NCBI GenBank assembly: GCA_964490485.1
Contig: CAZBCT010000002.1
Span: forward strand, 18,993-50,992
Length of the DNA: 32,000 bases
Source: an uncultured Candidatus Brocadia sp.
Lineage (GTDB): Bacteria; Planctomycetota; Brocadiia; Brocadiales; Brocadiaceae
Direction: 5' to 3'
Made by a program: the position numbers and the translations under genes. Below are positions 1-32,000 of this stretch, piece by piece; the stretch's first letter is position 1, and each line of letters begins with the position of its first letter. The notes under the pieces are model-generated. The model was given only the letters and a program-made list of their open reading frames with translations. It ran no database searches and had not been told where the DNA came from.

Positions 1-1
1 G

Positions 2-88
2 AAACCTGAATATGCCGGACTGGCAATGGCCTTCTCCTCCGTATCGGTGGTAACCAATTCCTTATTACTCAAAGCGCGTCGCATGTGA
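2..88 (+). CDS. 3' end of a P-type (heavy-metal/P1B-like) cation-transporting ATPase; N-terminus lies outside the window
   Basis: Frame 2 reads KPEYAGLAMAFSSVSVVTNSLLLKARRM* (stop 86-88). The AMAxSSVSVVxNxLxL stretch is the typical last TM helix of CopA/ZntA-type ATPases. Confidence 0.55.
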   Translation, partial: KPEYAGLAMAFSSVSVVTNSLLLKARRM

Positions 89-125
89 TAAGGCATCATT
101 AATACTTCCCTGTCAATGGATGCAT

Positions 126-154
126 TTGACATTTATTGTCCACCTGTTTATACT
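126..154 (+). promoter_or_regulatory. sigma70-type promoter candidate for the MgtC-family gene
   Basis: TTGACA (126-131), 17-nt spacer, TATACT (149-154). Lies about 70 nt upstream of the ATG at 227. Confidence 0.45.
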
Positions 155-226
155 CTCTGTCACCTATGTAAATATCGTCAACATCAGAGGTTATTGGGTA
201 AAATTTTCATTCGATAAGGAGCTGAT

Positions 227-928
227 ATGCATTACCTGTTAAGTATTATGGAAAGTGTTGATAACCCTGTCGGAAAACTTCTCATCGCATCTGCGTTAGG
301 TGGAATTATTGGGTGGGAACGGGAACGGCGGGGACGTCCTGCAGGATTGCGGACACACCTCCTGGTATGCATCGGTGTTACCTTGATGATGGTGGTATCT
401 GAGCATATCTTTGAAAAATACAAAACTTTTGCCGCTGATTCCATTATGCGGGTTGATCCTGGCAGAATTGCTGCCCAGGTGGTAACAGGTATCGGCTTTC
501 TGGGCGCGGGTACGATTATGAGATTTAAAACCACCGTACGGGGATTGACGACCGCTGCATCCTTATGGGTCGTAGCCGGTATTGGTTTGGCAGTAGGAAG
601 CAGTTGCTATATCCCTGCGATACTTACTACCCTTATAACCGTTTTTGCACTATTCTTAGGGCCTCTCTTTGAGCGTGGTATCAGGCGTGATATCTATAGA
701 ACCCTTACGGTTTGCGTTTCCGGCACAGAACCCAATTTTACCTCTATTACGGAGGTGCTAAAACACAACTCCATGGAGCTTCAGCATTATGAGTTTGAGC
801 GCGATCTTGCGAAGAATGAAGTCCAGTACAGCATTGATGTGCGGTATAAGGATGAGACTTTAGTCTCAAAGGTTTGCGATGACATTACAAAGTCGATCAG
901 GGATATCACCAAACTTGGTTGGGAATAA
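227..928 (+). CDS. MgtC/SapB-family membrane protein with a C-terminal soluble (ACT-like) domain
   Basis: 233-aa ORF. N-terminal LLIASALGGIIGWERERRGRPAGLRTHLLVCIG is the MgtC family signature, followed by several hydrophobic helices. AAGGAG lies 5 nt upstream of the ATG. Confidence 0.85.
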   Translation: MHYLLSIMESVDNPVGKLLIASALGGIIGWERERRGRPAGLRTHLLVCIGVTLMMVVSEHIFEKYKTFAADSIMRVDPGRIAAQVVTGIGFLGAGTIMRFKTTVRGLTTAASLWVVAGIGLAVGSSCYIPAILTTLITVFALFLGPLFERGIRRDIYRTLTVCVSGTEPNFTSITEVLKHNSMELQHYEFERDLAKNEVQYSIDVRYKDETLVSKVCDDITKSIRDITKLGWE

Positions 929-966
929 TCATTTTCCGATTATCTAACTACCGATCAAATAAACAT

Positions 967-995
967 TTGACAATACCTGGTCTATTTGATATATT
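967..995 (+). promoter_or_regulatory. sigma70-type promoter candidate for the TPR gene
   Basis: TTGACA (967-972), 17-nt spacer, TATATT (990-995). Confidence 0.45.
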
Positions 996-1143
996 CCCCC
1001 TGAAAGTACAAGGTCGTTAGCCAACTTTCAAGGGGCGTGTTATGATATGCCCTTACACGAGATTATTGAAATTACCGAACGTCAAATAAGTCCCTTATAA
1101 ACACATCCATCTATCGATAACCGTTTTCATGGGAGATCTGATA

Positions 1144-2400
1144 ATGATAAAGAACCTAGTATCGCCATTCAGGTCATTAACGTTAATGGCAGTATTAGTT
1201 TCTGGAGGTATATACGGATGTTCTAAGGTTGATATGCCGGACGAAATTATAACCGCATATCGAAAAGCCATCCAGATTAACCCAAAAATGGCGGATGCCC
1301 ACTATAACCTGGGAATAGCCTACAATAATCGCACCATGGTTGATGAGGCAATAGCAGAGCTAAAAAAGGCTACGGAAATTGATCCAAACTATAAGGATGC
1401 ACTCTTACAACTGGGCTTGCTTTGCCTGGAGAAAGGTCGCTGGGAAGATGCAATTGCTGCGCTCGAATCTGTGATCAGATTGGATCCCAGGAACGAATTG
1501 GCGCTTGGCAAGCTAGCCGATGTCTATAAAGCCAGAAAGATGTTTGGCGAAGCCATTCATGAGTACAGAAAAGTATTAGAGGCTAATCCCAACGACGTTG
1601 TGACCCAGTATAATTTGGGCGCAGCTTATGCAGAAAAAAACGAACCAGAGGAAGCAATCAAGGCATTCAAAAAGGCCATTGAGCTTAATCCGAATTATGC
1701 AGACGCACATTTCGGTTTGGGTCAGATATTTTTAGACAGGAAACAACTGGAAGAGGCGATCTGCGAATTAAAAAAAGCCGCAGATATTAATCCCTGTCAT
1801 GCCCTGGCGCACTATTGCCTTGGATTGACCTACTACGCCCAACATGATCTTATTAAGGCCGCGGAGGCATTTCGACGGTCAATCGAAGTTGACGCCAAAA
1901 ATCCAAAGGTGCATTATAGCCTGGGGATTGTTTATGCAGACGAGCGGTTCTTTGACAAGGCCATAGCAGAATTCCGTGCGGTAATAAAGCTTGACCCTGG
2001 CAATGCAGAAGCACATTATCGGCTTGGAAAAGCTTATGCAGACAAGCGGGTGCTTGTAAATGCCATTGCCACCGTTCGCAAGGCTGCAGCGGCTCATTAC
2101 AACATAAAGAATCCTTATTCAGACAAAAGAGCGCTGGATGAAGCTATTGCTTCATTACAAAAAGCCATTGAGGTGAACCCTTACAATCCATCGGTATATT
2201 TTGACCTTGGAAGCGCCTATTCACAAAGCAGAATCCTGGATGATGCCGCAGCGGCTCTTGAAGAGACCGTTAGAATCGATCCGAATTTCGCAAAGGCACA
2301 TTATGGTTTAAGTATTATTTACGAACGGAAAGGGATGAAAGAAGATGCACAGCGCGAGTTTTCATCATACAAGCAATTAACCGGTGAATGCGGGAAATAA
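1144..2400 (+). CDS. Tetratricopeptide (TPR) repeat protein, probably exported, possible lipoprotein
   Basis: ORF 1129-2400. About ten 34-aa units of the form A.AHYNLG.AY......EAI..F.KAIE.NP. N-terminal hydrophobic segment ends in GGIYGC. I prefer the ATG at 1144 because GGGAGA (1132-1137) sits 6 nt upstream of it; 1129 remains possible. Confidence 0.85.
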   Translation: MIKNLVSPFRSLTLMAVLVSGGIYGCSKVDMPDEIITAYRKAIQINPKMADAHYNLGIAYNNRTMVDEAIAELKKATEIDPNYKDALLQLGLLCLEKGRWEDAIAALESVIRLDPRNELALGKLADVYKARKMFGEAIHEYRKVLEANPNDVVTQYNLGAAYAEKNEPEEAIKAFKKAIELNPNYADAHFGLGQIFLDRKQLEEAICELKKAADINPCHALAHYCLGLTYYAQHDLIKAAEAFRRSIEVDAKNPKVHYSLGIVYADERFFDKAIAEFRAVIKLDPGNAEAHYRLGKAYADKRVLVNAIATVRKAAAAHYNIKNPYSDKRALDEAIASLQKAIEVNPYNPSVYFDLGSAYSQSRILDDAAAALEETVRIDPNFAKAHYGLSIIYERKGMKEDAQREFSSYKQLTGECGK

Positions 2401-2464
2401 ATTTTTGAGAGACATATCTCCCGAAGGTCGTAATAATTGTGCGCCGGAAAATTCAGGAGACCAT

Positions 2465-2494
2465 AAAAAAGAGGGTTAAAACCCTCTTTTTTTA
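2465..2494 (+). terminator. Rho-independent terminator after the TPR gene, potentially bidirectional
   Basis: aaaaaa-GAGGGTT-aa-AACCCTC-ttttttt. A 7-bp stem is flanked by an A-run and a T-run. Confidence 0.7.
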
Positions 2495-2523
2495 TTTCAT
2501 CACGGGGAAGTCCGTCAAGTCCT

Positions 2524-4020
2524 ATGCGGGATAAGATATATGCCTATCTGAAGGCTCATACCGGCGGCGCTACCAGCCATGAACTGGTTGAACAGGTATT
2601 GAAAATCAAAGGCGCCGCACCAGGGATCAGCGAAACACTCATCCAGACTGCCGTTGCGGGAGACCGCAGGTTTGCCATAGATGCGCATCGTCTCTGGAAG
2701 ATTGCAGAGGGAAGAGGCACGCCTTTCCCGGAGGCTGAGTTTGTACTGCTCAGTTTCGTAACGGTTGACACGGCTGAAAGGTCAAAAACGATTGTCGAAG
2801 TGAGTGCACAAAAAATCAAAAATGACGCGACGATAGACCGCCTTCACGTCTGCATAAATCCTGGTTTGCCAGCCATATCGACCCTTCACTTGCCGCCGGA
2901 TTTTGTGCAGGAAATTAAAAACGGTGTTTCCTGGGAGAAGGCCGCGCGTTCTCTCGATGATTTCTTCGGAGGGGCTGTTTTGGTCGGCTACGACATCCAG
3001 TCTGCCATACATCAGATCAATAAGATTCTAAATACCTTCCATAGAACGATTGAAAATGTCTTGCTGTGCTTACGCTGCCTTACGAAGAAGCTCATGCCAG
3101 CGCTTCACCAAAAATCGCTGAGCGAGGTAGCCTCACACTTCAAACTTCCCATCCTGGATATCCGGCGTACCGAAAGAGAGATCGATATCATTGCTGACAT
3201 CTTTTCACGGTATAAAGAATTATTAAAAGAAAATGGATTCAAAACCGTGGAAGAGGCCCTGGAATTTCAATATCCTCTTATTGAATATATCGATTTCAGT
3301 AAATATGCCTTCGATAAATATTTCCTGTGGTCCATCCCGCAGATGCCAGGCGTCTATAAAATGAAGAATAAACATGGTGAGGTAATTTACATAGGCAAGG
3401 CAAAGAATTTGAGGACACGGGTGAGTTCCTATTTTTGGAATACACCGGATCGGTTGCAAAAAATAACCGATCTCTTGCGGGACATGTACTGCATTGAATA
3501 TGAGGTTGCCGGCTCGGAGCTTTCGGCAATGCTCATGGAATACCGGTTGATACAACAATACCGGCCACGAGTGAACCAGCAACTCGAAGTGCATGAAAGG
3601 CCGGCCCGCTATGGAAAATTGAGGAATTTCATCGCGATCTTACCTTCATCAACAGAAGAAAGTTTGGAACTGTTCTTTGCCAGTGAAGGAGCGCCCTTGA
3701 AACAATACGAAGTTTTAAGAGATGCTGTAAACTTTTCTAAAGTCGAAAAAATTTTAGACCTCATGTATTATGGAACTGAGACACGTGGCCACTCTCCCAC
3801 GTGTGCAAACGTTGATGAAAATCTCCCAAATCACCATTTAACAGCTCGCATTGAAGACGGGGAAATAGACATCGTGCTGAGTTGGCTGGAAGCAAACAAA
3901 GATCACGTGAATTACATAAACCTGGATACTGTTTGTACCAAAGAGGCATGCATAAAACTGGTAAAGGATTATATCAGAGACGAAGAAACACCCCGTAAGA
4001 AGCATTTCCGGCCGAAGTAG
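2524..4020 (+). CDS. Fusion protein: N-terminal ~70-aa domain, degenerate DEDD (DnaQ-like) exonuclease-like domain, UvrC/Cho-type GIY-YIG nuclease domain, and an uncharacterised C-terminal ~140 aa
   Basis: 498-aa ORF. The GIY-YIG core is intact (PGVYKMKNKHGEVIYIGKAKNLRTRVSSYF ... IEYEVAGSELSAMLMEYRLIQQYRPRVN). The preceding ~160 aa has the DnaQ-like hydrophobic pattern, but the acidic catalytic positions appear substituted (see finding). Confidence 0.75.
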   Translation: MRDKIYAYLKAHTGGATSHELVEQVLKIKGAAPGISETLIQTAVAGDRRFAIDAHRLWKIAEGRGTPFPEAEFVLLSFVTVDTAERSKTIVEVSAQKIKNDATIDRLHVCINPGLPAISTLHLPPDFVQEIKNGVSWEKAARSLDDFFGGAVLVGYDIQSAIHQINKILNTFHRTIENVLLCLRCLTKKLMPALHQKSLSEVASHFKLPILDIRRTEREIDIIADIFSRYKELLKENGFKTVEEALEFQYPLIEYIDFSKYAFDKYFLWSIPQMPGVYKMKNKHGEVIYIGKAKNLRTRVSSYFWNTPDRLQKITDLLRDMYCIEYEVAGSELSAMLMEYRLIQQYRPRVNQQLEVHERPARYGKLRNFIAILPSSTEESLELFFASEGAPLKQYEVLRDAVNFSKVEKILDLMYYGTETRGHSPTCANVDENLPNHHLTARIEDGEIDIVLSWLEANKDHVNYINLDTVCTKEACIKLVKDYIRDEETPRKKHFRPK

Positions 4021-4145
4021 CAATTCACCGAACTAAAAACCTATCACCGTAAATGATTGCATATGAGCGCGAATCGCGAACCCTGGATAAGGTATATCTA
4101 TCAGTGTTGATCTCTTAATAGCCTTTATGTGCTCCCATTACAAAC

Positions 4146-4272
4146 TATAGTGAACGTCTTAAGTAAGTATACAGGTAAATGTCATTGCCAGCAGAGCGAA
4201 GCAATCCATACCTTATAGATTGCTTCGTGCTATCGCCCTCGCAATGACTACTTTCTTTTGTCGTTCACTATA
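4146..4272. repeat. Nested-palindrome (REP/MITE-like) element between convergent genes
   Basis: Outer inverted repeat TATAGTGAACG (4146-4156) / CGTTCACTATA (4262-4272). Middle inverted repeat GTCATTGC (4181-4188) / GCAATGAC (4241-4248). Inner inverted repeat CGAAGCAATC / GATTGCTTCG around an 11-nt loop. Confidence 0.6.
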
Positions 4273-4297
4273 ACTCTTTTTGCCGACAATCTGTTCA

Positions 4298-5305
4298 TCA
4301 CAACAGCTTCTCGGCAATCTGAATGGCGTTGAGGGCGGCGCCTTTGCGGATATTATCGCTCACAACCCACATATTGATTCCATGATCAATCGATTCGTCT
4401 TCACGAATGCGGCCCACAAAGACTTCGTCTTTCCCCGCAGCCATGGTGGCCAATGGATACAATTGGTTGGCTGGGTCATCCATTAATTTAACCCCCGGCG
4501 CCGTTGAGAGAAGCTTCTTTACAGCCGCTGCGGTAATTTTTCTCTCTGTTTCTATATTTATACACTCGCTATGACTGCGAATAACAGGCACGCGCACGGT
4601 TGTTGCAGTTACCCGGATGCTATTATCCCCCATGATCTTTTTAGTCTCGCTTACCATCTTCATCTCTTCGGATGTATAGCCATTGGGAAGAAACGCATTG
4701 CTCTGGGGAATCTGCGGCAACACGTTAAATGCAATCTGATAGGGGAACAGATTTCTTTTAAAACCTTCCTGCCCGGACAGAATACTCGCCGTCTCCTTTT
4801 GAAGTTCATCGATGGCTTTCAACCCTGCACCGGACACGGCCTGATACGTTGACACGACAATCCTCTTTATCCTGACAGCATCATGGATCGGTTTCAAGGC
4901 AACCACCATCTGAATGGTAGAACAATTCGGGTTGGCAATCACGCCATGATGTTTTGCAATATCCTGCGGGTTCACCTCAGGCACTACCAGAGGCACGTCA
5001 TCATCCATCCGAAAGGCACTGGAATTATCTACACAAATGGCCCCACTCTCAATAGCATACGGCACATATTCCCTGCTGATGCTTGCCCCGGCACTAAAGA
5101 GGGCAATCTTTATCCCCTGAAAAGAATGCTTCGTTAATTCCTGTACGGTGTAATCAGCCCCGCAAAACCGCATCTTTTTCCCGGCGGAATGTTTGGATGC
5201 CAGCAACCTCAATTCTTTTATGGGAAATTTCCTGCTTTCCAGTATCCTGAGAAATTCCCCACCTACCGCTCCCGTTGCACCAACTACTGCGACATTTACA
5301 GCCAT
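4298..5305 (-). CDS. asd: Aspartate-semialdehyde dehydrogenase
   Basis: 335 aa. Contains MAVNVAVVGATGAVGGEF (NAD(P) Rossmann motif), NPNCSTI (active-site Cys) and a SGAG motif. AAGGAG lies upstream. Confidence 0.93.
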   Translation of the reverse strand: MAVNVAVVGATGAVGGEFLRILESRKFPIKELRLLASKHSAGKKMRFCGADYTVQELTKHSFQGIKIALFSAGASISREYVPYAIESGAICVDNSSAFRMDDDVPLVVPEVNPQDIAKHHGVIANPNCSTIQMVVALKPIHDAVRIKRIVVSTYQAVSGAGLKAIDELQKETASILSGQEGFKRNLFPYQIAFNVLPQIPQSNAFLPNGYTSEEMKMVSETKKIMGDNSIRVTATTVRVPVIRSHSECINIETERKITAAAVKKLLSTAPGVKLMDDPANQLYPLATMAAGKDEVFVGRIREDESIDHGINMWVVSDNIRKGAALNAIQIAEKLL

Positions 5306-5392
5306 CTCTTCACAAAACTCCTTTCATCGTTAAAGGCATCATTTCGCTGTCAGCTTTAACACCTGTTGCCAACCGTTCTCGCCAGAAGCGAT

Positions 5393-6358
5393 CTATCTAA
5401 CACGTATGAGAATGTCATCTTGAATTTTTTCTCTCTGCTTAACCGGCGCTATCTCGGCTAAAAATCTCTGTGCATCGCTATAATACCCTGCTGTTGGTTT
5501 CAAACCGGGGAGAAGTTGAACCCAGTATTGATTTTCCAATCGCATAAACAGCTCCCGAATATACTTACTGAACATCGAAGCAAGAGCAACGGTCATACAC
5601 ATATCTTCGCCTTTTTCCACAAAGGATATCATCATTTTCTTAAGCGCTGTTTTTACTTCGTATGTTGAAATCTTATTTCCCTCCTTTAAGACACGTACAT
5701 CTGCAATTGATAATTGCTCTTTCAGTAGGTTAGTATAGGTATTTCTGCCCCCCTGCTTATCAACAATTAAACGTATGTGTCCGTCAGATAAATTCCACAG
5801 CCGAGAAACAAGTCCCGCACATGCTTTAAATAAGACAATAGACTTATTTCGAAACAATTGTATCTGATCGTTAAACTCCTGTACGGGGACGACGCAACTG
5901 CTTGCGTGAAAAAACCGCATATCTTGTTTATGAAAAGCATGGTTTAAAGCATCTGCATAATTTAAGATAACTACACGATTCGTGGTTAAAGGCAGCGGAT
6001 ACTCTTTTCCGGCATACCATGGATAGCGACTAAGGCCTCCGATATTATGGCATGATAGGCCGTCAAGCAGTTGATGAAAGGACGTAATAGGTAAACCGCC
6101 TGATTCGAGGAACGAAAGAACGCCTACTTCCAATGGCTGTAAGCCTAAGTCATGGTGTGTCCGGTAAAGTTTTTTACTATCACGAACGGCAATCCTCTGA
6201 TTTCTGCCCTTGAGATCGTTTGATACAGCATCCTTTAATAGTTCCCACAAGGAATGATCAATCTTTTCGTCCGGCACATAAAAAGCAACTATAGTAGTTA
6301 CCATTGGGCCCAGCACAGGACCATAGCCGGATTCATCAATACCTGCTATTATAGCCAT
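5393..6358 (-). CDS. Divergent, enlarged RNase HII (type 2 RNase H) family protein
   Basis: 321 aa. GIDESGYGPVLGPMV matches GxDEAGRGPLAGPVV. DSKKL is present. IVDKQGG and EKGEDMCMTVALASMFSKYIRE match the kaD...VaaASIlAK..RD block. About 100 extra residues sit between the DSKKL motif and the third acidic motif. Confidence 0.6.
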   Translation of the reverse strand: MAIIAGIDESGYGPVLGPMVTTIVAFYVPDEKIDHSLWELLKDAVSNDLKGRNQRIAVRDSKKLYRTHHDLGLQPLEVGVLSFLESGGLPITSFHQLLDGLSCHNIGGLSRYPWYAGKEYPLPLTTNRVVILNYADALNHAFHKQDMRFFHASSCVVPVQEFNDQIQLFRNKSIVLFKACAGLVSRLWNLSDGHIRLIVDKQGGRNTYTNLLKEQLSIADVRVLKEGNKISTYEVKTALKKMMISFVEKGEDMCMTVALASMFSKYIRELFMRLENQYWVQLLPGLKPTAGYYSDAQRFLAEIAPVKQREKIQDDILIRVR

Positions 6359-6475
6359 CTCTAAACATAATTAAACGTATCCGTATAACTAAGAGTTCCC
6401 ACGAAGACACTACTGCCCCTGTTCAATGTTTTATAGCTCTGTTTTTCCCCTCACATAAAACTTGGCAAACAGGTT

Positions 6476-6504
6476 ATTTAAAATTTTTTTTTACCCGTTG
6501 TCAA
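6476..6504 (-). promoter_or_regulatory. sigma70-type promoter candidate for the RNase HII-like gene / asd
   Basis: Minus strand: TTGACA (6504-6499), 17-nt spacer, TTAAAT (6481-6476). Confidence 0.3.
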
Positions 6505-6547
6505 TAGAAAATCTATTATTGAAAATCCATTATAATATATAATACAG

Positions 6548-6634
6548 GAGATTCCGAAACAAGTTCGGAATGACAAAATGCAAAATGTCATGCTGAATCC
6601 TGATTTTCATGAAGACAAGCTTGTTTCAGCATCC
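6548..6634. repeat. Two adjacent GTCAT-type hairpin repeats
   Basis: ATTCCGAA-acaag-TTCGGAAT followed by GAC (6551-6574). GTC-ATGCTGAA (6587-6597) pairs with TTCAGCAT (6625-6632) around a 27-nt insert that contains the palindrome ACAAGCTTGT. Confidence 0.5.
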
Positions 6635-6718
6635 CCTATCAAAAATACCCTTCCGACTTGTTGGGGGTTAGGTATTTATAAATTGCCTTTTGCTTACTCA
6701 ACAGTTTTCGCAAGGTAC

Positions 6719-6747
6719 GGAGGGACACAGGGTCGCCGTGTCCCTCC
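6719..6747. terminator. GC-rich stem-loop 40 nt downstream of the Kelch-repeat gene, possible terminator
   Basis: GGAGGGACAC-agggtcgcc-GTGTCCCTCC (10-bp stem). The T-rich tail is on the plus-strand side only, so its role for the minus-strand gene is uncertain. Confidence 0.35.
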
Positions 6748-6788
6748 TCATACTTTCTTTTACAAATGAAGATTTTTCCCCCTGTCTC

Positions 6789-9700
6789 TTATGGGAAATA
6801 GAGCCCACCGGTGTTGAGAGAGCTAGCGCCATTATATCCTCCCCACACGATCATCTCTGTATTTGTCCAGACCGCGGTGTGGCCATACCTGCCGCTGGGG
6901 GCACCTATGCTGGCTGTGGGCGTCCAGGTATTTGTCGATGGGTTATAACGTCCACCGCTGTTGAAATAATTCGTACCATTCCATCCTCCCCATACGATCA
7001 TCTGCGTACCTGTCCACACCGCTGTGTGAGAATCACGGCCGCTGGGGGCACCTGTCGTGGTGGTGGGTGTCCAGGTATTTGTCGATGGGTTGTAACGATA
7101 ACCAGTATAGAGCCATATACTTCCGGAAGAAAAACCTTGTCCACCCCATATAATCATCTCGGTGCCAGTCCACACCCACGTGAAATAAATTCGGGCGCTG
7201 GGAGCACCTGTGGTGGATATAGGTAGCCATTGTCCTGACGATGGGTTGTAACGTCCACCGGTGTTGACATAACCAGAACTGCCTGCCCCTCCCCACACAA
7301 TCATCCACCCTCCGGCCCACACCGCTGCGTGCCCTCCCCTGGGTGAGAGAATACTTGCGGATGTGGGTGCCCATGTATCAGACACGGGATTGTAACGTCC
7401 GCCGGTGTTGAGATAATTAATAGCATCCCTCCCACCCCACACGATCATCTCTGTGCTCGTCCATACTGCCGTGTGAGCAACTCTGGCGCTGGGGGCGCCC
7501 GTCGTGGATGTGGGTGTCCATGTGTTTGTCGATGGGTTGTATCGTCCGCCGGTATTCCAATATTGATTACCTGTAATACCAACCCCACCCCACACGATCA
7601 TCTGTGTGCCCGTCCATACCACCGTGTGCCTTGCCCGGGCAGTGGGGACGTTTGTAATGCTTGTAGCTGACCACGAGTTTGTCGATGGGCTGTAGCGTCC
7701 ACCGGTGTTGAAATAAGTCGTGCCATTCCATCCCCCCCACACGATCATCTGCGTGCCTGTCCACACCGCCGTATGCCAGTATCGTGCACCAGGGGCGCCT
7801 AGTGTGGTCGTGGATGTGGTGGTCCATGAGTTTAACGACGGGTTGTAGCGTCCGCCGGTATTGAGATACGAAGAACTACCATATCCACCCCAAACAATCA
7901 TCTCCGTGTTCGTCCACACTGCCGTGTGAAGCTGTCTGGCGATGGGGGCACCTGTCACAGCAGTAGATATCCATGAGTTTGTCGACGGGCTGTACCTTCC
8001 GCCGGTGCCGAGAAAATTGATAGCATCCACTCCCCCCCACACGATCATCACTGTGCCCGTCCATACCGCCGTGTGATAGCGCCGGCCGCTGGGGGTTACT
8101 GCTGACAAGAGTGTTGGTGTCCATGTGTTTGCCGAAGGGTTGTACCGTCCACCGGTGTTGAGATAACCGCCATTATATCCCCCCCACACGATCATCTCCG
8201 TACCCGTCCATACCGCCGTGTGGAGTTCTCTTGCACCAGGGACACCTGATGTGTTTGTAGTTGCCCAGGTGTTTGTCGATGGACTGTACCGTCCGCCGGT
8301 ATTGAGATAAGTCGTACCATTCCATCCACCCCACACGATCATCTGCGTACCCGTCCATACCGCCGTGTGATAGCGTCGGCCGCTGGGGACTCCTGTCGTA
8401 GCTGTTGATGTCCAGGTATTTGTCGATGGGCTGTAACGTCCGCCGGTGTTAAGATAACTGCCATTCCATCCACCCCACACGATCATCTGTGTGCCCGTCC
8501 ATACCGCCGTGTGATAGCGTCGGCCGCTGGGTGCACCTGTCGTGGTTGTGGGTGTCCAGCTATTTGCTGATAGGTTGTAGCGTCCGCCGGTGTTAAGATT
8601 ACCAGCACTATCATTTCCTCCCCATATAATCATCTCGGTACCAGTCCATACTGCACTATGTCCCGTACGGCCAGTCGGTGCACCCGCCAAGCTCATTTGT
8701 TGCCAACTATTGGTGGACGGATTGTAACGGACTCCATTGTTTTGATAACCGTACGTAATGCCACCATAGCCACCCCACACGATCATCTGTGCACCCGTCC
8801 ACACCGCCGTGTGCCCGCTCCGGGATGGGACTTGACTTGCAGCCGTTGGAGACCAGGTATTGGGTACAGAAGCATAGGGCAGGGGGACTGCTGCAATTTC
8901 AGGCAAGCTATAGGTAAATGCCTCACCTTCTACCTCATGTGCAAACCGCTCATTCTCCCGTGACCACCACTTGCCAAAATCCACCTTCCTCCACTCCACC
9001 ACTGCCACCTTTACCTGATCTGTCTCCTTCTGTAACACCTCAACCACATAAAACCTCTCCGCATCCTCCTGTAACCCACTTACCCGTCCCACGGGGATAT
9101 TATCTTCCTTCTCTCCAAATATCTCTGACAACCTCCCTGTCTCTTCCTGCCACTCATCCTCAGAAAGTTCCAGGGTGTCTCCACTTATGTTATCCTTTGT
9201 GTTCTCTTCCGAACTTTCCCCTTCATGTCCGGGCGGAAGCACCCCGCCCCTCCCATTCCCTTTCCGCCATTCCATCTCATGGTATGCGCCTTTCATGTCC
9301 TTCATGTCCTCTATCCTGTCGTGCCCTCTTATACTCTTCATCGCCCGTTTCTTCAATCTCCCATGATACCGTTCATCAAAGGCATACCAGCCGTGTATGA
9401 GTCTTTCCGCGAGCGTCTGTCTGGCCAAGACCTCCGCTATCAACTGCGGATCATTACCCAGCGCCGACCAGAGTTCGCGTAACATATCGGGATTCCGGGT
9501 TGTTTCTGCCATTCGCTCCATCTCCGCCTGGAGATCGCTCCCGGTGATCGGATGATGCCATAACTCTTCCAGCGCCTTTGACTTTCTCAGTACCTCTTCC
9601 ACCTTCTTTTCCAGCTCATCTTCAGACAAAACATCGCTCAACGGTGGTTTTAGAGATGGATTCGCCTCAGGCCAGATCGTATGTCTCCAGTACACCTCTT

Positions 9701-9854
9701 CTATGGCCCTCTGACATGCCACCCGCGCCTCAAGGCTCAATTCTCCGTTTCCTGCAACAGACTCTCCAACACACATTCCTATACTGAGAATCCACAGCAA
9801 CCATATCAACCAATACCTACCACACAAAACATTCATTACATACTTGCGCGACAT
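6789..9854 (-). CDS. Exported or membrane-anchored protein: signal/anchor, conserved N-terminal domain of unknown function, acidic linker, and 14 Kelch-type beta-propeller blades
   Basis: ORF runs 6789-10007. I place the start at the ATG at 9854 (MSRKYVMNVLCGRYWLIWLLWILSIGMCVG...), which is preceded by GGAAAGGAGGAG and starts a signal-like hydrophobic segment. There are 14 repeats of HTAVWTGTxMIVWGG(x5-9)NTGGRYNPSTNTWTPT. Confidence 0.85.
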   Translation of the reverse strand: MSRKYVMNVLCGRYWLIWLLWILSIGMCVGESVAGNGELSLEARVACQRAIEEVYWRHTIWPEANPSLKPPLSDVLSEDELEKKVEEVLRKSKALEELWHHPITGSDLQAEMERMAETTRNPDMLRELWSALGNDPQLIAEVLARQTLAERLIHGWYAFDERYHGRLKKRAMKSIRGHDRIEDMKDMKGAYHEMEWRKGNGRGGVLPPGHEGESSEENTKDNISGDTLELSEDEWQEETGRLSEIFGEKEDNIPVGRVSGLQEDAERFYVVEVLQKETDQVKVAVVEWRKVDFGKWWSRENERFAHEVEGEAFTYSLPEIAAVPLPYASVPNTWSPTAASQVPSRSGHTAVWTGAQMIVWGGYGGITYGYQNNGVRYNPSTNSWQQMSLAGAPTGRTGHSAVWTGTEMIIWGGNDSAGNLNTGGRYNLSANSWTPTTTTGAPSGRRYHTAVWTGTQMIVWGGWNGSYLNTGGRYSPSTNTWTSTATTGVPSGRRYHTAVWTGTQMIVWGGWNGTTYLNTGGRYSPSTNTWATTNTSGVPGARELHTAVWTGTEMIVWGGYNGGYLNTGGRYNPSANTWTPTLLSAVTPSGRRYHTAVWTGTVMIVWGGVDAINFLGTGGRYSPSTNSWISTAVTGAPIARQLHTAVWTNTEMIVWGGYGSSSYLNTGGRYNPSLNSWTTTSTTTLGAPGARYWHTAVWTGTQMIVWGGWNGTTYFNTGGRYSPSTNSWSATSITNVPTARARHTVVWTGTQMIVWGGVGITGNQYWNTGGRYNPSTNTWTPTSTTGAPSARVAHTAVWTSTEMIVWGGRDAINYLNTGGRYNPVSDTWAPTSASILSPRGGHAAVWAGGWMIVWGGAGSSGYVNTGGRYNPSSGQWLPISTTGAPSARIYFTWVWTGTEMIIWGGQGFSSGSIWLYTGYRYNPSTNTWTPTTTTGAPSGRDSHTAVWTGTQMIVWGGWNGTNYFNSGGRYNPSTNTWTPTASIGAPSGRYGHTAVWTNTEMIVWGGYNGASSLNTGGLYFP
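6795..8830 (-). repeat. In-frame tandem DNA repeat (period ~144-159 bp, 14 copies) encoding the Kelch blades
   Basis: Recurring strings such as ccccacacgatcatctg(c/t)gt(g/a)cc(c/t)gtcca(t/c)accgccgtgtg recur once per repeat unit through the region. Confidence 0.9.
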
Positions 9855-10198
9855 ATACTCTCCTCCTTTCCTGGTGCTAAGCAAATCCGTTAAAAGTAAT
9901 AAACGATTTTCCAAAGCATACATTCCTGTAAAAGGCTTGCATTGCCTGCTCTCATGTAACCGCACGGCTTCAGCCTGCGTATATATGACTCTATTGAAAA
10001 AGTCCAATATTCAGCATTTTTTAAAAATCCATAAGTCGTAAATTGTTGATATGATTTAATCTAAGTTTTGTGAATTTTGTAAAACAGGGGTTTTTCAACA
10101 GAGTCATATATGTGCACAATATGGCAATAGTTTCAGATGCATACGTAAGTGCAGCATACCCAAAATGTGCACACTAAAGGGATGCGGCTACACCCTAG

Positions 10199-10255
10199 GA
10201 AACAAAAAAGCCTTACTGCAAAAATGTTAATTAAAACATCCTCGGCAGTAAGGCT
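10199..10255 (-). terminator. Intrinsic terminator, strongest on the minus strand and weaker on the plus strand
   Basis: Minus strand: AGCCTTACTGC (10255-10245) pairs with GCAGTAAGGCT (10219-10209). An inner ATGTT/AACAT extension is present. TTTTTTGTTT follows at 10208-10199. Confidence 0.65.
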
Positions 10256-10284
10256 ATCTTTTTAAACCTATCCGTTGAAAATAA

Positions 10285-10385
10285 AGGACTTTTATTGTCC
10301 CCGTATACTTCCTTGTACCCCGGAAAGACCCTTTCCTTTGCGTCCCCCGATCACTCAGGGTTTGCCTTTGTCGCAGTGCTCTATT
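10285..10385 (-). promoter_or_regulatory. Candidate c-di-GMP-I (GEMM-I)-like riboswitch aptamer in the leader of the Kelch-repeat gene
   Basis: Minus strand 10371-10315 reads ACAAAGGCAAA-CCCUGA-GUGA-UCGGGG-GACGCAAAGGAAAGGGUCUUUCCGGGGUAC. The GGCAAACC block, a 6-bp stem with a GNRA loop and the GGGACGCAAAG block sit at the spacing I recall for GEMM-I. The 3' half (P3/P1) could not be aligned convincingly by eye. Confidence 0.5.
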
Positions 10386-10419
10386 TATGTTTAAATACTG
10401 TCAGTTTTAAATTGCGGCC

Positions 10420-10448
10420 AATTTACAAAATAAATGGATTCCTGTCAA
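10420..10448 (-). promoter_or_regulatory. sigma70-type promoter candidate driving the riboswitch-like leader
   Basis: Minus strand: TTGACA (10448-10443), 17-nt spacer, TAAATT (10425-10420). The predicted TSS is near 10413. Confidence 0.45.
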
Positions 10449-10563
10449 GCAAATAATAAAGTACCTATTTTCATTGAAATTAATCCCGGGAAAAAGCCAC
10501 CCGGACTATTTTGTCAATGAAACTGAGTTTCACGGACCGAATAGTTTTGGATAACTTTATCCT

Positions 10564-10591
10564 TTGTGTCTTCATTACTTTGTGGCATAAT
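10564..10591 (+). promoter_or_regulatory. Extended -10 promoter candidate for the JAB-DinG gene (would give a leaderless mRNA)
   Basis: TTGTGT (10564-10569), 16-nt spacer ending in TGG, CATAAT (10586-10591). The A of the ATG at 10598 is 7 nt after the -10 element, and no Shine-Dalgarno is visible. Confidence 0.35.
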
Positions 10592-10597
10592 TAAAAT

Positions 10598-13219
10598 ATG
10601 AAAACGACTGCATGGCTGGCTAAAGAATTCATACTGCCCGGCGCCGTTTCTTCCATCAGAGACGCAATAGAAAAGGCGGGGGGAAATGAGATATTCATGG
10701 TGGGAAGGCTTAACGACGACCTCATGGTGACGGATGTTGATGTCTATGCCATGGGCAATAGAACAGCCGTACCGGCTCTGATAAAAGAGGCAAAATGCGG
10801 GGACGTTATTATCCACAACCACACGGATGGGGGGTTGGAACCATCCGATGCGGACCTTGAGATTGCTTCATATATGGGGTCTCAGAATGTGGGATGCTAT
10901 ATCGTGGACAATACCGTGGAATTTGTATACCCTGTGGTAAGGGTAATGAAAGGGCGGATATGTAAAAAGCTAACCTTCAGCGAACTATCCGCACAATTTC
11001 AGCCCGGAGGAAATTTTGCACGGCACTTGCCTCAATATGAATACCGCAAGCCGCAGGTCGAGATGCTGAAGTCCGCCGTTGACGCCTTTAATGAAGACAA
11101 AATTGCCGTGATTGAGGCGGGGACAGGGACGGGGAAATCCATGGCATATCTGGTTCCTGCCGTATCCTGGAGTATAAAAAACCAGGAACGGGTAGTAGTT
11201 TCCACCCATACGATAAATCTCCAGGAACAATTAATTGAGAAAGATATCCCGATACTCAGGACTTGTTGCGGACTTGATTTCAAGAGTGTCCTGGTAAAAG
11301 GAAGAAATAATTACGTGTGCCTCAGAAAGGTTTCCAATGTACGTTCTGATAGCGGCACGCTGATTGAAGACAAAGATCGCCGGCAACTGAACGATCTGTT
11401 AGCATGGGCAGCAAAGACGCGGGACGGGAGCAAGGCCGACCTGAATTTTGTGCCACAGGAGGACGTCTGGGAGGCAATTCAATCTGAGGCAGACCAGTGC
11501 ACACGGCTGAAGTGCCCGTTTTATGACGAGTGCTTTTTTTATATCGCCCGGAGAAATGCAGCCAGCGCGGATATTTTGGTCATAAATCACTATCTCCTGA
11601 TGGCCGATCTGATGGTACGCAAGGAAACGAAGGGGTACGACGCCGTGGCTATTTTACCTCCCTTCCAGAAAATTATTATTGATGAAGCGCACCACCTTGA
11701 AGATGTGGCAACGGCAAATCTCAGCACGACGATTTCGAGATTACGGATCGTAAAACTCCTGGGGAGGTTGGTCAATCTCAAGGATGCGAGAAAAGGACTG
11801 TTGCAGTACCTGAAGAGCAAATTCAAAGAAGTGAGTTCTGTGCATGACAAGGATATTGCAGAAAAAATTACCGACAGAATCAACACGGAAATCCTGGAGG
11901 CGCGACAGCTTCTCTATGATACCGTGCAGGGAATTTTTGAAGATATGTCCCAGACGGTAAGTAATTATAGTATTCACACCGGATTGCAAAAAGAAGCGAT
12001 GAAGGATGAAGAACTCCGGTTTCGCATTACCGACAGTTTTATTGCTACCGATCTGTGGCGGGATGTTATCGAGAATCAACTCAGAAAATTAAGCGCTGAT
12101 ATCCGGAGATTTGTTTCTCTCTTAACGTCACTCCTCGATGAATTGGCGGAACTCTCAAAGAAATCACAGGACGTTTTGTCGTCTGTGCTGATCGATATCC
12201 TATCGTGCAAGATGCGATTGAAGTTAGTGGCAAACGAGATTGACGCCTTTATTGTTGAGAATGAAAAGGTTTGCAAATGGATTGAGATGAAGAGATACGC
12301 AGGGGAACCGGCCATCAGGTTTTGCGCTGCGCCGCTTTCAGTTTCCGAAGATTTAAAGACCTGCCTCTACGATCATTATCGTACGATACTCCTGACATCA
12401 GCTACCCTGGCAACCAACAAGACCTTTACCTTTTTCAAAGACAGTATTGGCTTGCACCAGATTCCAGAAAGGCAATTATCTGAACTGATCCTGGATTCTC
12501 CCTTTGATTACCAGCGTCAATCGATTCTTGGCATTCCCACAGACATTGCAGAACCCGGCCAGCCGGGGTATGTTTCGGCGCTGGAAGCGAGCATCTTGCA
12601 GGCCATACAAATCTCAGAAGGCCGTGCGTTAGTCCTGTTTACCTCATACAGCCTTCTCAATGATCTTTATCAGAGGTTAGAACCACAGATTACGCGACTC
12701 GGTTATGTTTGTCTGAAGCAGGGAGCGGGCAGTCGACACAACCTCCTTGAGGCATTTAAAAAAGACGCGACGTCGGTCTTGTTTGCTACAGACAGTTTCT
12801 GGGAAGGGATTGATGTACGGGGGGATGCGCTGGAATGCGTCATCCTCACCCGCTTGCCGTTTAAAGTGCCGACACAGCCCATCATTGAGGCAAGGGTCGA
12901 GGCTATTGAAAAGGCAGGGGGTGATGCCTTTTTGCAATATTCCGTACCTATGGCGGTGATTAAATTCAAACAGGGCTTTGGACGGCTCATACGCAGTCGC
13001 GAGGATAAGGGCGTAGTGGTTGTTTTCGACCGCCGGATAGTTACCAAAAGATATGGGCGTGTCTTTCTTCAATCACTTCCGGATATCAGGTGTATTAAGG
13101 ATAAGAGAGACGTTGTTTTTCAGGAAATGAGGCTCTTTTTCGGTGGCGGCACTGCTTTTTCCCGGCAGGGAAAAGAGAGTCCTTCCGGCAAGACCTCGAA
13201 GCACTCTCTCCATGAATAG
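10598..13219 (+). CDS. dinG: RadC-like JAB/MPN (JAMM) domain fused to a DinG/XPD-family Fe-S ATP-dependent DNA helicase
   Basis: 873 aa. N-terminus: E31 then H73-N-H75-TDGGLEP-S83-DA-D86, which fits ExnHxHx7SxxD. Helicase: EAGTGTGKS (Walker A), IIDEAHHLED (DEAH), four Cys (VC ... QCTRLKCPFYDEC, spacing C-x4-C-x5-C as in DinG) and QGFGRLIRS (motif VI). Confidence 0.85.
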   Translation: MKTTAWLAKEFILPGAVSSIRDAIEKAGGNEIFMVGRLNDDLMVTDVDVYAMGNRTAVPALIKEAKCGDVIIHNHTDGGLEPSDADLEIASYMGSQNVGCYIVDNTVEFVYPVVRVMKGRICKKLTFSELSAQFQPGGNFARHLPQYEYRKPQVEMLKSAVDAFNEDKIAVIEAGTGTGKSMAYLVPAVSWSIKNQERVVVSTHTINLQEQLIEKDIPILRTCCGLDFKSVLVKGRNNYVCLRKVSNVRSDSGTLIEDKDRRQLNDLLAWAAKTRDGSKADLNFVPQEDVWEAIQSEADQCTRLKCPFYDECFFYIARRNAASADILVINHYLLMADLMVRKETKGYDAVAILPPFQKIIIDEAHHLEDVATANLSTTISRLRIVKLLGRLVNLKDARKGLLQYLKSKFKEVSSVHDKDIAEKITDRINTEILEARQLLYDTVQGIFEDMSQTVSNYSIHTGLQKEAMKDEELRFRITDSFIATDLWRDVIENQLRKLSADIRRFVSLLTSLLDELAELSKKSQDVLSSVLIDILSCKMRLKLVANEIDAFIVENEKVCKWIEMKRYAGEPAIRFCAAPLSVSEDLKTCLYDHYRTILLTSATLATNKTFTFFKDSIGLHQIPERQLSELILDSPFDYQRQSILGIPTDIAEPGQPGYVSALEASILQAIQISEGRALVLFTSYSLLNDLYQRLEPQITRLGYVCLKQGAGSRHNLLEAFKKDATSVLFATDSFWEGIDVRGDALECVILTRLPFKVPTQPIIEARVEAIEKAGGDAFLQYSVPMAVIKFKQGFGRLIRSREDKGVVVVFDRRIVTKRYGRVFLQSLPDIRCIKDKRDVVFQEMRLFFGGGTAFSRQGKESPSGKTSKHSLHE

Positions 13220-13270
13220 TAAGGGAAAGAACAGAAAAAAACATTAGCACATTTTAGAGGGCATATCACA

Positions 13271-14164
13271 ATGAAGGTTTTTTTGACAGGTAGTACAGGC
13301 TTCGTAGGGAAACAGATACTCCACGATTTACTCGAAAAAAAGTATCAGGTGAGGTGCATTGTTCGGCAGGGTTCCGAACAAAAGATTGCACATCACAAAG
13401 AGGCAGAGATCGTACACGGTGATATTACCGATGCAGGCAGTTTACAGGGCAAACTGGCGGGATGCGATGCCGTGATTAACCTCGTAGGCATTATCAGAGA
13501 GTTCCCAGGAAAGGGGATTACCTTTGAGAAATTACATTATGAGGGAACGGTGCATCTTGCCAAAGCAGCGCAGAAACAGGGTGTCCGGCGGTTTATTCAG
13601 ATGAGCGCGCTCGGGGCGCGAAGAGACGGCAAGACCCAATATCAGCAAACCAAGTTCCGCGCAGAAGAATGTGTCAGAAATAGCGGGCTTGATTATACGA
13701 TCTTTCGTCCGTCAATTATTTACGGACCGGAAGATAAATTCGTCAATCTCTTTGCCGGCATGCTGAAGACACAGCAATTTGTGCCCGTTGTCGGCAACGG
13801 CAGGTATCAGATGCAACCCGTGTCCGTGGAAAATGTGTCGATGGGCTTTATAAAAGCCATAGAACAGAAAGATTCCATCGGAAAAATTTTTACTGTTGGC
13901 GGCCCGGAAAAGATTGAGTTTAATCACATTATTGACATCATTGGCAGCGTCCTATGCGTGCCCCCGCATAAACTCCATATTCCGGTATTCATCATGACCC
14001 TTGCGGCAGAAATGCTCGATTGGCTGCCCGCCTTCCCTGTGACGAAAGACCAAATTAGCATGCTCCTGGAAGGCAATACCTGTGATGAAAAGCCATTTTT
14101 TGATCACTTTAGCATAAGGCCTATTGAATTTAAACAAGGTATCTCCAAATACCTTACGTCATGA
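13271..14164 (+). CDS. Atypical short-chain dehydrogenase/NAD(P)-binding protein (NDUFA9/NmrA-like epimerase family)
   Basis: 297 aa. MKVFLTGSTGFVGKQIL is the GxxGxxG Rossmann motif. Family-typical FRPSIIYGPEDKF is present. Confidence 0.75.
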   Translation: MKVFLTGSTGFVGKQILHDLLEKKYQVRCIVRQGSEQKIAHHKEAEIVHGDITDAGSLQGKLAGCDAVINLVGIIREFPGKGITFEKLHYEGTVHLAKAAQKQGVRRFIQMSALGARRDGKTQYQQTKFRAEECVRNSGLDYTIFRPSIIYGPEDKFVNLFAGMLKTQQFVPVVGNGRYQMQPVSVENVSMGFIKAIEQKDSIGKIFTVGGPEKIEFNHIIDIIGSVLCVPPHKLHIPVFIMTLAAEMLDWLPAFPVTKDQISMLLEGNTCDEKPFFDHFSIRPIEFKQGISKYLTS

Positions 14165-14182
14165 GAGGTATTGATACGGCAC

Positions 14183-15187
14183 ATGACTAACACGAACTAT
14201 TCCCAGGTTGATTATCTCCTGCAGCTCAGTTGTGGCTACTGGAAATCCCAGGCGCTCTTTACCGCAGTAGAATTTGATATCTTTACGATGATTAACAAAG
14301 GTAAGCTTACCGCCAAAGAAATTTCTCAAGCCATCGGGGCAAATGAACGGGCAACCGGGATGCTTCTCAACGCGCTTGTTTCCCTTGATTTGCTTACCAA
14401 ACAGGAAGACTATTACACAAACTCCTCGCTGTCGAATTGCTATCTGATCAAAGGAAATCCTTATTATCTCGGCGATTTTATCCATCATTTCCATAATATG
14501 ACGGATACCTGGGCAATGCTCCGGGAGACGATCGAAACGGGAAATCCGATTTCTTTGAAGGACCTGCCTGAAGAAGTTGACCCCCATGATCTGCGGGATT
14601 TTATTACGGCCATGCATAATATTGCTTCAGTAAAAGCTGAGGAGCTTTGCAGCAAGATCGACTTACAAGGGGCAAACGCGCTGCTGGATATTGCCGGCGG
14701 CCCGGGCACGTATGCCATTGCGCTTGCAAAGGCCAACCCGAGGCTCCATGCCGTTGTCTTTGATTTGGAGCATACCATTAAACTCACCCGTGAATTCATT
14801 GCGTCTGCACAGATAGAAGACCGCGTTACCACACAAGCGGGGAATTGCCTGGAGGATTCCTTTGGTGAAAATAGGTACGATGCAATTTTAGTCTCAAATC
14901 TTTTGCATATCTACAATCCTGCAAACAATGCTTTAATACTCAAGAAGTGCCGTGATGCGCTGAAAAACTGCGGTCAGATTGTTATCCATGAATTTGTCCT
15001 GGATGAAACCAGAACGCATCCGCAATTTGCCGCACTCTTCAGTCTCAATATGCTCGTCGGCACGCAAGAGGGTGCGTCTTACAGCGAGACTGAGTACCGG
15101 ACATGGTTGACAAACGCCGGGTTTGAGGATATCAAGAGGATTGATCTGAGTTCCAATTCGACCTTGATTCTTGGTAAGAAAAGGTAA
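14183..15187 (+). CDS. Class I SAM-dependent O-methyltransferase (Methyltransf_2 type, with N-terminal dimerisation/wHTH domain)
   Basis: LLDIAGGPGTYAIALA (motif I), VVFDL (acidic post-I) and DAILVSNLLHIY (catalytic His region). The ORF track starts at a TTG at 14171; the first ATG is 14183. Confidence 0.8.
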   Translation: MTNTNYSQVDYLLQLSCGYWKSQALFTAVEFDIFTMINKGKLTAKEISQAIGANERATGMLLNALVSLDLLTKQEDYYTNSSLSNCYLIKGNPYYLGDFIHHFHNMTDTWAMLRETIETGNPISLKDLPEEVDPHDLRDFITAMHNIASVKAEELCSKIDLQGANALLDIAGGPGTYAIALAKANPRLHAVVFDLEHTIKLTREFIASAQIEDRVTTQAGNCLEDSFGENRYDAILVSNLLHIYNPANNALILKKCRDALKNCGQIVIHEFVLDETRTHPQFAALFSLNMLVGTQEGASYSETEYRTWLTNAGFEDIKRIDLSSNSTLILGKKR

Positions 15188-15196
15188 CATCAGCCG

Positions 15197-17023
15197 TTAT
15201 TCAACGGTGACACTCTTGGCAAGATTCCGGGGTTTATCAACATCGCAACCACGCATGACCGCCATATGATACGCCAGTAATTGAAGCGGTATTACGGAAA
15301 GGATCGGCGTCAGCCAGTCGGCAGTTTTTGGTATATAAAACACATGATCCACTTTTTCTCTGATAGAATCGTCTCCTTCCGTGGCAATTGCAATTAACTT
15401 TCCACCCCTGGATTTTACCTCCGCAATATTGCTCAAAATCTTTCCGTAGACGCTGTCCTGTGTGGCAACAAAGACCACGGGCATATCTTTGTTAATAAGT
15501 GCGATGGGGCCGTGTTTCATTTCCGCTGCCGGATAACCTTCAGCATGAATATAGGATATCTCTTTGAGTTTTAAGGCGCCTTCGAGCGCCACGGGATAAT
15601 TATATCCCCGTCCCAAATAAAGAGCATTCTCCCGGTCTTTATAGATTCGGGCAAGTTCCACAATCTTCTCTTCCCTGTCGAGAATGGCCTGTACCTTGTC
15701 GGGTATCGATTGAATAACTTTAATCGCATCGGAAGATAGAGGATTGTGGGGATACTTCAAATTCATCATATACAAGGTAAACAGATACAAAACGGTAATC
15801 TGGGCAGTAAATGCCTTGGTGGATGCAACCCCGATCTCAGGGCCGATATGCAAATAGATCCCACAATCAGCCTCCCGGGCAATCGTACTGCCCACGACAT
15901 TGCAGATAGAAAGCAACTTCGCTCCTTTGTGCTTTGCTTCCCGCATTGCCGCCAGGGTATCTGCCGTCTCCCCTGACTGGCTTATGGCAATAACGACCGT
16001 GTCTGCTTCAATCACGGGGTTCCGGTACCGAAACTCCGAAGCATATTCAACTTCAACGGGGATACGCGCCAGTTCTTCCAGCATATATTCACCGACAAGT
16101 CCTGCATGCCAGGAAGTGCCGCAAGCAACGATAACGATGCGCTTCGCCGCGCGGAGTTCCTTTTCGCAGCTTAACAATCCACCCAGCTTAACCATGCCAT
16201 GATCGCCTTCTATCCTTCCCCGCATAACATTTCGTAATGCCTGGGGTTGTTCGTGGATCTCTTTGAGCATAAAATGTTCGTACCCACCCTTCTCGATCAT
16301 GTCAATATTCCAGAGCACCTCTTCCACCTTTTTGTAAGTGGGAATATTTTCCATCGTTTTGGTTTCATAACAATCCGGGGTAAGAATTACCACTTCATTA
16401 TCATCCAGATACACCACATCCCTCGTATGCTCCAGAGAAGCAGAGACGTCTGAGGTTACGAAGTATTCTTTATTGCCGATTCCTATTACCAGAGGAGATC
16501 CCTTTCTTGCCGCAACAATCTTTTGGGGGTCTTTCGGAGAAATGACGGCAATTCCATAGGTTCCCTCTACCTCTTTCAATGCCTCCATGACAGCTTGTTC
16601 GAGGTTATTCCGGAAGTATTTTTCGATCAGATGCGCCAGGACCTCGGTATCGGTCTCACTCTGAAAAACATGCCCTTCCCGTTTCAGTTTTGCTTTTAAA
16701 TAATCATAATTCTCGATAATTCCGTTATGCACAACGGCAATCTGCTTGTGGCAATCCATATGAGGGTGGGCATTTTCCATAGTCGGGGCGCCGTGCGTTG
16801 CCCATCGCGTATGAACAATTCCTATATGAGTATTAAAATTGTCCCCATTGAGCTTTTTCTCGAGTTCAGCTATCTTTCCAACGGCCTTTTCACACTGCAA
16901 CCTGCCGTTTTCAACAAATGCAATTCCGGAGGAATCGTATCCGCGATATTCGAGCCTTTTAATACCATCCAGCAAAATAGTAACGGCCTTATTTTGTCCA
17001 ATATATCCTACAATTCCACACAT
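15197..17023 (-). CDS. glmS: Glutamine--fructose-6-phosphate aminotransferase (isomerising)
   Basis: MCGIVGYIG N-terminus (Cys nucleophile directly after the initiator Met), two SIS domains and a C-terminal KSVTVE. The start is set at 17023 (GAGGG lies 9 nt upstream), not at the ORF-track start of 17038. Confidence 0.95.
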   Translation of the reverse strand: MCGIVGYIGQNKAVTILLDGIKRLEYRGYDSSGIAFVENGRLQCEKAVGKIAELEKKLNGDNFNTHIGIVHTRWATHGAPTMENAHPHMDCHKQIAVVHNGIIENYDYLKAKLKREGHVFQSETDTEVLAHLIEKYFRNNLEQAVMEALKEVEGTYGIAVISPKDPQKIVAARKGSPLVIGIGNKEYFVTSDVSASLEHTRDVVYLDDNEVVILTPDCYETKTMENIPTYKKVEEVLWNIDMIEKGGYEHFMLKEIHEQPQALRNVMRGRIEGDHGMVKLGGLLSCEKELRAAKRIVIVACGTSWHAGLVGEYMLEELARIPVEVEYASEFRYRNPVIEADTVVIAISQSGETADTLAAMREAKHKGAKLLSICNVVGSTIAREADCGIYLHIGPEIGVASTKAFTAQITVLYLFTLYMMNLKYPHNPLSSDAIKVIQSIPDKVQAILDREEKIVELARIYKDRENALYLGRGYNYPVALEGALKLKEISYIHAEGYPAAEMKHGPIALINKDMPVVFVATQDSVYGKILSNIAEVKSRGGKLIAIATEGDDSIREKVDHVFYIPKTADWLTPILSVIPLQLLAYHMAVMRGCDVDKPRNLAKSVTVE

Positions 17024-17040
17024 GGGTTTATCCCTCAAAA

Positions 17041-18051
17041 TTATGGTGAAGTTTTTACGAGTCTCTTGATGGTACTATATATTTCCGGTAGTTTTTTGAT
17101 TAACACCTGAATGCGTTTTTCTTCCGTGATGGGTTTGGCCGGCGACCCCCACACAATTGCCCCGGGCTCTAAACTCTTATAAACATTAGACCCTCCACCA
17201 ATCTTACAGCCATCGCCTATCGAGGCATGGTCGGTGACACCAACGTCTTCTGCAATCAGGACGTTCTTTCCGATTTTCGTGCTTCCCGCAATCTTGGCGT
17301 ATGCAATGAGCATTGTGTTGTCTCCTATGGCAACATTATGGGCAATATGGGAATGGTTGTCTATCTTTACTCCGTTTCCAATAATGGTTTTATCGAGGGC
17401 AGCACGGCAGATCGTTACCATGGCTCCAATTTCGACATCATCTCCTATTTCAACGATGCCAATCTGTGGTATCTTGACGTGTTTTTTCTCCACTTGAAGA
17501 TAGCCAAATCCATCATCGCCAATGACACTGTTACAATGGATAATAACCCGTTTCCCAATGACCGTGTCTTCCCGGATAGAAACATTGGCGTAAATAACTG
17601 AGTTGTCTCCAATGCGGCTACCCCTGCCAATAAACGTGTTTGGATAAATGACAACATGCTTACCAATCGCCACTCCGTCTTCCACGACAACATACGCCCC
17701 GGCAGCAACCCCCTCCCCCACGGCAGCTTGTTTACTAATGATTGCTGTAGGATGAATGCCCGCAGGACGCCGATATCGTTCTTGTGCGACGACCTCCAGT
17801 AATTTTGTAAAGGAGAGACTTGGGTTCTCTACGATAATTTGTGGCTTTTTTAGCTGTGGTATCTCGCGGTGGATAACAACTGCGGCGGCGCGGGACGTCA
17901 AAGCCTGATGGACAAGAGAGTCATTCCTGACAAAGGTTATGTCTCCTTCTTTTGCAGCTTCAACGCTAGCGATTCCCGTAATGCAGGCATTCCCATTGCC
18001 AACGATTTTTCCACCAATAATAGACTGGATTTCATTAAGGGTAAATTTCAT
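17041..18051 (-). CDS. lpxD: UDP-3-O-(3-hydroxyacyl)glucosamine N-acyltransferase
   Basis: 336 aa. LpxD-type N-terminal domain (ITGIASVEAAKEGDITFV) followed by long hexapeptide (left-handed beta-helix) repeats. Confidence 0.9.
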   Translation of the reverse strand: MKFTLNEIQSIIGGKIVGNGNACITGIASVEAAKEGDITFVRNDSLVHQALTSRAAAVVIHREIPQLKKPQIIVENPSLSFTKLLEVVAQERYRRPAGIHPTAIISKQAAVGEGVAAGAYVVVEDGVAIGKHVVIYPNTFIGRGSRIGDNSVIYANVSIREDTVIGKRVIIHCNSVIGDDGFGYLQVEKKHVKIPQIGIVEIGDDVEIGAMVTICRAALDKTIIGNGVKIDNHSHIAHNVAIGDNTMLIAYAKIAGSTKIGKNVLIAEDVGVTDHASIGDGCKIGGGSNVYKSLEPGAIVWGSPAKPITEEKRIQVLIKKLPEIYSTIKRLVKTSP

Positions 18052-18151
18052 GTATCTGCCGGGAAGTTTGCTGGTTTATATTTTCTGTATCCTTCATGTT
18101 ACTTCTGGCCAGGTGTTGATGGCGCGACAGGGTGTGTTTCAGGTTATGTAA

Positions 18152-19396
18152 TTATACCTGTCCGAGGATAATGCATGCATTGTGACCACCAAAGCCAAAT
18201 GAATTGGAAAGAGCCTTCTTAACCTTCATTTCCCGGGACACATTGGGAACAAAGTCCAATCCGGCGCATTCGGGATCAGGTGTCTCATGGTTAATAGTTG
18301 GTGGTATGACCCCGTCCTTAATTACTAAGGAACAGATGATGACTTCGACGCTTCCTGAAGCGCCAAGTTGATGTCCCAGCATAGATTTTGTGGAACTAAT
18401 AGGGATTTTGGATGCATACAATCCAAAGACCTTTTTTACGGCGTTCATTTCAATATTGTCACCAATTGGGGTTGAGGTAGCATGGGCATTAATGTAATCT
18501 ATTTCTTCCGGATTACACTGTGCGTCTTTCAGGGCGCTTACCATACACCGCATAGCACCCTCACCGTTGGGTTCTGGCGCTGCAATATGATACGCATCTG
18601 CATTAAGCCCGTAGCCGAGTACTTCTGCATAAATATGGGCACCTCTTTTCCTCGCGATTTCAAATTCCTCAAGCACAACAACACCGGCACCTTCTGAAAG
18701 GACGAAACCATCCCGATCCTTGTCAAAAGGACGACTGGCTTTTTGTGGTGCATCATTACGGGTAGAAAGGGCCTTCATCGAGCTAAAACCAGCCATTGCC
18801 AAAGGGGTAACTACCGCCTCAGAGCTTCCCGCAAGCATAATATCGGCATCTTCCCTCTGGATAATCCTGGCGGCCTCGCCAATGGCATTACCACCGGTAG
18901 TGCATGCCGTTACCAATGCATAATTTGGTCCCTTTAACCCAAATCGTATTGCTACTTGCGCCGGAGCAGCATTGACCATTAATTTGGGAATCAGAAAAGG
19001 AGATATTCTTGAAGGGCCCTTTTTGAGCAGGATTTCATGTTGCGCCTCAAGTTCGATCAAACCGCCCATGCCAGAGCCAATAATAACGCCTCCTCTGGTC
19101 CTATCGAAACCATCGAAACTCAGTTCGGCATCTTTTACTGCCTGGACAGCAGCGACGATAGCAAACTGAGCAAATCGGTCTAACCGCCGCGCCTCCTTGA
19201 CATCAAGCCAACGGGTAGGCACAAAATCACTAACCTCTCCACCAAAATGTACATCAAAAGCAGAGGTGTCGAAGGATGTGATAGGCTTAATACCGCTTTT
19301 CCCTGCGCAGAGTGCTGACCAGATTTGCGCCTTTTCATGTCCCAATGCGGTAATTGCACCTACGCCGGTAATAACTACCCTTCGCCGTCTTTGCAT
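18152..19396 (-). CDS. fabF: 3-oxoacyl-ACP synthase II
   Basis: 414 aa. RVVITGVGAITALG, active-site ACTTG, and HATSTPxGD ... GHxLGAxG motifs. Confidence 0.95.
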   Translation of the reverse strand: MQRRRRVVITGVGAITALGHEKAQIWSALCAGKSGIKPITSFDTSAFDVHFGGEVSDFVPTRWLDVKEARRLDRFAQFAIVAAVQAVKDAELSFDGFDRTRGGVIIGSGMGGLIELEAQHEILLKKGPSRISPFLIPKLMVNAAPAQVAIRFGLKGPNYALVTACTTGGNAIGEAARIIQREDADIMLAGSSEAVVTPLAMAGFSSMKALSTRNDAPQKASRPFDKDRDGFVLSEGAGVVVLEEFEIARKRGAHIYAEVLGYGLNADAYHIAAPEPNGEGAMRCMVSALKDAQCNPEEIDYINAHATSTPIGDNIEMNAVKKVFGLYASKIPISSTKSMLGHQLGASGSVEVIICSLVIKDGVIPPTINHETPDPECAGLDFVPNVSREMKVKKALSNSFGFGGHNACIILGQV

Positions 19397-19630
19397 TTAT
19401 TTATGTTCCTCGATGTATTTGATCGCGTCCCCCACCGTTCTGATCTTTTCCGCATCTTCATCAGGGATATTCATATCAAAGGCGTCTTCAAATTCCATAA
19501 TCAGTTCTACGGTATCCAAAGAATCTGCTCCAAGGTCATTGATAAATGACGTTTCTTTTGTAATCTGGTCAGTTTTTACTCCCATTTGCTTTGTGATAAT
19601 TTCTTTGACCTTATTTTCAATTGCTGACAC
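19397..19630 (-). CDS. acpP: Acyl carrier protein
   Basis: 77 aa. [17 protein letters not shown] carries the phosphopantetheine-attachment Ser. The stop directly abuts the fabF start. Confidence 0.95.
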
Positions 19631-19652
19631 GGTTTACCTCCTTATACTAAAA

Positions 19653-20606
19653 TTAATTCGATTCCCCTATATTTTCATATGCCTCTACGGTATCTATGCT
19701 TTTGATTTCCCGGGTAGCGTCAATTCTTTTCATGAGTCCCGCCAGTGTCTTGCCAGGCCCAATCTCATAAAACTGATCGAATCCGTTTTGTATGAGCAAA
19801 GAGATCGACTGATGCCACCGCACCGGGTTATTTAATTGTTTTGACAAAGATGTTTTTATCTCGTCAGGTTCTCTCACGTATCTTGCGTGAATATTCGCTA
19901 CCACCGGAATATGTGGTTTCGAGACAGGAGTCGCTTCAAGTTCCCGTGCAAGTTTATCAGTTGCGGGAATCATTAAGTCTGAATGAAATGCCCCGTCGAC
20001 CTTCAAGGGGACAACCATTCTTGCCCCCCGTTCCTTGGCGAGAACTGAAGCCTTTTCTAACAGCGGTTTTTCGCCTGAGATAACAACCTGTCCCGGACTA
20101 TTGTAATTTGCTGCACAAAGAACCCCCATGGGCATCATCTCTGCACAAATCTGCTCTACTTTTTCGTCTTCCAGTCCAATAACAGAAACCATTCCGCCCG
20201 GATTTGCATTGCACGCTTCCTGCATAAACAGCCCACGCTTACATACCAGTCTCACCGCATCCTGAAAGGTCATTGAGCCGGCAGCAACATGCGCCGTATA
20301 TTCCCCCAGGCTGAGCCCTGCAGCTGCCTGACACCCACTTCTGTAACCTGCCGGGTTTCTTTTTAAGACTTCCAGTATTGCCAGGCTGGTTACGAGTATG
20401 GCAGGCTGGCAAACAGATGTCTTGTTTAATTCCTCCTGCGTTCCCTGGAAACAAAGCGCGGCTATATCAAACCCCAGTATTTCATTCGCCTGATTAAATA
20501 TCTCTCTCGCTTCTTTAAAATGGGTATAAAAATCCTTACCCATTCCCACATATTGTGATCCCTGCCCGGGGAAAAGAAATGCTGTTTTTCGTACGCGTTC
20601 TACCAT
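19653..20606 (-). CDS. fabD: Malonyl-CoA:ACP transacylase
   Basis: 317 aa. FLFPGQGSQYVGMG and the GLSLGEY active-site motif. Confidence 0.93.
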   Translation of the reverse strand: MVERVRKTAFLFPGQGSQYVGMGKDFYTHFKEAREIFNQANEILGFDIAALCFQGTQEELNKTSVCQPAILVTSLAILEVLKRNPAGYRSGCQAAAGLSLGEYTAHVAAGSMTFQDAVRLVCKRGLFMQEACNANPGGMVSVIGLEDEKVEQICAEMMPMGVLCAANYNSPGQVVISGEKPLLEKASVLAKERGARMVVPLKVDGAFHSDLMIPATDKLARELEATPVSKPHIPVVANIHARYVREPDEIKTSLSKQLNNPVRWHQSISLLIQNGFDQFYEIGPGKTLAGLMKRIDATREIKSIDTVEAYENIGESN

Positions 20607-21589
20607 CGAATGACTGAAGATCCCCAGGTCAATCCGCCTCCAAACGCTACCAGCATAACAATATCTCCTTTGGAGAGTCGCCCTTCCTTTCTGGCCTCGT
20701 CAATTGCAATGGGAATAGATGCTGATGACGTATTTCCATATTTATCGATATTTACAAACGCTTTTTCCTTGGGTAATCCAAGTTTTTCCATAGTTGCTTC
20801 AATAATTCTCAGGTTACTCTGATGGGGAATAATGAGATCGATATCGTTGATCGTAAGGTCGTTTTTCGTTACCGTCTCCAGAATCAGGTTTGTTATATTA
20901 TTAATCGCTAGCTTAAATACCTCTTTGCCTCTAAATTGTATATAGTGCGTCCGCTGTTGTACCGATTCTATAGAAGCTGGGGTCTTCGCTCCCCCACCGG
21001 GCATGATGAGGACATCTGCCTGTGATCCATCGGCAGCCAGGCTCGTTGAAAGAATCTCGTGTTTTGTACTGCTTTTTTGTATGACAACAGCACCGGCGCC
21101 ATCTCCAAACAATACACAGGTGGTGCGGTCAGTATAGTCGGTAATCGTCGATAAACACTCAGCCCCTACCACCAGGACGGTCTCCATTGCCCCTGAATTT
21201 ACAAAGCTTTGCCCGATCGATAGTGCATAAATAAATCCGGCGCATGCTGCTAATATATCAAACGCACTCGCCCTGGTTGCGCCAAGTTTTTGTTGTATAA
21301 AACAAGAAGTCGAAGGAAAGATGTGATCTGGAGTTATTGTGGAGGTAATAATCATATCCAAATCGTTGGGTGATACTCCAGCGTCTTCCATCGCCCTGAG
21401 TGATGCCTGAGTTCCAAGATCAGAGGTTATTTGCCCATTTTCAATAATTCGGCGTTCTTTAATACCTGTCCGCTGGATAATCCAATCGTCACTGGTATCA
21501 ACCATCTTTTCTAAATCATAATTTGTCAAAACCTTGCCAGGCAGGTAGGATCCTATACCGGTAATAGACGCCCTTTGATTCTGTCGCAT
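20600..21589 (-). CDS. fabH: 3-oxoacyl-ACP synthase III
   Basis: 329 aa. ITGIGSYLPGKVLTNYDLEKMVDTSDDWI, an ACAGF active-site Cys, and HQSN / GNTSSAS motifs. Confidence 0.93.
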   Translation of the reverse strand: MRQNQRASITGIGSYLPGKVLTNYDLEKMVDTSDDWIIQRTGIKERRIIENGQITSDLGTQASLRAMEDAGVSPNDLDMIITSTITPDHIFPSTSCFIQQKLGATRASAFDILAACAGFIYALSIGQSFVNSGAMETVLVVGAECLSTITDYTDRTTCVLFGDGAGAVVIQKSSTKHEILSTSLAADGSQADVLIMPGGGAKTPASIESVQQRTHYIQFRGKEVFKLAINNITNLILETVTKNDLTINDIDLIIPHQSNLRIIEATMEKLGLPKEKAFVNIDKYGNTSSASIPIAIDEARKEGRLSKGDIVMLVAFGGGLTWGSSVIRW

Positions 21590-21634
21590 GTATAATTGTA
21601 AATTATCCAGAGGAGATTAATAGGGGCTCATCGG

Positions 21635-22651
21635 TTACGTAACACTTCCCGTAGGCACATTGGCCTTTTCCAGTTCGGAAACAATATGCTCATTGACTTT
21701 ATTTTTTGATAACTGCAATGCAACTCTTATGGCATTATAGATAGCCTTGGAATCAGACCTGCCATGACAGACAATACACACACCGTTGACACCCAGCAAA
21801 GGCGCGCCGCCATATTCAGTAAAGTCCATTTTAGCCTTTAAAGGCGCGAAGGCAGGTTTGCACAAGAACAAACCCAACTTTGTCCAGAAACTTTTCATTG
21901 CTTCAGCCTTAATCGTCGATAAAAATCCTACAGCAAGGCCTTCCGCAAATTTCAATATCACGTTTCCGACAAAACCCTCACAAACAACAATATCCGCTTT
22001 CCCATCAAATATTTCCCGTCCTTCTATATTTCCCACGAAGGTTAATTGCGAATGGGAGAAAAGGGCGAACGTTTCTTTCACCAGATCATTCCCTTTTGCA
22101 TCTTCTTCGCCGATATTCAAAAGTCCTACCCGTGGATCTTTAACACCAAAGATATATTTGCTGAATATCGTTGACATAACGCCATACTGAAAGAGGTGTA
22201 TTGGTTTACAGGCAATATTTGCCCCCACGTCAATAATCAGACAGACGCCCGCCATCGTAGGAAACGGAGTAGCAATGCCGGGACGACGCACCCCTTTCAA
22301 CGTTCGCAAATGCAATGTTGCTGCTGCAACGGTTGCCCCTGTATGGCCTGCACTCACCACGGCAGCGGCTTCACCACTCGCCACAAGCTCAACACTTCGC
22401 GTGATTGATGAATTCGTTTTCTGACGTATGGAATATGTTGCGGGATCTTCCATATTAATCACCTGAGATGTGTGATGCGTGGTAATGTTTTTGGGGACAG
22501 TGCTGTAAGATGCTAATTCCCGCTGTATCGCTTTTTCATCGCCAACCAGCAAAATCTCACTATCTTGAAATTGCTGCGCAGCCAGGACAGATCCCTTAAC
22601 AACCTCATGGGGAGCCTTGTCCCCACCCATTGCATCTACCGCAACTTTCAT
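21635..22651 (-). CDS. plsX: Phosphate acyltransferase PlsX
   Basis: 338 aa. MKVAVDAMGGDKAP start and a GFVGNV motif. Confidence 0.93.
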   Translation of the reverse strand: MKVAVDAMGGDKAPHEVVKGSVLAAQQFQDSEILLVGDEKAIQRELASYSTVPKNITTHHTSQVINMEDPATYSIRQKTNSSITRSVELVASGEAAAVVSAGHTGATVAAATLHLRTLKGVRRPGIATPFPTMAGVCLIIDVGANIACKPIHLFQYGVMSTIFSKYIFGVKDPRVGLLNIGEEDAKGNDLVKETFALFSHSQLTFVGNIEGREIFDGKADIVVCEGFVGNVILKFAEGLAVGFLSTIKAEAMKSFWTKLGLFLCKPAFAPLKAKMDFTEYGGAPLLGVNGVCIVCHGRSDSKAIYNAIRVALQLSKNKVNEHIVSELEKANVPTGSVT

Positions 22652-22654
22652 AGC

Positions 22655-22882
22655 TTATATTCCAACGGAAACGACCTGTTTACCCCGGTAATAGCCGCAG
22701 TTGTGACAAACCGTGTGTGGTTCATTTACCTGTTTGCAATGGGAACAAATATAACGCTTGGACCGTATTCCAGTGCCTTTTTCGATATTTTCAGCAAGCG
22801 GAATAACCGGCGGAGTTAATTTGTCGTGAGTCCGTCTCTTTCGAGTTCTCGAATTCGAAAACCTTCTCTTTGGATTGGGCAT
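22655..22882 (-). CDS. rpmF: 50S ribosomal protein L32 (long, zinc-ribbon form)
   Basis: MPNPKRRFSNSRTRKRRTHDKL N-terminus plus CSHC ... CHNC. GAGGTG lies upstream. Confidence 0.9.
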   Translation of the reverse strand: MPNPKRRFSNSRTRKRRTHDKLTPPVIPLAENIEKGTGIRSKRYICSHCKQVNEPHTVCHNCGYYRGKQVVSVGI

Positions 22883-23056
22883 ATATCACCTCTAAAAAAA
22901 TTTCACACTACCACAAAAAGGATACCAGATTGTAAAAACACTATATCTTTTCACTCTCTTTTTTCTTTTGTTACCCAGACATAAGTTCTTTTATTTTTCG
23001 ACCATAGACCGCTTATTATGCTTTGGTCAGAAATAGATAAAATTCATATATGCATA

Positions 23057-23078
23057 AGAATTCCAAACGGGGAATTCT
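23057..23078 (-). terminator. Stem-loop ~110 nt downstream of alaS, weak terminator candidate
   Basis: AGAATTCC-aaacgg-GGAATTCT (8-bp stem). On the minus strand it is followed by a moderately T-rich tract. Confidence 0.3.
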
Positions 23079-23190
23079 ATAAGATAACTGTATTCAATGT
23101 CAAGCAAAAACTCAGTGGTACCATGCGTTCTGAAGTGCATGTCGGTGTTTTGTTTGTGTTGTATCATTCGTCGAATTTCTTGTTAACACT

Positions 23191-25860
23191 CTATACTGCA
23201 GATGAGCTTGCCCCGGCAAGTATTTTTTTGCTTAGCAACTCCGTGGCGAAACTAAGCGCCTCATCAAGTTTTTCGGCCCATTGCCCTCCTGCCTGCGCCA
23301 TCTCCGGCCTGCCTCCACCCCCTCCACCAACCACTTTTGCCACTTCCTTTGAGATGTTTCCCGCATGCAAACCACATTTGACCAGGCTTGGACTTAAAGC
23401 GGCAATAATTGTTACCCGTCCATTTTGCGCAGTGCCTAATATGATTGCCGCTTCTTTGGTCGATTTCATCAACATGTCCACCGTTTTTCTCAGATCGTCG
23501 GCGGTTGCATCCTCTACTTTTCTTGCAATGATTTTTATCCCGGACACTTCTTTGGCATTCTCAACAAAAGATTCAACCTTGCCGCTTATCTCTTTTTGTT
23601 TTACCTTGTGAACCTCTTTATGGAGATTTTTTAATTCACTCAACACGTCGTGCGCTTTAAGAATCAGCTTTTCCTCAGGAGTATTCAAAATACCACACAC
23701 CTCCTGAAGAAGACTTTCTTTTTCCCTGTCTCTATTTAATGCAGCCATGCCGGTCATTGCTTCAATACGTCTAATCCCGGCAGCAACAGAGGACTCTCCG
23801 ATGATCCTCAGCAATCCTATTTCCCCTGAGTAATTTACATGGGTCCCACCGCACAGCTCCTTGCTGAAATCGCCAACCGACGCCATCCTGACCAACTCTC
23901 CGTATTTTTCTCCAAACAGGGCTATGGCGCCGGCATTCCTTGCTTCCTGGATAGATAATTCCTTTACCGCTACCGGTACGTTTTCCAGAATGATCTCATT
24001 AACCATATCTTCAATTCGCACGATTTCTTCTTTTGTCAGAGCGGAGAAATGATGAAAATCAAAGCGCAGCCTGTCCGGAGCCACCAGGGATCCTGACTGC
24101 TCTGCATGCTGACCTATCACTTTTCGCAAGACATAATGGAGGATATGGGTTGCCGAATGGTTTCGCCGGATGGAGTTCCGCCGCTGAATGTCAATTTTGG
24201 CATGAACCAAACTCCCTTTCCTGATATCTCCTTTTGTCACCTTTCCCATGTGGAGGATGAAATCGTTGTTTTTTTTCGTATCGGCAATTCTGACCTGGCT
24301 TCCATTCGATTCCAGCACCCCGGTGTCACCAATTTGTCCGCCCGATTCTCCATAAAAAGGCGTCCGGTCTAAAACAACCGCAATTTCATTCCCTGCGGTG
24401 GCTGCATCGACCAGTTGATCCCCCCGGATAAGGGCAATTACCTTCGCTTCACATGCACATTCCTTATAACCAAGAAATTCTGTGCCTTTCGAGATGTCTT
24501 TTATCTTGCTCAGCGGTCCAGTGTCAAAGACCTGGCCCGTCATTTGTGACGATGTCCTTGCCTGTATCCGTTGCTTCTTGAGCTCATTTTCAAAACCATC
24601 CTTGTCTACCGTAAATCCTTTTTCATCGAGAATTAATTCCGTCATATCTAAAGGGAAACCATAGGTGTCATATAATTTAAAGGCTTCTTGGCCTGAAAGA
24701 ACTTTTTGGCTGTTTTTTTGTAACGTATCCATCAGCTCTTTCAACCGGGCTGTCCCCAGTTCTAAAGTTTCATGAAATTTCTCTTCTTCACTTTTTACAA
24801 TCCGTGCAATGTTTTCCCTGCGCTGCTTGATATCGGGGTAGTATTCCTGCATTACATTGCTTACAATCGGCACCAGTTTGTATAAAAAACAGTCTTTTAT
24901 ACCTAATTGCGTGCCATCCCGTATAGCACGCCGCAACAACCGTCTCTCAACATAGCCACGCCCTTCATTGCCTGGCAGGACGCCGTCAGAAATACAAAAC
25001 ACACATGCCTTCACGTGATCTGCAATCCGGCGCATGAGTATGGCTTGCTCCCGTTGCCCGTTGTATTTTATCTGGGAAATTTCTTCCAGAGATTTGATAA
25101 TAGGACTGAAAATATCAATGTCGAAGTTGGTTTGCACTCCCTGTATGACCCGCGCCATCCTTTCCAGTCCCATACCCGTATCAACATTTTTATGGGGTAA
25201 TGGTGTTAGTTTGCCGCCTTCTGTGCGGTCGTATTGCGTAAATACGAGATTCCATATCTCGACAAACCGGTCACAATCACAGGCAGGTTCGCATTCTCTT
25301 CGTCCACAACCGATTTTTTCTCCCTGATCAAAAAATATCTCAGAACATGGACCACAGGGCCCATTTGGGCCCAGGAGGGGTGCGTTTGCCGGCCAGAAGT
25401 TGTCTTTTTCACCGTAGCAATAAATCTTTGCTTTAGGTACACCAAGGTGTTTTTCCCAGATTTCATATGACTCCTGATCATCTTTATAAACACTTACCCT
25501 CAGACGTTCCTCTGGAATTTTCAATTCCTGTAACAGGAATTCCCATGCCCACTCAATCGTCTCTTTTTTAAAATAATCGCCGAAAGAAAAATTTCCCAAC
25601 ATCTCAAAAAAAGTATGATGTGAGGCGGTCCGCCCTACATTATCAATATCGCCCGTACGGAGACATTTCTGGCAGGTGGTTGCCTTTTTGAATGCTAAAT
25701 TCCCTTTGCCCAGAAACATGTCTTTGAACTGATTCATCCCGGCGCCGGTAAAGAGGAGGGTGGGGTCATTCTGGGGAACCAATGAGTCACTGGGCCAGAT
25801 TACGTGGGATTTTTTCTCAAAGAATTTCAGGAATTTACTACGAATCTCGTTTGTCTTCAT
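23191..25860 (-). CDS. alaS: Alanine--tRNA ligase
   Basis: 889 aa. MKTNEIRSKFLKFFEKKSHVIWPSDSLVP N-terminus, HxxxH / CGGTHV editing-domain motifs, and a C-terminal DHHA1-like GGGGGRP. Confidence 0.95.
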   Translation of the reverse strand: MKTNEIRSKFLKFFEKKSHVIWPSDSLVPQNDPTLLFTGAGMNQFKDMFLGKGNLAFKKATTCQKCLRTGDIDNVGRTASHHTFFEMLGNFSFGDYFKKETIEWAWEFLLQELKIPEERLRVSVYKDDQESYEIWEKHLGVPKAKIYCYGEKDNFWPANAPLLGPNGPCGPCSEIFFDQGEKIGCGRRECEPACDCDRFVEIWNLVFTQYDRTEGGKLTPLPHKNVDTGMGLERMARVIQGVQTNFDIDIFSPIIKSLEEISQIKYNGQREQAILMRRIADHVKACVFCISDGVLPGNEGRGYVERRLLRRAIRDGTQLGIKDCFLYKLVPIVSNVMQEYYPDIKQRRENIARIVKSEEEKFHETLELGTARLKELMDTLQKNSQKVLSGQEAFKLYDTYGFPLDMTELILDEKGFTVDKDGFENELKKQRIQARTSSQMTGQVFDTGPLSKIKDISKGTEFLGYKECACEAKVIALIRGDQLVDAATAGNEIAVVLDRTPFYGESGGQIGDTGVLESNGSQVRIADTKKNNDFILHMGKVTKGDIRKGSLVHAKIDIQRRNSIRRNHSATHILHYVLRKVIGQHAEQSGSLVAPDRLRFDFHHFSALTKEEIVRIEDMVNEIILENVPVAVKELSIQEARNAGAIALFGEKYGELVRMASVGDFSKELCGGTHVNYSGEIGLLRIIGESSVAAGIRRIEAMTGMAALNRDREKESLLQEVCGILNTPEEKLILKAHDVLSELKNLHKEVHKVKQKEISGKVESFVENAKEVSGIKIIARKVEDATADDLRKTVDMLMKSTKEAAIILGTAQNGRVTIIAALSPSLVKCGLHAGNISKEVAKVVGGGGGGRPEMAQAGGQWAEKLDEALSFATELLSKKILAGASSSAV

Positions 25861-25869
25861 AACGATGAA

Positions 25870-26961
25870 TTACTTTTCACCCTTTTTAGAAACGGGCTCG
25901 GCCTTCACTTTTTCCGTGGATTTTTCAGGGATTTTTTCTGTTACCATATCCGGTTTTATCTTTTTTAGGATCGTCTGCTCAAGCTCTTTCATCAATTCAG
26001 GTTTTCCTTCGATAAATTGCCGGGAATTTTCCCTTCCTTGCCCTAAACGAATTTCACCGTAAGAAAACCAGGTGCCAGACTTTTCAATGATTTGGTGTTC
26101 AACACCAAGATCAATGATGTCGCCTGCACGTGATATGCCTGTATTATAAAGAATGTCGAACTCCGCTTTCTTGAAAGGCGCTGCAACCTTATTCTTGGCA
26201 ATCGTTGCGCGCACCCTGTTCCCAATGGTTACCTCGCCGTCTTTTATACCGCCAATCCTTCGGATATCAATACGCACCGAGGCATAGAATTTTAATGCCC
26301 TGCCGCCGGGAGTTGTTTCCGGGTTTCCACCGTACATAACTCCGATCTTTTCGCGAATCTGGTTAATAAAGATAACGCTGGTGTTAGATTTAGAAATACA
26401 ACCGGTTAACTTACGCAGGGCCTGAGACATGAGCCTGGCCTGCAATCCCACATGCGTATCACCCATTTCCCCTTCAATTTCAGCGCGGGGAACCAGGGCT
26501 GCAACAGAATCGACGGCGATAATATCTACGGCATTACTCCTCACCAGCAATTCTGCAATCTCAAGCGCCTGCTCTCCCGTGTCGGGCTGGTTAACCATAA
26601 GATTGTTCAGGTCTACCCCTAATTTCTTGGCATAATCAGGATCGAGAGCGTGTTCAGCGTCAATGAAGGCTGCCATTCCACCCTCTTTCTGTGCATTCGC
26701 AATAATATGGAGCGTCAGGGTGGTTTTACCCGAAGATTCAGGACCAAATATTTCAATAACCCTTCCCCGCGGAATGCCCCCTACACCCAAAGCAATATCC
26801 AGAGACAATGCACCGGTCGAAATGGTCGGGACGTCAACCTTCGTCTGTCCACCCAGTTTCATGATCGTCCCTTTTCCGAACTGCTTCTCAATCTGCGAGA
26901 TCGCCCGTTCCAGCGCCTGATGTCGCTTTTCCTTGTCTGCATCTTCTGGTTTGGATATCAT
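25870..26961 (-). CDS. recA: Recombinase A
   Basis: 363 aa. [10 protein letters not shown] Walker [20 protein letters not shown], and a lysine/glutamate-rich C-terminal tail. Confidence 0.96.
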
Positions 26962-27060
26962 AATTCACCCATACAAAAAGTCACACGTATTAAATCAGAC
27001 CCTCGGCTATTTTTTAGCGCAACCGAGACGGGTGCGCTACCAGTTTGAAATTTATAAACG

Positions 27061-27624
27061 TTAAACTAAATCAACACTCTGTAATCTCGTATAAAGAGGT
27101 CCCTCCGGTAACAGATCGCTCTTCATTAAAACAACCTGCACCACATGTTCTGAGCCAAAATCAAACCCATGATACGAATTCAGATTTTCTATTAGTCTTC
27201 TTACGTTCCTGCGCGTCTTGATACGCCCTACCGTAAGGTGCGCCGTAAATTTACGATCCTCATGTTCCACACCCAAGGCCATGAGTTGATTGTCCAGCCG
27301 TTCGTGGATTTTTTCCAGGACTCCGCCTGTATCTATTACGTCAGTAAAAATAACCCGCGGATTTTTCTCTGCTGGAAGAACGCCCACTCCTCTGTAATCA
27401 AGATCAAACGGCTTTATATGAGTCACGGCATCTTTTATTAAGGTAGCAACTATCTCAATCTTTTCTTCGTCGAGAGAACCGATAAACTTTACCGTAATAT
27501 GGAGATTTTCAGGGGAAACCCAGCCTACATCAGCTTCCACCTTTTTCAGCTCATCTTGAAATTTCGCTACTTTTTTTCGGATTTCCTCGGTAATTTCAAC
27601 TGCGACAAAGAGCCTTACGTTCAT
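27061..27624 (-). CDS. thpR: RNA 2',3'-cyclic phosphodiesterase (2H phosphoesterase, LigT/ThpR family)
   Basis: 187 aa with two HxTx motifs (HITVKF and HLTVGR). Confidence 0.85.
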   Translation of the reverse strand: MNVRLFVAVEITEEIRKKVAKFQDELKKVEADVGWVSPENLHITVKFIGSLDEEKIEIVATLIKDAVTHIKPFDLDYRGVGVLPAEKNPRVIFTDVIDTGGVLEKIHERLDNQLMALGVEHEDRKFTAHLTVGRIKTRRNVRRLIENLNSYHGFDFGSEHVVQVVLMKSDLLPEGPLYTRLQSVDLV

Positions 27625-27702
27625 AGAACACTTGCATGCATACTTATTTATTATGTTGCTAAAAACCTAAGATATCTGCAAAATCTGTGGTTGCCTTTAA
27701 AA

Positions 27703-29040
27703 TCAAAACCTCACCGATGCGGAGGTTTCACACAAATTTTTTATGGTGTAGTCGAGTCTTTTTAAGGTCTTTTCCCTGCCCAGAAGCTCCATGGTTTCGA
27801 AAATGCCTGCGCTTACACTCTTTCCCGTAATAGCCACACGCATCGGCTGCGCGAGCTTGGAAAATCCAACGCCTAGCCTTTCGGTTAAGGCCCGCAGGGA
27901 GTCTTCCAAAGTTTTCTTGTCAAAAGTATCTACCCTAAAAATACCCGTATGCACTTCTTTTAACAACTCACCAACGCCTTCCTTTTTAAGGAATTTATCT
28001 ACAGCGGCCTGATCGTATTCGATGGTATCAGCAAAGAAGAACCCTGTCTGATTCAGCAGATCCTGAAACGTCTTGAACCGTTCATGATAGAGTTTTACGA
28101 GGTCTGTCAGCCACTCTCCGGGCATTTTTGCCATAGCAATACCCGATTTTTCAAAAAATCTCTTTACCTCAGCCGTCAATGGTTCAATGGGGGTGTTTTT
28201 GATATATTGACCGTTCATCCAATCGAGTTTCGTGTTGTTAAATTGTGCGCTCGTCTTATTTGCACGCTTTAAGGTAAACTTTTCAATCATTTCCTGAAGG
28301 GATATAATCTCTTGGTCATTTCCGGGTGACCATCCCAGCAGGGCGAGGAAATTTACCAGGGCATGCGGCAAATAGCCTTTATCCCGGTACTCAGTTACGG
28401 AAGTCGCCCCATGACGTTTACTCAACCTCGACCCGTCTTCCCCCAGGATCATGGGGATATGGGCAAATTCCGGCATCTTAAATCCACATGCTTTGTAAAG
28501 AGCGATCTGTTTGGGGGTGTTCGATATATGATCGTCTCCCCGGATAATATGGGTAATCCCCATCTCGGTGTCATCCACGACACAAGCAAAATTATAGGTT
28601 GGGAAACCATCGGCCTTCAGTATTACAAAATCCTCAATAAGAGCCGTATCAAAAGTGATGGTGCCATGGATAAGGTCATTAATCTCCGTCACTCCATCTT
28701 GCATCCTGAAACGAATCGCTTTGCGTCCCTCGGCATCAGTATCATAAAATGCCTTACCATCAAACACCAATTTCTCTGCATGTTGCTTATAAACGGGTAG
28801 TCGTTGGCTTTGGAAATGAGGACCTTCATCCCAGTCTAACCCCAGCCATTTCATGCTATCGAGGATAGCCTGTGTGGCCTCTTCGGTGGAACGTTGCTGA
28901 TCGGTATCTTCTATACGCAAGAGAAAAACACCCTTGTTGTGCCGTGCAAAAAGCCAGTTAAAAAGTGCCGTCCGCGCCCCTCCAATATGGAGATACCCCG
29001 TAGGACTGGGTGCAAAACGAACCTTAACGTGAGAACTCAA
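27703..29040 (-). CDS. gltX: Glutamate--tRNA ligase
   Basis: 445 aa. RFAPSPTGYLHIGGARTALFNWLFA (HIGH region) and RLSKRHG (KMSKS region). Confidence 0.93.
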   Translation of the reverse strand: MSSHVKVRFAPSPTGYLHIGGARTALFNWLFARHNKGVFLLRIEDTDQQRSTEEATQAILDSMKWLGLDWDEGPHFQSQRLPVYKQHAEKLVFDGKAFYDTDAEGRKAIRFRMQDGVTEINDLIHGTITFDTALIEDFVILKADGFPTYNFACVVDDTEMGITHIIRGDDHISNTPKQIALYKACGFKMPEFAHIPMILGEDGSRLSKRHGATSVTEYRDKGYLPHALVNFLALLGWSPGNDQEIISLQEMIEKFTLKRANKTSAQFNNTKLDWMNGQYIKNTPIEPLTAEVKRFFEKSGIAMAKMPGEWLTDLVKLYHERFKTFQDLLNQTGFFFADTIEYDQAAVDKFLKKEGVGELLKEVHTGIFRVDTFDKKTLEDSLRALTERLGVGFSKLAQPMRVAITGKSVSAGIFETMELLGREKTLKRLDYTIKNLCETSASVRF

Positions 29041-29484
29041 GCCTTCTTCCTTAACGATAATTCAATAAAATTTATATTAAGAACATGATAACGAAACTGG
29101 AATAAACGTGTCAAGCGATTTATTGGTTAGCAAGAGACGCTTGTATGAGAACGACCGAAGAGAAAGAGAAGATTTTGCAAATAATTTCTGTTAGTGAAAA
29201 TTTAAAACATACTCTGAACGATTAATTAAATTATATTTCTTTAAGTGTTAGTTAATAATGCTGATACGAATGTTGAAAAGTATTATTATTTGACTTGGTA
29301 TCTCTTTCTTGGTATTATTTCAGCCGATTTTTTTCAGAGTGCGTTGGATTCTTCTACAAAGTACGGCTCTTTTCCAGCGTTCATTTCTCTTTATTTTTTC
29401 TGGTTCCTTCACGTGATTGTAGGCTTATTCATTGAGCTCTTGTCAACTAATTGAAGTTCAAAGAAACTAACACTATACTCTACC
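29041..29484. other. AT-rich gltX-dnaA intergenic region: dnaA promoter and candidate left part of oriC
   Basis: 444 bp non-coding and visibly AT-rich. Contains GTTGGATTCTTCTACA (29343-29358), which shares two motifs with the dnaA-dnaN gap. Confidence 0.45.
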
Positions 29485-30849
29485 ATGTTAGAGACACCCG
29501 CGGTTTCCGATAGTGAAAGAGATTTTATACTCAAAGGCATATTGTCTACAATAAAAGAGGTTGTTACTGCTCAACAGTATGACATCTGGTTTTCATGTCT
29601 CAGAGTATCGTCTATTACTGGAAATAGTATTACCTTTGTTACACCAACCTCTTTTGTCCGCGAGTGGCTTAATAGCCATTACAACGACCTTTTCTCAAGT
29701 GCGGTATATAAAGTGTTGAATTCCTCGAGAGAAATCATATTTTCTACAGAGGAAGAGATCTTTGGTAAATTATCATCTGTATCTTTTTCCCCAGAGGAGG
29801 CTCTTGCAGATAAAAGTTCTCCTGAAGAAAACTATTGTGCACCACTAAACAAATATTATAGCTTTGACAATTTTGTTGTGGGTCCATGCAACAGATTAGC
29901 ACATGCAGCAGCCATTGCCGTTTCAGAATCACCAGGCCTTGCATATAATCCATTGTTTATCCATGGCGCTTCCGGCCTGGGAAAGACCCATCTCCTGCAT
30001 GCTATAAATAATATATTATCATCTAAACACCGATTGAAGACTCTTTATCTGCCCTGTGAACGTTTTATAAATCATTATATTTCAACAATACGAACAAATA
30101 GCTGGGACTCTTTTAGAGTTTTTTACAGAAACATCGATGCACTTCTCATAGACGATATACAGGCGTTTGAAAATTCACAGGGAAGTAGAGAGGAGTTTTT
30201 TCATACATTTAATACCCTTTATAATGCCAAAAAGCAAATTGTCATTACAAGTGATTGTCCTCCTGAATCTATTGCCACTCTTGAAGACAGACTCATTTCT
30301 CGTTTTAAATGGGGGCTTCTCTGCAGTATAGATAATACAACACGGGAGACGCGTATTGCAATCGCAGAAAAAAAGGCATCGCTGTGGGGCATTAACTTGT
30401 CTCACGAAGCAGCATCATATCTTGCAGAAAATGTAACCGGCAGTATTCGTGAACTCGAAGGTGCTATAGCGCGCCTGAGCCGGGAGGAAAAATTAACCAA
30501 AAATAGCGTCACCCTGGACCGCATAAGAAAAATTGTTTGTGAGCTTTCGGCAAATAGAAAGTACATCAGTATAGAAACTGTCATTAAGGCCGTCTCTGAA
30601 AGATTTAACGTCCGGGTCTCCCAACTTCAATCAAGGTGCAGAACAAGAAGTCTCGCACTTCCCAGACAAATAGCAATGCATCTATCAAGAAAATTAACCA
30701 AGATGTCATTAATGGAAATTGGTGGATACTTGGGTGGAAGAGACCACTCAACGGTGATCCACGCGGATGAGAAAATAACCAAGATGTCAAAAAAAGATAA
30801 AAACCTTAATATTATGCTTCAGAAGCTCGAAAGCGAATTGCAAAAGTAA
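29485..30849 (+). CDS. dnaA: Chromosomal replication initiator protein DnaA
   Basis: 454 aa. GASGLGKTHLLHAI Walker A, LLIDDIQ, the domain IV signature RQIAMHLSRKLTKMSLMEIGGYLGGRDHSTVIHA. Confidence 0.96.
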   Translation: MLETPAVSDSERDFILKGILSTIKEVVTAQQYDIWFSCLRVSSITGNSITFVTPTSFVREWLNSHYNDLFSSAVYKVLNSSREIIFSTEEEIFGKLSSVSFSPEEALADKSSPEENYCAPLNKYYSFDNFVVGPCNRLAHAAAIAVSESPGLAYNPLFIHGASGLGKTHLLHAINNILSSKHRLKTLYLPCERFINHYISTIRTNSWDSFRVFYRNIDALLIDDIQAFENSQGSREEFFHTFNTLYNAKKQIVITSDCPPESIATLEDRLISRFKWGLLCSIDNTTRETRIAIAEKKASLWGINLSHEAASYLAENVTGSIRELEGAIARLSREEKLTKNSVTLDRIRKIVCELSANRKYISIETVIKAVSERFNVRVSQLQSRCRTRSLALPRQIAMHLSRKLTKMSLMEIGGYLGGRDHSTVIHADEKITKMSKKDKNLNIMLQKLESELQK

Positions 30850-31103
30850 TATGTTCATAAGATGTAGAATGTTTGTTGGATTTTTTGGAAAAAAATGCCG
30901 GGTGCGAGGTATCATTAGTTTCTAGTCCTGCAATGGGACATAATGAAATATAAACGTTCTACAGGTTTTCTACAATGGATAAATGATGTATATTTCTATT
31001 TATTAAATAGTTACGTTTCTTTTAATTGAAATGTGACACTATATAATAAGATTACGATTTATAAATTCTTTAAAAACATAATAATAAAATATAGGAATAA
31101 AAA
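30850..31103. other. dnaA-dnaN intergenic region: candidate oriC core (DnaA-box-like repeats plus AT-rich unwinding element)
   Basis: TTCTACA at 30957-30963 and 30968-30974, and on the reverse strand at 30863-30869. ATGGATAA (30975-30982) is a near-consensus reverse DnaA box. 31000-31103 is almost pure A/T. Confidence 0.5.
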
Positions 31104-32000
31104 ATGAAATTAAACTTTTCAGGAAAAGACCTCTCTTGTGGTTTTAATTTAGTAGCCAGTATCGTTCCTTCATCCGCATTAAAGAGTGTATTAAAAGGTG
31201 TTAAGATTGAAGTAAAAAACAAATGGGCAGAACTCGTTGCTACAGATCTGGAAGTGCTGGTTAAATATCTGTTACCTGTGGGAGAGAGTGATGGGGAGGG
31301 TGGCATCGTTATTCCTGCAGATCGAGTAAATAATGTGTTGAGAGAATGGGCCGGACATGAAACGGTCTCGGTGTTGATTGAAGAGGGTAAATGTATCTTG
31401 AAATCTGAAGGTGGATATTTCAAGATCGCAGGTGAAGATTTTAGGCAGTTTCCCGAAGTAGACAGCGTGGAGACCACAGGTCTTGTTGAAATGGATGGGG
31501 GAGTTATCAGTGATATGATAGGAAAGGTTATTCATGCAGTATCGATAGTTAAGGGGAGAAGTATGTTGTGTGGCGTCTTTATGAGGGTTGTTGGCGATGA
31601 TATCATTATGGTTGCTGCGGATGGGAATAGGATGTCTAGTGTGAAACGTAAGGTAAATAACCCTGGTGGGATATCAATGGATGGAATAGTTGCGGTGAAG
31701 TGTTTGACGTTCCTGCAACGTTTTGTATCTGAGTGTAAGGGGATTTTAAAGTTAGGAATGGGTGAGCAGCGGGTGTACTTTGCAGGTGACAGAGGTGAGA
31801 TTATATCACAGTTAATAGAGGGTCAGTATCCAAAGTATGAGGAGCTTATTCCAAAAGGAAACCATAAGAGAGTGGAAGTTAGTAAGAGTGAGCTTTTGTC
31901 AGGGGTAAGGATGGCATCATTTATGACAAATGAGGAGTACCGGATAGTAAAATTTGTTTTTAGACAAGGAAAATTAATGCTTTCATCTAGGACAGCGGAT
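31104..32000 (+). CDS. dnaN: DNA polymerase III beta subunit (sliding clamp), 5' part; continues beyond the window
   Basis: Open frame from the ATG at 31104 to the window end (299 codons, no stop, absent from the ORF track). Contains MKLNFSGKDL...VATDLEV, MVAADGNRMS and IEGQYPKYEELIP, which are typical DnaN motifs. Confidence 0.9.
   Translation, partial: MKLNFSGKDLSCGFNLVASIVPSSALKSVLKGVKIEVKNKWAELVATDLEVLVKYLLPVGESDGEGGIVIPADRVNNVLREWAGHETVSVLIEEGKCILKSEGGYFKIAGEDFRQFPEVDSVETTGLVEMDGGVISDMIGKVIHAVSIVKGRSMLCGVFMRVVGDDIIMVAADGNRMSSVKRKVNNPGGISMDGIVAVKCLTFLQRFVSECKGILKLGMGEQRVYFAGDRGEIISQLIEGQYPKYEELIPKGNHKRVEVSKSELLSGVRMASFMTNEEYRIVKFVFRQGKLMLSSRTAD

Follow-up and report, generated by a model that had tools for sequence, protein, structure and literature searches.

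The c-di-GMP-I (GEMM) riboswitch was reportedly described by Sudarsan et al. in 2008. Its structural reference is Vc2 from the tfoY leader of Vibrio cholerae, which we take to be a type 1 element with a GAAA tetraloop, a receptor in a short second helix, and no terminator arrangement of the kind found in the window (the whole 32-kb stretch of DNA analysed here). In type 2 members of the family (Rfam RF01051), the terminator may overlap the second helix; an aptamer–terminator overlap has been described for 78 of 322 GEMM RNAs, with more ligand predicted to give more expression, and GEMM is common in Planctomycetes (Weinberg 2007, PMC1950547). The locus considered below shares with these RNAs the two-hairpin aptamer, the GGCAAAC...GACGCAAA core, the AAA junction, a GYRA tetraloop without the 11-nt receptor, and a position in the 5′ UTR of a gene for an extracellular or membrane-related product. 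The closest functional analogue is Bc2, which precedes cap, the gene for a collagen adhesion protein of Bacillus thuringiensis, and which PMC11218506, citing Tang et al. 2016, presents as a c-di-GMP-I ON riboswitch assayed in a transcriptional fusion. Bc2 belongs to another phylum and was verified by experiment, whereas the switch described here is predicted from sequence.

In the window, a 743-bp gap separates the ATG of a Kelch-repeat protein gene (9854) from that of dinG (10598). In agreement with the earlier note, it has no ORF of at least 60 aa wholly inside, and the short ORFs seem spurious; the promoter, aptamer core, and terminator blocks quoted there all lie at their claimed minus-strand positions, ACAAAGGCAAACCCUGAGUGAUCGGGGGACGCAAAGG... 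beginning at 10371. Taken together, the features in Table 1 very probably constitute a class I c-di-GMP riboswitch serving as a transcriptional ON switch for the gene of a secreted Kelch-repeat protein in an anammox bacterium of the genus Candidatus Brocadia. The similarity of the leader to GEMM-I is far above chance, and the element is an ordinary member of a known riboswitch family with many near-identical copies in anammox genomes. The overlap of aptamer and terminator suggests the direction of switching, while the pocket residues suggest the identity of the ligand.

Table 1. Features of the Kelch gene and its leader (window coordinates)
Feature	Position	Strand	Details
Sigma-70-type promoter	10420..10448	-	TTGACA 10448-10443, spacer 17 nt, TAAATT 10425-10420
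c-di-GMP-I (GEMM-I) aptamer, full length, type 2 (GYRA tetraloop)	10241..10376	-	RF01051 match
First hairpin (P1 of Weinberg 2007, P2 of crystal structures)	10345..10360	-	CCCUGA/UCGGGG, GUGA tetraloop 10354-10351
Predicted ligand-pocket residues	10337..10366	-	Vc2 alignment: G10366 (=G20), A10339 (=A47), C10342 (=C44)
Second helix, 5′ strand	10324..10337	-	AGGA-A-AGGGUCUUU
Lineage-specific insertion in the second-helix tip	10262..10323	-	Three small hairpins; from covariance model and comparison
HP1	10318-10305	-	GUAC-AAGGAA-GUAU; optional CCG/CGG extension 10323-10301
HP2	10302-10284	-	GGGGAC-AAUAAAA-GUCCUU
HP3	10276-10265	-	AAC-GGAUAG-GUU
Second helix, 3′ strand, and closing P1	10243..10261	-	AAAGAU-AG-CCUUACU, then G, C10245, C10244, G10243
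Intrinsic terminator	10200..10255	-	5′ arm AGCCUUACUGC 10255-10245, 3′ arm GCAGUAAGGCU 10219-10209, U-tract UUUUUGUUU 10208-10200
Remaining 5′ leader	9855..10199	-	Long hairpin, arms 10116-10091 and 10001-9976; -38.4 kcal/mol, z -5.5
Shine–Dalgarno sequence	9867-9861	-	AGGAGGA
Presumed regulated gene, 1021-aa Kelch protein	6789..9854	-	N-terminal signal-peptide-like segment, about 330 aa without Pfam match, then Kelch repeats

The GEMM-I assignment made in the earlier note was borne out by the Rfam covariance models: RF01051 scored 51.5 bits (E 1.8e-7, gathering score 35) and aligned over model positions 1-87 of 87, being the sole family at or above its gathering score anywhere in the window. 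The c-di-GMP-II riboswitch, presumably RF01786, went unmatched both when all of Rfam was scanned at gathering thresholds and when 9700-10700 was searched with E values of up to 10.

More than 80 anammox copies of the promoter–aptamer–terminator cassette were recovered in a genome scan, at least 17 of them in Ca. B. pituitae. The copies lie upstream of genes for secreted or surface proteins, usually behind a TTGACA promoter. Most of the genes behind the cassettes have secreted or surface-located products (Amidase_2, Kelch, SBBP beta-propellers, CBM9, subtilases, an autotransporter), which fits a GEMM regulon. Compared with other type 2 members of RF01051, the anammox cassette is unusually uniform across dozens of paralogues. 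A literature search for riboswitches in anammox genera returned no relevant paper.

The promoter proposed in the earlier note is the sole sigma-70-like site in 9700-10700, a scan of which gave no second promoter-like site. Among 86 paralogous cassettes, TTGACA is present within 130 nt upstream of 47, as against 3 on the reverse strand, and the full -35/-10 pattern precedes 26, as against none on the reverse strand; the distance between promoter and aptamer is not constant. By its position, the promoter would place the transcription start near 10413.

The first hairpin of the aptamer is complete, with stems of 2 bp (G10365-C10340, C10364-G10341) and 6 bp, the conserved AAA internal loop, and a GNRA tetraloop; since GUGA is of the GYRA type, no 11-nt receptor is expected. 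The earlier note had suggested looking for compensatory changes in the CCCUGA/UCGGGG stem, and these do occur at four of the six pairs: among 34 unique paralogue sequences, several Watson–Crick types are found at pairs 3 (CG22/AU7/UG4), 4 (UA20/CG4/GC3/UG4), 5 (GC25/GU5/AU3), and 6 (AU29/GC3). The two hairpins are joined by A10339-A10337, in line with the GEMM linker being virtually always AAA (Weinberg 2007, PMC1950547).

The second helix proved to be quite different from what had been supposed. The aptamer extends past the core of 10371-10315 recognised earlier, and its true 3′ half is found at 10261-10243, inside what had been taken for a separate terminator. In the covariance-model alignment, AGGAAAGGGUC (10337-10327) forms a helix with GAUAGCCUUACU (10258-10247), with an insertion of 65 nt between the two strands, and P1 is closed by pairing of C10244 with G10372 and of G10243 with C10373. 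This helix (10337-10324/10261-10247) has one G.A mismatch, and 91-96% of its cells are paired in 21 relatives; the mismatch position, G10335/A10249, is U-A in 9 of these and non-Watson–Crick in the other 12. For the aptamer as a whole, 90.9% of cells are paired as against 31-44% in slid controls, compensatory changes affect 11 pairs, and none of 500 shuffles reached the observed covariation score. The earlier note had left two options, a P3-truncated variant or only a partial resemblance, and neither applies: the model matches over its full length, and the second helix is enlarged by the insertion. GGGGUAC (10321-10315) is likewise not the counterpart of Vc2's GGGGUUACC. The short hairpin GGAAAG-GGU-CUUUCC, present in single-sequence minimum-free-energy folds, was rejected as the second helix, for which the model and the covariation both favour the long-range pairing; it is at most a competing local fold.

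At its tip, the second helix differs from that of other type 2 members in bearing 65 nt organised as small hairpins instead of the 14 or so of the RF01051 consensus. The first of these hairpins, HP1, has a covarying stem (GC12/AU4/GU3; UA14/GC3/UG2) and a conserved ANGGAN loop; in the window its assignment rests on comparison, because single-sequence folding prefers another pairing. The motif recognised by CsrA/Rsm proteins, a GGA hairpin loop in the context A/U-CANGGANG-U/A, is found at 10316-10307 as ACAAGGAAGU. High-affinity CsrA/RsmE hairpins resemble HP1 in the ANGGAN hexaloop, the C-G closure, and the AC/GU flanks, and differ from it in that HP1 sits in an aptamer helix.

These hairpins raise the possibility, which we regard as unlikely, of a dual-input device in which the sensing of c-di-GMP would be combined with binding of a CsrA/Rsm-type protein to the insertion; the protein might modulate folding, or the terminated leaders might form a CsrB/RsmZ-like sponge. 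HP1, written as (G/A)UAC-ANGGAN-GUA, matches the RsmE consensus at 10 of 10 positions in the window and the SELEX consensus RUACARGGAUGU at 11 of 12 (12 of 12 in the copies L008, L111, L040, L057, L010, and L035), the loop positions that vary are those given as N in the consensus, and its stem covaries. The strict motif occurs at a fixed offset in 35 of 88 cassettes, with 0.34 expected and none on the opposite strand, and the long subtype has a second GGA loop or GGA motif about 40 nt downstream. Moreover, CsrA-FliW has been reported in the literature for Planctomycetes in general. However, the match to the CsrA consensus was spotted post hoc, more than half of the cassettes are without the motif and bear other tips, such as 9-nt tandem repeats, and in short subtypes the GGA is able to pair with a downstream AUCCUU. 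The window HP1 has only 4 bp and differs from the single-sequence minimum-free-energy fold. Of the extended motif, 19 instances fall within riboswitch cassettes and 1 outside them, a restriction that a structural RNA module would explain equally well. Neither CsrA nor FliW was found by tblastn in 650 kb of anammox loci, a small part of any genome, and a literature search on CsrA in anammox genera yielded no relevant paper. GGA hairpins were also looked for in non-anammox GEMM-I copies with a long helix, and none were found.

Known CsrA/RsmE sites lie, to our knowledge, in sRNA sponges or at ribosome-binding sites, none of them inside a riboswitch aptamer helix. We likewise know of no earlier riboswitch aptamer into which sites for a global post-transcriptional regulator are built, so that this one would be the first if the dual-input reading were true. 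In that case the c-di-GMP riboswitches of anammox bacteria would also respond to a second signal, carried by a protein, or, in the alternative version, each genome would produce dozens of leaders from strong promoters that end prematurely and together act as a c-di-GMP-gated sponge for that protein.

The ON switch that we favour rests on the relation of the aptamer to the terminator. Of the terminator described in the earlier note, the 11-bp stem followed by UUUUUUGUUU (10255-10199) stands and is conserved in the leaders of three orthologous genes (L001-L003), but its description as a separate module about 60 nt downstream does not, since the 5′ arm is the 3′ strand of the aptamer both in the window and in these three leaders. 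The stem AGCCUUACUGC/GCAGUAAGGCU has 11 of 11 pairs and an energy of -27.9 kcal/mol, and encloses a loop of 25 nt with an inner stem; a simple terminator scan with a loop limit of 8 nt missed the hairpin because its loop is longer. Most of the 88 cassettes have a terminator. The shared strand AGCCUUACUGCC (10255-10244) is nearly invariant in these 88 anammox copies, although the search pattern itself fixed part of it. At position 7 the terminator covaries with the aptamer strand (A-U 18, C-G 3, G.U 3), a change from A to C in the shared strand being matched by U to G in the terminator 3′ arm in L051, L054, and L097. As the two structures share this strand, they are mutually exclusive, and an ON switch is predicted.

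The computed energies point to termination as the default state: the full leader is at -60.5 kcal/mol in its terminator form and at -31.0 with the aptamer enforced. By nearest-neighbour energies, the aptamer fold of the window copy is disfavoured by about 11 kcal/mol even before the terminator 3′ arm is made, and its folding must therefore depend on the ligand, tertiary contacts, and kinetics. The proposed course of events is as follows. RNA polymerase would start at the TTGACA/TAAATT promoter, and the aptamer could fold while the polymerase advances. Once c-di-GMP has bound, AGCCUUACUGCC would be tied up in the second helix and in the pairs that close P1, leaving the terminator 3′ arm GCAGUAAGGCU partnerless, and transcription would read through the leader into the Kelch gene. 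Without the ligand, the far more stable terminator hairpin would form, and transcription would stop at the U-tract.

Orthologous loci preserve this arrangement. The Kelch protein is 81% identical to a protein of Ca. Brocadia sinica, and three orthologous genes from other Candidatus Brocadia genomes, encoding proteins with 56-81% identity (P0002, P0015, P0058), begin at the equivalent ATG, while their neighbouring genes are unrelated. Upstream of all three there is a GEMM-I match (62, 51.8, and 37.2 bits), and the conservation check proposed in the earlier note shows that each of the three leaders retains the aptamer–terminator unit. The linkage of riboswitch and Kelch gene assumed there is thus seen in four genomes in which all the flanking genes differ. 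Further down, the leader has blocks in common with the Ca. B. sinica orthologue (10186-10165 and 9986-9960), and an extra leader hairpin is missing from this closest orthologue. The inverted repeat at 9976-10116 was considered as a possible mobile element; neither the window nor 650 kb of anammox DNA contains another copy.

A c-di-GMP aptamer working in a different mode, that is, as an OFF switch, through translation or RNA stability, or with the short terminated RNA as its main product, appears decidedly improbable in view of this linkage, preserved in spite of the different flanks, and of the ON topology, in which the terminator 5′ arm falls wholly within the ligand-stabilised strand with no anti-terminator between. 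The Shine–Dalgarno sequence is, in addition, distant from the aptamer and not obviously sequestered. Other modes do have precedents in the family: in published abstracts, Vc2 is reported to be an off switch in vivo that controls small-RNA stability, unlike the predicted ON behaviour of the window element, and Bc1 is reported to have dual regulation and a long expression platform. A transcript ending at the terminator would measure about 210 nt and be highly structured, and the structured leader of about 345 nt between terminator and ATG could allow further control.

As to the ligand of the predicted ON switch, the residues of Vc2 whose roles are established (G20, A47, C92, and the interhelical C-G pair; PMC4744006, PMC6140456) have identical counterparts in the window. 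C92 corresponds to C10245 in the 3′ strand of the aptamer, and in the covariance-model alignment the equivalent of the interhelical pair C44/G83 is C10342 with G10254. The invariance of the G20, A47, and C92 equivalents in the 88 paralogues was discounted, because the search pattern itself fixed those bases. With G, A, and C at these three positions in the window, c-di-GMP fits and cGAMP does not. In GEMM-Ib, the 3′3′-cGAMP riboswitch, an adenine occupies the Vc2 G20 equivalent (PMC6140456). The Geobacter representatives (Kellenberger 2015 and Nelson 2015, as related in PMC6140456) are like the window element in fold, multi-copy occurrence, and extracellular functions, and differ in having A at position 20. 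The window has G10366 there, so that GEMM-Ib was rejected and the preference of the earlier note for c-di-GMP over cGAMP holds.

Recognition of another ligand, be it 3′3′-cGAMP or an unknown ligand of the c-di-GMP-I-GGC variant (RF03167), is accordingly very improbable, even though RF03167 scores 54.6 bits on the window, slightly more than RF01051, and passes its own gathering score of 59 on L001 and seven other anammox copies. On the window it stays under that score, and the window and the passing copies alike have the GACGCAAAG of the RF01051 consensus where the RF03167 consensus has GACGCGAAG; membership in the variant was rejected on these grounds. The higher RF03167 scores probably come from an extra closing helix in that model. 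No text match for a definition of the GGC variant was found in Weinberg 2017.

Finally, it is scarcely credible that the window copy of this multi-copy element is decaying and non-functional: the G.A mismatch, the poor computed stability of the aptamer, and the additional leader hairpin would suit decay, but the full-length model match is well over threshold, the pocket residues are all intact, the terminator retains every pair, the mismatched position is often non-Watson–Crick in relatives too, and the orthologous leaders keep the aptamer–terminator unit.

For riboswitch biology the element is routine, apart from the uniformity of its multi-copy cassette and the decoration of its second helix. 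Its importance lies rather in the organisms. Anammox bacteria cannot be cultivated as pure strains, and the granules that they form are of central importance for removing nitrogen from wastewater. In anammox sludge, c-di-GMP levels correlate with the amount of extracellular polymers (review PMC11224092); no paper naming direct c-di-GMP targets in anammox bacteria was found. A riboswitch would be a direct, protein-independent link, and the prediction that follows from it is that c-di-GMP turns on the secreted Kelch protein. The cell-wall amidases, beta-propeller and carbohydrate-binding proteins, subtilases, and the autotransporter encoded behind the same cassette are predicted to be c-di-GMP-induced as well, and the cassette genes thus offer a concrete list of candidate matrix and adhesion proteins.

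Of the 4227 Rfam families, run at their curated thresholds, just one matches the 32-kb window, and only once: c-di-GMP-I (GEMM-I; RF01051), over the full length of its model, confirming that the GEMM-I resemblance pointed out in an earlier note is not due to chance. The promoter, core blocks and terminator stem claimed there are all present on the minus strand; from 10371, the core consists of GGCAAACC, a 6-bp stem with a GUGA loop, and GGGACGCAAAG, and the gap upstream of the Kelch gene indeed contains no credible ORF. The element shows every defining feature of RF01051 that could be tested and lacks those that define GEMM-Ib, the GGC variant and class II. It is an as yet unverified member of a familiar riboswitch class that Rfam-based annotation of any sort would find, and the earlier interpretation is supported except for the geometry of the second helix (P3) and of the terminator.

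Features of the window and of other loci (L001-L003, Kelch orthologues in Candidatus Brocadia, L001 being Ca. B. sinica; other L numbers, loci with paralogous cassettes)
Feature	Location	Strand	Remarks
Promoter TTGACA-17-TAAATT	window 10448-10420	minus	sole promoter-like site in 9700-10700
c-di-GMP-I aptamer	window 10376-10241	minus	RF01051 51.5 bits (gathering score 35), E 1.8e-7, model positions 1-87 of 87
ANGGAN hexaloop hairpin	window 10318-10305	minus	C-G closed, AC/GU flanks; equivalent position in 35/88 cassettes
Terminator	window 10255-10199	minus	11-bp stem + UUUUUUGUUU, read in sequence
Shared leader blocks	window 10186-10165, 9986-9960; L001 2811-2832, 2877-2906	minus (window)	CCGCAUCCCUUUAG..UGC and UACGCAGGCUGAAGCCGUGCGGUUAC
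Post-terminator hairpin	window 9965-10125	minus	arms 9976-10001/10091-10116, 26 nt, 88% complementary
Inverted repeat	window 10505-10545		20 nt, 80% complementary, 1-nt spacer
9-nt repeat tips	L053 2623-2685; also L050, L014, L105, L044, L003		
Clustered GEMM-I copies	L006 162-274 + 1256-1385; L071, L077, L047, L106		L071 three; L077 two divergent; L047, L106 two each
Copies above RF03167 gathering score	L001 2619-2766; L033, L071, L023, L105, L044, L035, L106		
RAMP superfamily ORF	L070 3357-4733; L072 3940-4608	-; +	179 nt downstream of cassette
Group II intron domains	L035 1191-2109		RF02003 twice, RF00029

The second helix had been read tentatively as truncated, and GGGGUAC (10321-10315) had been compared with the 3′ end of the Vibrio cholerae reference riboswitch, Vc2, to which it does not correspond. 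The helix is enlarged instead, because the covariance model pairs AGGA-A-AGGGUC (10337-10327) with GAU-AG-CCUUACU (10258-10247) over a 65-nt insertion (about 14 nt in the RF01051 consensus loop), and UUU/AAA pairing lengthens it to 10324/10261. The short hairpin GGAAAG-GGU-CUUUCC is left unused in favor of this long-range pairing. The real 3′ strand, AGCCUUACUGCC (10255-10244), doubles as the terminator 5′ arm, the overlap being complete; thus, the proposed terminator stem and U-tract hold, but not their placement at a separate site some 60 nt beyond the aptamer.

Comparative evidence argues for this structure. Among 21 window-type copies, 90.9% of cells are paired versus 31-44% with partners slid, 11 pairs show compensatory change, and none of 500 shuffles attains the observed covariation score. 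Pairs 3-6 in the first hairpin (the CCCUGA/UCGGGG stem, where compensatory changes were to be sought) each occur as several Watson-Crick types among 34 unique sequences, whose tetraloops are GUGA, GCGA, GUAA or GCAA; GYRA tetraloops without the 11-nt receptor were described by Weinberg et al. (2007). Moreover, the terminator covaries with the aptamer strand (at L051, L054 and L097 an A-to-C change in this strand is accompanied by U-to-G in the terminator 3′ arm), which means that both alternative structures are under selection.

In computed folding, the full leader reaches -60.5 kcal/mol in the terminator form versus -31.0 with the aptamer enforced, and the isolated terminator hairpin -27.9 kcal/mol; on these energies, termination would be the default state, and control must be kinetic. 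The c-di-GMP-bound aptamer would hold the strand that serves as the terminator 5′ arm, and since no anti-terminator intervenes, ligand binding should prevent termination, which would make the element an ON switch. A weak point of this mechanism is that nearest-neighbor energies count against the aptamer fold, by about 11 kcal/mol, already at a stage when the terminator is still incomplete. The same overlap arrangement was reported for 78 of 322 GEMM RNAs by Weinberg et al. (2007), who predicted that more ligand gives more expression. The nearest analogue in function is Bc2, a verified ON riboswitch that precedes a collagen adhesin gene of B. thuringiensis.

By alignment, G10366, A10339 and C10245 correspond to G20, A47 and C92 of Vc2, and C10342 and G10254 form the interhelical pair; the pocket roles of these residues, and the A at position 20 of cGAMP-sensing relatives, have been documented (PMC4744006, PMC6140456). 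The GGC variant was rejected: RF03167 scores 54.6 bits, under its threshold of 59, and the window has the canonical GACGCAAAG. Given these residues and scores, c-di-GMP is the expected ligand, as the earlier note had tentatively proposed over cGAMP. Eight anammox GEMM-I copies exceed the RF03167 gathering score despite a canonical GACGCAAA core, and genome annotation that relies on Rfam would probably name them c-di-GMP-I-GGC.

The Kelch protein (1021 aa) has a signal-peptide-like N-terminus, and about 330 aa that match no Pfam family precede its Kelch repeats. Its closest relatives, at 81% (a Ca. B. sinica MAG), 59% and 56% identity (two other assemblies), belong to Candidatus Brocadia, and the neighboring genes differ at all three loci. 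Each orthologue is preceded by 700-900 nt without genes, holding a GEMM-I match at or over threshold (62.0, 51.8 and 37.2 bits), in which that loop likewise carries a large insertion, and the window's terminator, 5′ arm AGCCUUACUGC. In the leader alignment that had been called for, the conserved blocks are the aptamer core and the terminator, and the riboswitch accompanies the Kelch gene rather than dinG. Two short post-terminator blocks, both able to form small hairpins, are shared with the Ca. B. sinica orthologue and may add control beyond the riboswitch. The long post-terminator hairpin (-38.4 kcal/mol, z -5.5) is absent from this closest orthologous leader and is not repeated elsewhere in the window or in 650 kb of anammox DNA; it may represent an insertion or a leader structure particular to the lineage. 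An inverted repeat about 50 nt upstream of the ATG (10598) of the dinG-like helicase gene could be its operator.

A scan for the GEMM-I core with a 60-90-nt second-helix span, one genome per species, found at least 109 stretches; among the matches listed, about three-quarters come from anammox Planctomycetota (Brocadia, Scalindua, Kuenenia, Loosdrechtia). At the loci examined, the strand AGCCUU(A/G/C)CUGCC recurs in 88 copies, most with the complement GCAGUAAGGCU and a U-tract 19-29 nt beyond it, which most non-anammox matches among those listed lack. Rfam confirms 20 GEMM-I matches in 17 cassette loci; the 4.08-Mb genome of Ca. B. pituitae contributes 17 of these matches, spread over 13 blocks. 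Of 86 copies, 47 have TTGACA in the 130 nt upstream, compared with 3 on the other strand, and 26 versus 0 have the full -35/-10 pattern, at variable distance from the aptamer, which supports the promoter proposed for the window. The first downstream ORFs are diverse, with signal peptides in most: Amidase_2 (5), Kelch (4), SBBP/DUF7948 propellers (4), CBM9 (3), subtilases (3), NHL repeats, an autotransporter and a polysaccharide synthesis gene; non-surface examples include RAMP proteins and a sigma-54 activator. The type III CRISPR-Cas-like RAMP ORF, seen in two Brocadia genomes, is an unusual candidate target for c-di-GMP control. At several loci, two or three copies lie within 1-2 kb, in the same orientation or divergent, and in Ca. 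B. pituitae group II intron domains occur a few kb from a cassette.

The second-helix tips fall into types. In many cassettes, a 9-nt unit (TAAGCCGTT/TAAACCGTT) is present in 3-7 tandem copies and, with its inverted complement, folds into a long rod of variable length (at L053, -30.9 kcal/mol, z -6.2), so that the riboswitch aptamer contains a variable-number repeat. The window type has a hairpin (G/A)UAC-ANGGAN-GUA, then a second one and, in many copies, a further GGA loop. The window's second hairpin (10302-10284, then UAUUUUC) is terminator-like in a simple scan, its L001 equivalent is followed by seven U residues, and it might be a pause or premature stop within the aptamer.

The strict motif WCANGGANGW occurs at a fixed offset in 35 of 88 copies versus 0.34 expected and 0 on the opposite strand, and the hairpin stem covaries (GC12/AU4/GU3, UA14/GC3/UG2). 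Protein binding is no more likely than a purely structural role: the extended 12-nt form TACANGGANGTA is nearly confined to cassettes (19 inside, 1 outside in 650 kb of anammox DNA), and the majority of cassettes lack the motif. Putative binding of a CsrA/RsmE-type protein, of low probability, draws on the same enrichment and covariation and on the consensus as quoted in PMC6849547 (SELEX RUACARGGAUGU; A/U-CANGGANG-U/A), which several copies match at 12 of 12 positions and the window at 11 of 12. CsrA-FliW has been reported for Planctomycetes in general; however, neither a tblastn search of 650 kb of anammox DNA nor a literature search turned up CsrA in anammox bacteria, and the window's hairpin is short and not favored by single-sequence folding.

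GEMM RNAs have been known since 2007 to be common in certain Planctomycetes (Weinberg et al., 2007), the phylum to which the window belongs. A literature search found no paper connecting riboswitches with anammox genera; therefore, the regulon view and the decorated helix may be undescribed, although neither changes the classification. In itself, the element is of moderate to low interest; the anammox-wide cassette, the link to aggregation biology and the unexplained CsrA-like hairpin add somewhat to this.
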